The notes beneath the pieces are model-generated. The model made no database searches, was not told where the DNA came from, and saw only the letters and a program-made list of their open reading frames with translations. A stretch of DNA of 64,000 nt from Nitrospirota bacterium. Its GTDB lineage: Bacteria; Nitrospirota; UBA9217. Position numbers and translations under genes: made by a program. This document shows, piece after piece, positions 1 through 64,000 of this stretch (position 1 is the first letter of the stretch; the number at the start of each line of letters is the position of its first letter). The stretch spans positions 1,023,022 to 1,087,021 of the forward strand of contig CAWBNQ010000003.1 of NCBI GenBank assembly GCA_963790205.1, read 5' to 3'.

Positions 1-1
1 T

Positions 2-1096
2 GCGCGCTTTGCTTCAAACCGCCGGGTTGAAATTGAAGAAAGCGGCGGGAAGAAGAACTCCTGCACATTCGAACAGGCGATCATTTCCACCGGTTCGGTG
101 CCGTCAATTCCGCCGTTCGGGGGAAATGCCGCGCAGAAGGTACTCACCAGTGAAATGCTTTTCGAACGGGATGCCCTTCCCGAATCGCTGGTGATCATCG
201 GCGGCGGTCCGATCGGTGTTGAGTTGGCGCAAATGCTGTCAAAATTAAACGTCAAATGCACCATTATCGAAATGCTGGACACCATCCTGCACGGAATTGT
301 CGAACCGGAGTTCGTGGATCGTCTCACGCAAAAGCTTTATGAGTCAAATATTGGTGTTTACGCTTCCTCAAAGGTGCGGGAAATAGAGCGGTCGGACAGG
401 GATTTTTACACGTCTTTCACGGATGCACAGGGTGATAGAAAAACCATTCAATCCCAACAGGTAATGGTTGCAGCCGGTAGATTGCCCAACGTGGGAGATC
501 TAAATCTGGAAGCGACCGGCATACAGTTTTCTCAAAGAGGCATTGCTGTAAATGAATATCTTGAAACGCACGTGAAAGGAATCTATGCTACGGGGGACGT
601 TATCCCAGGTCCGAAATTTGCGCATACTGCCACCTACGAGGGTCATATCGCAGCCGCAAACATCCTGAAGGGCAATGTCCAAAAGGCGGATTTTTCAAAA
701 AACTCCTGGGTCTTGTTTTCGGAACCTGAGGTGGCATCCGTCGGATATACACAAGCTGAAGCCATAAATCATGGACATGAAATCATTACGGGAAGCTATA
801 ACTACGAAATCGATGCCGCGGCTCAAATATCCGGGAATCCCTTCGGCGTGCTGAAATTTGTTGTGGATAAGAAAACCCGGCAGATTATCGGCGTTCATAT
901 CTTCACCCGGGGTGCCGCCTCGATTATCGGAGAAGCTGCTTTGATTGTATCCGGGAAATTAACCCTCCAGGATGTTGCCCAGGCCATCCATCCGCACCCC
1001 ACGTTGACGGAAGCGTTTGGGATTTTAGCAATCAATATGCTTGCATCAATCGATGAGGCCTTAACCGGACCACGACCCGAAAGAGGATCGGGATGA
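2..1096 (+). CDS. Pyridine nucleotide-disulfide oxidoreductase, dihydrolipoamide dehydrogenase-like (5' end outside the window)
   Basis: Frame is open from base 2 (..IISTGSVP..). Contains IIGGGPIGVE (NAD binding), IYATGDV and C-terminal HPHPTLTE. No C-terminal Cys pair, so not MerA. Confidence 0.85.
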   Translation, partial: ARFASNRRVEIEESGGKKNSCTFEQAIISTGSVPSIPPFGGNAAQKVLTSEMLFERDALPESLVIIGGGPIGVELAQMLSKLNVKCTIIEMLDTILHGIVEPEFVDRLTQKLYESNIGVYASSKVREIERSDRDFYTSFTDAQGDRKTIQSQQVMVAAGRLPNVGDLNLEATGIQFSQRGIAVNEYLETHVKGIYATGDVIPGPKFAHTATYEGHIAAANILKGNVQKADFSKNSWVLFSEPEVASVGYTQAEAINHGHEIITGSYNYEIDAAAQISGNPFGVLKFVVDKKTRQIIGVHIFTRGAASIIGEAALIVSGKLTLQDVAQAIHPHPTLTEAFGILAINMLASIDEALTGPRPERGSG

Positions 1097-1258
1097 TCAT
1101 CCACGTAGCTTAATGATTTGATCGCGAGGTCCAAAAACTCCGGACAATTAAGGCAGCGCCCACGATGGTCCTGAGCCGGGGCGGGACTGCTCTTCTTGAA
1201 GCCCTCGGTTACATGCGGTATAATAGCTCCAGTCTCTTTGTTCAAGAAAGGTTTTCAC

Positions 1259-2119
1259 ATGGCGCCGTTTATTGCGTTGCTCTATTCGTTCCTCTTTGGA
1301 CTGCTGCACGGGATACTGCCGGACGAGCACACATGGCCCATTACGTTCAGTTACGCTATCGCCGGCGCGAGCGGCAAGGAGGGAATGAAAGCGGGGCTGT
1401 ATTTTTCCGCCGCCTTCACGCTCCAGCGTGCACTTATTTCAGAGCTCGCCTACCTGGCCCTGGCTCCCTTCCTGCTCAACCCCGCCGTCAACGGCATTGT
1501 GTACCTTATCGTCGGCCTCGCCATGTCCGCTGCGGGCGCAATTGTCCTGCGCAAGAACCGATACGTCCACATCCACCTCTTCGGCCACTGTCACGGAGAG
1601 GCCTGTAAAATGGAACAAACGGACCAGATCTTTACGAAGCTGCATGAAGAGCCGTCCGCACGCGCGGCCACGCCCCCGGTACAATGGACCATCATCCACG
1701 GGTTTATTGCCGGGTTCGGTTTCGGCGGATTTTCGCTTTTTGTGAACACCGTTGCCGCCCCTGCAATGAAAAGCCCCTGGGCGGGGTTTCTCCCGGGGCT
1801 GGTTTTCGGACTGGGGACCATGATCATGCTCGTGATCGTCGGCGGCGTGTTCGGCGCCTCCTTGCGATGGATCCATGCGCTTACCGAAGAAGAAATAAAG
1901 CGGATCGGCTCACAGACCGGCGGGCGGACGCTGTTCTTCGGAGGAATACTGTTCGGAGCCGCAGGAGTTGTCGCCGTGACGGGCCTGGCCCGCTATCTGC
2001 CGCTCGCCTCCGACTACGCGTTCATGGCGCTTTTCATGATCATGGTAGCAATCCCGGCCTTTGTGTATTCGTTAAAAGAAGTCCTGGCGGCACGGAAATT
2101 GTCGGCCCCCAAATCGTGA
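1259..2119 (+). CDS. Multi-pass membrane protein, possibly Ni/Co transporter-like (NicO/RcnA/UreH-like)
   Basis: About 7-8 hydrophobic segments, N-terminal LLHGILPDEH motif and a His-rich loop HIHLFGHCH. Confidence 0.55.
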   Translation: MAPFIALLYSFLFGLLHGILPDEHTWPITFSYAIAGASGKEGMKAGLYFSAAFTLQRALISELAYLALAPFLLNPAVNGIVYLIVGLAMSAAGAIVLRKNRYVHIHLFGHCHGEACKMEQTDQIFTKLHEEPSARAATPPVQWTIIHGFIAGFGFGGFSLFVNTVAAPAMKSPWAGFLPGLVFGLGTMIMLVIVGGVFGASLRWIHALTEEEIKRIGSQTGGRTLFFGGILFGAAGVVAVTGLARYLPLASDYAFMALFMIMVAIPAFVYSLKEVLAARKLSAPKS

Positions 2120-2415
2120 GCATCGCCATGACTCATGAGCGGTCCTCCTTGAATGACGGGCGGCAATTTCCCCGGCGCTGAACCTGTTCGTTTCTCACGG
2201 ACGCGGGATATACGTATTACAATTACAGGCAGTCCCGGTCATGAACCTCGCCTTTGGGTGTGAAGATGGAAAAAGCACGTTTCTGTTCGTTACGTCGGAG
2301 AACAAGCGGGACAGGCGATGCCATCTTTGGGGACCACGATGACGGGTGTTGTGTTTTACCCGTTAAAAAGTAGTTTTAAAAAGGGACGCGCTGTACCGTA
2401 AGCCAGAAGAACGAC

Positions 2416-2445
2416 TTGACAGTATTATGAACATATGCTAATAAT
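2416..2445 (+). promoter_or_regulatory. Sigma70-type promoter with an overlapping palindromic operator upstream of DUF134
   Basis: TTGACA at 2416-2421, TAATAAT at 2439-2445; imperfect 22-bp palindrome ATTATGAACATATGCTAATAAT at 2424-2445 (18/22). Confidence 0.65.
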
Positions 2446-2450
2446 GATGT

Positions 2451-2753
2451 ATGGGGAGACCCAAGAAGAGCAGATGCATCAGATCAAGACCAAATGCGAT
2501 TTATTTTAAGCCACGGGGCGTCCCCCTCGTGGAACTTGAAGAGGTATCCATCAGTCTCGATGAATTTGAGGCAATACGGCTTGCGGATTACGAGGGGTTG
2601 TATCACGAGGACTCCGCTGACAAAATGATGATTTCGCGGCCGACATTCGGCAGGATACTCAGTGAGGCGCGCAGGAAGGTCGCTGAGTGCCTGGTGAAAG
2701 GCAAGGCGCTTACGATCGAAGTTGATCAACAAAAAGAGGAGGAAAAACCATGA
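2451..2753 (+). CDS. DUF134 family HTH DNA-binding protein
   Basis: MGRPKKSR..FKPRG..DEFEAIRLAD..ISRPTFGRIL..ARRKVA..G pattern. Confidence 0.9.
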   Translation: MGRPKKSRCIRSRPNAIYFKPRGVPLVELEEVSISLDEFEAIRLADYEGLYHEDSADKMMISRPTFGRILSEARRKVAECLVKGKALTIEVDQQKEEEKP

Positions 2754-3130
2754 AAGTATGTTTCCCGGTGCATAAAGATGAAGGGCTGGAAAGCTCAGTG
2801 TACAACCATTTCGGCTCGGCTCCCCTGTTTGTGGTTATTGATACTGATACGAACAATGTTGCAACCGTCAATAATCGGGACCAGCACCACTCACATGGAG
2901 CATGCAACCCGATGAAGGCGCTTGATAATCAAAAAGTAGATGCGATTGTTGTTGGCGGCATAGGTGCGGGCGCGCTCACCAGGCTGAACCAGATGGGGAT
3001 CAGCGTGTACCGTTCGCAGGCGGCCACGATACGGGACAATATGGCGATGTTCTCGTCGCAGGCCCTCCCCGTGTTGACACTCCAGGGTTGCTGCGGCGGC
3101 CACAGCAACGACGGGGGGTGCGCGCACTAG
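2750..3130 (+). CDS. NifB/NifX family (FeMo-cofactor-binding-like) protein
   Basis: HFGSAP, VVGGIGAGA, His/Cys-rich HHSHGAC and CCGGH; ATGA overlap with DUF134. Confidence 0.85.
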   Translation: MKVCFPVHKDEGLESSVYNHFGSAPLFVVIDTDTNNVATVNNRDQHHSHGACNPMKALDNQKVDAIVVGGIGAGALTRLNQMGISVYRSQAATIRDNMAMFSSQALPVLTLQGCCGGHSNDGGCAH

Positions 3131-3168
3131 ATTTTCCGCACGTATGAAGCCGACAGGAGGATAAGACC

Positions 3169-3497
3169 ATGGAAATCATGGGGCGGGCTCGCGGTTTTGC
3201 ATCCTTTTTGGTGTGCTCAAGAATCAGCAGTCGGATCCGTTTTGCCGTTCCTGCAATTCCTTCGTCAATGCGCTCGCAGCGGCACGAGAAAACCTGGCTG
3301 CGTTCGAAGCCCGGCATGCCGAAGAAATAAAGAACCTTCCGGAAGAGCTCTCCCGTCTCTTTGCAGACGCAAAGAGCGGGATAACCGCCCTGAAACAGCC
3401 GGTAATCCCTGTGGGGCAGAAGGAAGCGGGAACCTGCAAGCTGCCCGAGGGTGCCTGTTTTACAAAGTCATCTCTCGCAATTTCTCGGAAAGTTTAA
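3169..3497 (+). CDS. Small Cys-containing hypothetical protein with one frameshift at a T5 run near 3205
   Basis: AGGAGG then ATG at 3169 (MEIMGRARGFASF) joins the FGVLKNQQSDPFCRSC..CKLPEGAC frame if one T is added. Confidence 0.5.
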
Positions 3498-3569
3498 TGT
3501 TCGGTCATGCGCCGCAGAGACGCCCGGCTAGCCGGGGCTTCTATCGAGAAAGAGAGCAAACATTTATTC

Positions 3570-3881
3570 ATGAAAAAAGATATATTGGAATTTCAAGCCG
3601 AGGTTTGTAAGACCTTTTCCAATTTTAAAAGGCTTGAGATACTCGACCTCCTTAAAGCAGGGGAACTGACTGCCAGCGATATCACGAGAGAGCTCGGAGT
3701 CGCAAAAGCGAATACGTCTCAACATCTCGCGGTAATGCGCATGAGAGGTATTCTTAAAACAAGAAGAAAGGGTACGAACGTGTACTACAGGATGGCCAAT
3801 GAGAATCTCGCTCATGCCTGCAGTCTCATGCAGGATGCTCTTGCACAGATTACGGAGGACGCTCGGAAGCGGAAGGGCTAA
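3570..3881 (+). CDS. ArsR/SmtB family transcriptional regulator
   Basis: KRLEILDLL..ELTASDI..ANTSQHLAVMR..GIL..RKGTNVYY winged-helix pattern. Confidence 0.9.
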   Translation: MKKDILEFQAEVCKTFSNFKRLEILDLLKAGELTASDITRELGVAKANTSQHLAVMRMRGILKTRRKGTNVYYRMANENLAHACSLMQDALAQITEDARKRKG

Positions 3882-3981
3882 TCAAGACAGGGCCTGAAGC
3901 CGTTGAGCGGGATTTGTCGCAATAAATACGGTCACGCAGAATTTTGAGGCTGCTCTGAATGGACGTTGCAAGGGAGCCGCT

Positions 3982-5205
3982 GTGAAACGCGACGATGCCA
4001 AAAAGGGAAGTGTAATTTCTGTCGAAGGCAAAAAGTTAGCTGTCGGATCTACTGCGCTCAATGTATTTTTTGCCGCAATAAAGTTTTCCCTGTATCTTAT
4101 AACCGGCAGTTCCGCTCTTCTGGCGGAGACCGTGCATTCCCTTACCGATGTAATCGGGAGCCTCTTCGTCGTGGGAGGCTTATATCTTTCCGAAAAGAAA
4201 TCAGAGCAGTTCCCCTGGGGACTCTATAAGGTTGAAAACGTTGTGGCGGTGCTTTTAGCCGGCATGATATTCCTTTCCGCCTATGAGATAGCGAAAGTGA
4301 TCTACCAACCTTCTCCTCACGGGATGAGAAACCTTGACATTACTCTCATCATCCTTTTATTGATGGCATTTCCCATTATCCTGTTTTCACGATACGAGGC
4401 AAAAAAAGCAAAGGCAATAAATTTTCCCTCACTCATGGCCGATGCCGCACACTGGAGGGCGGATATGGCCCCCCTTGCCGTCGTGGCGGCAGGCATAGCC
4501 GGTGCCCGGCTTTCCTATCCCGTCATGGACAGGATTTCCGCTTTTGTGATACTGCTCTTGGTGCTTAAAGCAAGCTATGGGATATTGAAAGACTCCCTGA
4601 AGAGCCTCCTGGATGCGTCAGTTGACAAGGCGACCCTGCTGAAGATAAAGGATGTCTTGTCGAGGTTCCCGCAGGTGAAAGAGACAGGTTCGTTACATGC
4701 GAGAAACTCGGGAAGGTTCATATTTGTCGACATGGTTTTGGGAATTGCTTCGAAAACGTTCAAGGACGCCCACGCAATCGCTGATGATATCGAAGCGGAA
4801 ATAAAACGGCGGATCCCCTTCGTAGAAAACGTCATTATCCATTACAGGCCGGAGAAGAAGGATCATCAGAGATTTGCGGTACCCCTGGCTCAAAAAGGAG
4901 GAGAGATCTCAGAGCATTTCGGCAAGGCTCCTTTTATTGCATTGTGGGACAGAAGGGTGGACGGTATGACGTCGCCTCCGGAGATGCTGGAAAATCCTCA
5001 TGTGAACCTCGAGAAGAGCAGGGGTATCAGGCTTGCGGAATTTCTCGTAACCATGAAAGTGGACGTCCTGTACACGAGAGAGACTTTCGAGGGCAAAGGC
5101 CCGGAATACGTTTTTACCGATGCCGGCGTTGAGGTGAGGAAAACCAACGTGAAAAATCTGGGAGAGCTTATGGAATCAACGTCGTGCAGGCAGGCTACCG
5201 TATGA
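3982..5205 (+). CDS. Cation diffusion facilitator (CDF) transporter with C-terminal NifB/NifX-like domain
   Basis: HSLTD and HWRAD metal motifs, FPWGLYKVE, dimerisation domain, then SEHFGKAPF domain. Confidence 0.88.
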   Translation: MKRDDAKKGSVISVEGKKLAVGSTALNVFFAAIKFSLYLITGSSALLAETVHSLTDVIGSLFVVGGLYLSEKKSEQFPWGLYKVENVVAVLLAGMIFLSAYEIAKVIYQPSPHGMRNLDITLIILLLMAFPIILFSRYEAKKAKAINFPSLMADAAHWRADMAPLAVVAAGIAGARLSYPVMDRISAFVILLLVLKASYGILKDSLKSLLDASVDKATLLKIKDVLSRFPQVKETGSLHARNSGRFIFVDMVLGIASKTFKDAHAIADDIEAEIKRRIPFVENVIIHYRPEKKDHQRFAVPLAQKGGEISEHFGKAPFIALWDRRVDGMTSPPEMLENPHVNLEKSRGIRLAEFLVTMKVDVLYTRETFEGKGPEYVFTDAGVEVRKTNVKNLGELMESTSCRQATV

Positions 5206-5292
5206 CAAGAGGCGGTTTCTGTGTTTATGCCTAGGAGGTCATCCTTTTTCGTCTGCTATGAAGCAACAATTTTATTTTTCAAACTGTACCAC

Positions 5293-6397
5293 TAATACAA
5301 ACGCACTAAGTAATGTTACAAAGTCGCCTGACTTTGTGCTTTGACCACGAGTCAAGCGTCCTTTGGACCGTTGCCCAGATTGCGTCAAGGTTATCGAACC
5401 ACCGGTTGGTAGTTGATTCATAGCGAATCTGGCGCCATATGCGTTCCTGCATATTCAAGGCAGGCTGATATGGTGGTAAGTACACAATCCGGAGTCGTTT
5501 ATGCTTTCTGAGAAACTCCCGGATTGGGTCACCCCTATGCCAACGAGCTCGGTCAACATACAGCCAGATAGTGTAGCCACGAAGCTGGCTATAAAGGTGC
5601 CGCAGCACTTTGAGAAAACCTTCTCGGTTGCCACGTTCCGTTTGGATGACGCCGGCACGAGCCAGAAGAGGAGCCACCCAGCCGGAAACATTCAAACGTT
5701 TCTGATGCTGGCTGGTTGTCGGCACTTTCAACCGTTTCCCGATGAGCGCCCAGCCGCGGCCAAGCCGAGGGTGCAGAGTAAAACCGCATTCGTCCTGAAA
5801 AACCACAGTTTCTTTAGGACCCAGCGTTTTGAGTTTTTTTTAGGCTCCTGGCAAACTTCTTCGCGTCTTCTGCCTTTGCCTGGAGATAAACGTGATTGGC
5901 TCGCTTTAACCGATACCCAAGTTGATGCATCCAGTATTGGGCCTGACGGACTTTCAGCTTTATCCCGAACTGGCGCTGTAAATGAGTTGCCAAAGTGGGG
6001 CCATCCCATCGAATACGATTTAAGCCGAACTTCTGGGGCGATTCCTCCAGTTGAAGCTCTAGCTGAGCTACGATCTTAGGAGTCATCCGAACTGGACGGC
6101 CTGACTGCTTTTTCGGGACAAGGGCTTCTACTCCGTCCTTGTTTACCGCCCGCGTCCAGCGGTTTACGTTCATCCGGGTCTGGCCTAGGACTTCTGAGAT
6201 CCACCCCGGTCGTTGACCCTCCATTACCAAGAGGAGGGTAGCTATCTTTATGCCGATCCAAGCTCCTGGCACCTTCTCTGCGAGGGCCAGCAATTGCTCT
6301 TTGGACACCTTTATTGGGCTTGCAGGGGATGTTTTCATGCCCCCAGAATAACATAAAGTATGGTTAAAGTGTAACAATATTTACTGCGTTTGTATTA
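5293..6397 (-). mobile_element. IS630-family insertion sequence
   Basis: Terminal inverted repeats CTAATACAAACGCACTAAGTAATGTTACA (5292-5320) versus 6370-6398, 26/29 identical. TA at both ends; the empty site would be ACTAGT. Confidence 0.92.
5306..6338 (-). CDS. IS630 transposase (HTH ORF plus DDE ORF split at an A8 run, 5834-5841)
   Basis: ORF1 is winged-HTH (SGRP, WDGPTL); ORF2 has FQDE..VDRARWH..LPPYQPALNMQERIW. The frames join at the A8 run. Confidence 0.88.
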
Positions 6398-6524
6398 GTA
6401 GAATGGGAAGTGAAGGTGCCATTCGTTCATGATTTTCTCCGTGACCTCTGCTTGTGCCCGCGCTTTCGCAAGAGCAGGGTATGAACTCTGTGACTGAAAA
6501 TCTTTTTCTGAAGGAGGTACATTC

Positions 6525-6965
6525 ATGAAAATATCCGAAGTCATGACAAAGCAGGTCCATACCATCGGGCCCGACCAAACCTTGAAGGAGTGCGCCGAGA
6601 TCCTCAAAAAACGTCACGTGAACGGCCTCGTGGTAATGAATGACGGGAAGGTTGCGGGCGTCATCACCAAAGCGGACGTCTTCAAGGCCATACTTCCGGG
6701 CTATTCAGACATCATAGAAGACGAGAACAACATTGCGAGCTTCGAATATATCGAAGAGCGCGCTCATAAGCTGTATGACAAGAAGGTGCAGGATCTCATG
6801 GGCACGCCGCCAATCACCATAGAGAACGACACGCCGGTTGTGAAAGCAGGCTCGCTCATGATCCTCAGGAAGGTAAAACAGCTCCCCGTCGTTGACAACG
6901 GCAGGCTGTCGGGCATTGTCACCCTTACGGATATTATTAACTACATTACGGAGAAGGTCGCGTAG
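6525..6965 (+). CDS. CBS domain pair protein
   Basis: MKISEVMT..GLVV..GVITKAD and VQDLM..QLPVVD..GIVTLTD; AGGAGG RBS. Confidence 0.9.
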   Translation: MKISEVMTKQVHTIGPDQTLKECAEILKKRHVNGLVVMNDGKVAGVITKADVFKAILPGYSDIIEDENNIASFEYIEERAHKLYDKKVQDLMGTPPITIENDTPVVKAGSLMILRKVKQLPVVDNGRLSGIVTLTDIINYITEKVA

Positions 6966-7012
6966 ATGAGAGAGATAAAACCGGACTGCTTTCCGGAGCG
7001 CGGAGTAATGCA

Positions 7013-7908
7013 ATGCTCGCTCAGTTGCTCGAAAAATTCAATTCCGAACAGTTTGACTTACTGGCTGTAAATCTTCAACGAATATTGTACAGCCACTTTA
7101 GAAGAATCGGCCAGTTTCACAAGGCGCTCATAACGCGGTCTTTCTCTCAAGATTATGAGGAAGATGATACCCATCGGACCTGCACGTTCGGACAGTGGTA
7201 TTATTCCCAGGCGGCTCCGGAGATAGAAGAGAATAAAGAGTTTATCGAGCTTGGGAAGATTCACGAGGATTTGCACGCTGCCATGAGGGATTTGTTGAGA
7301 AAAGCCCGGAATGACGCCCCGCTCACTTCCGATGATTACGAGCGTTTCCTGAAAACGTACAATTTTTTTACGGACAAACTTGCAGAGCTCATTACGGAGA
7401 TAAACTTTGCTCAATATCAATTCGATCCCCTTACAAAGCTCCTGAACAGGCGGGCCTTTAAAATATTGGAGTACGAACTCAGCCTGTTGCAAAGAAATAA
7501 ACGGCGCTGACCGTTGCAATGGCGGATATTGATCGTTTTAAGAACGTCAACGATGCCCATGGCCACGCCGAGGGCGACGCTGTTCTGGAAGGCTTGGCGG
7601 ACTTGTTTCTCAAACAACTGAGAGGGTACGTTACGTTGTGCAGGTTCGGAGGCGAGGAGCTTATTTTCTGTCTCCCAAATACCGCGCTTTCGTCTGCGAA
7701 AAAAATCTTGGAGCGATTACGGAAAAAAGTCGAGCAAACGGGAATAACGTTGGCCGATGGAAAGGTAATCCATGTGACGATTTCGATCGGCATGGCCGAA
7801 TTAAAGGCGAAAGGCACAATTGACGGAATACTCCGCCGTGTTGACAGTGCTCTTTATAAGGCGAAAGAATCCGGACGAAACCGCGTAGATGCAGCGGCGC
7901 TTCCCTGA
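7013..7908 (+). CDS. CZB (zinc-binding) + GGDEF diguanylate cyclase, DgcZ-like, frameshifted near 7500
   Basis: H..THRTCTFGQWYYS..IHEDLH (CZB); DPLTKLLNRR; second frame LTVAMADIDRFK..GH..GD..RFGGEEL..SIG..ALYKAKESGRNR. Confidence 0.8.
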
Positions 7909-8093
7909 AAGCAAGCTCGAAAGATGCCTATGACCATTTTGGTCCGGGACGGACGCGGCAGGACAGGACTTTTCGGAAGGAGAGCGAAACGTTATCTTTG
8001 AACATAGGCAATGGTGGCTTATGCATTGCGATGATATTTTCGGATGAAAATTAAAGTGACCTGAATGAAATATTCTGAATAGACGACTCAAAA

Positions 8094-8303
8094 ATGAGAC
8101 CAGCAATTGTATATAAGCCCATAGGCGCTATTCACTCGCCATTCAAAGAACCCCGCGATACTCCAATACAGTCGGCCTGTGCCGGGGACATTGAGGGAAC
8201 TATGAAAATATTCCCAGAGTATCGTGAAGGACTCGCCGACCTGGAAGGATTTTCGAATATTTTTTTGATATATCATTTCCACGTATCAAACTGGGGCAAG
8301 TGA
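8094..8303 (+). pseudogene. Truncated TrmO/TsaA (YaeB)-like methyltransferase, N-terminal fragment only
   Basis: KPIGAIHSPF..TPIQ..YREGLADLEGFS..LIYHFH, then stops at 69 aa. Confidence 0.75.
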
Positions 8304-8322
8304 TGACGGCAGATTTTATCGC

Positions 8323-8976
8323 ATGAATAATATTTTTGATATGTTAACAGACAAATACGATGCCTGGTATGACTCAGAGGAGGGGCGCCCCCTCTTTGAG
8401 AGCGAGTTGAAATGCCTGAAACCATTGGTCGAAGATTCTCCTGAACCCATCCTTGAGATCGGCGTCGGAACAGGGAGATTCGCCATGCACTTTCCCGGCG
8501 TAACGGGAATCGACCCATCCCTGAATGCGCTCAGGATGGCGGAAACAAGAGGGGTGAAAACCGTACATGGTTATGGAGAGAATCTTCCGCTCGGGGATGA
8601 AACCTTCGGCTGCATTCTTCTCATCGTGACACTGTGCTTTGTCGAAAACCCCCTCGATGTATTACGAGAGGCGAAAAGGGTCGTGAGAAAGGATGGACGC
8701 ATCATTCTAGGATTTGTCCCCAAGGACTCCCCGTGGGGCGCCTTCTATGAGGAAAAGAAAAGGGCCGGCCATCCCTTTTACAGGAACGCCAGATTCTTTG
8801 TTCTGAAGGACATGGAAAATATGCTGCAAGCGGCAGGGCTGAAAATATCGAGGATCAGGAGCACCTTGCTGCAGAAGCCCGGCGGTATCCGCAGGATTGA
8901 AGAGCCTGTGGAGGGCAATGTGAGCGGGGCAGGATTTCTCTGTATAGAAGTGAAAAAAGATAACGGCCGATTGTAA
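8323..8976 (+). CDS. Class I SAM-dependent methyltransferase
   Basis: YDAWY, LEIGVGTGRF, GENLP, TLCFVENP..LREAKRV. Confidence 0.9.
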   Translation: MNNIFDMLTDKYDAWYDSEEGRPLFESELKCLKPLVEDSPEPILEIGVGTGRFAMHFPGVTGIDPSLNALRMAETRGVKTVHGYGENLPLGDETFGCILLIVTLCFVENPLDVLREAKRVVRKDGRIILGFVPKDSPWGAFYEEKKRAGHPFYRNARFFVLKDMENMLQAAGLKISRIRSTLLQKPGGIRRIEEPVEGNVSGAGFLCIEVKKDNGRL

Positions 8977-9123
8977 GCAGTGAACTCAGGAATGAAAAGC
9001 TTGCCGCGCTCAAGCAAGGCCAGCCGATCTCGGACAAAGGCGTGAGCGCTCTCGCGCGGTTCAAGGAGAAAAGCGCCGGAACACGTCCTGTCCGTCGCTG
9101 AAGTCGAGGCCGGAAAAACGGAA

Positions 9124-10233
9124 TTGAAAGCCTTGGATGAGATGATTGAATCGGATAAACAATACGGCATGGACAAACAACAACTATACGACGTCGTCAT
9201 ACAAAACCTCCCCGTGGGTTTTTCCATCGTGGATAAGGACGGCATCATCGTCGATTTTAATTCAGCCGGGGAGATGATCACCGGTTACCACAGGGATGAA
9301 GTGATCGGCAAACCGCACGTTGAGATCCTCCATGGCGCTCTTGAGAGAGACGCATGCCCTCTCTTTAAGCATGCTCTCTCGCGGCATGAGCAGGTAGTCG
9401 CAGTAGAGACCACGATAAGAAGGAAGGGCGGCGAGCTTGCCGCTCTCTCCGTTACGACCTTTCCGCTTCTTGACGATAACGGGAACCTTTCAGGCGCTGT
9501 TGAACTTTTCCGGGACATCACTGATTCCAAACAGCTCGAACGGGAGCGAAAGAATATCCTTTCCATGTTCGCCCACGATATGAAAAACCCCATTACGGCC
9601 GCGGGAGGGTTTTTAGCACGCCGGCTTTCGGGCAAGGCAGGCACGCTCACGGAGAAACAGCAAAGCTATCTTGAAATAATACGGAGCGAGCTTTATAGAG
9701 TATCGGACTTGTTGGCGGATTTTCTCGAATTCTCGCGTATTGAGGCAAAGGCATATATACCGGTCCCCCGCCCGTTCGATATTGAAAAGAACCTGCGCAG
9801 AAACGTCGAAGCCGCAAAGATAGAGGCGGACAAAAAGGGATTAACCGTCCTCTTTGGGGTCGCTGGGGAAATTCCGCCCTCGATCCTTGCTGATCCGGCC
9901 ATGATGGACCGGGTCATCTCGAACCTTCTCGATAATGCGATAGCCTATACGGACAAAGGCGGAACCATACGCGTTACTCTTTCGGAGAGGGACGGCGCGC
10001 TCCTTGTTTCCATTGCGGACACAGGCAGAGGCATTCCGGCAGATAAATTGCCCTATATATTTGACGCATTCTATCGTATAAGCCGGGACACAAAAGGATC
10101 CGGGCTCGGATTGTTCATTGTCAAAACGATCATCGAGGCGCATGGCGGAAGGATAGGGGCAGTGAGCACGCCTGAGAAAGGCAGCACCTTCAGCTTTACT
10201 TTACCCAAAAGGGGACCGCTACCGGCATCCTGA
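9124..10233 (+). CDS. Cytoplasmic PAS-domain sensor histidine kinase (start may be ATG 9142 or 9169)
   Basis: PAS..FRDIT; H-box FAHDMKNP; NLLDNA, DTGRGI, IFDAFY, GSGLGL. No cognate regulator adjacent. Confidence 0.9.
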   Translation: MKALDEMIESDKQYGMDKQQLYDVVIQNLPVGFSIVDKDGIIVDFNSAGEMITGYHRDEVIGKPHVEILHGALERDACPLFKHALSRHEQVVAVETTIRRKGGELAALSVTTFPLLDDNGNLSGAVELFRDITDSKQLERERKNILSMFAHDMKNPITAAGGFLARRLSGKAGTLTEKQQSYLEIIRSELYRVSDLLADFLEFSRIEAKAYIPVPRPFDIEKNLRRNVEAAKIEADKKGLTVLFGVAGEIPPSILADPAMMDRVISNLLDNAIAYTDKGGTIRVTLSERDGALLVSIADTGRGIPADKLPYIFDAFYRISRDTKGSGLGLFIVKTIIEAHGGRIGAVSTPEKGSTFSFTLPKRGPLPAS

Positions 10234-10263
10234 AGACATAATCCCGGCTCAAAGAAGGCAACA

Positions 10264-10463
10264 ATGAGAAGAAAAAGCATTATCACCGTGATGATTGCGG
10301 TATTATTGTTAATAACCGTTTCAATTGCTTTTGCAGGACCCTGGAAAGGCTGCGCGAAAGCGGCGGCTGGGGCAGGGGAACGCGGTATAACAGGATGTTC
10401 GATCCGGCAACAATAAAAACAATGCCAGGGACGGTCGAGGCTGTGGACACGATGGCACCCTGA
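10264..10463 (+). pseudogene. Truncated, frameshifted secreted-protein remnant
   Basis: Signal peptide MRRKSIITVMIAVLLLITVSIAFA, then GGWGRGTRYNRMFDPATIKTMPGTVEAVD in another frame and an early stop. Confidence 0.45.
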
Positions 10464-10478
10464 AGGAGGTGGCGGAGC

Positions 10479-10694
10479 ATGAAAGTAGCGCTGTTTAAGG
10501 TGGATAAAAATCTTTGCGCGGAGTGTTCCCTTGCGCTCAGGCGGTTCATCGGCGGCATGGACGGCGTGAAATCCATCGATGTGGAACAGGGGAGCATCGC
10601 CGTCAGGTTCGACGAGACCGAGATCGATGAGGAAAAACTTTCGAAGATATCAAAGGACAGTATCGAGCGGCTCGGGTACAGGGTCGAGGAGTAG
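10479..10694 (+). CDS. Heavy-metal-associated (HMA)-like small protein
   Basis: 71 aa with CAEC, GVKSIDV..VRFD..IERLGY; AGGAGG RBS; lies upstream of the Cu ATPase. Confidence 0.7.
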   Translation: MKVALFKVDKNLCAECSLALRRFIGGMDGVKSIDVEQGSIAVRFDETEIDEEKLSKISKDSIERLGYRVEE

Positions 10695-10919
10695 CGTTGG
10701 CGATATTTGACCTGGCCGGAAAACCGGCAGAAGACACGGAAGGCCCGCGTTCCGCTGATATGCGTCGGGAAGGGAAGACGGTGAAAGAGAGAATATTTAA
10801 ATTTTAGATACCCGGCCTGACCGGTGCAGGCAAAGAGCCCAGCTTATGCCAGATAAAAAAACTTGGGCACGCCACAACCATGACGAACGGTGTCGCTTTA
10901 GCGACGATTGGAGGAGGCG

Positions 10920-13333
10920 ATGAAGGTCAAAGATCCTGTATGCGGAATGACTATAGAAGCTTCTGATGCTGCAGCCGTCTCTCTCTATAAAGGTACGACC
11001 TATCACTTCTGCTCTTCATCCTGCAAAGAGGATTTTGCCAAAGACCCGGAATCTTACCTCACGGTAAAGGGCGGACGTTCCCTCAAAACCATCGAGCCGA
11101 AACCCGGCGGGAAATTCACTTGCCCCATGCACCCTGATATCAGGCAAGCCGGCCCCGGCTCCTGTCCCAAGTGCGGCATGGCCCTGGAGCCGGTCGAGCC
11201 GACTGTTACTTCATCCAAAACCGAATGGACCTGTCCGATGCATCCGGAGATCGTGCGCGACGCGGCGGGAACGTGCCCGATCTGCGGCATGGCGCTCGAA
11301 CCGAAAACGATCACCGCCGGGGAGCAAGAGAACCCCGAACTCATCGACATGACCCGCCGGTTCAAGATCAGCGTTGTTCTATCCATTCCGCTGGTCTACA
11401 TAACCATGGGTAGCTTGATTCCGGCGATCTCGCCGGAGAAGTTCATTTCCCGGGAGATGCTGAAGTGGCTGGAACTGATCCTGGCAACCCCGGTTGTGCT
11501 GTGGGGCGGCTGGCCGTTTTTCGTGCGCGGGTGGAAGTCGGTCATTACCTGGAACCCCAACATGTTCACCCTGATCGGCCTGGGCGTGGCCATTTCGTAT
11601 GTCTACAGCCTCGTTGCGGCGCTCATACCGGGCATGTTCCCCGCTGCTTTCCGCGGGGCTCACGGAGAAGTGGCGACCTATTTCGAGGCTGCAGCCGTTA
11701 TCACGACCCTGGTGCTTCTTGGCCAGGTCCTCGAGCTGCGGGCACGGAGCAAGACGGGCGCCGCGATCAAGGCCCTGCTCGGGCTTGCGCCGAAGACCGC
11801 GCGCCGCGTGAAGGACGGGACGGAAGAGGATGTCCCGCTCGAACAGGTGCATGCCGGAGATCTCCTGCGCGTGCGGCCCGGTGAAAAGGTCCCCGTGGAC
11901 GGCACCGTCGTGGAGGGAACCAGCAGCGTGGACGAATCCATGATCACCGGCGAACCGATCCCCGTGGAAAAACACTGCGGGCGACCGCGTTGTGGGCGCC
12001 ACGGTAAACGGGACCGGATCGTTGATCATGCGGGCCGAGAAGGTCGGCTCCGAGACGCTGCTCGCGCAGATCGTGCATATGGTGGCCGAGGCCCAGCGGA
12101 GCCGGGCGCCGATCCAGAAGCTGGCGGACATCATCGCCGGGTATTTCGTGCAGATCGTGGTCTCGATCGCGGTCATAACCTTTATCGTGTGGGCCTGGTT
12201 CGGGCCGGAGCCCCGCTTTGTCTATGCTCTCGTGAACGCCGTCGCGGTGCTGATCATCGCATGCCCCTGCGCCCTGGGGCTCGCGACGCCCGTGTCCATC
12301 ATGGTCGCCATGGGCAAGGGCGCCACAGGCGGCGTACTGTTCAAGAACGCCGAAGCCATCGAACTGATGAGAAAAGTGGACACCCTTGTGGTGGATAAGA
12401 CCGGAACGCTTACTGTGGGAAAGCCGAAATTGAATTTTGTGGTTTCGAATGACGGATACGACGAGAAGTCCCTGCTTCTTTATGCTTCAAGCATCGAGCG
12501 CGGGAGCGAACATCCCCTTGCGGCAGCCATCGTTGCAGGCGCACAAGCAAAAGGCGTTAGCCCGAAAAATGCGGGATCCTTCCAATCCAGTGACCGGAAA
12601 GGGGGTCACCGGCAGGGTGGACAGCCATGCAGTCGCACTCGGCAATCGCGCGCTTCTCGACGAGCTGCGGATCGACCCCGGCGGATTATCCGGAAAGGCC
12701 GAAGAGATGCGGAAGGACGGCCAGACCGTGATGTTCGTTGCCATTGACGGAAAAGCAGCCGGGCTTCTGGGAGTGGCTGATCCGATAAAAGAAACAACGC
12801 TCGAAGCAGTCAAGTATCTTCATGCGGACGGCATCCGCATCGTGATGCTTACGGGCGATAACAAGACCACCGCTGAAACGGTCGCAAGGAAACTGGGGAT
12901 CGATGACGTGGTCGCGGAAGTGCTGCCGGACCAGAAAGCCGAGGTCGTGAAAAAACTCCAGGCCGAAGGCCGGTTCGTCGCAATGGCAGGCGACGGGATC
13001 AACGACGCGCCCGCTCTGGCCCAGGCCCAAGTGGGCATCGCCATGGGGACCGGCACGGACGTTGCCATGGAGAGCGCGGGCGTCACACTCGTGAAGGGCG
13101 ACCTTCGCGGGATCCTGCGGGCGCGGCTCCTCTCGCGGGCCACGATGAAAAACATCAAGCAGAACCTGTTCTTCGCCTTCGTGTACAACTCCCTGGGCAT
13201 TCCCGTTGCAGCGGGAGTGCTCTACCCGTTCCTCGGCATCCTGCTGAGTCCCATCTTTGCGGCTGCGGCTATGAGCTTCAGTTCGGTATCGGTGATCGGG
13301 AATGCTCTGCGGCTCCGGAGAGCGCGGATATGA
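10920..13333 (+). CDS. copA: Cu(I)-translocating P1B ATPase with YHS and two CPMHP domains; two +1 frameshifts near 11973 and 12588
   Basis: KDPVCGM/YHFCS, two TCPMHP..CPxCGM, CPC, DKTGT, SEHP, GDGIND, YN and MSFSS motifs spread over three frames. Confidence 0.88.
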
Positions 13334-13834
13334 GCGAGGGAGGCATGATGCATTTCTTCACCGGCCGAACTCGACTGCGGAGGATTATGCTGCGAAGAAA
13401 GTATTCGATTCGCATTATCTCGCGGATCAAACCGGAGGCCGGTCAAATTGATGCCCGACCCTCCATCGTCAATAACTTTTGGTATACTGGATATATAAAA
13501 TCATACTCTGCTTCAGAGAACAGACAGGGACCTCAAACTAAAAGCATTGCCCTATCCATCCGTTGAAAACTGTCGGAGTGACTTCCTTTGCAGTCTGGTT
13601 TATAATCATGGACATCGGGCGCAGCGGCTCACAAAATACAAAACCCCTCTTCACGTACGCGGTAATAACCGGAGGGGACATGACTGTCGTGTTGGCAGTA
13701 CTACCATTCTATCCTCTCTTTAGAGGTGTGATGGAAACGGGCATGAACCGTTCACCATCCTGCCGGGGCGGGATCTGTAAGGAAACGGCGGGCAACCCCC
13801 GCGGGGAACTGGTCCCGCATGCGAGGCTGAGACC

Positions 13835-14566
13835 ATGAATAAGGTGTGTCGTGTATTTGTACTCTGTTGGGCAGCGGTATTTGTCCTGTGCGGGGCGGAC
13901 GCGCGCGCGGAGCAGAGGCCGGGGGCCTGCGTAACATGCCACGAATTTCTTGGCGGCGCGCTTGCGCTGCCCGTTGCGGAGTGGAACACTTCGATCCATC
14001 AGCAGAATGGGATAACCTGCGATCTCTGCCACGGAGGAAATGCAAGCGTTGATGTGGGGAACGTCCGGGATCTTGCCGGGCAGGAGTTTGCGGACAGGAT
14101 GTCGCAGGCAATGTCGCCATCCCGGGGCTTCATCGGCAAGCCATCAGGCGGGAAACTGTTCGGCCTGTGCGGTCGGTGCCACAGCGCATCCGTAGACCGG
14201 TACTCAAAGAGCATCATGGGCAGGGCCTATCTTGAGAATAAAGGCGGGCCCTCCTGCGTTACGTGCCACCATGCACACCGCAACGCCATGCCCGAGGTGC
14301 CCAGGGTCTGTGAAAGCTGCCATAAGGATACGGCGGGGTTCGACCAGATCGACCCGATGGACGTGACCGCCTCAACGGTGAACGCGTTGTCGGGCATACG
14401 GATCAAGCTCGCCCAGGCGAAAACGATCGGCAAGGAGCCGCCGTTCATACCCGAGTTTCCCGAGGACCTCGGTGCCTTCCAAATAGGATTCGTCGCATTC
14501 GGCGCGGTGCTCGTTCTGTTCGGCATCGGCTATCTTGTATACGTCGTACTGGAACGGAGGGGATGA
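13835..14566 (+). CDS. Pentaheme cytochrome c with C-terminal membrane anchor
   Basis: Signal peptide; CVTCH, CDLCH, CGRCH, CVTCH, CESCH; C-terminal hydrophobic helix. Confidence 0.88.
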   Translation: MNKVCRVFVLCWAAVFVLCGADARAEQRPGACVTCHEFLGGALALPVAEWNTSIHQQNGITCDLCHGGNASVDVGNVRDLAGQEFADRMSQAMSPSRGFIGKPSGGKLFGLCGRCHSASVDRYSKSIMGRAYLENKGGPSCVTCHHAHRNAMPEVPRVCESCHKDTAGFDQIDPMDVTASTVNALSGIRIKLAQAKTIGKEPPFIPEFPEDLGAFQIGFVAFGAVLVLFGIGYLVYVVLERRG

Positions 14567-14567
14567 T

Positions 14568-14831
14568 ATGAGCTTTGAGATCATACAGGAAAAGAGGCCT
14601 GCCTATCCGAAGGCCGCCATGATCGCGGTCCTGGTCCTGTCAATCCTGCTTCTCGGCGCCGGCGGCGCGTTCGCCTATTTCATGGTGTCCGGAGAGGGAA
14701 ATGACTACCTTTGGGGCACCCTGCTGGCCTCCGAGTTCCTGATCGCAGGCATTGAGATCCTTCTCTTTGCACGTTATTTTATTCCCTTCAGGGAGGTATC
14801 GGAGGACCGCGAGGAGGAGTTGCTATGGTAG
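14568..14831 (+). CDS. Small two-helix membrane protein, likely an accessory subunit of the Rieske/cyt b complex
   Basis: 87 aa with two hydrophobic segments; tightly coupled to both neighbours; GGAGG RBS. Confidence 0.65.
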   Translation: MSFEIIQEKRPAYPKAAMIAVLVLSILLLGAGGAFAYFMVSGEGNDYLWGTLLASEFLIAGIEILLFARYFIPFREVSEDREEELLW

Positions 14832-15439
14832 ACGGGAACGCGGGGAACGGGGGCAATAAGGATGGCATCACCCGGAGGAGGTTCACCCTCGGGATGCTCG
14901 TTGCGTCTATCGCAGGCGCCTTCGGGTCTCTTGTCGCCCTGCTCAAAGTGCTGGCTCCCGAAAAGAAGGGCGGAGGCTATTTAACGACCATTAAACCGGG
15001 TGACGGGCTTGTGTATGCCCAGGGAGGCAATGCGGGGGCAGCCATCGCTGCTTCGTCGATGAAGGCGGGCGACGCCGTGCTCGCCTATCCCACGGGCAAG
15101 TCATCGAACCCCGCAAACCTCGTCCAGTTGATCAAACTGGAGGAGAAAGCATTCGAACCTCCCACCGACATGGCACTGACGGACCAGGGGTTCGTGGCCT
15201 ACAGCGCCATCTGCACCCATCTCGGCTGCACCGTCTCCTGGATGGCAAACAAGGAATCACCCGCTGCGTCGTTCACGGAATGCTACTGCCACAACAGCAT
15301 TTTCAATCCTGCCCAAGGGGCGAAGGTCATGGGCGGGCCCGCGCCGATCCCGCTCGCGCAGATCGGAGTGAAGGTGATGCAGGACGGAACGCTTGCCTTT
15401 ACGAGCGATTTCAACGGCCCGATCGGGCCGCAGGTATAG
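14825..15439 (+). CDS. Rieske 2Fe-2S subunit of a Rieske/cytochrome b complex
   Basis: TAT-like TRRRF plus TM helix; CTHLGC and CYCHNS boxes; GGPAPIPL. Confidence 0.92.
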   Translation: MVDGNAGNGGNKDGITRRRFTLGMLVASIAGAFGSLVALLKVLAPEKKGGGYLTTIKPGDGLVYAQGGNAGAAIAASSMKAGDAVLAYPTGKSSNPANLVQLIKLEEKAFEPPTDMALTDQGFVAYSAICTHLGCTVSWMANKESPAASFTECYCHNSIFNPAQGAKVMGGPAPIPLAQIGVKVMQDGTLAFTSDFNGPIGPQV

Positions 15440-15456
15440 GGAGGCGAGGACACGCC

Positions 15457-16710
15457 ATGATCTTCAAATGGTTCGATGAACGGCTGGAGCTTAGAAAGTT
15501 CAAGGAGAAGTTCCTGAGCAAAACATTCCCGACCCACCCCACGTTCCTGCTCGGAGAAACGGCGTTGTTCTCCTTCATTACCCTTGTCGCAACAGGCGTC
15601 TTTCTCGGATTTCTCTATGAGCCTTCAACCACGATGGTGTCCCTCTTCGGGGCGATGGTCCCGGCAGCCTATGCGAGCGTGGTGAGAATAGATCTCCTCC
15701 CCATGGGACTGGTCATCAGACGCATCCATCACTGGTCGGCAATGATCATGATCGCCGCCATACTCGCGCATCTCCTGAGGATCTACTTTACCGCGTCCTA
15801 CCGGAAACCGCGGGAGGTCAACTGGCTCGTGGGGCTCAGCTTGTGGGGCACGGCCATGGTCGCGGCGTTCACCGGCTATTTGCTGCCCTACAGTCAGTTC
15901 TCGGTGACCGCCACGTCCATTGCCTATTATATGGCAAAGTCGGTGCCATGGGTCGGGGAATGGACGTCCCGGCTTCTCTTTGCCGGCGACTTCCCTTCGG
16001 ACGGGACCGTCCCCCGTTTTTTCTTCATGCATGTCATGCTGATTCCAGCCGTACTGGCCAGTCTCATCGGTCTGCACATGCTCATCCTGGTCAAGCAGAA
16101 GCACACGGAGCCCCGGTCCAACAAGGCCCGAAGGGAGGCGCAGGGCGGGAAGAGGCTCATCGGCATCCCGATCTGGCCGGAACAGGGCGTCATCAGCCTG
16201 TCGTTTTACCTGTTTTTACTGTTCGTGGTCGTGACCATGGCGACGTATATCCCCTTGAACCCGATAGAAACGTACGGCCCGCCGTCGCCGGGAACTCCCG
16301 TGATGAGGCCTGACTGGTATTTCCTCGTCGTGTACGGTTTCCTGAAGCTCGTGCCCGGCTACCTGTCCTTTTCAATCCTGGGAGGGAAGATCACGCCCGA
16401 GACCATCGGCGGCGTCATCTTTCCCGCATCCACCTTCGTTGTGTATGCATTGATCCCTTTCCTCGACCGGTCAAAGGAACCGCAGCACTATATGGAAAAT
16501 CCGCTCCACAGGCCCTTCATGACCTCGTTAGGCATCGGGGGGATTGTTTTCCTCTGCATGATGGTCGTGGCCGGCTACATAGACGTGCTCCATATCACGC
16601 CGAAGGCAATGACGACCTATGCGATCTTCGCAACGGCGGCGGCCTGGGGTCTCAGCTACGCGTTGTTGCGCCGGTACAACAGAAAGAGAGGCAACAATGA
16701 CAAAGCTTGA
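15457..16710 (+). CDS. Cytochrome b subunit (unsplit) of a Rieske/cytochrome b complex
   Basis: RRIHHWSA..LAH, YRKPREVNW, FTGYLLP, FFMH..LIGLH and Qo motif PDWY. Confidence 0.92.
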   Translation: MIFKWFDERLELRKFKEKFLSKTFPTHPTFLLGETALFSFITLVATGVFLGFLYEPSTTMVSLFGAMVPAAYASVVRIDLLPMGLVIRRIHHWSAMIMIAAILAHLLRIYFTASYRKPREVNWLVGLSLWGTAMVAAFTGYLLPYSQFSVTATSIAYYMAKSVPWVGEWTSRLLFAGDFPSDGTVPRFFFMHVMLIPAVLASLIGLHMLILVKQKHTEPRSNKARREAQGGKRLIGIPIWPEQGVISLSFYLFLLFVVVTMATYIPLNPIETYGPPSPGTPVMRPDWYFLVVYGFLKLVPGYLSFSILGGKITPETIGGVIFPASTFVVYALIPFLDRSKEPQHYMENPLHRPFMTSLGIGGIVFLCMMVVAGYIDVLHITPKAMTTYAIFATAAAWGLSYALLRRYNRKRGNNDKA

Positions 16711-17452
16711 TGGCGGTCTCGTTTGCGCCCTTCTCCTGTGCGGCGCATTCATAGTTGCCGCGCCGGCCTATGCCGCCGGCGATAAAAAAACCGGGAATTC
16801 CTGCGTTGCTTGCCATTCCGGACTTCCGGGCAGCAGTTTCGTGGGCGCAAAGTCACACAGTTGGAAAGGATCGGTCCACCAGAAGCACGGAGTGACCTGC
16901 GACAAATGCCATGGAGGCGATCCCCGCGCTCACGGGCAGCAAGAGGCCCATACCGGGGTCCTCGCTTCCAGCGATCCTCAAAGCTCGGTTTACTTCAAGA
17001 ATATTCCGACAACCTGCGGCAAGTGCCACGGAGCCGAGTTCTATAAATTCACCCAAAGCCTGCATTACAAAAGGCTTGAATCGGAGGGAAAGGGCCCCGA
17101 ATGCGTAACGTGCCACGGCTCGATGGTCACCGGTATTTTAACGCCCGACACCATTGCGGCCGTGTGCGAGCGGTGTCATAACTCGCGGATGGGGGTCTTC
17201 CCCTATGTGCCGGAAAAAGCAAAGGCGGTATTGCTCTTGCTGAAGCAGAGCAGCGCCCTTCTCAATGCGGATGCGAAGCTTTACCATCCTGCCGAAGGCA
17301 CTGAAAAAGCCAGGGCCCTGCGCGATGCCCGGTCATACCTCCACTCCGCCATGCTGGATTGGCACAAATTCGACCTGGACACGATCATCGCCGATCTGCA
17401 GGACCTGTACAATTCCGTGAACAAACTGTCTCCTGGAAACCCGCAACAATAA
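16697..17452 (+). CDS. Periplasmic pentaheme cytochrome c
   Basis: Signal peptide (APAYA); CVACH, CDKCH, CGKCH, CVTCH, CERCH. Confidence 0.88.
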   Translation: MTKLDGGLVCALLLCGAFIVAAPAYAAGDKKTGNSCVACHSGLPGSSFVGAKSHSWKGSVHQKHGVTCDKCHGGDPRAHGQQEAHTGVLASSDPQSSVYFKNIPTTCGKCHGAEFYKFTQSLHYKRLESEGKGPECVTCHGSMVTGILTPDTIAAVCERCHNSRMGVFPYVPEKAKAVLLLLKQSSALLNADAKLYHPAEGTEKARALRDARSYLHSAMLDWHKFDLDTIIADLQDLYNSVNKLSPGNPQQ

Positions 17453-17636
17453 GCGGATCATCATACAATTGTGAGACCAGGCATGATCGATGTATTGTAT
17501 CAAATATCTTTATTGCGAAAAGAGGGGATGGCTATGATATAACAAAAAGCGTGGGATGGGCATCTCTGAAGATATTTGAAATTAATCCGTTCAAACAGGA
17601 ATATCTTCTTGAATTATTACGAAAAGGGGAGGACCT

Positions 17637-18086
17637 ATGATTTCAAAGATTCTTGTACCAATAGACGGTTCAAAAGCGTCACAGAAGGCGGCAAAATATG
17701 CGGTCGAGCTAGCGAAGCAGACAGGCGCATCTTTGACGCTGCTGAGTGTCATCGACAATCGCTTCGTTGTCGGTACGGCTGTTTCTGCTTCCGCATCGCC
17801 CACCCATTTAAAAGAGGCTGTCGAAGATTATCTGAAGCAGTCAGCGCAATCCTCCACGGACGAGATAGCAAGAGAATGCAAACGGAATCGCATTCAATAC
17901 AAAGCGACAATAAGGACAGGGCATCCTGTGGAAGAAATTGTGAACGAGGCAACAAAATCAAAAGCTGATTTGATAATTATGGGCTCCCATGGCAAAAGCG
18001 CCCTTAAAGCGGCCGTGCTCGGCAGCATTACGTACGGAGTAATGCACAAGGATACGAAAATCCCTGTACTCATCGTGAGGAGATAA
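17637..18086 (+). CDS. Universal stress protein (UspA family)
   Basis: [36 protein letters not shown]. Confidence 0.93.
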
Positions 18087-18123
18087 ATGGAAGGTCTGGA
18101 AAACAGTCCTCACGGCAGGGGAT

Positions 18124-18153
18124 AAAAAAAGGCAAGGCAGCCGCCTTGCCTTT
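18124..18153. terminator. Hairpin between usp and pgm (possible bidirectional terminator)
   Basis: AAAGGCAAGGC-AGCC-GCCTTGCCTTT, an 11-bp perfect stem with a 5' A run. Confidence 0.55.
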
Positions 18154-18165
18154 GAAGGAAACGCT

Positions 18166-19821
18166 ATGAACGTGAGCCCTTTTGCAGGAAAGCCGGCCGA
18201 GCCATCGATGTTCGTCAACGTGCCCAAACTGATCACGGCCTATTATACCGGGGTGCCTGACCCTTCGGTGCCGGAGCAACGGGTTTCCTTCGGCACCTCA
18301 GGGCATCGTGGTTCTGCATTCGAGAAGGCTTTCAATGAACGGCATATCCTCGCCATCACCCAGGCCATTTGCCTTTACCGGGAGCAGAAGAAGATCGACG
18401 GCCCGCTGTTTCTCGGCATGGACACGCACGCCCTTTCCGTGCCTGCTTTTGCCAGCGCCCTGGAAGTTTTGGCGGCCAACGTCGTGGAGGTCATGGTCGC
18501 GGAGAAAGACGAATACACTCCTACTCCCGTTATTTCCCACGCAATTCTCACGTACAACCGCGGGCGCAAGACCGGGCTCGCCGACGGCATTGTCATCACG
18601 CCGTCACACAATCCGCCACATGACGGCGGGTTCAAATATAATCCCCCAAACGGCGGGCCGGCGGAACGCGCCGTCACCGCCTGGATCGAGGCGAAGGCAA
18701 ACGAGTTCCTCGAGAATGACCTTCGGGGTTTGAAAAGGATTTCTTTCGAGAAAGCGATTCATGCCGATACGACGCACCGGCATGATTATCTCAATGCTTA
18801 CATTACTGATCTCGCCAACGTGATCGACATGGACGCTATTCGCGCCGTGAAGATCGGCATGGGAGTCGATCCACTCGGCGGCGCCGGCGTCCACTACTGG
18901 GGGCCGATCGCCGAGCGCTACGGGCTGAACCTCACCGTCGTGAACGATGCCGTAGACCCGACCTTTCGTTTCATGACCGTCGACTGGGACGGCCAGATCC
19001 GCATGGACCCATCATCATCTTACGCAATGCAGCGGATGATCGGCCTGAAGGACCGCTTCGATGTCTCTTTCGCCTGCGACACCGACGCTGATCGGCACGG
19101 CATCGTAACACGCAAGGCCGGATTGATGAACCCTAACCACTACCTTGCGGTCGCCGTTTTCTACCTTTTCCAGCACCGACCGAAGTGGAGCAAGGGTGCG
19201 GCTGTAGGCAAGACGGTGGTGAGCAGCCAGATGATCGATCGTGTCACCGCGAAGCTTGGCCGGCGGCTTTACGAGGTGCCGGTCGGCTTCAAGTGGTTCG
19301 TTGATGGCTTGCTTGACGGTTTGCTTGGCTTCGGTGGCGAAGAGAGCGCGGGCGCTTCATTCCTGCGTCGCGACGGTACCGTCTGGACGACGGACAAGGA
19401 CGGAATCGTCCCGGCTTTGCTGGCTGCGGAGATCACAGCCCGGATGGGCCGCGATCCCGGAGAAATCTACCGCGAACTCACGCGCGAGTTCGGTGAACCT
19501 GCCTATGACCGCGTTGAGGCGCCGGCCACTCCCGAGCAAAAGGAACTGTTGTCGAAACTCTCACCGCGGCAGGTCAAGCTCGCCGAGCTGGCGGGCGAGA
19601 AGATCCAGGCTGTCCTCACCCGCGCTCCGGGCAACGACGCACCCATTGGCGGGTTGAAAGTGGTGACCGGGAACGGATGGTTCGCGGCTCGTCCGTCGGG
19701 GACCGAGAATATCTACAAGATCTATGCTGAGAGCTTTCGTGGAGCCGATCATCTGCGCCGCATCCTGGAAGAAGCGCAGACGATCGTCAGCGATGCATTA
19801 GCTGCTGTGCCACAGCTGTAA
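18166..19821 (+). CDS. pgm: Phosphoglucomutase
   Basis: [35 protein letters not shown]. Confidence 0.96.
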
Positions 19822-19846
19822 GATAAAATACATTTGGAGGAAAACC

Positions 19847-20362
19847 ATGAACGAACAAAAAGGGACAGGCACAAATATAGAAGCTTTGATGGACATGCTG
19901 GCAAGCAAGGACGGCGTGATCCGGCAGAAAGCACGGGAAGCGTTGGTGGCACAGGGTAAACCCGCCGTATCTTCCCTTATCCAGGCATTGCAGAATTCCA
20001 GACTGGATCAAGTTCGCTGGGAAGCAGCCAAAGCGCTCGGAAGTATCAACGATACCAGATCGCTGCCATCGTTGGTGAAAGCACTCGAAGACAGCAACCA
20101 TGACGTGGCATGGCTGGCTGCAGACGCATTGAAAACCTACAGAATGGCCGCCTGGCCGCCATTATTACAGGCGTTGATCAGAAGCGGGTCGGATCCTGTA
20201 GAATTGCGCAAGGGGGCGCACCATGTTTTGGTGGACCAGAAAGAGGATGGATTCAACGATCTACTTGCAACGCTCCTAAAGGCTTTAGAATCCAGCTCTG
20301 CTCCGGAATCGTCGTCAGTTGCTGCCCATGAAATCCTTAAAAGAATGAATGTAAAAGCATGA
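19847..20362 (+). CDS. HEAT-repeat protein
   Basis: Repeated VRWEAAKALG / LVKALED..VAWLAADAL units. Confidence 0.85.
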   Translation: MNEQKGTGTNIEALMDMLASKDGVIRQKAREALVAQGKPAVSSLIQALQNSRLDQVRWEAAKALGSINDTRSLPSLVKALEDSNHDVAWLAADALKTYRMAAWPPLLQALIRSGSDPVELRKGAHHVLVDQKEDGFNDLLATLLKALESSSAPESSSVAAHEILKRMNVKA

Positions 20363-20643
20363 ACCTAAAAAGAGCAGTTGAACCACAAAATGCGCACCCT
20401 GCATTCGCGCATGCGCACTCATAAGCGCTCGGCGCAGGCGGGAATCATATAAAAATCAAGTACAGGCGTTTTGAAAAATACCTCATTGATTTGGTGATAA
20501 CTAAAATCGTTTCAACGGCTTGTTTTATCTATGTGACTTATGTGCTTTATGTGGCTAACTGCCGTTTGTTTATAGGATGAACACTCATTCACGCACCAGC
20601 AGCAGCCGGGGATCCCATTCAGGACAAATATGAAGGAGCGGCA

Positions 20644-23190
20644 ATGAGCAAACAAACACCAGTCAGCAAACTGATCTACAGTATTCTCCCCACGGACGTC
20701 GAGGGATTCGACTCCCTGGCCGAGCTTGCCCTGGATCTGCGCTGGTCGTGGAATCATATCGCCGATGAAGTTTGGCAACAGCTCGACACCGACCTGTGGG
20801 AGCTCACGCACAATCCCTGGGCCGTGCTGCAGGCGGTCTCCCGGGACAAACTTCAGCGCGTGTCAGCAGATCCCGTTTTTCGCAAAAGGGTCGATGACCT
20901 CGTGCAAGCCAGGCGTCAGGCGGCAAAAGCCCCTGCCTGGTTCCAGCACGAGCATTCGAAGTCCCCCCTTACCCGTGTAGCCTATTTCAGCATGGAATTC
21001 ATGTTGAGTGAAGCTCTGCCCATCTACTCCGGCGGACTCGGCAATGTGGCCGGCGATCAGCTCAAATCGGCCAGTGATCTGGGTGTGCCGGTGGTCGGCG
21101 TGGGCCTGCTCTACCAGCAAGGCTATTTTCGGCAGGTGCTCGACAAGGACGGTGCGCAACAGGCCCTTTTCCCTTACAACGATCCCGGCCAATTGCCCAT
21201 CACGCCGTTGCGCGAGGCGAACGGGGAATGGTTGCGGCTGAAGCTCGACTTGCCCGGCTACCCGGTCTGGCTGCGCGCCTGGCAGGTCCAGGTCGGCCGG
21301 GTGCACCTTTACCTGCTCGACAGCAACGACCCCGCGAACCTCCCCGCTCACCGGGGCATTGCCAGCGAGCTTTACGGGGGCGGGCCGGAGTTGCGGCTGA
21401 AACAAGAGATAATGCTCGGGATCGGCGGATGGCGCTTGCTCCGCTCGCTCGGTATTCAGCCGGAAGTCTGTCACCTGAATGAAGGACATGCTGCCTTCGC
21501 CATTTTGGAGCGGGCCCTGAGTTTCATGCAGGAGACAGGGCAGGCCTTCGAAGCGGCACTGGCCGTCACGCGAGCGGGCAATCTCTTCACCACCCACACA
21601 GCGGTGGCTGCCGGCTTCGACCGCTTTGCTCCGGCCCTCATCGAACAATACCTCGGCGGCTATGCCGAACAGAAACTCGGCATCACCCTTCACGATCTGC
21701 TGGGCCTCGGCCGGCAGAGTCCGGATGACCCGTCAGAAAGCTTCAACATGGCCTATCTGGCGATCCGCGGAAGCGGGGCAATCAATGGCGTGAGCCGTTT
21801 GCACGGAAAAGTGAGCCGGCAGCTTTTTGAGCCTCTTTTCCCGCACTGGCCGCAAGACGAAGTGCCTGTCGGGTCTGTGACCAACGGAGTTCACATGCCG
21901 AGCTGGGACTCGGCGCCGGCCGATGAGCTTTGGACGGAAGCCTGTGGAAAAGACCGCTGGCAGGGGACAACGGAAACACTGGAGAAGGACATTCGCCGCA
22001 TCTCCGACGACAGGCTCTGGAAATTTCGCACAGCAGCCGGAAAGTCTCTCATTCAATATGCTCGCGAACGATTGTCCCGGGAGCTGGCCGCCTCAGGCGC
22101 GTCACCCGAGGCGGTCAACGAGGCGAAGCGCCTCTTCGATCCCAACGCGTTGACGCTGGGCTTCGCACGCCGCTTCGCAACCTACAAGAGACCGAACCTG
22201 CTGCTGCACGATCCGGAGCGGCTGCTTCGCCTGCTATCCGATCCGGATCGCCCGGTGCAGCTCATCATTGCCGGCAAGGCCCATCCGGCGGACCAGTCGG
22301 GGCAGTCTTTGATTCAGCAGTGGACCCATTTCATCCGTCGGCCCGAGGCGCGGCCCCATGCGATTTTCCTCAGTGATTACGACATGCTTTTGACCGAACA
22401 CCTGGTGCAGGGGGTAGATGTCTGGATCAACACGCCGCGCCGCCCCTGGGAGGCCTGCGGAACGAGCGGCATGAAGGTGCTCGTCAACGGCGGCATCAAC
22501 CTGTCGGAGCTTGACGGCTGGTGGGCGGAAGCCTACACGCCTGAAACGGGGTGGGCGCTGGGAGACGGCAGGGAACATGGCGACGATCCGGCCTGGGACG
22601 CTGTCGAGGCCGGGGCCCTCTACGACCTGCTCGAACGCCAGGTGGTCCCCGAGTTCTATACTCGCGACAAGAAGGGCATCCCCACTGCCTGGGTGGCGCG
22701 GATGCGTGAAAGCATGGCGTGTCTGACCCCCCGCTTCTCCGCCAACCGCGCGGTGCGCGAATACACTGAGCAACACTACGTCCCGGCTGCTGTAATTTAT
22801 CGCAAACGAGCTGCAAGTCAAGGGGCCGTGGGCAGACAGGTGGTAGATTGGCGTCATCAGGTGGAGCAAAAATGGGCAGAACTCCACTTCGGCGAAGTGA
22901 AGATCGAGACCAACGGGAAGCAACATGTATTCTTGGTCCAGGTCTATCTCAATGACCTCGACCCGAAGGCGGTGCGTGTAGAGCTTTATGCCGACGGCGC
23001 TAACGGCGGCGGTCCGGTGCGGCAGGAGATGAAGCTCCTTCGCCGGCCTGCGGGCGAGTCGGACGTCCACGTTTACAGCGCGACAATGCCTGCGGCCCGC
23101 CCGGCGACGGACTATACGGCGCGGGTGATACCGCACCGTGACGGAGTGACGGTTCCTCTGGAAGCCGCTTATATCCTGTGGCAGCGCTGA
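20644..23190 (+). CDS. glgP: Alpha-glucan (glycogen) phosphorylase
   Basis: YSGGLGNVAGD, HLNEGH, RRFATYKR, GKAHP and PLP motif EACGTSGMK. Confidence 0.95.
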   Translation: MSKQTPVSKLIYSILPTDVEGFDSLAELALDLRWSWNHIADEVWQQLDTDLWELTHNPWAVLQAVSRDKLQRVSADPVFRKRVDDLVQARRQAAKAPAWFQHEHSKSPLTRVAYFSMEFMLSEALPIYSGGLGNVAGDQLKSASDLGVPVVGVGLLYQQGYFRQVLDKDGAQQALFPYNDPGQLPITPLREANGEWLRLKLDLPGYPVWLRAWQVQVGRVHLYLLDSNDPANLPAHRGIASELYGGGPELRLKQEIMLGIGGWRLLRSLGIQPEVCHLNEGHAAFAILERALSFMQETGQAFEAALAVTRAGNLFTTHTAVAAGFDRFAPALIEQYLGGYAEQKLGITLHDLLGLGRQSPDDPSESFNMAYLAIRGSGAINGVSRLHGKVSRQLFEPLFPHWPQDEVPVGSVTNGVHMPSWDSAPADELWTEACGKDRWQGTTETLEKDIRRISDDRLWKFRTAAGKSLIQYARERLSRELAASGASPEAVNEAKRLFDPNALTLGFARRFATYKRPNLLLHDPERLLRLLSDPDRPVQLIIAGKAHPADQSGQSLIQQWTHFIRRPEARPHAIFLSDYDMLLTEHLVQGVDVWINTPRRPWEACGTSGMKVLVNGGINLSELDGWWAEAYTPETGWALGDGREHGDDPAWDAVEAGALYDLLERQVVPEFYTRDKKGIPTAWVARMRESMACLTPRFSANRAVREYTEQHYVPAAVIYRKRAASQGAVGRQVVDWRHQVEQKWAELHFGEVKIETNGKQHVFLVQVYLNDLDPKAVRVELYADGANGGGPVRQEMKLLRRPAGESDVHVYSATMPAARPATDYTARVIPHRDGVTVPLEAAYILWQR

Positions 23191-23212
23191 TCCGACGATG
23201 GAGAAAAAGATG

Positions 23213-23270
23213 ATGAAGAAAGCGACTGCGATCACCTGCATATTTCCGGATATCGGCGGTGTCCTGCCGC
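23213..23270 (+). pseudogene. Remnant of a HAD phosphatase N-terminus
   Basis: MMKKATAITCIFPDIGGVL resembles HAD motif I (FxDxGGVL); the similarity ends right after. Confidence 0.45.
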
Positions 23271-23286
23271 TGGACGAGGAGGCGTT

Positions 23287-23844
23287 ATGGTGAAAGGTAT
23301 GGTTTTGGGAGTCGCGTTAACGCTTGCCGTTCTCCTGATCGGCGCTTACTTGCTGGTGCGAAGCGGGCTTATTCCGGCCAATGCCGATGCAAAACCCGGT
23401 CGGGTGGAAACCTGGATGGCGCATACTTCGCTGAATGCGACACTGCGACGTGACGCCCCCAAGGGCCAAAATCCGGTGGCGTTAACCGAGCAGAATCTCT
23501 TCAATGGTGTCCATCTTTTCGCTCAAAACTGCGCGATTTGCCATGGTTCCGCGAAGGGGGTTGCGTCGGCATCACCGATAGCGAAAGGGCTTTATCAAAA
23601 GCCGCCGCAACTGGCGACAGAGGGGGTTGAAGACGATCCGGAAGGTGTTTCGTTCTGGAAGATCAAACACGGTATCCGTTTGACGGGCATGCCGTCGTTC
23701 GGGGACTCCCTCAGCGACCGGCAGATCTGGACGCTTGCGCTTTTCCTGAAGCACATGGATAAGCTGCCGCCCGCTGTACAGCAGGCGTGGCAGCACGTCC
23801 GGAATTGGCCGGCGACGTCCGTGAACCTGACGGATCAGAAATAG
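23287..23844 (+). CDS. Membrane-anchored monoheme cytochrome c
   Basis: N-terminal TM helix; CAICH; FWKIKHGIRLTGMPSF. Confidence 0.88.
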   Translation: MVKGMVLGVALTLAVLLIGAYLLVRSGLIPANADAKPGRVETWMAHTSLNATLRRDAPKGQNPVALTEQNLFNGVHLFAQNCAICHGSAKGVASASPIAKGLYQKPPQLATEGVEDDPEGVSFWKIKHGIRLTGMPSFGDSLSDRQIWTLALFLKHMDKLPPAVQQAWQHVRNWPATSVNLTDQK

Positions 23845-23920
23845 CTTATGCGACACGCCGAATGAATGAAGATGAAACGCAATCCCGCCAATTTCCGCAA
23901 ACAGTTTTGGAGACAAAAAC

Positions 23921-25348
23921 ATGACCAATACGCAATCGACGCAACGGTATGAAATCGGCATGGTCGGCCTGGGCGTCATGGGGCGCAATCTCGTCCTGAA
24001 TATGGCCGACCACGGCTTTTCAGTGGCGGGCTACGACAGGGACCCAAACCAAGTCGAAGCTCTGCGGAAGGAAACAGCTGGACGCAACATCAGCGGTGCG
24101 GCGAGCATCCATGATTTCATTGCTCTGCTTCGTAAGCCGCGCGCAATAATGATGCTGGTGCCCGCCGGCGTTCCGGTCGATTCGGTCATCAGGGATTTGC
24201 TGCCGTACCTGGACAAGGGCGATCTCATCATCGATGCCGGCAACTCCTACTTCAAAGACACCGATTTGCGCGCCGGCACCCTGGCGGCACGCGGCATCCA
24301 ATTCCTCGGCGTGGGGGTGTCGGGCGGTGAAGAAGGAGCGCGTCACGGACCGAGCATCATGCCCGGCGGGCCGAAAGAGGCCTACGAGCGGGTCCGTCCC
24401 GTTTTCGAAGCTGCTGCCGCGAAGGTCAACGGCGATCCGTGCGTGACCTGGTTAGGCCCCGGCTCGGCAGGTCACTTCGTGAAGATGGTCCACAACGGCA
24501 TCGAATACGGCGTCATGCAATTGATCGCTGAAACCTACGACCTGATGAAGCGCGGTCTTGGCTTGAACGATGACGAATTGCATGACGTGTTCAGCGCATG
24601 GAACAGCGGTGAACTGAACGGCTACCTGATGGAAATCACCGGCCATATTTTTTCCAAAAAGGACGTGAAGACCGGCAAGCGCATGATCGACGAAATCCTC
24701 GACGTGGCCAAGCAGAAAGGCACCGGCATGTGGACCTCGCAGAGCGCAATGGAACTGCAGGTGCCGATTCCGACCATCGACCTGGCCGTAGCGATGCGGG
24801 ACTTGTCCGTGTTCGCGAAGGAACGGGAACAAGCCGGCGCGATCTATCAGCGATCCCTGCGGCGCTTCACCGGCGACCGCGACACGTTTCTCACGCAACT
24901 GGGCCGCGCCCTTTTTGCCGGGATGATTATCATCTATGCACAAGGCATGGCGCTTTTGGCGGCAGCTTCGGTCAAATACGAGTATCACCTGGACCTTGAA
25001 GCCGTGTCGCGGATCTGGCGGGGCGGCTGTATCATCCGCGCCGCGCTGCTGGAAGACATCTGCGCGGCGTTCCACGCGAGGCGTGATCTGCCGAATTTGT
25101 TGCTGGATCCCAACTTGTCGCTCAAGGTCATGGAGCATCAGGAAGACTTGCGCAGGGTGGTGTCCCAGGCGGCCGAGTCAGGGGTGCCGGCCCCTGGGCT
25201 GATGGTTTCATTGGGTTATCTCGACGCCTATCGCAGCGCCTGGCTGCCGGCCAATCTCATCCAGGCCCAGCGCGACTATTTCGGGGCCCACACCTATGAA
25301 CGGATCGATGCCAAAGGCGCGTTTCACACGGAATGGGAGAAAGAATGA
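23921..25348 (+). CDS. gndA: NADP-dependent 6-phosphogluconate dehydrogenase
   Basis: GLGVMG, VSGGEEGA, KMVHNGIEY, QKGTG, QAQRDYFGAHTY. Confidence 0.96.
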   Translation: MTNTQSTQRYEIGMVGLGVMGRNLVLNMADHGFSVAGYDRDPNQVEALRKETAGRNISGAASIHDFIALLRKPRAIMMLVPAGVPVDSVIRDLLPYLDKGDLIIDAGNSYFKDTDLRAGTLAARGIQFLGVGVSGGEEGARHGPSIMPGGPKEAYERVRPVFEAAAAKVNGDPCVTWLGPGSAGHFVKMVHNGIEYGVMQLIAETYDLMKRGLGLNDDELHDVFSAWNSGELNGYLMEITGHIFSKKDVKTGKRMIDEILDVAKQKGTGMWTSQSAMELQVPIPTIDLAVAMRDLSVFAKEREQAGAIYQRSLRRFTGDRDTFLTQLGRALFAGMIIIYAQGMALLAAASVKYEYHLDLEAVSRIWRGGCIIRAALLEDICAAFHARRDLPNLLLDPNLSLKVMEHQEDLRRVVSQAAESGVPAPGLMVSLGYLDAYRSAWLPANLIQAQRDYFGAHTYERIDAKGAFHTEWEKE

Positions 25349-26889
25349 GAACCATGCCTTTGAATGACCGACTCGAACCGACTGTCTTCGTCATTTTTGG
25401 CGGAGCCGGTGACCTGGCCTGGCGGAAACTTGTACCGGCCCTGTTTGACCTCTCCCAGGACCAAAGAATGCCCGCTGATTTTTCGGTCATCGCTGTGGAT
25501 CGTGTTGACATGAGCGACGAAAAGCTGCGCCGACATCTCCACGACGGCGTCAAGAAGTTCTCGCGCCAGGGAATGGTCAAAACCGGCGAATGGGAAGGGT
25601 TTTCAAGGCATCTCCACTACGAGCAGGGCGATTTCAAGAAACTGCAAATGTACACGGCCTTGGGCGAACAATGCGCGAAACGGGAAAAGGAATGGGGCGC
25701 CAAAACCCACCGCATCTTTTACCTGGCCACACCGCCGAGCATGTTCGGCGAAATCCCAAAATACCTCGGCAAGGCCGGACTGGCGCATGACCGGGAATGG
25801 GCGCGGATTGTGGTCGAGAAACCGATCGGCCATGACCTGGAATCCGCCCGCGCCCTGAATGCCGTCCTCGCCGCCAGTTTCGAAGAATCGCAGATCTTCC
25901 GCATTGACCATTATTTGGGCAAGGAAACGGTGCAGAACATTCTGGCCTTTCGCTTTGCCAATCCGCTCTTCGAGCCGATCTGGAACCGGCGTTACGTGGA
26001 CTACGTGACCATCACCGTGGCCGAAGAGGTCGGCGTAGAGCATCGAGGCGGTTATTACGACCACGCCGGAGCCCTGCGTGACATGGTGCAGAATCACCTG
26101 ATGCAGCTGCTCTGTCTCGTTGCGATGGAACCGATGGTCTCCTTCGAAGCCGACGAGATTCGCAACAAAAAAGTGGATGTCCTCCACGCCGTTCGCCCGA
26201 TTCATCCCGACGCAGTCCACCAATGCGCCGTGCGCGGGCAATACGGCCAGGGTTGGGTCGGCGGCAAAAAAATTCCCGGCTACCGCGAAGAAGACGGTGT
26301 GTCGCCTGGTTCCCAAACTGAGACGTTTGCCGCACTCAGGCTGTTCGTCGACAACTGGCGCTGGCAGGGCGTGCCTTTCTACCTCCGCACCGGGAAGCGG
26401 CTCACCAGGCAGGCCTCGGAAATTACGATCCAGTTTCGCGGAGTGCCGCATCAGGCATTTCCGGCTGAGTCCACTCTCGATTGGCAGTCGTCCCGGCTGG
26501 TGATGTCCATCCAGCCCGACGAAGGCATTGTGCTGCGCTTCCAGGCCAAAAACCCCGGACCAAAGATGCACCTGCGCTCCGTGGAGATGCAGTTTAATTA
26601 CCAGGACGCCTTTGCCGCCCGGTCGTCTGACGCTTACGAAACGCTGCTCTGGGACGTAATGAAGAATGACGCGACCTTGTTCATGCGCGCCGATCAGGTG
26701 GAGGCCGCCTGGCGGTTGTTGATGCCGGTGATCGAGGTCTGGGCCGCGGCCCCGCCCGGTGATTTCCCCAATTACGCCGCAGGCGCCTGGGGACCGGAGG
26801 ACGCTCAGGGGTTGCTTGCTCAGGGACACAGTTGGCCGTTGCCTACCGAATTGGGCGGGCATTGCGGGAAGAAGGGAAGGAATCCGTGA
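25345..26889 (+). CDS. zwf: Glucose-6-phosphate 1-dehydrogenase
   Basis: GGAGDLA, EKPIG, RIDHYLGKE, DMVQNH, YLRTGKR; ATGA overlap with gndA. Confidence 0.96.
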   Translation: MRTMPLNDRLEPTVFVIFGGAGDLAWRKLVPALFDLSQDQRMPADFSVIAVDRVDMSDEKLRRHLHDGVKKFSRQGMVKTGEWEGFSRHLHYEQGDFKKLQMYTALGEQCAKREKEWGAKTHRIFYLATPPSMFGEIPKYLGKAGLAHDREWARIVVEKPIGHDLESARALNAVLAASFEESQIFRIDHYLGKETVQNILAFRFANPLFEPIWNRRYVDYVTITVAEEVGVEHRGGYYDHAGALRDMVQNHLMQLLCLVAMEPMVSFEADEIRNKKVDVLHAVRPIHPDAVHQCAVRGQYGQGWVGGKKIPGYREEDGVSPGSQTETFAALRLFVDNWRWQGVPFYLRTGKRLTRQASEITIQFRGVPHQAFPAESTLDWQSSRLVMSIQPDEGIVLRFQAKNPGPKMHLRSVEMQFNYQDAFAARSSDAYETLLWDVMKNDATLFMRADQVEAAWRLLMPVIEVWAAAPPGDFPNYAAGAWGPEDAQGLLAQGHSWPLPTELGGHCGKKGRNP

Positions 26890-27782
26890 CTCGATATGGT
26901 ACACAATATCCGATCGTATGATAATCCTGATCATCGCGTCGGCGGCACAAGCCACACGTAATCAGCAGTGGTAGACGGTGCCTTTAGGTGCGGACTTCAA
27001 AACAATGCGCGATTATTGTCGCGTGAAACTTCAGCGCAGTTCTGGCTGAAGTCTTGAAAAGGGGCTCTTTATTCCGGGTTGAATACTTCATTTTTAAGAA
27101 GAACATTCTCTGTGCGGTTTATTGATAAAAATTGGGAAGAGTAAAATCATGGCAAAAGCGTTTGGTTGTAGATATACTCAACAACAAGCGGATGTTTCCG
27201 ATTTTCAGGAACTTCTCTGAGCTCTGGGGTAAAAGATTTTTGACATTACCTGACCGGTAGTGTCAAAAGTTTTATGAAAGCAGAAGAGATAAATATGAAA
27301 CCACAGAGGGCGTTGAGGAATGCTTGGGGGAAATCTGAACACCTTGAGTTTACTTATCAATAAGATACCCGGTGTTCTCGTGATTTAAGGAAAACGAATA
27401 ACCAACGGAACAGCAGTAAAGCCAGGGCGCAGAGAGGGAGGGAGGACGCAGAGGTAATTCCTCCATAAATTACCCCTAGCGGAACAATACTGCCCCGGTC
27501 CGCCGAGGCGCAGCGAATGGACGCATTCCTAACGAAACGATGACGAACAAAAAATCCGAAAGGAGGCATACTATGCAAGACATTAATGGTATTCTTGTCG
27601 TCAACAGAATGACCACAGGCGTTCGTCAGCGGGGTCCTTGCATCGTCCGCGCCAATCTGCGTCGAATGGGTGATGGATCTTAGAGAATGCCCTTGGTCGA
27701 ACCAGGGAGCCAAAGCATGAGTCCTTGTTTTTCTAGAAACTAATCGAGAAACTGCCCCGGAGATAAAGAAAGGAGACATCTC

Positions 27783-29093
27783 ATGTATCCCATATGGGAA
27801 GTGCCCCACGCGAGCGCCGGCATTCTCCTGGCTATGATCGCCACGTTCCACATCCTGCCGTCCCACCTTTCCGTCGGCGCAATGTGGATAAACGTCTTCA
27901 TAGAAACGAAGGCGTACCGGGAAAACCGGCCGGAACTGCTCGAGTTCATCAAGAAATACACGCTGCTCCTGCTGGTATTCGCCTACGTGTTCGGTTCGCT
28001 GAGCGGCGTCGGGATCTGGTACGCGGCCACGGTGGCGAACCCGAGAGGCATATCGGGACTGATCCATAACTACGTCTGGGGGTGGGCTTCGGAGTGGGTC
28101 TTCTTCATCGTTGAAGTGACGGGGATCTTCATTTACTACTATACCCTGGGCAAGGTCGACCGGAAAACCCACCTGAAGATCGGCTGGATCTTCACCGTCT
28201 CCTCATGGATCACCATGGTGATCATCACCGGCATCCTGTCGTTCATGCTTTCCTCCGGGAAATGGCCCGAGACCGGCGGCTTTTTCGACGGGTTCTTCAA
28301 CCAGACCTACTGGCCGCAGCTTTTTTTGAGGACCACCGTCATGTTCGGGATATCCGCGGCCTATGCCTTAGCAGTGGCTTCGCGCCTCAGGAACGACGAG
28401 ACCAGAAGACTCGTGGTAAAGACGGCCTCGCAGTGGGGTTTTGCCGGGCTGCTGCTCGCAAGCGGCGCGCTGTTCTGGTATTTGCAAGCGCTTCCGGAAG
28501 CTGCGCGCGGCCTTATCGGAATGATCGTTCCCGCCGGGCTGAAGACAGGGCTCCTTGTTTCCTGGGGAGCGATGCTCGCCTATTTCCTGTTCGCCAGGCT
28601 GCAACCGCTGGCTGTTCGCCTGGTCCCGGCAATCCTGGCCATTCTGGTCCTTTTCGTCGGGATATGGTCCGCGGAAAGGACCAGGGAGATGATCCGCAAA
28701 CCCTATGTCATCTCGTCCTACATGTATTCGAACCAGATCATCGGTCATGACATTCCGGCAAAAGGGGTGAAGGCAGAAAGAGACCGGATAAACGAAGAAG
28801 GCATTCTCCGGGTTTCTCCCTTTGTGCCCGAGGGGCTGCGTACGATAACCGACGCCAATCGTCTCCAGGCTGGAAGAATGATCGCCCTTATCGAGTGCTC
28901 GGCGTGCCACGTGCTCCAGCAAACGGGGCTGCGCCCCCTTCCCCAAATGGTGAAGAGGCTGAACCTGACGGATGCGGAAGTTGCCGGGAACGTCCTGACC
29001 GCGCTTGACGGGTTCCCGTACATGCCGCCCTTTGCCGGTACCGAGGCGGAGAAGGCCGCCCTGGCGGCATTTCTCGTTTCCCTGAACAAATAA
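27783..29093 (+). CDS. Cytochrome bd-like oxidoreductase subunit I with a fused C-terminal heme c domain
   Basis: TFHILPSH, GSLSGVGIW, WASEWVFF, ERTREMIRKPY and C-terminal CSACH..YMPPF. Confidence 0.8.
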   Translation: MYPIWEVPHASAGILLAMIATFHILPSHLSVGAMWINVFIETKAYRENRPELLEFIKKYTLLLLVFAYVFGSLSGVGIWYAATVANPRGISGLIHNYVWGWASEWVFFIVEVTGIFIYYYTLGKVDRKTHLKIGWIFTVSSWITMVIITGILSFMLSSGKWPETGGFFDGFFNQTYWPQLFLRTTVMFGISAAYALAVASRLRNDETRRLVVKTASQWGFAGLLLASGALFWYLQALPEAARGLIGMIVPAGLKTGLLVSWGAMLAYFLFARLQPLAVRLVPAILAILVLFVGIWSAERTREMIRKPYVISSYMYSNQIIGHDIPAKGVKAERDRINEEGILRVSPFVPEGLRTITDANRLQAGRMIALIECSACHVLQQTGLRPLPQMVKRLNLTDAEVAGNVLTALDGFPYMPPFAGTEAEKAALAAFLVSLNK

Positions 29094-29103
29094 GGAGGAG
29101 GCT

Positions 29104-30318
29104 ATGGATATCGGAACGATGGTGAAAACGCTGCAGGACCCCATGGGGATCCCTTTTTATCCGATTCTCTTTCAGATTTTGATGGTCCTCACCTTCGCGG
29201 TTCACATCACGTTCGTGAACTTCACGCTGGGGCTGTCCTTCTTCTCCGCATACGGGTTCGTCCGGGGCAGCGGGCCCTGGGGGGGCTTGTCCCGGTCTCT
29301 CGCAAAAGCGACCACCCCGAATGCTTCGCTGGCGATCCTCTTCGGCATTGCGCCGCTCCTGTTCATGCAGGTGGTGTACGATCCCTTCTGGTATGCGTCC
29401 AACGTGCTTTCCGCCGCCTGGGCACTGGGGTTTATCCTGGTCCTGATGCTCGGCTACGGTTTAACGTACGTCTTTTACCTGAAGGGGGGGCCGGGCAGGG
29501 GGGGCGGTTTTGCCGTGATCGCGTTCCTGTCCTTTGCTCTTTTTCTGCTCGCCGGCGTCATTATGCACGTCCTTGGATACCAGCTTCTTCAGCCGGAGAA
29601 ATGGCTCCAGTGGTATGTGCAGGGCAACGGTGTTGATGCATCGGGGACCTCTTTGCACGCCTTTCAGCTCCCGAGGTTCCTGCATTTCGTGGTCCCCTCC
29701 TTTGCCATGGCGGGGCTGTTCCTGATGCTGTACGCGTGGTATTTCAAGGACAGATCGGACAAGGACAGGGAGCAGCTCGCATGGGTCGCCCGCACGGGCG
29801 CGGGAATTGCGTTCTTTTTTACGACACTCCAGGCGCTCGTCGGCGTATGGTGGCTGTTCAGCCTGCCTCCGGAGTTTCGATTCTTTACGAACCCCTTCTT
29901 TTTGGTCGCGGCGGGAATGGGCGTTTTGCTCCTGTTCTTTCTGTACCGCGCCAGGAAAGATCCTTTTCGATACGCGGTGCCCGTGGCCGTATGGGTGTTC
30001 CTGACCATTTTCGCCATGTCCTCCGCCCGGGAGGTCCTGAGGATGAAGTATGTGGGGCGGTTCGGATATTCGATCTTCGACCACAAGGTGAACCTTGACC
30101 TCGGGAGCACGGCCCTGTTTCTCTGCACGTTCCTCGCCGGCGTGTTCATCGTGAGCTATCCGGTGTACGTCGCCTATGCCTCGGGCAGGACTGCGGGGCA
30201 ATACGCTGCTTCGTCCGTTGTGCACCAGTGGGGGAGAGCCGTCCTCGGCCTGCTCCTTCTCTGGATCGCGGCCGTGGTCGGTCTGGGCATCGTCATTTCA
30301 GTAAAAAATTACCTTTAG
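29104..30318 (+). CDS. CydA-paralogous membrane subunit partnering the bd-like subunit I
   Basis: About 10 TM helices; TFAVHITFVN, GIAPLLF, PRFLHF; AGGAGG RBS directly after the previous gene. Confidence 0.65.
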   Translation: MDIGTMVKTLQDPMGIPFYPILFQILMVLTFAVHITFVNFTLGLSFFSAYGFVRGSGPWGGLSRSLAKATTPNASLAILFGIAPLLFMQVVYDPFWYASNVLSAAWALGFILVLMLGYGLTYVFYLKGGPGRGGGFAVIAFLSFALFLLAGVIMHVLGYQLLQPEKWLQWYVQGNGVDASGTSLHAFQLPRFLHFVVPSFAMAGLFLMLYAWYFKDRSDKDREQLAWVARTGAGIAFFFTTLQALVGVWWLFSLPPEFRFFTNPFFLVAAGMGVLLLFFLYRARKDPFRYAVPVAVWVFLTIFAMSSAREVLRMKYVGRFGYSIFDHKVNLDLGSTALFLCTFLAGVFIVSYPVYVAYASGRTAGQYAASSVVHQWGRAVLGLLLLWIAAVVGLGIVISVKNYL

Positions 30319-30342
30319 GCGTTAGAATGCAAAAGCTCATCT

Positions 30343-31524
30343 ATGAACATAGTGACGATCAACAGCGGATCATCCAGCATTAAGTTCGCACTCTACGCCA
30401 TGGGCGGCGACGAGACGCTGATACTGTCGGGAAGCATAGACGGCATCGGGCTCGCCAAGGGCCGCTTTTATGCCAAAGACGGTTCGGCGAAAAGCGTGAT
30501 CGATAGGGCGTTCGCTCCGCGCGATCACCGTGAGGCCCTGCGCGAAATTATCGATTGGCTCCCTCATGGTTCCTCGGGAAGCGTCGTGAGTGCCGTCGGT
30601 CACCGCCTGGTGCACGGAGGCAGTGCGTACGTCAGGCCTCATTTCATCAATCCCGCTCTTCTGTCGGCGCTTGATGCACTCATTCCTTTTGCACCCGACC
30701 ACCTGCCGCACGAGATCGATGCGATCAAGGTGTGCGAACTCTCCTACCCCGGCGTGAGGCAGGTAGCCTGCTTCGACACCGCGTTCCACCGGACCATGCC
30801 CGAGGTGGCGCAGCGATATGCCCTTCCCGAAGAAGTGCAACGTCACGGCGTGCTGCGCTACGGCTTCCACGGGCTGTCCTACGAGTACATCCTCCAAGAA
30901 CTGAAAAAATCGGCAGGACCGGAAGCGGCCGACGGAAGGGTGATCGTAGCCCATCTCGGCAACGGCGCGAGCATGGGGGCGTTCAGGAACGGGAAAAGCA
31001 TGGATACGACCATGGGGTTCACGCCCGCGGGGGGGCTCGTGATGAGCACGCGCTCCGGCGACCTGGACCCCGGCGTGATCGTGTACCTGCTCAAGGACAA
31101 AGGCATGGATGCCGCCTCGCTGAACCGGATGGTGAACAAAGAGTCAGGGCTCCTGGGGCTCTCGGGGAGAAGCGCCGACATGAAAGACCTGCTTGAGCAG
31201 GAAGCAGCGAATGCGCGTGCTGCCGCGGCAGTGGAGCTGTTCTGCTACCAGGCGAAGAAATTCCTCGGCGCCCTGGCCGCCGTGCTTGGCGGGCTCGACA
31301 CGCTGGTCTTTACCGGCGGCATCGGCGAGAACGCCGCGGCGGTGCGGGAACGCATCTGCGAGGGGCTGGACTTTCTCGGGATTCGCATCGGCAAGGAGCG
31401 CAACCATCACAATGCGCCGGTCGTCTCCCGCGACAACGGCCCTGTTGTGGTCCGGGTGATGAAAACGAACGAGGAACTGATGATCGCCCGGCATACGTAT
31501 CGTCTGATCACTAATAATACCTGA
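30343..31524 (+). CDS. ackA: Acetate kinase
   Basis: [46 protein letters not shown]. Confidence 0.95.
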
Positions 31525-31535
31525 CAGGAGGCCTT

Positions 31536-33908
31536 ATGACCGAAACACTCTCCGATGAAAAACTCGAAGCCATGCATGCCTACTGGCGCGCGGCGAATTA
31601 TCTCTCCGTGGGCCAGATCTATCTCTACGACAATCCGCTGCTCAAAGAGCCGTTGAAGCGGGAGCACATCAAGCCGCGGCTTTTGGGGCACTGGGGCACG
31701 ACGCCGGGGCTGAATTTTTTATACGTCCATCTCAACCGTGTTATCGTGTCCCGGGACCTTAATGTCATCTTCATTTGCGGTCCGGGCCATGGAGGCCCGG
31801 GCCTGGTGGCGAACACCTACCTGGAAGGAACGTACTGCGAATTCTACCCCCACATCACCCGGGACGCCGATGGTATGCGGAAGCTTTTCAAGCAGTTTTC
31901 ATTCCCCGGCGGCATCCCGAGCCACGCGGCCCCGGAGACACCCGGCTCCATTCACGAGGGAGGCGAGTTGGGGTATTCGCTGTCGCACGCCTATGGCGCC
32001 GTTTTCGACAACCCTGACCTGATCGCGGCCTGCGTCGTGGGCGACGGCGAGGCTGAAACGGGACCGCTTGCAACGGCGTGGCACTCCAACAAGTTCCTGA
32101 ATCCGGCCACTGACGGCGCCGTGCTCCCGATCCTGCACCTGAACGGCTACAAGATCGCTAATCCCACGGTGCTGGCGCGGATCAGCCGCGAAGAACTGGA
32201 GAGCCTTTTCATCGGCTACGGATACCGGCCCTACGTCGTCGAAGGAGACGATCCAGCCGTCATGCACCGGAAGATGGCCGGGACACTGGATGCCGTGATC
32301 ACCGAAATCCGGTCCATCCAGAGCGAGGCCCGCAGCAACGGGACCTTGAAACGTCCCCAATGGCCGATGATCATCCTGCGGACGCCCAAGGGCTGGACGG
32401 GACCGAAGGAGGTCGACGGGAAGAAAACGGAGGGGTTCTGGCGGTCTCACCAGGTCCCCATCGCGGAGATGGACACGAAGCCGGAACACGTGAAGCTGCT
32501 GGAAGTCTGGATGAAGAGCTATAAGCCGGAGGAGCTCTTTGACGAGAACGGGAAGCTGGTTCCCAAGCTCGCTGAACTCGCACCCGCGGGCGATCGCCGT
32601 ATGAGCGCCAACCCCCACGCGAACGGCGGCCTGCTCTTGAAAGAGCTGAGAATGCCCGAGTTCAGGGATTACGCCGTGGACGTGCCCGGACCGGGCGAGG
32701 TCACGGCAGAGGCCACGAAGGTCATGGGCGCGTTTCTGCGGGACATCATGAAGCTCAACAAAGAGAGCAGGAACTTCCGGGTAATGGGCCCGGATGAAAC
32801 GGCCTCGAACCGGCTCAGTGCGCTCTTTGAAGTGACGGACAGGGCCTGGATGGCGGAGACGATACCGGAAGATGAGAATCTTTCACCCGACGGCCGGGTC
32901 ATGGAGATCCTGAGCGAACACACGTGCCAGGGCTGGCTCGAAGGGTATCTTCTGACCGGAAGGCACGGGTTCTTCTCATGCTATGAAGCCTTTGTCCATA
33001 TCGTGGACTCCATGTTCAACCAGCACGCCAAGTGGCTGAAGGTTGCGAGCAAAGAAATTCCCTGGCGCAGGCCCATCGCCTCTCTGAACTACCTTCTGAC
33101 ATCCCATGTCTGGCGGCAGGACCACAACGGCTTCAGCCACCAGGACCCCGGCTTCATCGACATGGTCGTGAACAAGAAGGCGGATATCGTGCGGGTCTAT
33201 CTGCCTCCCGATGCGAACACGCTGCTCTCCGTGACCGACCACTGCCTGCGAAGCCGCAACTGCATCAATGTGATCGTGGCGGGAAAACAGCCCCAGCAGC
33301 AGTGGCTGGATATGGACGCCGCCGTGAAGCACTGCTCCGCGGGGATCGGCATCTGGGAGTGGGCGAGCAACGACAAGGGCGCGGAGCCGGACGTGGTGAT
33401 GGCCTGTGCCGGCGACGTGCCGACGCTCGAGACCCTTGCCGCCGTCGAACTGCTCCGGAGCCAGGCGCCGGACCTTAAAATTCGCATGATCAACGTGGTC
33501 GATCTCATGACCCTCCAGCCTCACGAAGAGCATCCCCACGGACTGTCGAACAAGGACTTTGACACGCTCTTTACGACCGACAAGCCGATCATCTTCGCCT
33601 ACCACGGCTACCCCTGGCTCATCCATAGGCTGACCTACCGGAGAACGAACCATGAGAACCTGCACGTCCGCGGGTATAAGGAGGAGGGAACCACGACCAC
33701 CCCCTTCGACATGGTCGTCAGGAACGACCTGGACCGTTTCCATCTCGTATCCGACGTGATCGACCGCGTTCCGAAGCTCGTCTCGATCGCCGCGTACGCC
33801 AAACAGGCAGTGCGGGACAAGCTGGTCGAGCACCGGGAGTACATTGCCCGATATGGCCAGGACATGCCCGAGATCAGGGATTGGACGTGGAAGGGGACAA
33901 GGGCGTAG
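31536..33908 (+). CDS. xfp: Xylulose-5-P/fructose-6-P phosphoketolase
   Basis: [42 protein letters not shown]. Confidence 0.96.
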
Positions 33909-33955
33909 GTATGTTTTATCACGTTTTTATCACAGCGGGATTGGAGACATTCCTG

Positions 33956-33984
33956 TTGACGGCTGCTGCATAATCTGCTACGAT
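33956..33984 (+). promoter_or_regulatory. Candidate sigma70 promoter for the fluoride module
   Basis: TTGACG at 33956-33961, 17-bp spacer, TG-extended TACGAT at 33979-33984, 13 nt before the riboswitch. Confidence 0.5.
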
Positions 33985-33997
33985 TTAACAAACAAAA

Positions 33998-34049
33998 GGC
34001 GATGGAGTTCGCCAAAACCGCCTCTTTTCCAAGGGCTAATGACTCCTAC
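33998..34049 (+). ncRNA. Fluoride riboswitch (crcB motif) #1
   Basis: GGCGATGGAGTTCGCC-AAAACCGCC..GGCTAATGACTCCTAC fits the crcB consensus, with GGAGT/ACTCC pseudoknot; directly upstream of crcB. Confidence 0.95.
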
Positions 34050-34080
34050 TCTCAATCTAAATGAGGGCAGGAGTTTTTTT
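34042..34080 (+). terminator. Riboswitch #1 expression-platform terminator
   Basis: ACTCCTACTCTCA-loop-TGAGGGCAGGAGT followed by a T run; overlaps the aptamer 3' end. Confidence 0.85.
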
Positions 34081-34174
34081 ATGCCCTGAAAGGACAGAGA
34101 ATGCAAAGCCAGTGTCGAGCCGCGCGCCCTGCACGGGCACCATCGTCAATGAACGGAAAACGCAAGAGGTTCGT

Positions 34175-34549
34175 ATGCTAAAATATATTGTAATCATCAC
34201 AGGAGGCGGCATCGGGGCTGCCTCCCGCTTCGCGCTCGGGACCTGGATCGGCCAGCGATGGGGAAGAAGTTTTCCGCTGGGCACCTTCGTGATCAATGTG
34301 AGCGGCAGCTTTCTTATCGGGCTGCTCATGACCCTGATGGCTGAACGGTTCACGGAAAACCCGATCTGGCGCCTGCTTCTGGTCGTCGGAGTTCTCGGCG
34401 GTTACACGACGTTTTCGTCGTTCGAGTATGAGACCGGCAAGCTGGTGACTGACGGCGAATATTTGTACGCTGCCCTGAACGCGGTCTTGAGCGTGATGGT
34501 AGGTTTTGCCGCTCTCAAGACAGGGGAAGTCCTCGCGAAGATCATATAG
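34175..34549 (+). CDS. crcB: Fluoride channel Fluc/CrcB
   Basis: GGGIGAASRF, PLGTFVINVSGSF, GVLGGYTTFSSF. Confidence 0.95.
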   Translation: MLKYIVIITGGGIGAASRFALGTWIGQRWGRSFPLGTFVINVSGSFLIGLLMTLMAERFTENPIWRLLLVVGVLGGYTTFSSFEYETGKLVTDGEYLYAALNAVLSVMVGFAALKTGEVLAKII

Positions 34550-34559
34550 GAGAACGCCG

Positions 34560-35282
34560 ATGGTAACGAAAGGCCCTGCAAAGAAGCTTACCGTGTATGT
34601 TGATGAAACGGACAAGTTCCACGGCAAGCCGGTTTATGAAGTGCTGCTCGACATCTTCCTTAGGAAAAAGATTATGGGTGTGAGCGTGTTCCGGGGCATT
34701 GCCGGCTACGGGAGCGAGAGAATCTTTCACACATCCAAAATGCTTGAGCTGTCCACGAGCATGCCGGTGAAGATCGAGGTAGTGGAGTCCGAGGAGATGA
34801 TCAACAGCGTGCTCCCGGATGTCTACCACGTCGTCGAAAAGGGCATGGTTGAGGTCACGGAAACGAACGTCCTCAAGTGCTGCCCGAAGACTGAGGAGAA
34901 GCAAAAAGAAAAAGGAGAACACATGAAGCTCGAAGGCAAGGCCAAGATGCTTCGGATCATCATCAGCGAGGATGACCAGTGGGAAGGCGAGCCGCTGTAT
35001 GAGGCGATCGTCAAGAGACTGGTCATGACCGATATCGCAGGGGCGACCGTCTACAAGGCAATCGCCGGCTACGGGCCGCACAAGCGATATCACAAGAAGA
35101 AAACGCTGACGGTGCACGGCGAACTCCCTATCCTGATCACGGTAATGGATACTGAGGACAAGATCAGTAAAGTGATCCCCATACTCGACGAGCTGGTGGG
35201 TGAAGGGATCGTCGTGCTTTCTGATGTGAATGTGATCAAATATACGCATCGGGATGCTGCCGGATTAGAAGCCGCAGGATAG
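34560..35282 (+). CDS. Tandem two-domain DUF190 (PII-like) protein
   Basis: Two repeats of ExDxxxGxPxYE..GxxVxxxIAGYG..P(V/I)xIxVxxxExxI. Confidence 0.85.
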   Translation: MVTKGPAKKLTVYVDETDKFHGKPVYEVLLDIFLRKKIMGVSVFRGIAGYGSERIFHTSKMLELSTSMPVKIEVVESEEMINSVLPDVYHVVEKGMVEVTETNVLKCCPKTEEKQKEKGEHMKLEGKAKMLRIIISEDDQWEGEPLYEAIVKRLVMTDIAGATVYKAIAGYGPHKRYHKKKTLTVHGELPILITVMDTEDKISKVIPILDELVGEGIVVLSDVNVIKYTHRDAAGLEAAG

Positions 35283-35318
35283 CCCTGCCGATGGCTTGAT
35301 CCGACGCGTACATGAACC

Positions 35319-35368
35319 GGCGATGGAGTTCGCCGCGAACCGCTTCTTAAGAAGCTAATGACTCCTGC
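35319..35368 (+). ncRNA. Fluoride riboswitch (crcB motif) #2
   Basis: GGCGATGGAGTTCGCC-GCGAACC-GCTTC TTAA GAAGC-TAATGACTCCTGC; first 16 nt identical to riboswitch #1. Confidence 0.95.
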
Positions 35369-35396
35369 TCTCAGAATGTGAGGGTGGGGGTTTTTT
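35361..35396 (+). terminator. Riboswitch #2 expression-platform terminator
   Basis: ACTCCTGCTCTCA-GAATG-TGAGGGTGGGGGT followed by a T run. Confidence 0.8.
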
Positions 35397-35417
35397 CTAT
35401 AGAAAGGAGACGACAGC

Positions 35418-38527
<3,110 letters not shown>

Positions 38528-38543
38528 AGGGAAGGACTCATTC

Positions 38544-39014
38544 ATGATAGAGATCGATATTCCCGGCTTCGGTATGGTCAGGGTGGAGCACTTGGTATCG
38601 GATTTTACCGGCACCTTGTCCGTGGATGGTATATTACTGCCCAAGGTCGAGGCGCGGCTGAACAAGCTTTCGGAAATGATAAAGATCCACATTCTGACAG
38701 CTGACACCTTCGGCAAGGCACAGGCAGCGCTGAAGGATATCACGTGCGAGCTGCACATCCTGACCGGGGAGAACCACGACGTACGGAAAGAAGAGTACGT
38801 GCACAAGCTCGGCGCGGAAAGCGTCGTCGCTCTGGGGAACGGCAAGAATGACCGAAAGATGCTCAAGGCGGCGAGGATCGGCATTGCCGTGTCCGAAGGC
38901 GAAGGCTGCGCGGTTGATGCGATCATGGCTGCGGATATTCATGTCAGGAGCGCGCTCGACGGGGTTGACCTGCTGTTAAACACAAAGCGGTGCAAGGCAA
39001 CGCTGCGTTTTTGA
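38544..39014 (+). CDS. HAD-superfamily hydrolase (soluble P-type-ATPase-like)
   Basis: DFTGTL, LTADTFG, ALGNGKND..ML. Confidence 0.85.
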   Translation: MIEIDIPGFGMVRVEHLVSDFTGTLSVDGILLPKVEARLNKLSEMIKIHILTADTFGKAQAALKDITCELHILTGENHDVRKEEYVHKLGAESVVALGNGKNDRKMLKAARIGIAVSEGEGCAVDAIMAADIHVRSALDGVDLLLNTKRCKATLRF

Positions 39015-39029
39015 TGAAAAGGAGAGCAT

Positions 39030-39410
39030 ATGGCAGTATGTCCTTTTTGTTCGGTACAGCAGGATAAGATAATAACACAGAATTCGCTTACGTTCACGGT
39101 CAGGGACACGCTCCCGGTGTCGTCCGGACATACGCTCATCCTGCCTAAGCGCCATATCGCATCGATCTTCGAAGCGACAAAAGACGAAGTGGCCGCATTG
39201 TGGGCGGCTCTCCAGCAGGCGAGAAGTGGGCTTCTCCAGGAGTTTTCTCCCGACGGATTCAATATCGGTATCAACGACGGCCTTGCTGCAGGGCAAACCA
39301 TCCTCCATCTGCACGTTCACCTTATCCCCCGGTACAAGGGTGACATGCCCGACCCGCGCGGCGGCATCCGCTGGATCTTCCCGGACAAGGCGGTGTATTG
39401 GAAAGATTAG
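39030..39410 (+). CDS. HIT family hydrolase
   Basis: CPFC, GHTLILPKRH, NDGLAAGQT, HLHVH. Confidence 0.92.
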   Translation: MAVCPFCSVQQDKIITQNSLTFTVRDTLPVSSGHTLILPKRHIASIFEATKDEVAALWAALQQARSGLLQEFSPDGFNIGINDGLAAGQTILHLHVHLIPRYKGDMPDPRGGIRWIFPDKAVYWKD

Positions 39411-39457
39411 AGCAGAAAGAAAAAGGTTAATCTTTCGACTAGCCTTTTGAATGCTTT

Positions 39458-39470
39458 GTGGAGCTGAGGG
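39458..39470 (-). repeat. Displaced 3' fragment of tRNA-Ala (att-like site)
   Basis: GTGGAGCTGAGGG is identical to 47550-47562 in the tRNA; preceded by a hairpin at 39420-39449 resembling the tRNA terminator. Confidence 0.6.
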
Positions 39471-39787
39471 AGAATCTTACGCGCTCGCATGCTTGCTTCA
39501 CGAAAGGGCCAGCCCTCTCGTATCAATAAACACGATATTTTTGACGAAATAATTAGGCTTCGCGACGAACGGATCAGAGCAAACCGCCGAGAGACAGAGG
39601 ACGATAAGAGGTACACTGGAATTTTTTGATCAAACCTTCTTCCTAAAGTTGTTATGGTTGCCACGACTGAAACGCATATAGACACAATCTGTTGAATCAC
39701 ACAGTAGTTGCATGTCCTGGGAATTGCATAGTAGAATTGTGCGGGTAGAGGTCTTTGATACGATTGCCAGAAAGTCACAAAACTGCC

Positions 39788-39816
39788 TTGACTCTACTAA
39801 TTTTCGCGCTTATACT
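39788..39816 (+). promoter_or_regulatory. Sigma70 promoter, possibly giving a leaderless transcript
   Basis: TTGACT-17 bp-TATACT; ATG 39823 lies 7 nt after the -10 box. Confidence 0.65.
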
Positions 39817-39822
39817 GCAAAC

Positions 39823-40116
39823 ATGAAATTTGGGCTTCAAATGATAATGCAGGCTATGCTCAAACGCTTAGCCCTTGTTCTTATCGCGATACTCCTCCTC
39901 TCTGTTGTCACCGTCGCTTTACACAGTCATGTAGACGGCGATGCTCATGACAACTGTACCCTCTGTGCGGCGTCTCATCTCTCCTTTTCCGCACCTTCTA
40001 ATAACTCCCCCGAAGTTCACGTAACCACAGTCAAGCGAGCATTCTTTTTAGAAGGTTCGGTCGTTCTCCCAAATGCTGTGCCCGTCTCTATCGACTCTCG
40101 CGCACCTCCTGTTTAG
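39823..40116 (+). CDS. DUF2946-like leader peptide ending in RAPP
   Basis: Hydrophobic helix, HSH..HDNCTLC, C-terminal SRAPPV*. Confidence 0.7.
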   Translation: MKFGLQMIMQAMLKRLALVLIAILLLSVVTVALHSHVDGDAHDNCTLCAASHLSFSAPSNNSPEVHVTTVKRAFFLEGSVVLPNAVPVSIDSRAPPV

Positions 40117-40206
40117 ACCCCATTTGACCAATTTTCTGATAATTGAACATCTGGTCGCTGGCTTCCTGTAATCGGTAGCTCATGACCGGAAACGAGGGGG
40201 GCTCCC

Positions 40207-40518
40207 ATGGCATATACGGCCGATGAAATCAAGTGGGTATACGACCGCACGGACGGTCGCTGCTTCTATTGTGGTGAGCATCTGATGTTGGACTGTTACG
40301 GCTCGGTTGCCGATCGGGGAGCTTGGGACATCGATGACTTTATCCCGACGTTACATAAAGGAGAGCGCCGGCGGGAGAATTGGGTACCTGCCTGCATATT
40401 TTGCGAATCCGTAAAGGGCAAACTACTCCCTTGGGAATACGATTCCCGCCGGTTCCTCACGGGAGACGAAAATCCGGACAACTATATAAAGAAAAACGAC
40501 GCGGCCTCTCCCGCCTGA
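40207..40518 (+). CDS. HNH endonuclease-like protein with a degenerate active site
   Basis: GRCFYCG..WDIDDFIP..ENWVPACIFCESVKG; the expected DH and CN residues are replaced. Confidence 0.65.
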   Translation: MAYTADEIKWVYDRTDGRCFYCGEHLMLDCYGSVADRGAWDIDDFIPTLHKGERRRENWVPACIFCESVKGKLLPWEYDSRRFLTGDENPDNYIKKNDAASPA

Positions 40519-40623
40519 AAGGGGAGGTACCATGGATCCCGAAGCATGTGATCCCCCGAATACGGCCGCGGATCAATAACAGTAATTATCGCCCTTGTTC
40601 GGGGAATTGCAGGAGATGCTCTC

Positions 40624-41001
40624 ATGATTGAAAAAACAAAAAGCATACTCGTTGTAGATGATGACCCAACTATTTGTCAACTTGTCGCCGATATTTTCAG
40701 AACTTCGGAATTTCAGGTTCTCGAAGCGAGAGACGGAGTAGAAGCATTGAAGCGGATCGACGCCTCTTGTCCGGCCATCGACGTGCTTCTGGTTGACGTG
40801 GTCATGCCGAGATTGAACGGGGCAGAGGTTGCCCGTGTTATTTTATACTATTATCCGACAATCAAAATAATTTTTATGTCAGGACATCCGGACGATGTCG
40901 TTGTCCGTCACGGGATTCCCGCAAGCAAGTTGCGCTATCTTAAAAAGCCTTTCACCCCGGACGTTTTAGAGCAGGCGGTCCGTGATGAGCTGAAAAGATA
41001 G
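40624..41001 (+). CDS. Single-domain response regulator receiver
   Basis: ILVVDDD, DVVMPRLNG, FMSG, KPF. Confidence 0.9.
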   Translation: MIEKTKSILVVDDDPTICQLVADIFRTSEFQVLEARDGVEALKRIDASCPAIDVLLVDVVMPRLNGAEVARVILYYYPTIKIIFMSGHPDDVVVRHGIPASKLRYLKKPFTPDVLEQAVRDELKR

Positions 41002-41038
41002 AATTGATTTTTCAGCGCTCAGCGATGGAGTGTTTATT

Positions 41039-41437
41039 ATGAGAAAGCCCTCTTTGCGCAAGTCCCGGGAAAAATCCGGCAAGAAAGTCATCCTTGTGGT
41101 GGAAGACGAGCCGGCCCTGATCCAGTTTTACCAATATGCTCTGGAAGATGATTATAACATCTTTATTGCTTCGTCCGGCGAAGAGGCATTCAATGCGTTA
41201 AAGATTTTAGGCAACATTGATCTTATGTTGCTTGATTTCAAACTTCCGGGGATTTCCGGTATGGATGTGTTGAAGGAATTGAAGAGGTCTTTTCCTTCTA
41301 TCCCAGTGATGATGGTTACGGCGAGCAAACACGGCAAAACTGTGGCTGATTTGACCGCCCTTGGGATATGCGAATATTTGGAAAAACCCTTTGAAGTTTG
41401 CGATTTGCTTGATAAAATAAAAAGCCTTGTTGAATAA
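41039..41437 (+). CDS. Single-domain response regulator receiver
   Basis: ILVVEDE, LDFKLPGISG, MVTA, KPF. Confidence 0.88.
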   Translation: MRKPSLRKSREKSGKKVILVVEDEPALIQFYQYALEDDYNIFIASSGEEAFNALKILGNIDLMLLDFKLPGISGMDVLKELKRSFPSIPVMMVTASKHGKTVADLTALGICEYLEKPFEVCDLLDKIKSLVE

Positions 41438-41476
41438 AAATGGGAATGTGCACGCTAGCAGTTTATGATAAAAATC

Positions 41477-42520
41477 CTAGAGAAAATTGGGTGACACTTT
41501 TCCGTTGATCGTAACGGTAATAAACCCTTTCATCCTCAGCCAGGCCTCGACGGCGATCCGCCAGGCTGCTTGCGACTGAACACTACCATCACTGCATAGT
41601 ATATCACCTTGCAAGTTTGTCATCCAGTCATAGGCAGCGCTCCTTTCCCATTTGGTAAACGTTTTTTTGTTCGTGAAGTACACTTGGCAGGCGTTGCCGC
41701 CATGCAGGCACGGACGGGGTTGGTGGTTAAGGTCATGTTCAACCGTCGATGCATATGCCTCCATGTGCTCGCGCGGACAACTGGACTTATACAAGAGTTT
41801 TGCAGCAAGCCCGTTCTTCAGCTCGGTTTGTGCCTCTTCGATCGCGCCGTTGTAGGGCGGATAATGGACTGGACTGTTCAACGGCAGGACGAAGTAGTCG
41901 GCGAGCACAGCATTGACCGCTGCATGATTCAGGTTCGCGCCATTGTCGCGCTTGAGGAACAGAGGCGCACCGAAGCGATCGAAGGTCGCTGCGAGATAGC
42001 CGGATATCTCTTCGCCGCAGGGCACATCTCCCGTCATAGGAGTGAACTTGTAGCGAGACGCGAGGTCCTGCATATGGTTCAGGTACACCTTGCCACCGTC
42101 TGTGTCACGATGTTTGTATTCACAGGGGTCCATTGACCACGCGACGTTTGGCACGTTCCAGCTGATCCGCCGCAGATTCTGACGATGGAGTGTATTGAGG
42201 TCATGCCTCGCCATAGCGACCATGCTCTGCAGGTCTCGCCGTGACACAGAGGACGCGTGGCTCCCGTATAATGCGCCCGTGCCCTGCGTGCGGCTCTGCC
42301 CGTGAGACAGCTTTGCGATATCCCCTGTAATCCCCTCAAGATCCGGAGGCTTGACCTTGGGAGGACCCGGTTGCCGCACGAGGGGCGTGGCGTTCTTCTG
42401 TCGCAGACGCCAACGGATAAAGCTCGGGTAGGGGAGCCTCACGGCACTGCAGATCTCCTGGTAGTGCATACCGGTTTTCTCTCTCATCCGGTCAACAACG
42501 GCAAGCATACTGGTTATCAT
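41477..42520 (-). CDS. Integrase-core (rve) DDE transposase 2
   Basis: PNVAWSMD..QDLASRY..LKRDNG..YNGAIEE; stop lies inside the left IR. Confidence 0.85.
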   Translation of the reverse strand: MITSMLAVVDRMREKTGMHYQEICSAVRLPYPSFIRWRLRQKNATPLVRQPGPPKVKPPDLEGITGDIAKLSHGQSRTQGTGALYGSHASSVSRRDLQSMVAMARHDLNTLHRQNLRRISWNVPNVAWSMDPCEYKHRDTDGGKVYLNHMQDLASRYKFTPMTGDVPCGEEISGYLAATFDRFGAPLFLKRDNGANLNHAAVNAVLADYFVLPLNSPVHYPPYNGAIEEAQTELKNGLAAKLLYKSSCPREHMEAYASTVEHDLNHQPRPCLHGGNACQVYFTNKKTFTKWERSAAYDWMTNLQGDILCSDGSVQSQAAWRIAVEAWLRMKGFITVTINGKVSPNFL

Positions 42521-42903
42521 TTCTTCCTTCGCTTTCGTTTTTTTTCCTCCGACTCGTCAGCTCTTTTTTTCACACGGGCATTGTGGAGTTCATACGCGTG
42601 CAGCATGTCCCGCACTTCTACCGTTTTCTTAGCGACAAAGAGCTTGTTCTGGAGCTCAGCGATTTGCTCCTGTAAACGCTGTTTCTCCTCGTCCTGCGGT
42701 ATACTCGGCCTTCCAGGGGATTTATCCTCCATGGCCTCGGTCATCGCCTGTAATGCCCGGCGCTCCCACTCGTAGTAGGTCTTCCGCGACACGCCGAGCC
42801 TCCGTGCGCCTTCCTTGGCCGTGATCTGGCCGCTGCGCACTGCAAACACCACCGCAGTCCGCTTTCGGGCAAGCTCCTTGTCTTCTGAGTCGCTCATGCA
42901 CAC
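42517..42903 (-). CDS. HTH protein of the element
   Basis: TAKEGARRLGVSRKTYYEW..PGRP followed by a coiled coil; ATGA overlap with the downstream transposase. Confidence 0.8.
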   Translation of the reverse strand: MCMSDSEDKELARKRTAVVFAVRSGQITAKEGARRLGVSRKTYYEWERRALQAMTEAMEDKSPGRPSIPQDEEKQRLQEQIAELQNKLFVAKKTVEVRDMLHAYELHNARVKKRADESEEKKRKRRKK

Positions 42904-42914
42904 CGACCTTTCCG

Positions 42915-43310
42915 TTATGGGGTCTCAGCCTTGCGCAGGGGGGAGCTTTCGGGCTTCAGGTCCTTTAGCTTCTCCGGTTTCCTTGCTTCCTGCGCCTTCG
43001 ACAGCGTCTTTTCCAGCCTGTTCTGTACCGGGAGCATCAGGCGCTTTTTCTCCAGCATCGTCTGCAGCCGCGGGCTGAGCGCCGGCCCCTTGTCCAGGAT
43101 CACCCGGGGTTCCAGAGCCTGGAGCATTCCCTCCATCGCCCGTTTCTGCCACTGGGAGAGCACCATCCACGGTATCCCCATCTCCCGGCATACTTCCGCC
43201 GGCCTCCGCCGCTCCGTCCATATTGAGAGAACCGCCCGGCATTTCTCCATCGCCCCGTGGTTTGTCATCTGCCGCTTCTTCTCGCTTTTTATCTTCTCCG
43301 TTTTTTCCAT
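42915..43310 (-). CDS. Second HTH protein, overprinted on the 3' end of transposase 1
   Basis: KCRAVLSIW..AEVCREMGI..LSQWQKRAMEGMLQALE parallels the neighbouring HTH ORF; GAGGGG RBS. Confidence 0.65.
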   Translation of the reverse strand: MEKTEKIKSEKKRQMTNHGAMEKCRAVLSIWTERRRPAEVCREMGIPWMVLSQWQKRAMEGMLQALEPRVILDKGPALSPRLQTMLEKKRLMLPVQNRLEKTLSKAQEARKPEKLKDLKPESSPLRKAETP

Positions 43311-44472
43311 GGCCGGCCCCTTCTTCGTTTAGATTGTAGACTACTTCCTGCGTGGTGTCATCCTCTTCATCGTCAACCGATAGACGCAGCTTGCCCTTTT
43401 CCGCCCGCAGCACTACCGACTGCCCCTCCATGCGGCCCACCATGTAGAACGGCAGCTTGGGCTTCCCGCGGAGCGCCATCTCGAGGAGATTCTCCTGGAT
43501 GCCATGCTCGATCGTCTTCCTGAGCTCGCTCTGGATCTCAAAATACCGGTCCGCGGGACACAGGCCGCCGATCCCCTGGTGCGGTCGTTTGTGGTTGTAA
43601 TACTTCACCCACTGCCGTATCCGCTCGGCGGCGTCCTCGAAGCTATCGAACTGCGCTCTGACAAGAAACTCCAGGTAGATCGTCTTCCAGAACCGTTCGA
43701 TTTTGCCCAGGGTCATAGGGTGGTGTGGTTGGGATTTGATGTGGTGGATCTTGTCTTTCTTGAGCTCCAGCTCAAAACGGCTGTGCCCGCGCCAGCTCGT
43801 ATACTGCCGCCCGTTATCCGTGAGCATCTCTTTCGGCGGGTTGTACTCGGAGGACGCCCGGCGGTATACCTCGATAACGTTCTGGCCCGTCTGAGTGCGG
43901 AAAAGCTCGAGCCCCGTGATGTAGCGGGAGTAATCATCGATGTAGCCGATCAGGTACGCATAGTGGCCGCCAAGACGGAACGTGAAGATGTCCGTTTGCC
44001 ACAGCTGGTTCGGCGTTGATCGTTCGAAAAAACGGGGACGGGTGATATTACGCTGACGCTTCTTAGGCGGGGACTTGATGAGGGATGAATCGTGAAGGGT
44101 CTTGCGGACTGTTTCAGGGCTGGCGGAAAGAAAAAACGCCCTCTTTAAAACCTGTGAAATGCGCTTGATGCCGAAGAGCGGGTTGGCTTCTTTTACCTCG
44201 ACGATCTTCTGCCTTACCGGAGAAGGAAGACTGCGCCCCTTACCTCTGTAATGCGTTGCGAGCCCCGCTTCGCCATGACGACGATAGTCGCGCACCCAGC
44301 GCCCGACCGTCCCACTGCTCAATCCGCATTCCTGCCGAATCACCGAAGCAGGGACGCTTTCTTCAACAAACTTTTTGACGACTTGAAGCTTGAAATCCGG
44401 TCCATACCGCTTGCTTCGTTTCGGGAACTTCCTTTTCCTGCCTACTTGCTGTATACTCTTTTCTGGTTTCAT
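42925..44472 (-). CDS. IS481-like rve DDE transposase 1
   Basis: N-terminal HTH; PNQLWQTD..IDDYSRY..LTDNG..GKIERF..YNHKRPHQG; low-complexity tail where the HTH ORF overlaps. Confidence 0.88.
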   Translation of the reverse strand: MKPEKSIQQVGRKRKFPKRSKRYGPDFKLQVVKKFVEESVPASVIRQECGLSSGTVGRWVRDYRRHGEAGLATHYRGKGRSLPSPVRQKIVEVKEANPLFGIKRISQVLKRAFFLSASPETVRKTLHDSSLIKSPPKKRQRNITRPRFFERSTPNQLWQTDIFTFRLGGHYAYLIGYIDDYSRYITGLELFRTQTGQNVIEVYRRASSEYNPPKEMLTDNGRQYTSWRGHSRFELELKKDKIHHIKSQPHHPMTLGKIERFWKTIYLEFLVRAQFDSFEDAAERIRQWVKYYNHKRPHQGIGGLCPADRYFEIQSELRKTIEHGIQENLLEMALRGKPKLPFYMVGRMEGQSVVLRAEKGKLRLSVDDEEDDTTQEVVYNLNEEGAGHGKNGEDKKREEAADDKPRGDGEMPGGSLNMDGAAEAGGSMPGDGDTVDGALPVAETGDGGNAPGSGTPGDPGQGAGAQPAAADDAGEKAPDAPGTEQAGKDAVEGAGSKETGEAKGPEARKLPPAQG

Positions 44473-44551
44473 GATGACACTCCTTTCAAAACCTAACTTT
44501 GGAGTGTCACCCTATTTCCTCAAATCCTTGTTATCATAAACTGGTCGCTAG

Positions 44552-44825
44552 GACAGAGTCCACGCTTTATTCCTGGGTACATAACGGTACGATACCCTTT
44601 CACAAGCTGAATGGTCTGATCCGCTTTGATCTGGACGAGATAAAGTCATGGGTCGAAGCGTCGAAGCTCACTTCAACAGATTCTATTGGTTCAGTAAAAG
44701 GCAAATCATCGCCGCAAAAAGTCGAACGGATTGTTAGAAAGTCTATTGATAGCGCCAAGGGTATTGGTTATAATCTGTCTAACGGGAAACCAGGCCAACA
44801 TCAAGGTCTCAGGAAGGAGGTTTAA
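44552..44825 (+). pseudogene. Excisionase-like (HTH_17) gene lacking its normal 5' end
   Basis: ESTLYSWV..IPFHKLNGLIRFD..IKSW; stop overlaps the integrase ATG; the upstream part is the IS end. Confidence 0.7.
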
Positions 44826-45937
44826 TGGGACTTTACAGAAGAGGCCAAGCCTGGTGGATGTGTTTCACGTATCAGGGTAAGCAGCACCGAGTACCGACCG
44901 AGAGCAACGACAAGAAGGTGGCAGAAAAGATTTACCGCAAGGTGATGACTGAGATAGCGGAAGGGAAGTGGTTCGAGAGATCTGCTCATGCGGACAAGAC
45001 CCTGGCAGAGTTGTTGGATAAGTATCTCAAGGAACATTCAACACCTAACAAAGCTGCCAGCACGGTCAAGAACGATACTGCCATGGTCGAGGAGATGAAG
45101 GATTTTTTCGGCAACGTGCTTTTGCAGGACGTGACGCCGAGCCTCATCTCAGCGTACAAGGCCAAGTGCAGGGAAAAAGAGCTTGCTCCTGCCACGATCA
45201 ATCACCGGCGCACGTTGTTGCGCCATGCGTTCAATCTCGCCATCAAGGAATGGCAGTGGTGCCAGAAGAACCCTGTCGAACGGGTCTCGCGGGACAAGGT
45301 CAAGAACGAGCGGGACAGGTGGCTTACCCTTGAGGAAGAAACGAAGTTATTGGAGTGCTGTATCCTTCATCCCACGCGCAAAGATAACACGGTCGAGGTA
45401 TCGTACCGGCTTCAGGAGATCGTGCTCTTTGCTCTGAACACGGGTATGCGTCAGGATGAGATTCTTTCTCTCGAATGGCCGAACGCGGACCTGTTCAGAA
45501 AGACGATACTTGTGGTGAAGTCGAAGAACGGCGAAAAGCGGACCATCCCCATGAACCAGAAGGTCTTTGAACTGCTCAAGGCGAAGGCGAGAGCGAATCA
45601 GAATGGCAACAAGATCGTCTTTGCAAGCGAGACGGGAACGAAGATCCTGAGAAGAAACCTCATGAGGGCGTTTTACAATGCGACGGCCCGCGCAAAGATC
45701 GCCGATTTCCGTTTTCACGATCTTCGGCACACCTTCGCCACGAGACTGGCGCAGGCGGGGATAGACCTCTACCAGATTTCAAAGCTGCTCGGGCACAAGG
45801 ACATCAAGATGACACAGCGTTACGCGCATCATTGTCCCGACAGTTTGCGGAGCGGAGTAGAGGTCCTGGATAAACGGGCTGTTGCCCAAAGGACTTCCCG
45901 CGAACGATCAAGCGCCTTGATGCGTAAAGAGGTCTAA
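44825..45937 (+). CDS. Tyrosine integrase; native C-terminus displaced by IS1182
   Basis: TGMRQDE, KSKNG, HDLRHTFA, LLGH..MTQRYAH (R-K-H-R-H-Y intact). Confidence 0.93.
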   Translation: MGLYRRGQAWWMCFTYQGKQHRVPTESNDKKVAEKIYRKVMTEIAEGKWFERSAHADKTLAELLDKYLKEHSTPNKAASTVKNDTAMVEEMKDFFGNVLLQDVTPSLISAYKAKCREKELAPATINHRRTLLRHAFNLAIKEWQWCQKNPVERVSRDKVKNERDRWLTLEEETKLLECCILHPTRKDNTVEVSYRLQEIVLFALNTGMRQDEILSLEWPNADLFRKTILVVKSKNGEKRTIPMNQKVFELLKAKARANQNGNKIVFASETGTKILRRNLMRAFYNATARAKIADFRFHDLRHTFATRLAQAGIDLYQISKLLGHKDIKMTQRYAHHCPDSLRSGVEVLDKRAVAQRTSRERSSALMRKEV

Positions 45938-47475
45938 GCTAATGACGGGCAATATCGGTTCTGTCTCAAGGGAATATGCAAAATGAGCGATCCGAAAGCC
46001 TTTGCCACTGTTCTTTGAACAACGAGCAGCCGTACCGCAGCTGCTTTCTTCGGCTTGGAAGCATGCGCTATTAGCACTTGCATGTTCTGGATGGCACAGG
46101 TCATATATTCCTGGACCCGCATTCGCCAAAGGCCTCGCCAGCGTGCTTGATCGAAGCCGTATCGGGTGCCCCTGGCAAAGGATCGCTCCATCAGGTGTTG
46201 TCTGGTTTTGATGTCGTACCGTGCATTGGCTGATCGACTGATTGCACGCATGCGCTCCAGAACATTCTGCCGGAGATGACGCTTGATCGTTCGGCCGGAC
46301 TTGTTTTTCGTGCATTGCTCTCTAAGCTGGCACGCTGCGCAGACTTTCCTGGGCGCTGCGTAATCCCGGCTTTGTCTGGCTATATGCAGCGACTTCGGCT
46401 TGAGCTGAGTTCCTGCCGGGCACATATAGGAGTCGGTGGCAGGATCATAGGAAAATCTATCTTCCATAAAGATGTCGGTTTTCGCTATGCGATTGATCGC
46501 CACGTCTCGTAAATCCGGGATATGCGCCTTTATGCCCTTGTCATGGCAGGCAAGGAAGTTGTCGATCGTTCCGTACTTACTGTCCGCAACAACCGTTTCG
46601 GCCTCGACTTCCGTTGTTGCGTGGTGTTGCTCAAGCAGCGAAAGCATCAGATGGGCTTCGTTCACATCGCCGGGCGCTACGTCGGTTGCAGTGATGATTT
46701 CTTTTTTACCGTCAACGGCCCGATGCACTTGGTAGGAAAGTTTGGATTTCCCCCGGTTCACCAGGGCCGCGTCCGGGTCGGTGGTGGAGATATAGCGGTT
46801 GTTCTTTTTTTCGTAGGTCCTGGAAGGATCAGTGCTTTCGGTGCGTTCTTCCAAGCGGGCTTCCAGCTTTTTATAATTTTTGTGCAACTGATGTTTCAGG
46901 TTCCGGGTATCGAGAACCGAACTGTTGGAGGCATTTGCATCCACCAGACTGGAGTCGACGAAGATCTTGCGGCCGTCAATAAGACCGGCTTCCGCGCACT
47001 GCAGAACAATACGTTCGAAGAACCTTTGAAAAACATCGAGGCCCCATTTTTTGCGGGCCTTGGATAGCACGCTATGGTTGGGAATTTCAGAATCAAGGTC
47101 ATACCCGAGAAACCAGAGCCAATCCATACGCTCTGGCAGGGTGTCCATCAGCTCCCGCTCCGAGCGGACATTATAAAAGATCAGGAGTAGCATCAGTTTC
47201 AGGATAATTGGTGGTGGCACTGAAACGTTGCCGTTGTTGCCGTACAAGTCCTTGACTTCGTCATAGGCGAAGTTGAAATCGATCAGCGTATTGACTTTTC
47301 TCAAAGGATGGTTCTCACGAACCCGTTTTTCTATATTGATGCCGATATAGAACAAGCTGCTTTGAGGCGGTTGCTGCAATCCCATCATGGCTATTGGCTC
47401 CTGATGTCGTGATTGACGTCGCAGCAATATAGCATTACTGAGTGGCTTTCTCAATATCATTTGGGCAACAGCCCG
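45875..47475 (-). mobile_element. IS1182-family insertion sequence
   Basis: Perfect 16-bp IRs CGGGCTGTTGCCCAAA (45875-45890 and 47460-47475); 4-bp TAAA duplication at 45871-45874 and 47476-47479. Confidence 0.92.
45934..47388 (-). CDS. IS1182 transposase
   Basis: HPLR, SERELM, PNHSVLS, VDSS, STTDPDA, ADSKY, CPAG, CAACQLREQC, ERSFA. Confidence 0.9.
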   Translation of the reverse strand: MMGLQQPPQSSLFYIGINIEKRVRENHPLRKVNTLIDFNFAYDEVKDLYGNNGNVSVPPPIILKLMLLLIFYNVRSERELMDTLPERMDWLWFLGYDLDSEIPNHSVLSKARKKWGLDVFQRFFERIVLQCAEAGLIDGRKIFVDSSLVDANASNSSVLDTRNLKHQLHKNYKKLEARLEERTESTDPSRTYEKKNNRYISTTDPDAALVNRGKSKLSYQVHRAVDGKKEIITATDVAPGDVNEAHLMLSLLEQHHATTEVEAETVVADSKYGTIDNFLACHDKGIKAHIPDLRDVAINRIAKTDIFMEDRFSYDPATDSYMCPAGTQLKPKSLHIARQSRDYAAPRKVCAACQLREQCTKNKSGRTIKRHLRQNVLERMRAISRSANARYDIKTRQHLMERSFARGTRYGFDQARWRGLWRMRVQEYMTCAIQNMQVLIAHASKPKKAAAVRLLVVQRTVAKAFGSLILHIPLRQNRYCPSLA

Positions 47476-47507
47476 TAAAGTTATCACATTTTTATCACAG
47501 TCCAATG

Positions 47508-47539
47508 AAAAAGGGCTAGCTCTTTCGAGCTAACCCCTT
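47508..47539 (-). terminator. Intrinsic terminator downstream of tRNA-Ala
   Basis: Minus strand reads GGGTTAGCTC-GAAA-GAGCTAGCCC-TTTTT. Confidence 0.75.
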
Positions 47540-47547
47540 AAAATTCT

Positions 47548-47623
47548 TGGTGGAGCTGAGGGGGATCGAACCCCTGACCCCAAGACTGCCAGCCTTGTGC
47601 TCTCCCAGCTGAGCTACAGCCCC
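47548..47623 (-). tRNA. tRNA-Ala (anticodon GGC)
   Basis: GGGGCTGTAGCTCAGCTGGGAGAGC-A-CAAGG CT GGC AG TCTTG..GGTTCGATCCC..AGCTCCACCA; 76 nt with G3:U70 pair and encoded CCA. Confidence 0.97.
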
Positions 47624-47752
47624 ATGTGTGAAAAAACTGCCGCAACAAGGTGATTAATTTAACATCACAGGCCGGGGTTGTCAAGAAAAAAGACGGTTCA
47701 CGGTGCGCGGAGCACTGTTGACAGCGGTTTTGTAATCAGATACACTCGGCGC

Positions 47753-48157
47753 ATGAAGAGACTGATCGTCATCGCCGCTCTCTGCATAATTCCGGTCTCG
47801 TCCTATTCTCATCCGGGGAAAACGGATTGGCGCGGCGGGCATAAGTGCGTCAAGGACTGTGAAGAGTGGGGCCTTTTTTACGCGGAGTACCATCTTCACG
47901 ATAAGGCAGGGAGGCCGATCCGGATAAACAGAAAAGCAAAGGAGATCCCGGAGCAATCGGAGCTTCAGGGCGCGGCAACGGAGACTTTTGTCCCGGAGGC
48001 GGCGCTGGTTACCTCTAAGACCGTGACCGTGTACCGGTATGTCACGAATGTTTACGAAGAGAACATCCTTGCTTCAAACCCGCTACTTTGGGCGCTCCTC
48101 GTTCTCCTCCTGCTGCTTTTGATCCTCAGAATGAACCGTAAAAGGGAAGAGAGCTGA
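47753..48157 (+). CDS. Secreted/membrane-anchored YHYH-like protein
   Basis: Signal peptide, HPGKTDWRGGHKC..YHLH, C-terminal TM helix. Confidence 0.65.
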   Translation: MKRLIVIAALCIIPVSSYSHPGKTDWRGGHKCVKDCEEWGLFYAEYHLHDKAGRPIRINRKAKEIPEQSELQGAATETFVPEAALVTSKTVTVYRYVTNVYEENILASNPLLWALLVLLLLLLILRMNRKREES

Positions 48158-48197
48158 GCGCGAAGGTTTGCCGTCTTTGAGTAAGCCGTCCCTCGTT

Positions 48198-48356
48198 GTC
48201 ATTGCGAGCGAAGCGAAGCAATCCCGTTTTTTACAGGCTCGAAATAAAATCCGCGATCTCGCTTCAATGCTTTATGATAACCCCGCTCATCCCGCGTTTC
48301 CCGGCGCTTTGAAAATTCGAGATTGCCGCGTCGCGTAAAACGCTCCTCGCAATGAC
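48198..48356. repeat. Palindromic REP/MITE-like intergenic element
   Basis: GTCATTGCGAG..GCAATC arms inverted with GATTGC..CTCGCAATGAC. Confidence 0.7.
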
Positions 48357-48381
48357 GGCTGAGGAGCTTTCAACAACCTGT

Positions 48382-49656
48382 TCAGTGCACTGAACAGGAA
48401 ATACAGGGGTCATAGGACCGGACGAGCATCTGGGCCATCAGTTCGATCTCCTGGTCCGTGCCGCCCTTCGCGGCGTACTCCGTCACCAGTTTCTGCAGGT
48501 CGTGCTGGATGTTGGCATGGTTCTGGCTCGTGGGGATCACGCAGTCGCAGTTGGTGATCCTGCCGTCCTCATCGAACTCGTAGCAGTGATACAGTATCCC
48601 CCGCGGCACTTCGACGGCGCCCACCCCCCTGCCTTTTTTCGGCGCCACGGCCTGGCGCGGTCCCTCCCAGGTCATGCCCGCAAGCTCGTCGATCAGATCC
48701 ATGGACTCCATGACCACGTGCAGGCATTCCACGAGCTGGGCGATGTTGTTCAGGTAGGGGTTGTGATTGACCGGCTTCAAGCCGAAGCTCGCGGAGAGCT
48801 CCCGCGCGGCGGGGCGCAGGAACTTGAAATTGTTATTGACCCGGGCCAGCGCTCCCACGGCAAAGGATCCGCGCGAAAGACGGCTCCATTTCGACGTGGA
48901 GTGCGGAACCGTATATTCGTTCGTCATGTCCCGGTATTCGTGCTCTTTCCTCGTGACCCCGTCGCTTGACGCCAGATCGCCTCCGATGAAGGGATACGCG
49001 CCGTCTCCCTTGAGCGATACGAACTCGGTCTCCCGGGAAAAACCGGGGAGGGCAAAGGTCCGGAGCAGCTCTGCCGTGCTCAGGAGGTCGTCAATCGCAT
49101 CCTTCAGCCTGGTCTTGAAACGCAGGAGCTCCTTTTTCTCCGGCAGCATGGTGAAGCCGCCGACAACGGTCCTCGTGGGATGCATGCGGCGGCCGCCGAC
49201 GCTGTCGCAGACGTCGTTGGCGAGCTGTTTTATCCGCATCGCGCGCTGCACCACGTGGGGATGGGAGTCGATCAACGGAAAGACGCTGCCGACGTTCAGA
49301 AAATCCGGGACCGCGAGAAAGTAAAGATGGAGCACGTGGCTCTGGAGCGTTTCCATGTGCTTCAGGAGCAGCCGCAGCGAGCGGGTCTGTTCGGTCGGCA
49401 CGATCCCGAAGGCGTTCTCGACCGCACGGATGGAGGCCAGGGTATGGCCGATGGAGCAGATGCCGCAGATCCGTCCGCTGATCCAGGGGGCGTTCTCCCA
49501 CTTTTTCCCGACAAGCATGGCCTCGAAGAACCGCGGGGTCTCGACGACCTCCCAGCGCGCTTCTTCGAGCTTGCCGTCCCGGATCCTGATCTTGATGTTG
49601 CCGTGGCCCTCGACCCGGGTGATGTGATGGATGTCTATGGTGCGGGTTGATTTCAT
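48382..49656 (-). CDS. Group 3b (sulfhydrogenase-type) NiFe hydrogenase large subunit
   Basis: TRVEGHG, L1 RICGICSIGH, EVPRG, L2 RSYDPCISCSVH at the very C-terminus. Confidence 0.92.
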   Translation of the reverse strand: MKSTRTIDIHHITRVEGHGNIKIRIRDGKLEEARWEVVETPRFFEAMLVGKKWENAPWISGRICGICSIGHTLASIRAVENAFGIVPTEQTRSLRLLLKHMETLQSHVLHLYFLAVPDFLNVGSVFPLIDSHPHVVQRAMRIKQLANDVCDSVGGRRMHPTRTVVGGFTMLPEKKELLRFKTRLKDAIDDLLSTAELLRTFALPGFSRETEFVSLKGDGAYPFIGGDLASSDGVTRKEHEYRDMTNEYTVPHSTSKWSRLSRGSFAVGALARVNNNFKFLRPAARELSASFGLKPVNHNPYLNNIAQLVECLHVVMESMDLIDELAGMTWEGPRQAVAPKKGRGVGAVEVPRGILYHCYEFDEDGRITNCDCVIPTSQNHANIQHDLQKLVTEYAAKGGTDQEIELMAQMLVRSYDPCISCSVH

Positions 49657-49670
49657 ACAAAGTCCTTTTT

Positions 49671-49760
49671 TCTCGCAAAGCCCGCAAAGGTCGCAAAGTT
49701 TTAAATCTTGAATTTTAATCTTGGGATTCTTTTCTTTGCGTTCTTTGCGCCTTGGCGAGA
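49671..49760. repeat. Palindromic intergenic repeat built from CGCAAAG units
   Basis: TCTCGCAAAGCCCGCAAAGGTCGCAAAG ... CTTTGCGTTCTTTGCGCCTTGGCGAGA. Confidence 0.7.
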
Positions 49761-49769
49761 GACAGGTAT

Positions 49770-50585
49770 TTATTTTTTTGTCTTGAGGTCCTTCCGCAGC
49801 GTCTCTGCATCCTTCGCGAACCCGCCGAAGCATTCCAGCCGGTCGAGCAGGGTCTCGTCGGAAAAGCCCCGCTCCTTCATGATCGCCTCCATCTGCCCGA
49901 TGTTGGCGTCTTCCGCCGGCCCGCGGCAGCCCCAGCACCCGGACCTGCTGTTGGGACACCAGGAGTCGCACCCGCCCCGCGTGATCGGCCCCAGGCAGGG
50001 CTCGCCGAGGTCGAAGAGACAGATGTTCTCGTTCGCCTTGCATTCCATGCAGACCGGGTACTTGGGAAGGACAACGGACTTGCCGATGATGAGATTGGTG
50101 ACGATCTTTTCCACTTCTTCTTTTTTCACAGGGCAGCCGTAGATCTTCAGATCAACAGGAACAAAGGCATCGATCGGCCTTGCCGTGTCCTCCGTGTCTA
50201 TGGCGCTCTCGCCGTAAACCCGCTTTTTTACCCACGCCGGATCGTTGAACCGGTTCTTCAGCTGGTTCACGCCGCCGAAACAGGCGCAGGAACCGAACGC
50301 CACAAGCACCTTCGCGTTCTTCCGGATCATCTTCAGGCGTTCGAGCTCGTCGGCCCGGGTCACGCTGCCCTCTACAAAGGCGATATCACAGGTATCGGCC
50401 TTTTCGGTCATGACCTCGCGGAAGGCCACGACGTTCACGAGAGAGAGAAAGTCCAGGAGCGAGGCCTCGTTGTTCAGGAGCTGGAGCTGACACCCCTCGC
50501 AGGAGGACAGCTCGAAGAAGGCGACGTTCGGCCGGGCGATCGGGACGCCGAGGTACGTGCGAATATTATTGGGAGATGATTGCAT
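49770..50585 (-). CDS. Group 3b NiFe hydrogenase small (delta) subunit
   Basis: SSCEGCQ, VEGS, GSCACFGG, GCP, VCMEC..CLGPITRGGC..CP..CWGCRG. Confidence 0.9.
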   Translation of the reverse strand: MQSSPNNIRTYLGVPIARPNVAFFELSSCEGCQLQLLNNEASLLDFLSLVNVVAFREVMTEKADTCDIAFVEGSVTRADELERLKMIRKNAKVLVAFGSCACFGGVNQLKNRFNDPAWVKKRVYGESAIDTEDTARPIDAFVPVDLKIYGCPVKKEEVEKIVTNLIIGKSVVLPKYPVCMECKANENICLFDLGEPCLGPITRGGCDSWCPNSRSGCWGCRGPAEDANIGQMEAIMKERGFSDETLLDRLECFGGFAKDAETLRKDLKTKK

Positions 50586-50640
50586 TATGACACCCATTCC
50601 TCAAAAAAGCCGCGAAGCCACATCTGAGAAAAAGTCTTCT

Positions 50641-50711
50641 ATCCGCAGATTTCGCAGATAAAGACAAAACCAGAATTCTAATCTTAAAATCTGCGTCGAT
50701 CTGCGTAATCT
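50641..50711. repeat. Palindromic CGCAGAT/ATCTGCG repeat, cut by the IS110 end
   Basis: ATCCGCAGATTTCGCAGAT ... ATCTGCGTCGATCTGCGTAATCT; the closing GCGGAT expected from the left arm is missing. Confidence 0.75.
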
Positions 50712-50759
50712 TCTATGTTAAAAAGCAAGTCTTTCTTTTGGCATAAACGCATCTCTTTT

Positions 50760-50960
50760 ATTAAGGAGCGATTTATAGCGAACGCAATCTTCAAACCCAA
50801 TCTTCTATGAGCAGACAGTCTTCGTTGATGAAGAAAACGCTGCATTGCCTTGATTAATTATGAAGGCGTGGGTTCGTAGTCTGTGGAAGCACAGACGGCA
50901 TCTTTCGATCCGCTGTAGATTACGCAAGACGATACCCACGGTGAAACACGGGTTTAAGAT
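50760..50960 (-). ncRNA. Putative IS110 bridge/seek RNA (boundaries approximate)
   Basis: Stem-internal loop-GAAA hairpin at 50867-50940 whose loop strands match the insertion target; a second segment (50802-50809) matches the element end. Confidence 0.7.
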
Positions 50961-50980
50961 CGGCTATAAATATCGGTTTT

Positions 50981-51412
50981 TTATTGAACAACCGCCGTAG
51001 TGTATTCTTGTTGGTTCTTTAAAACGTACCGGACGCGGTTTAACAGCTTCCGGGCGATCCGAACGATAGCTTTGGTCTTTGTCATGTGTTTGCACAGCTC
51101 ATTGAACGCCATCATTAGGGCAGGGTCTTTTCGCACCGCCGTCCAAGCGCTTTCGATCAAGACGAAGCGAAGCTGGGCGTTCCGCCTGCCGGTCATGCCG
51201 GTTTTAAGGTCCTTTTCCCCGCTGGAATCGGTATCGGGGATAAGGCCAACGTAGCTGCAGAGTTTGTCGAGCGTCTTGAAACGATTGATGTCATACAGCT
51301 CCGTCAAGAGCATCATCGCGGTCAAGGTACTGATTCCCGGCACGGTCTTAAGTATCCGGACATTGTTCCGATAGTCGTCCGAATTGGCCAGGGCGCGGAT
51401 CGCCCGGTTTAC
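50981..51412 (-). CDS. IS110 transposase/recombinase C-terminal fragment
   Basis: LKTVPGI..ELYDINRF..SYVGLIP..SSG..LIESAW..ARKLL; the RuvC-like N-terminal half is absent. Confidence 0.88.
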   Translation of the reverse strand, partial: VNRAIRALANSDDYRNNVRILKTVPGISTLTAMMLLTELYDINRFKTLDKLCSYVGLIPDTDSSGEKDLKTGMTGRRNAQLRFVLIESAWTAVRKDPALMMAFNELCKHMTKTKAIVRIARKLLNRVRYVLKNQQEYTTAVVQ

Positions 51413-51637
51413 GGGTCTTTCTCGAGAATGCCTGATTGAACTCAACCTACTCTCGCCCACTCAGGGGGTCCCCCGGGCCTCTCTGCCGCCCCAATAGTTA
51501 TGTTAAGCATCTATACCCGCCTAGCCAAGACTTCTGTCGGTGTTAAATATGATGGCTTTGATTTTGTTGGTGGTGTGAGGTTGCGCCAAGAGCATTGTTC
51601 TCTGGAGAGCCAGGTAGTGGTCGGCAAGGGCCAACCC

Positions 51638-51792
51638 ATGGCGGAGACGCAAATTAGATTTACCAAAGCCAATAATGGCGTTATCACCGACAGCGTCACT
51701 GGCCTTGATTGGTATGTCGGCTCCAACCAAGACAACAACTGGCATCAGGCCAAGGACTGGACGGAGAATCTCACCGTGGCCGGGGGTGGAAT
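51638..51792 (+). pseudogene. DUF1566-domain fragment
   Basis: RF..NNGVITDSVTGLDW..WHQAKDW..L..GGG, breaking off before the expected WRxP. Confidence 0.55.
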
Positions 51793-52177
51793 GCTGGTAA
51801 GCGCCCCTGGCCCCTACCGGCTCCCAGCGATGCCTTGCAAGAACCTCTGTAATATCGCCGTGCTCGTTGAAGTCATCTCCGGGCCGGCGGGCTTCTATTT
51901 GGCAGGCGGTAGCCAGCACCTTCAACCTTTGCCGGGTCTACATATTCATTGAGCGCTCGTGCCGCATTGACGAGAAGTTGGCGGTCTTCCGCGGTGTAGT
52001 TGGGATCTTGAGAAAGTCCCCCTGACGGAGTTCATAACCTGGGGTGGGATGAGCCAGGAATTGGCCACCTTCCCCCCGGGTCTCGATCAGGGTCAACGGC
52101 TCGGCGGTCCCCGGAGGAGCGTTTGACAAAGCCTGCAACAGTGCTTACCCCATTGTTTAACTAAGAGGGAAACAACC

Positions 52178-53383
52178 ATGACCAGTTATCTCATTGTGGG
52201 CAACGGCGTGGCCGGCAACGCCGCGGCTGAAACCATCCGGAAGCACGATAAAGCCGGGGAGATCCGGATTTTCTCCCAGGAACGGTATCCCTTTTATTAT
52301 ATTCCGGGGCTGCCGGAATATCTGGCCGGAGAGCGCCCCCTTAACCGGCTGATCATCCACGATGAGCAGTGGTATCGGGACCAGGGCATCGAACTGCATT
52401 TAAGCACGGAAATCAGTAGTATTGACGCCGCCAACCAGGTCGCCGCCACCCGGCAAGGCCAGACCTACCCTTACGACAGGCTGCTCCTGGCCACCGGCGG
52501 CAACTCCTTCGTGCCGCCCATCAAGGGGGCCGATAACGCCGGGGTCTTTACCCTGCGGACCATCGCCGATGCCGACGCCATCCGGGAGCAGGCGGCCAAA
52601 TCTAAAAAATTGGCCCTCATCGGCGGCGGCCTGTTGGGCCTGGAGGCCGGCAACGGCTTGCGGAAATTGGGGCTTAAGGTGACGGTCATCGAGTTTTTCC
52701 CCCGGCTGCTGCCGCGCCAGATGGATGTGGCCGGCGCCGCCCTGCTGCAGCGGCAAATGGAGGACATGGGTTTCAAGTTCTATTTGGGGGCGACCACCCG
52801 GGAGATCGTGCCGCAAAATGGCGGCCTCTCGGTCCGCCTGGAGAGCGGCGAGGACCTGGAAGCGGATATGATCCTGATCTCCGCCGGCACCCGTCCCGAT
52901 CTGACCCTGGCCCGGGCCTTGGGGTTGGAGATCGACAAAGGGATCAAGGTGGACGACACCATGAAGACCGGGCTGGACGAGATCTATGCCGCCGGCGACC
53001 TGATCGAGCATCGGGGCCGCTACTATGGACTGTGGTCCGCCGCCATGGAGCAGGGCAAGGTGGCCGGGGCGGCCATGGCCGGCCAGCCCGCCAGGTATGA
53101 AGGCACGGTGCCCTCCAACATCTTGAAGGTGGTGGGCATCGACCTGCTCTCCGCCGGTGAGATCGACGTGGAAGGCCGCCTCGAAGCCATCGTCCACCAG
53201 GATGAGGCCAGGAAGACCTATAGAAAGCTGGTGTTAAAGGATAACGTCCTGATCGGGGCCATCCTGCTGGGAGACCTGCACGGCAGCGCCGAAATCCTGG
53301 GCGCCATCAAAAAAAGCCTCGACCTGACCCCGTTCAAAGCGGACCTGGCAGCGGAGAGCTTCGATTTCGCCAGATTGAGATAA
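52178..53383 (+). CDS. FAD-dependent NAD(P)H oxidoreductase (NADH:rubredoxin / NirB N-terminal-like)
   Basis: IVGNGVAG, LLLATG, FTLRT, IGGGLLGLE, IYAAGD, YRKL. Confidence 0.88.
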   Translation: MTSYLIVGNGVAGNAAAETIRKHDKAGEIRIFSQERYPFYYIPGLPEYLAGERPLNRLIIHDEQWYRDQGIELHLSTEISSIDAANQVAATRQGQTYPYDRLLLATGGNSFVPPIKGADNAGVFTLRTIADADAIREQAAKSKKLALIGGGLLGLEAGNGLRKLGLKVTVIEFFPRLLPRQMDVAGAALLQRQMEDMGFKFYLGATTREIVPQNGGLSVRLESGEDLEADMILISAGTRPDLTLARALGLEIDKGIKVDDTMKTGLDEIYAAGDLIEHRGRYYGLWSAAMEQGKVAGAAMAGQPARYEGTVPSNILKVVGIDLLSAGEIDVEGRLEAIVHQDEARKTYRKLVLKDNVLIGAILLGDLHGSAEILGAIKKSLDLTPFKADLAAESFDFARLR

Positions 53384-53480
53384 CAACACTGGTGCAAGTG
53401 AGGGACCTGACTATGGGGATCTTATCAAGAACTTTTCAGAATTTTTGATAATTATGGATTTTGGCAAGCTATCTTCCATT

Positions 53481-53730
53481 CTAACAACTATCCCGGGGCT
53501 TCACGGAAAGGGCGACCGCAAGCTCCATCCGTTCCTCAAGAGTCTCAGTAAACCCCTTGGCAATCTGGCTGGTGATCGCCCCCGGACGGCAGACTGCTAC
53601 CGGATGCAGGGCCTTTATACGGACGGAACCCCTGGCCACGCCCCCCTCTGCCGTAAGGCGCAGGGGCGCTGGCACACCCCATCAACATGAGGGCCAGCAA
53701 CCACAAACAGAAAATCGTTCGACCTTTCAT
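53481..53730 (-). CDS. Possible small lipoprotein, frameshifted
   Basis: MKGRTIFCLWLLALMLMG-C lipobox-like signal; the downstream frame is uncertain. Confidence 0.35.
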
Positions 53731-53804
53731 AAATGAGGTCCTTTCCAGGCCTGGGCAACCTCCGAGGCAGTGCCTGGCGGCAAGAAAGACTGCATAAAAT
53801 CCTC

Positions 53805-54269
53805 TTAACCATTAGTCCCCAATGAGCGGACAGCTCTCACGAAGGCCTTGGCGCCCTCCCTGGCAGGGTATGTCCTTAAGACCGTCCCTCCATAAGAGGG
53901 CTGATAGTTGAATGGGAGCAAGACCGTGGGGTTGGATGACCAATAGAGATCAAAACGGGCATAGGTATCACGGGAACGCCTGGGCATCAGCAATTTGATG
54001 ACTGTGGCGGTCTCCAGTTCGTCAGGTTTGGGCAGACGCCAATCAGCATGGCTACCCAGCCGTAGATTCTGGCAGTACTTCTGCGCCTCCTCGAAGGTGA
54101 CCTCTTTGCCGTTATCGCCCTTCTGCCACATGATTTTCAGAAGCGTGTCCGTAACCGTCCCATCCCCGTTATCCACAAACCTGGCCGCCGCTGACGCAGC
54201 CAGAGGTGACTGGCCAAGAAGCGGTAGGACGAAGGCTATGATGAGCAAGAATTGCCATTTATTTCGCAT
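53805..54269 (-). CDS. Secreted DUF1566-domain protein
   Basis: Signal peptide, RFVDNGDGTVTD..MWQK..AQKYC..DWRLP..EL..YWSS..VRAVR. Confidence 0.88.
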   Translation of the reverse strand: MRNKWQFLLIIAFVLPLLGQSPLAASAAARFVDNGDGTVTDTLLKIMWQKGDNGKEVTFEEAQKYCQNLRLGSHADWRLPKPDELETATVIKLLMPRRSRDTYARFDLYWSSNPTVLLPFNYQPSYGGTVLRTYPAREGAKAFVRAVRSLGTNG

Positions 54270-54367
54270 CCTTATATCTCCCTTTTTTTCGGTCTAACGA
54301 GCTTCGAACCCTTACGGCCCACGAAACCTACACCTTTCCAGATCCTCGTGCCCCTCCGGGCAGAAGC

Positions 54368-55220
54368 TTAGCGATAAGCCAGGCTATGGCGTAAAGCACA
54401 CCGAGCAGGACGACATCCGTCGGACCGACGGGCAAATCGCATTGATAGGCGACCCAGAAACCGAGGAACGCCACCACGCCGCCGACCAAAGAGGCCAGCG
54501 TCGTGAACTGGCGTATATTGCGCGGCGAACAGGTGCGCCGTCAGGGCGGGAATCAGCAAAAATCCGAAGGCGATCAGCGGACCGACACTGAGCACTGCCA
54601 TGGAGACGGTCAGGCCGATCAGCAAATAGAGCAGTACATCCCAAAAAACTACCTTCTTGCGAAGGGTAATGGCCATCTCGCGATCGAATGAGACCAGGAG
54701 CAACTCCTTGTGAAAGAGTCCCAGCGCGGCCAGGACGACCAGGAGCGTTGCTGCCGTCAGCACCAGATCGAAATTGGAGACGGTGATGACCTCGCCTTTC
54801 AGCAGGTCGAGCCAGCCAATCTCGCCGTAAGGGTTTTTTGCCAGCAACAAGATACTCAACTGAGGCAGCCACGACGTACGCCGTGCCGAGTCGACCTTCG
54901 GGCTGACCGCGCCCGCGTCGTTCCAGAAATGCCAATACCAGGATGGCGGTCAGCGTGAAGGTCATCGAGCCGGCAAAGGCAAGGCCGTGCGCGCTGTGGG
55001 CGCCATGATCATGCAGATGAAACCCGAACCACAAGGGCAAGGAGAGGGCGATCGCCACGCCCGTCGAGGAGATCTGCGGCAGTGCTACGCCCATGAACAC
55101 CAACCGGCGCATCACGAGAAATACCCCGACGAGCGGGCAGGCGAAGCCGACGAGCACGCTGGTATAAACCGAGTTGCGCAGGAGAAAATCGGGCGAGAGG
55201 ATCTGACCTAACGTTTCCAT
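54368..55220 (-). CDS. ZnuB/TroCD-type metal ABC permease (frameshifted near 54860 and 54520)
   Basis: GVFLVMRRLVFMGVAL, KELLLVSFDREMA, GPLIAFGFLLIPA across frames. Confidence 0.8.
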
Positions 55221-55221
55221 G

Positions 55222-55940
55222 TCAACCGATCCCCATTTCAAAAATCTCCGCCATCCGTTCGAGGCTAAGCAGTTCGTCCGCGGTGCCGTGGTGCATCTTG
55301 CCCTGGTGAAACCAGAGGACTTGCTGGGCATGATGGCGCACCACCGCAAAGTCGTGCGTGGCTAGCAGGACCGTGATCTGCTTTTCCTGGCGGATTTGCG
55401 AAATGAATTCGAGGACCGCACGTGTCGCGGTGATGTCCACGCCGGCGGTCGGTTCGTCGAGTACCAGGACGTCAGGGCGCGTTGACCAGGGCGCGGGCGA
55501 TCAGCACGCGTTGTTTCTGACCACCGGAGAGTTTGGCAAACCGCTGGTGAGCAAACTCCTCAGCACCCACCACGCCGCAAACATTCGCGGGCGAAGGCAC
55601 GCTCGCTTGACGGGACCAAACGCCCCGGGCGGACGCGTCCATACGCGCCCATCAGAGCCACGTCGAACCCCGTCAGCAGATATATCGGATCAAACTGATT
55701 GGATTGAGGGACGTAACCGAACACGAGCGGTGCGCCCGTCGATGCGGCGGTGTCGATGCGGCCTGCGACTGGCGGCAGCAGTCCAAGCAGCGTCTTGAGC
55801 AGAGTCGATTTGCCCGAACCGTTCGCACCGAGAATGGCGGTGAAGCTGGCGCGGGCAATCGAGAGCGAAATCCCGGACAAGACAGGTTGGCCATTGTAGC
55901 CGATGCTCAGGTTGTCCAGGGTGATGAGGGCTTCATTCAT
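55222..55940 (-). CDS. ZnuC-type metal ABC ATPase (frameshifted)
   Basis: [33 protein letters not shown] across frames. Confidence 0.82.
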
Positions 55941-56007
55941 ATCATATGTCTGTTATGCGGGCCCGCCCGCCGGAACCACCGGACAGGCGGACCCGCTCTT
56001 CAGGGGT

Positions 56008-56941
56008 TTATTTCTTCGCCTGGGCGGCAGCTACCATGGTGTGAATGATGTAGTCCATCATCTTAATGTAAGTTTCCGTGTCCGGTACGCCGCCCGGCAT
56101 GATCGGCAGCTTTACCAGGGTGGCGCCGGTCTGTGCCGCGATGAGACTCGGCACCTTTTCAGGAAACTGCGGTTCGCGCACCACGATGGCAGCGTGCTCG
56201 GCCCTCATCGTGGCGATCAGTTGCTCAATGTGACGTGCGGTCGGGTCGATCCCCGGCCTCAGTTCGATGGTGCCGAGGTAGTTCATGCCGAAGCGCGCCG
56301 CGAAGTAGGGCCAATGCTCGTGATAGGATACGAACTTCACCCCCTTGAGCGGTTGGGCTTCCTGTTTCCACTCGGCAATCTTGGCATTGAGCTTGGCGAG
56401 ATAAGCATCCCGGTTGCGCGTGAATTCTGCTTGATACTGCGGGGCGAAGGCTACCAGGGCGTTGTAGATGTTGGCGATCGCGGTCTTCGCCAACACCGGA
56501 TCGAGCATGTAGTGCGGGTTGCCGTAAGCATGAACGTCGCCCGCGGTGTGATCGGTTGACTTGGGTACATCGCGGGGGATGATGCCCTCCGAACAGTCCA
56601 CGTAGCCGGGCTTGCCTGGCTGGATGCGGGGATTCTTGCTCGCTTCTATCAAGGCCGGCAGGAAGGCGTGCTCGCAACCCAACCCCACCTCGATCAACAG
56701 GTCCGCCCGGTTCAGCAGCGGCACGAAGCTCGGTTTCATCGGCACCCCGTGCGTGTCTTCGACGCCCGTGGCCAGGCTCTGAACCTCGACCTGGTCTCCG
56801 CCGATGTTGCGCGCCAGGTCCGCCAGGTCAGTCAGGGTGGTGACGACGTGGATCTTGGCCGCTTGAGCCGGGTATCGCCCCGAAACCCAAGATCCCGATA
56901 AACAGGATGATCCAGAACAAATGGAACAGTCTCAATTTCAT
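56008..56941 (-). CDS. ZnuA/TroA-type metal-binding periplasmic protein (frameshift near 56860)
   Basis: VVTTLTDLADL..DTHG, GDVHAYGNPHY, SYHEHWPYF, ELRPGIDPT..H. Confidence 0.85.
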
Positions 56942-56963
56942 GTTCGATTCCTCTCTTCCAGGG

Positions 56964-58505
56964 TTAGCGTTCTTGCCACCCATGGGCGTGTGACCCTATG
57001 ATCCAGGCCCATTGCAGGTACACCGCATTATCGGCGCGCAGGGTGCTAACCACGGGTGGGGCTGATCCATCCAGACCTTGAAATACCCCCTGCCCGGTGG
57101 GTGAGGTGTGGGTGAATTGCAGGCGCAGCTCATTCCAGTGGCTGAGGTACCAGGTGATATAGGGAGAGTACGCATAGGTATGCTGGTGTTTATCCTGGGC
57201 GTTCTGCGCAAACTGAAACTCAAATCCGGCGGTCCACTCCCGATGGAACCGGTAAGCGAGATACGAGTACAGGCCATAGGAGGGGACATTGATGTCGGGT
57301 AATAACTGGGTACCGTCCGGTGCGGTAACGCTATAGCGGTTGTCGGCTGTAAAGCACCTCCGTGCCCCAGGTGAGGCTTTTGAACTGATTGTTACGCAGC
57401 GGCTGGTAGCGCACCATAAAATCTGCCCCCAGCAGACGGCGTTGGCGTTCCGTGAGCGTGTTGCCGTCGGGTTGCAGAAAGGCGCCGCCACGATCTGTGG
57501 CGTTCGGATTGAATAACCATGAAAAGCCAGGTTCGATGGCGATATCAGGTGTCAGGTCAAAATACGTGGAGGCGCGGCCCCAAAAGTTAAACGCGGTGAA
57601 TTTACGCTTATCTTGGAAATCGCCGAAATTATTTGGTTGACCGCCGAACGAATCACCCACGCCCGCGGTCAGACTCACGTAATGCGGAAAGCGGCAACAG
57701 CCAGTTGATCTGGACCCCGTCGGTCCGCGATTCACCGCCGATGTATTGATCGAGCGCCAGCGGCCGCCACACGAAGGGCAGTTCATGATCGTGGATGTAG
57801 GCCAACCGGCCAAACTCGCCGAAGAACCGTCCCCCCTTGAGCGTCAGGTTCCAGGGCAACGAGGTCGTGACAATGGCCGCCTCTTCCACCCCCACGGTGG
57901 CTTCGCCGGTCACCGGGTCGGCAGAGGCATTGAGCACCGCATAACCGCGGGCAAACGGATCAACCGATCCGGCAATATTCAGTTCCATCGAACGCTGGAA
58001 GAAATCCCACCCGCCGGGCCGGGGGCTGGTTGCCGGGGCGAGGACATTCGTATACTTCGCCGAACGGCTGCGATAAGCGCCGATCGACTCCCCCACGAAC
58101 CCGATGGAAGGATTGTACTTGCTCAGAAACTCCTGCTTCTGCGCTTCGGCTACCTGGCCCACCTGCTCCTTCAACTCCTCCACCTGTTCCTGTAACTCTC
58201 CGGTTGCCGCCGCCTGAGCCGCCGTGGGCAGCCGCGGGTTGAGGAGGCTTGACTTCTGCCTTGGCCGTTTCGGCTTTGACCGGCCCCTTGGCTGCAGGGG
58301 CCGCGGCGGTAGCTTTTTGCACCGCGTCGAGGCGGCGTTCCAGTTCCTCAATCTTCTTATTTTTTGCGGAAACCTCCTGATGCAGTTCTTTCATTTCTTT
58401 CCTAAGCTCTTCAATGGCCGCGGCCTGATCTTGGGCCAGGGCAGTATTCACCGTGCCGAAGCCTATGGCCAGAGCCAACCAAACGGCTATAGCACGTCGA
58501 GTCAT
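56964..58505 (-). CDS. Outer-membrane beta-barrel associated with metal uptake (several frameshifts)
   Basis: Signal peptide plus coiled coil; NPSIG, ELNIAGSVDPF, EEAA, GRFFGEFGRL..H.HELPF; C-terminal YLQW..IGSHAH. Confidence 0.72.
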
Positions 58506-58608
58506 GATTCTCCCCCCAAATGACAATTCTCCCAAGTCACACCTCACCCTTTCGGTTCGGAGCAACTTAAGTACCGAGAAAAAACTCAGAGATTGGTTGA
58601 TTGTCGAT

Positions 58609-59046
58609 TTAGAGGGAAACTGGCGGGGCGCGCGGTCCTAAGACCAGGATATCCGGGTTGGCAACTACTGAGGTGATGGCATTATTGCAGAACCGTTGAA
58701 CCGGTAGGGAAAGGGCCGGGGCCAGGGAAAGGGTTGTGACCGCGAAATACCGGCAACTTAAAGCCGCCTGGCAGATGGGACAGGTGGCGGGATCATGATG
58801 ATGATGGTCCGGCTCGTCAGGTTCAGGGGCACTGAGTTGCAGCCCGACTTGTTTGCCAAGGACCGAGGCAAGGGGAGGATGTAGTCCTTCCAGCGTGTGG
58901 AGGTGGCATTGATGCGCCAGAGGCACAAAGAAGAGAGCCAGCAGAAGGAACAGGCAGAACAGAGGAGACGAAGCGGGTTTGACGTCACGCCGGAAAGCAT
59001 CGGACTTCGTCTGTGCTCCACTATGCTGGGTTCGGGGCCTGCCCAT
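58609..59046 (-). CDS. DUF2946-like leader peptide ending in RAPP
   Basis: Hydrophobic helix plus HQCHLH, HHHHDPATCPIC, C-terminal GPRAPPVSL*; first gene of the metal-uptake operon. Confidence 0.78.
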   Translation of the reverse strand: MGRPRTQHSGAQTKSDAFRRDVKPASSPLFCLFLLLALFFVPLAHQCHLHTLEGLHPPLASVLGKQVGLQLSAPEPDEPDHHHHDPATCPICQAALSCRYFAVTTLSLAPALSLPVQRFCNNAITSVVANPDILVLGPRAPPVSL

Positions 59047-59064
59047 CAGGAGTTCCTCGCAGGG

Positions 59065-59094
59065 AGTATAGACTTTAATGCAACTGAGTTGCAA
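59065..59094 (-). promoter_or_regulatory. Promoter overlapped by a Zur-type box
   Basis: Minus strand TTGCAA-18 bp-TATACT; palindrome TTGCAAC-TCA-GTTGCAT (59078-59094) fits the ATGCAAC-N3-GTTGCAT Zur motif described for Deltaproteobacteria. Confidence 0.75.
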
Positions 59095-59344
59095 GGGTCT
59101 TATTAGTTCCGGTTCTGCTGTAGGCGAAGATTAGGAAAAATTCTCTCGTCATATCTGTATGGCAAAAATCGTGGAGAAAATTTTTGGGGGGAAAAATCTG
59201 ATCAGATTTTGATCAGGCAAAGCTTGTTAACTGCTATAAATCAGCGCTTGGTGAAAAAACATTAACTTTGCAGCGCAAAGTTAATTACTTTTTTGGTGTA
59301 AGGCGGAGCATTGGCCCGCCTTCTTTTATATAAAGGGTTGGAAG

Positions 59345-59577
59345 AGGGTGTGGGGGAGGGCAGGGATCGTTGATCCCTGGCCCTCCCCCACGAACTTAGT
59401 CGCAGGGTTTGCCTGCGGCTGCACAGGCGGGACGCCTGCGCTACCAATGGAAAAAGGTGCGCAGTGCGCACCCTACATAAGACACAGGCGAGACGCCTGT
59501 GCCAACGGATGGGGAGCAGCACAGGCTGGAAAGCCTGTGCTACCTGACGAAAAAGGTGGGTAGTGCCCACCCTACAG
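59345..59577. repeat. Cluster of REP-like hairpins downstream of hisB
   Basis: Three CACAGGC..GCCTG(C/T)GC units alternating with two GGTG(C/G)G..CACCCTAC units, plus a GGGGAGGG..CCCTCCCC hairpin. Confidence 0.75.
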
Positions 59578-60156
59578 CACGCCTTTGGTGGAGGGGACGC
59601 CCTGGGCCCGGGGTTCGGGTTGGGTGGCGGCGTCCAGGGCCCGGCCGGCGGCCTTGAAGATGGCCTCCAGGATGTGGTGGGTGTTCTCGCCGTAGGGCAC
59701 GGTGATGTGCAGGGTGATGCCGCCGTGGACGCTCACGGCCCGCCAGAACTCCTTCAGCAGTTGGGGGTCCAGGCCGGCGGGGCCGGGGGGCAGGGTGACC
59801 TCGAGGTGGAGAAAGGGGCGGTTGCTCAGGTCCAGGGTGACCTGGGCCAGGGCCTCGTCCATGGGCACCCGGGCCGAGCCGAAGCGCCGCACCCCGGGGC
59901 GCTGCTGCAGGGCCTCCCGGATGGCGTGGCCCAGGCAGATGCCGATGTCCTCCACGGTGTGGTGCTGGTCCACCTGCAGGTCGCCGTTGGCCTTGACCTT
60001 CAGGTCGAAGTAGCCGTGGGCCGCAAAGAGGTGCAGCATGTGGTCCAGGAAGGGGATGCCGGTCTGGATGTCGGCCTCGCCCCGGCCGTCCAGCTCCAGC
60101 TCCAACTCCACCTCGGTTTCTTTGGTGCGGCGGCTCACCTTGCCGATGGGTGACAT
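59572..60156 (-). CDS. hisB: Imidazoleglycerol-phosphate dehydratase
   Basis: RRTKET, TGIPFLDHML, DQHHTVED, PMDEAL, NTHHILEAIFKA, PSTKG. Confidence 0.97.
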   Translation of the reverse strand: MSPIGKVSRRTKETEVELELELDGRGEADIQTGIPFLDHMLHLFAAHGYFDLKVKANGDLQVDQHHTVEDIGICLGHAIREALQQRPGVRRFGSARVPMDEALAQVTLDLSNRPFLHLEVTLPPGPAGLDPQLLKEFWRAVSVHGGITLHITVPYGENTHHILEAIFKAAGRALDAATQPEPRAQGVPSTKGVL

Positions 60157-60259
60157 GGCAGGGTTCTCCTTGGGTTAAAAAAGTTTCGAGTTTCGAGTTT
60201 AAGAAAATCCGTGATTAAACGCGGGCAGGGTGAGGCGGCGTGTCAGCCAATGACGCCAC

Positions 60260-60410
60260 CCCTCACCCCAACCCTCTCCCCTCATAGGGGAGAGGGGGTT
60301 TTTGCTGCAACGAGCTTCAGACTGCGCCGCCCCCGGCTAAACATTCATGGCCGTGGGCTACCCCCAAAATGAAAGTCGCATTTAGGGCGGTTCGAGAACC
60401 GCCCCTACGG
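60260..60410. repeat. REP-like hairpins upstream of hisB
   Basis: CCCTCACCCCAACCCTCTCCC..GGGAGAGGG and TAGGGCGGTTCGAGAACCGCCCCTAC. Confidence 0.6.
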
Positions 60411-60639
60411 GGACTTTCCGGAAGCCTGCGGCTACCAGGACACTGTTACCCGCCATAATAAAACTTTTCCACGGCAACGGCAAATGATAATATGGGAAGG
60501 CAAGTTGCCGGCCAAGCACGGCAGGGAGATGGCAGGCATGATGCGTGCCGGCGCAGTGATGGCCCGTCACGGCGAATTCCAGATAAAGGCCTGCGGCTAC
60601 AGAAGTCATATTGCAGGCATTGGGGCACGAGGTAAGGGA

Positions 60640-61379
60640 ATGAGCGACAAGCGGCAGAAGTATCGGCTATTAATGGTGAACGGTTTGATTCTGGGGCTGG
60701 CGGTGCTGGGCGTCGCCCTATTTCCAGCCCGGCGCGGCGCTGGCGGCCGACGCGGCGCCCAAGGCGGTGCTCACGGAAACCAGGTTTGATTTCGGGACAG
60801 CCTTCGAAGACCAGCAATTGATCCACAGCTTTGTGATCCAAAATAGCGGCAACGCCCCTTTGAAGATTATCGACGTGGACCCGGATTGCGCCTGCACCGT
60901 GGCGAGCTACGAGAAGAGCATCCCCGCCAGCGGCCGGGGGAAGTCATCCTGCGAATTAAACCCTATACGGTGCTGCGGCAGTTTCCAAGGAGGCCAAGGT
61001 CCGGACCAATGATCCGGAGCACTCCGAATTCAACCTGGTGCTTACCGGGAAGGCGATGCCGTTCATTGAAATCGCCCCCAGCCATATCGTGCGGCCGGGC
61101 ACGCCGGGGGATAACCTGGAGGGCGAGGTGCGGTTCACCTCCCACCTGCCGGGGGCGTTTGAGATTACCAGTTATCACACCAATATCCCGGACAAGATGA
61201 ACGTCAACCTGAAGGCGGTGGAGGCAGGCCGGGTGTATCTTCTGGAAGTGAAGAACAAGAGCCAGAATTCGGGGCCCTATGCCGGCCTCATTGAGTTGAA
61301 CACCACCTCCAAGGAGCGGCCCCGGCTGATCGTGCGGGTATTCGGCGAAATCTACCTGCCCTCCGCCGGCAATCGGTAA
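60640..61379 (+). CDS. DUF1573-domain secreted protein (several frameshifts)
   Basis: Signal-like N-terminus, FDFG..HSFVIQNSGNAPLKI..DCACTVA..IP..G, continuing in other frames to 61379. Confidence 0.7.
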
Positions 61380-62016
61380 AGCAGGTGGTGGGGCGGGCGT
61401 CCCCGGCCGCCGATTTCATCAGCATCGGCTGGATAGCCTGGGCTACCAGCATTCAATAGTTTGAGAAGCAATTCGTTCAGGAGGTGGATGGCAAAGGTTC
61501 TGACCGCCAGGTGTAAAAGCAGTTCCGCTTCCCGGGGCGGCGGCGGCCCCGGGTTGACCGGGGAGGTAAGGCTGATCCGGTCCTGGAAGGCGAACAGGGT
61601 TTCGTCCCCCCGGCTGATGGTGCCGGAGATGGTGAGATAGGCGGTGATATTGCCGGCGATGAAGCGGAAGGAGGCGCCCCGGATTTCCACAGTCTGCACT
61701 GTGCCGCGCGATACCGTGGCGCTTTTGGGGTCGATCTTAAGCCGTTGGCCGTTGGCGCGGGTCAGTTACCCTGCAGTTGGGCCTGAAAGCCTTCCGGGTC
61801 CACCCCCTGGGCGGCCTGGATGGTGAAGGGCTCCAGGGCGTAAACGGTCCGGGCCGCGGGGAAGTCGGGGGCCGCGGTAGACCGAGGTGAGATAGCGGCC
61901 GGGTTGCAAGAGCGATATCGGCCGGCAACCGCCGCGCCACTTGGGGGCGCGGCCCAAATCAACATTAGAGTCAGGGTAGCGATGAGGGCCAAGGAGCGGC
62001 GTTGGTTAATCCACAT
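61352..62016 (-). CDS. Hypothetical secreted protein (frameshifted; boundaries uncertain)
   Basis: Signal-like MWINQRRSLALIATLTLMLIWA; coding-like segments in several minus frames. Confidence 0.35.
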
Positions 62017-62234
62017 GGCCAACTGATTACCACAATTGATCGTCATCTGCCAAACGATTTAAGCATTTTCAGGCTATCAACCGGTAAGAGGCGCCCCGGC
62101 GTCGGATACCTGCGGCATTATGCGCATATAGTGCAGAGGGAAGGGGCCTAGATGGGTACCTGGGAGAAACGACTATTGGGGGGGCGCCTGGAGATTTTAG
62201 CGGTTCAGCCTGAGCTTGCATCTGCCGGGGGCCA

Positions 62235-63225
62235 ATGGTAACCTTCCGGCAAATCGCCATTTGGGCGGTATGCCTGCTGGCCCTGTTATTTTTTGGCAGC
62301 CTGGGCTTTGTCTGGTTGGAGGGCTGGAACTTTTTCGACGCCCTGTATATGACGGTGACCACCCTGTCCACTGTGGGCTATGGGGAAGTTCACCCGCTCT
62401 CCCCCCTCGGCAAGATCTATAACATGGGACTGATCCTGGCGGGCATGGGGGTCCTGGCCTATATCATCACTTCCATGGCCCGGGTGGTGGTGGAAGGGGA
62501 GATTAAGGCAGCACTGGGGAAGCGCAAATTGCTCAAGCACATTAAAAAGCTCAGCGGCCACTACATCATCTGCGGCTTCGGCCGCATCGGCGAGATCATT
62601 GCCCGGCAGTTGCAGGAGCGGGGCGTGCCCCTGGTGGTGGTGGATAATAAACCCGAGAACCTGGCCCGCCTGGAGCAGTCCGGCTATTACCTGGTCGCCG
62701 GCGACGCCACCCGGGAAGAGGTCTTGCAGGACGCAGGCATTGAGCGGGCCCGGGGCCTGGTGGCAGTGGTCTCCTCGGACGCCGACAACGTTTATATCGT
62801 CTTGACGGCCAGGAGCATCAGCCCCAATCTCCATATCGTGGCCCGGGGCCGAGAGAAGGGGGCCGAAGGAAGCTGTTGCGGGCCGGGGCCGACCGGGTGG
62901 AATCCCCCTACGAGATGGGGGGCCGCAGATGGCTTACGCCATCCTGCGTCCTACCGTGACCACCTTCATCGAACTGGCCACGCAGGAGGGGGTGGACCTG
63001 AGCATGGAGGAGATCGCGGTGGGCCCGGCTCGTCTCTGGCGGGGGTGGCCCTCAAGGACTCCGGCATCCGCCAGAAGCTGGACCTCATCCTGGTGGCCAT
63101 CAAGCGGTCCGGCGGCGAGATGCTCTTCAACCCCACCCTGGAGACCCCCATTCTGGCGGGCGATACGCTGATCGCCCTGGGCCTGCGCGAAAAATCTGGA
63201 GGCGCTGGAAGAGATGGTCGAATAG
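62235..63225 (+). CDS. Potassium channel with TrkA-N/TrkA-C (RCK) domains (frameshifted after about 62860)
   Basis: TLSTVGYGE filter, HYIICGFGRIG, GDAT, DADN, then LKDSGIRQ..VAIKR..FNP..GDTLIALG. Confidence 0.88.
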
Positions 63226-63355
63226 CTGTCAGCCATGAGCGGTCAGCTTTCAGCCCAAGGATTCGTGGGCACGCCATTGATGGTGCGTAGGACGCACCCT
63301 ACACCAGGCCCAGGCTGGAACGCCAGGGCCACCGACTCCGACTGTGGAGGAATCC

Positions 63356-64000
63356 ATGTCTCAAACTATCATCGGCCGTGGGGTAAAGATCACTTATTAT
63401 GGCCATTCGGCCTTTAGATTGACCGGGGCCGGGGTGTCGGTGCTCATCGACCCCTGGCTCAGCAATCCCCTGCTGCAGGATTCCTATAGAACAGGTGGGG
63501 AAGGTGGACCTGATCCTGGTGACTCACGGCCACGGGGATCACGTGGGCGAGACCGTGCCCCTGGCCCAAAAGACCGGGGCCACGGTGGTGGCCATCCACG
63601 AGTTGTCGCAGATCCTGGCCGCCCAAGGCGTCTCCCGGTGGTGGGCATGAACAAGGGTGGCACCGTGACTTTGGCCGGACTCAAAGTCGCCGTCGACCCC
63701 AGGCGGTGCACTCTTCTACCGTGGATGTGGGAGGCAAGATGGCGCCCGCCGGTGAGGCCGGCGGCTACGTGGTGCAGTTCCCCAACGGCTTCACCCTTTA
63801 CCATGCGGCGACACACGCGGTCTTTGGGGACATGGATCTCATCCGGCAGCTCTACCGGCCGGAGCTGGCTTTCCTGCCCATCGGCAGCCACTACGTCATG
63901 AACCCTCACGAGGCGGCCCTGGCCTGCAGGCTTCTTAAGCCCAAGTGGGTCACCCCGATGCACTACGGGCACCTTCCCGGTGCTCACCGGGACCCCGGCG
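63356..64000 (+). CDS. Metallo-beta-lactamase-fold hydrolase (UPF0173-like), frameshifted, 3' end outside the window
   Basis: ITYYGHSAF, LIDPWL..NP, THGHGDH, GMNKGG, LPIG.HYVM, PMHYG across frames. Confidence 0.82.

Follow-up and report, generated by a model that had tools for sequence, protein, structure and literature searches.

How does an insertion sequence come to end inside one arm of an intergenic palindromic repeat, and is its landing site spelled out by an RNA of its own? The window, by which we mean the whole 64,000-nucleotide stretch of DNA that was analysed, carries such an element on its minus strand. We consider it probable, at about 0.85, that this is an IS110-family element with an IS1111-type organisation that is led by RNA guidance into the arms of ATCTGCG repeats. 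The features of the locus are given in Table 1.

Table 1. Features of the element, its predicted RNA and its insertion site (window positions)
Feature	Position	Strand	Remark
Sulfhydrogenase-like [NiFe]-hydrogenase delta-subunit gene	49770..50597	-	Downstream of the insertion; best NCBIfam match HydD, under the curated cut-off
Target palindromic repeat, left part	50641..50711	+	Arm ATCCGCAGATTTCGCAGAT at 50641-50659, then an AT-rich spacer and, at 50689-50711, the opposite arm, built of ATCTGCG units
Left target half TGCGTAAT	50702..50709	+	Same or 1 mismatch at all 7 right junctions
CT core dinucleotide, right junction	50710..50711	+	
Element right end	50712..50731	-	3-bp extension (50712-50714) and subterminal inverted repeat (50715-50731)
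Predicted bridge/seek RNA, ~174 nt	50787..50960	-	Enclosing helix by single-sequence folding only; ends predicted
Right donor guide CAUAGA (50809-50804), core pair AG, handshake AU	50800..50809	-	Handshake matches target positions 6-7
Donor-loop inner hairpin GCAGC ... GUCUGC	50811..50843	-	Helix 3; both-side changes in 7/9 pairs
Left donor guide AAGGC	50847..50851	-	4/5 match to donor AAGGT
Target-binding loop	50867..50940	-	Left and right guides around a GAAA-capped inner hairpin, all closed by the outer stem; helices 1 and 2 covary
Right target guide UCCAC (50887-50883), core pair AG (50882-50881), handshake AC (50880-50879)	50879..50887	-	
Left target guide UGCGUAAU-CU	50917..50926	-	10/10 match to left flank
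Recombinase gene, 3' part	50981..51409	-	Codons 215-356 of 356; IS110-family DEDD; catalytic Ser-Gly motif included
Probable assembly misjoin	51409..51410	.	True continuation on contig C11, which opens with element bases 1-725 followed by the hydrogenase gamma and beta genes

Element copies, ends and the break at 51409

On the minus strand, 50712-51409 makes up the 3' half of an IS110-family element that is 1,420 bp long and has ends of the IS1111 type. We found six identical full 1,420-bp copies in the genome (14 contigs), together with two matching halves: the window half covers element bases 723-1420, and the 5' half (bases 1-725) forms the very start of contig C11. The earlier note had run the element to 51412 and taken its 5' end to be missing; the half ends at 51409, and the 5' end was found on C11. 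Because seven copies are identical, the sequences indicate that the element has recently spread in this genome. Its open reading frame encodes 356 aa and is flanked by about 80 nt of non-coding sequence at the 5' side and 269 nt at the 3' side, the longer non-coding region lying downstream of tnp as in the IS1111 group. The window fragment matched PF02371, and the recombinase scored 210 bits against NCBIfam NF033542 (cut-off 140). The protein combines a DEDD RuvC-like domain with a Tnp domain carrying the catalytic Ser-Gly, as IS110-family recombinases do, and its residues D19, E66, D105, D108 and Ser277-Gly aligned with the catalytic residues of IS621, the roles of which are given in PMC11208158.

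The stretch C1:291850-291880, which precedes the copy at C1:291970 by about 110 bp, holds a repeat arm with roughly the first 12 left-end bases, after which the repeat resumes; this looks like the scar of an earlier insertion that was lost by deletion between short direct repeats. The window also carries an intact DUF772/DDE transposase gene at 45934-47505, present in many near-identical genomic copies, which we take to be IS1182-like.

At the left end of the element, a 7-bp extension (AGACCTT) precedes the inverted repeat ATGATTAAAAAGGCAAGTC, and at the right end a 3-bp extension (AGA) lies outside the inverted repeat ATGTTAAAAAGCAAGTC; the match between the two subterminal repeats is imperfect and includes two 1-base indels. 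Extensions of 7 bp on the left and 3 bp on the right, outside subterminal inverted repeats, follow the rule that PMC11187229 describes for IS1111 elements. The right-end repeat contains the -35 box TTGCTT (50728-50723), and joining of the two ends in silico yielded the predicted circle-junction promoter TTGCTT-17-TATGAT. Among 60 rebuilt junctions (54 from relatives and six from this genome), the -10 box TATG(A/T/C)T was present in all 60, and in 55 it was combined with a TTG.. -35 box at 17-bp spacing. On the RNA strand, no internal promoter was found.

The element half on C11 is flanked by TCTGCGGAT, which supplies the closing GCGGAT before which the repeat arm at 50689-50711 had been reported to be cut. 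Beyond it lie genes that we take, from their translations, to encode gamma- and beta-like hydrogenase subunits. C11 starts exactly with the missing half and overlaps the window half by 3 bases. On the window side, the delta gene is followed by an alpha-subunit gene at 49656-48382 (minus strand), their best NCBIfam matches being HydD and HydA, both under the curated cut-offs. The window copy would separate the gamma gene of a hydrogenase operon from the delta gene; these genes are adjacent in 9/9 relatives' loci, and they abut or overlap in most close relatives. A contig of run X1 matched 50620-51409, from the unique flank on, without differences and continued into the 5' part of the element; this contig is not independent, because X1 may be the source sample. 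X1 cover ends at 51436, and lack of cover was not counted as evidence. The 12.6-kb tail past 51409 is compositionally atypical (4 of 272 windows were equally far), and its ORFs look broken and frameshift-ridden. Therefore, the window copy is most likely a whole seventh copy that was split by an assembly misjoin, with an empty site ending in GCGGAT. We regard it as quite unlikely that the break is a genuine truncated relic of a rearrangement, as could be argued from the deposited contig passing 51409-51410 without N, since the exact half on C11, the conserved gamma/delta neighbourhood, the X1 contig and the unusual tail all speak against it. At the end of contig C3, positions 51410-64000 are probably a foreign sequence, rich in errors, that was joined on, and findings drawn from this tail call for caution.

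Two further palindromic repeats were observed around the hydrogenase genes, one of the CGCAAAG/CTTTGCG type between the delta and alpha genes (49674-49760), and a third type after the gamma gene on C11 (729-838).

Insertion sites and the predicted guide RNA

The sequence TGCGTAATCT at 50702-50711 does adjoin the element, which ends with TCTATG at 50712. All seven insertion sites rebuild one target, TG(C/T/A)GTAAT-CT-G(C/T)G(GA/TG), in arms of the ATCTGCG palindromic repeat, with the CT core counted once, that is, with a short core and no target duplication. When compared with the 14-base site defined by the guide, one of the six intact copies had a perfect match, four had one mismatch and one had two, and the window/C11 site had one mismatch. 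Every copy thus occupies the target with a CT core that the earlier note had predicted, and the insertions at unrelated sites that would have spoken against it did not occur. After removal of the six elements in silico, 12 sites in the genome lay within one mismatch of the 14-mer; five of them are occupied, and all belong to the repeat family, which bears out the proposed multicopy intergenic target. Sites with two mismatches number 24, one of them occupied. A loose pattern gave 89 arm matches in the wider TCTGYG superfamily, some of them by chance. On this reading, the ATCTGCG palindromes would serve as a landing pad for an insertion sequence. The GGGAATC-type heptamer repeats of PMC4692102 were considered and rejected as the target repeat, whose units are 9-10 bases long. 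A literature search combining IS110, repetitive extragenic palindromic and Nitrospira returned only unrelated work.

The predicted RNA comprises a target-binding loop, with an outer stem that pairs 50940-50929 with 50877-50867, and a donor module. This stem, the left guide and UCCACAG (50887-50881) all lie where they had first been placed, and so does CAUAGAAG (50809-50802), which is complementary to the core plus the element end; a left donor guide, suspected within 50810-50866, was identified at 50851-50847. A 10-mer match like that of the left guide is expected by chance anywhere in the 269-nt end with a probability of about 2.5e-4. The 5' guide is complementary to the element-sense strand, so that the top-strand match lies 5' of the bottom-strand match, as in the IS1111 group, and the handshake AC of the target loop matches the left end of the element. 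As sequence comparison shows, the predicted RNA has four guides and handshake pairing and addresses one site-specific target.

A search of 49600-52200 against Rfam gave no match at E <= 1. A nucleotide HMM of the RNA gave seven hits in this genome, all of them element copies, and no orphan copy; the 10 plasmid IS110 loci searched gave no hit, and neither did the 24 loci with less than 45% identity, most of which are from Bacteroidota. Bacteroidota relatives at 35-39% identity (L033-L035 and others of L026-L055) carry a different 3' RNA (GACTACAAAAC...GTAGCTG, ACATAGGAG), and in L033-L035 the first RNA module occurs twice in tandem, possibly giving two target loops.

The covariation alignment of homologous ends that had been suggested (alignment A2, 90 distinct sequences) was folded with RNAalifold, which returned three helices. 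In this two-loop fold, double changes occurred in 19 of 22 pairs (one lone pair left out) and 94.9% of cells were paired, figures that were reached by 0/500 shuffles; slid controls dropped to 32-45%, a difference that is inflated because the structure was derived from the same alignment. The naked window RNA behaved differently in ViennaRNA. Here, the competing GTCTGTG/CACAGAC hairpin at 50879-50896, which buries the guide, was the minimum-energy fold, with a pair probability of 0.83 vs 0.17, and the earlier note had already named this hairpin as a possible real fold. If it were, the RNA would be inactive or switched off. Conservation of both strands allows the inner pairs of this hairpin to form in most relatives. 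However, the energy gap is 1.4 kcal/mol, the hairpin won in 15 of the 90 aligned sequences when folded naked (the inner stem in 64), and its outer two pairs are broken in most sequences; 75% of its cells were paired, against 95% for the two-loop fold, and double changes were found in 3/7 pairs, which 419/500 shuffles matched. As ViennaRNA favours the hairpin, the fold was decided by covariation, which supports the two-loop structure. The seven identical copies, which point to recent mobility, also argue against an inactive state, and we consider the hairpin very unlikely to be the real fold. None of the three outcomes that the earlier note had named as speaking against its reading was thus observed.

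Covariation of guides, flanks and element ends

We examined 148 sequences, namely 63 and 79 loci and the six copies of this genome. Dropped were 24 loci below 45% identity, 22 without the 3' end of the ORF, and L131, where the contig ends early; the 95 relatives that were kept provided a right flank in 86 cases and a left flank in 60. Guides were cut from fixed columns of alignment A2, and element ends were located by the inverted repeat and not by the guide. The relatives are phylogenetically non-independent, and the covariation figures therefore overstate the significance, not the direction, of what follows.

The left target guide matched its own flank at 6.08 of 7 positions vs 3.04 after permutation (core excluded, 49 distinct guides, two registers allowed both ways), and the right target guide at 4.11 of 5 vs 1.44 (core excluded, 37 distinct guides). 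For either guide, 0 of 20,000 permutations reached the observed match. Without the large GTCAT-type group, the values were 5.95 vs 2.82 (n=37) for the left and 4.12 vs 1.46 (n=25) for the right guide. The 95 relatives offer 55 distinct natural left guides; the left match was at most 4/7 in five of 86 relatives, and of these at least one (L148) stayed in the counts despite a mis-parsed end. The pairing between guide and DNA is thus shown by covariation, which strengthens the RNA-guided reading of the earlier note.

We also considered that the recombinase might recognise the repeat as a hairpin or cruciform, the guide match being incidental. All insertions in this genome do lie in repeat arms, and three of six rebuilt empty sites fold at z <= -3. 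Among the relatives, however, only 8 of 47 empty sites fold at this threshold, and nearly all match their own guide; moreover, sibling CTCTGTG repeats in the same genome are unoccupied. The nearest relative, L047, which is 96% identical over 68 residues, differs both in its guide and in the flank that this guide matches. Recognition of a hairpin is therefore hardly credible, and guidance by the RNA is the reading we retain. A related idea, that the whole clade aims at palindromes, found no support, the 8/47 relatives' sites standing against 0/36 controls.

The L047 locus (L047:1501-2000) is itself fragmentary: it keeps the 3' part of the element with an intact RNA, which may be an orphan guide RNA. 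A further relative with a changed guide was present in contigs of run X20 (RNA, small share), contigs that cannot show transcription. L075 aims at the sibling CTCTGTG repeat.

Covariation extended to the donor side. In 85 of 86 relatives the variable bases of the right donor guide were those of the right end, with four states found (AGA 54, AAA 20, AGG 8, AAG 3), and the target-loop handshake equalled the first two left-end bases in 59 of 60, in five states. The first donor-loop handshake base equalled target position 7 in 52 of 86 (0.60 vs 0.35 permuted); for the second base, no covariation was detected in the 86 relatives (0.10 vs 0.14). The left donor guide matched the donor at 3.76 of 5 positions vs 2.82 (21 distinct pairs), and where left ends vary it fitted its own donor better in eight cases and the consensus in five, with two ties. 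This guide is short (4-5 nt) and lacks core pairing, a feature that would suit a seek-only variant in which guidance comes from the target loop, the protein reads the subterminal inverted repeats to recognise the ends, and the donor module could be dispensed with. According to PMC11187229, an 82-nt target-only seekRNA was enough for movement of ISEc11. Against such a variant stand the right donor guide, which shifts together with the right end, and the donor hairpin, which covaries as strongly as the target loop; in addition, a target-loop-only RNA of CazIS110 gave one of two junctions, as reported in 10.1101/2025.10.25.684509. We judge the seek-only variant unlikely, and favour an RNA in which both modules guide.

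All 60 left junctions carried the CT core, as did 69 of the 86 on the right. The other 17 right junctions carry CC (12), TC (2) and TT (2), apart from one mis-parse, and these non-CT cores are mostly written in the left guide of the same element. Donor bases 6-7 were seen at 0 of 86 right junctions. As far as the sequences tell, natural junctions follow the top strand. The asymmetry fits top-strand-dominant integration, as described in 10.1101/2025.10.25.684509, and the bottom strand that is reported in PMC13626964 to be left unligated and mismatched; it fits equally a bottom-strand cut at the same position.

From these patterns we propose the following course of events. By conservation of the joined ends, and by analogy with ISEc11 and IS621, we infer that the element forms a circle whose junction makes the promoter TTGCTT-17-TATGAT, and that the transcript gives a two-module RNA from the 3' non-coding end, which would be bound by the DEDD/Ser recombinase. 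In the target loop, the guides would pair with TGCGTAAT-CT-GTGGA on both strands, and those of the donor module would pair with AAGGT-CT-TCTATG, the joined ends. Strand exchange would then take place just 3' of the CT core, aided by the handshake pairs. Copies would land between genes, since what the guide spells is the end of the ATCTGCG arm, and this arm belongs to an intergenic family of palindromic repeats.

Relation to known RNA-guided elements

Judged by its organisation, the element is a member of the IS1111 group. In common with the IS1111 seekRNA elements ISEc11, ISPa11, ISKpn4 and ISPst6, as described in PMC11187229, it has subterminal inverted repeats with 7-bp and 3-bp extensions, a long non-coding region after tnp, a junction promoter (predicted here), a top-strand match 5' of the bottom-strand match, and close relatives that are naturally reprogrammed. 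In that report, Siddiquee et al. (2024) described natural reprogramming between ISEc11 and ISXne4 and a REP repeat as the target of ISPa11. Unlike in the ISEc11 group, the transposase is slightly longer (356 aa vs 330-350) and only 20.6-20.9% identical to IS4321 and about 27% to ISEc45 and ISSso6, the target is a tandem-unit ATCTGCG palindrome, and a donor module with covarying guides is evident.

The predicted RNA also resembles the bridge RNA of IS621 and ISCro4 (PMC11208160; Hiraizumi et al. 2024, PMC11208158): the target loop precedes the donor loop, an inner hairpin stands between left and right guides, the core is CT, and handshake bases are present; the proteins share the DEDD and Ser site. 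IS621 likewise targets REP elements (PMC11208160). In contrast to IS621 and ISCro4, the RNA lies in the right end rather than the left with its polarity reversed relative to the transposase, the inverted repeats are long, the donor guides lie in a multiloop without a covarying closing stem, and the proteins are weakly similar (E 5e-6 and 8e-7). Right-end bridge RNAs were predicted in most IS1111 elements by Durrant et al. (2024), with donor bases often in a multiloop (PMC11208160). ISPpu9/ssr9 of Pseudomonas putida (PMC12288879) is comparable by its description: this IS110-family element is reported to occupy palindromic repeats in several copies, with a small RNA encoded after its transposase gene.

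Published work already covers IS1111/IS110 elements that an RNA directs to palindromic repeats (PMC11187229, PMC11208160), and the element is a well-supported addition to a known RNA-guided system, not a new one. It nevertheless provides a clean case, readable from sequence, of a predicted RNA-guided recombinase whose clade lies far from those characterised, and a possible start for tool mining. A covarying donor module combined with IS1111-type ends bears on the question, raised by seekRNA vs bridge RNA, of whether the donor loop is needed, and the natural guide/end pairs define exact compensatory mutants.

Among the matches listed, the transposase was at most 34-35% identical to plasmid records. 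A quick tree, built on few references and lacking an IS110-type outgroup, placed it in a 43-row clade of its own (SH-aLRT 92), apart from IS4321 and from ISEc45/ISSso6, with L075 as sister of the element. In the parts of the PMC11208160 supplements that were searched, the motifs of the clade led to one distant protein only, and a closer entry may lie in the remaining parts; the available portions of the 2026 review PMC13604230 and related literature contained nothing on the clade. It is possible, although we lean against it, that the element heads a separate subfamily by protein and RNA sequence, with IS1111-type ends, a four-guide bridge RNA and junctions that always follow the top strand, in which one lineage (the element, L075 and the X20 relative) adapted its guide to different subfamilies of the TCTGYG palindromes. 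That superfamily of repeats would also flank GxxExxY nuclease genes. If so, the element would parasitise a repeat that another mobile system may spread.

Eight PF13366 (GxxExxY-type) matches were found in this genome (L064-L071), and the genes are bracketed by related short inverted tandem words (CGCAAAG, CACAAAG, CGCGGAG; read by eye), which differ at most loci, none being ATCTGCG itself. Among the papers listed on GxxExxY, judged by title, none dealt with repeats. GTCAT/GTCAC-type sites are the target of 33 of 86 relatives (L079, L081, L084, L089, L116, L122, L125 and others), which stand on several branches of the tree. Several of these targets lie in GTCATT...GAATC palindromes, which are presumably REP-like.
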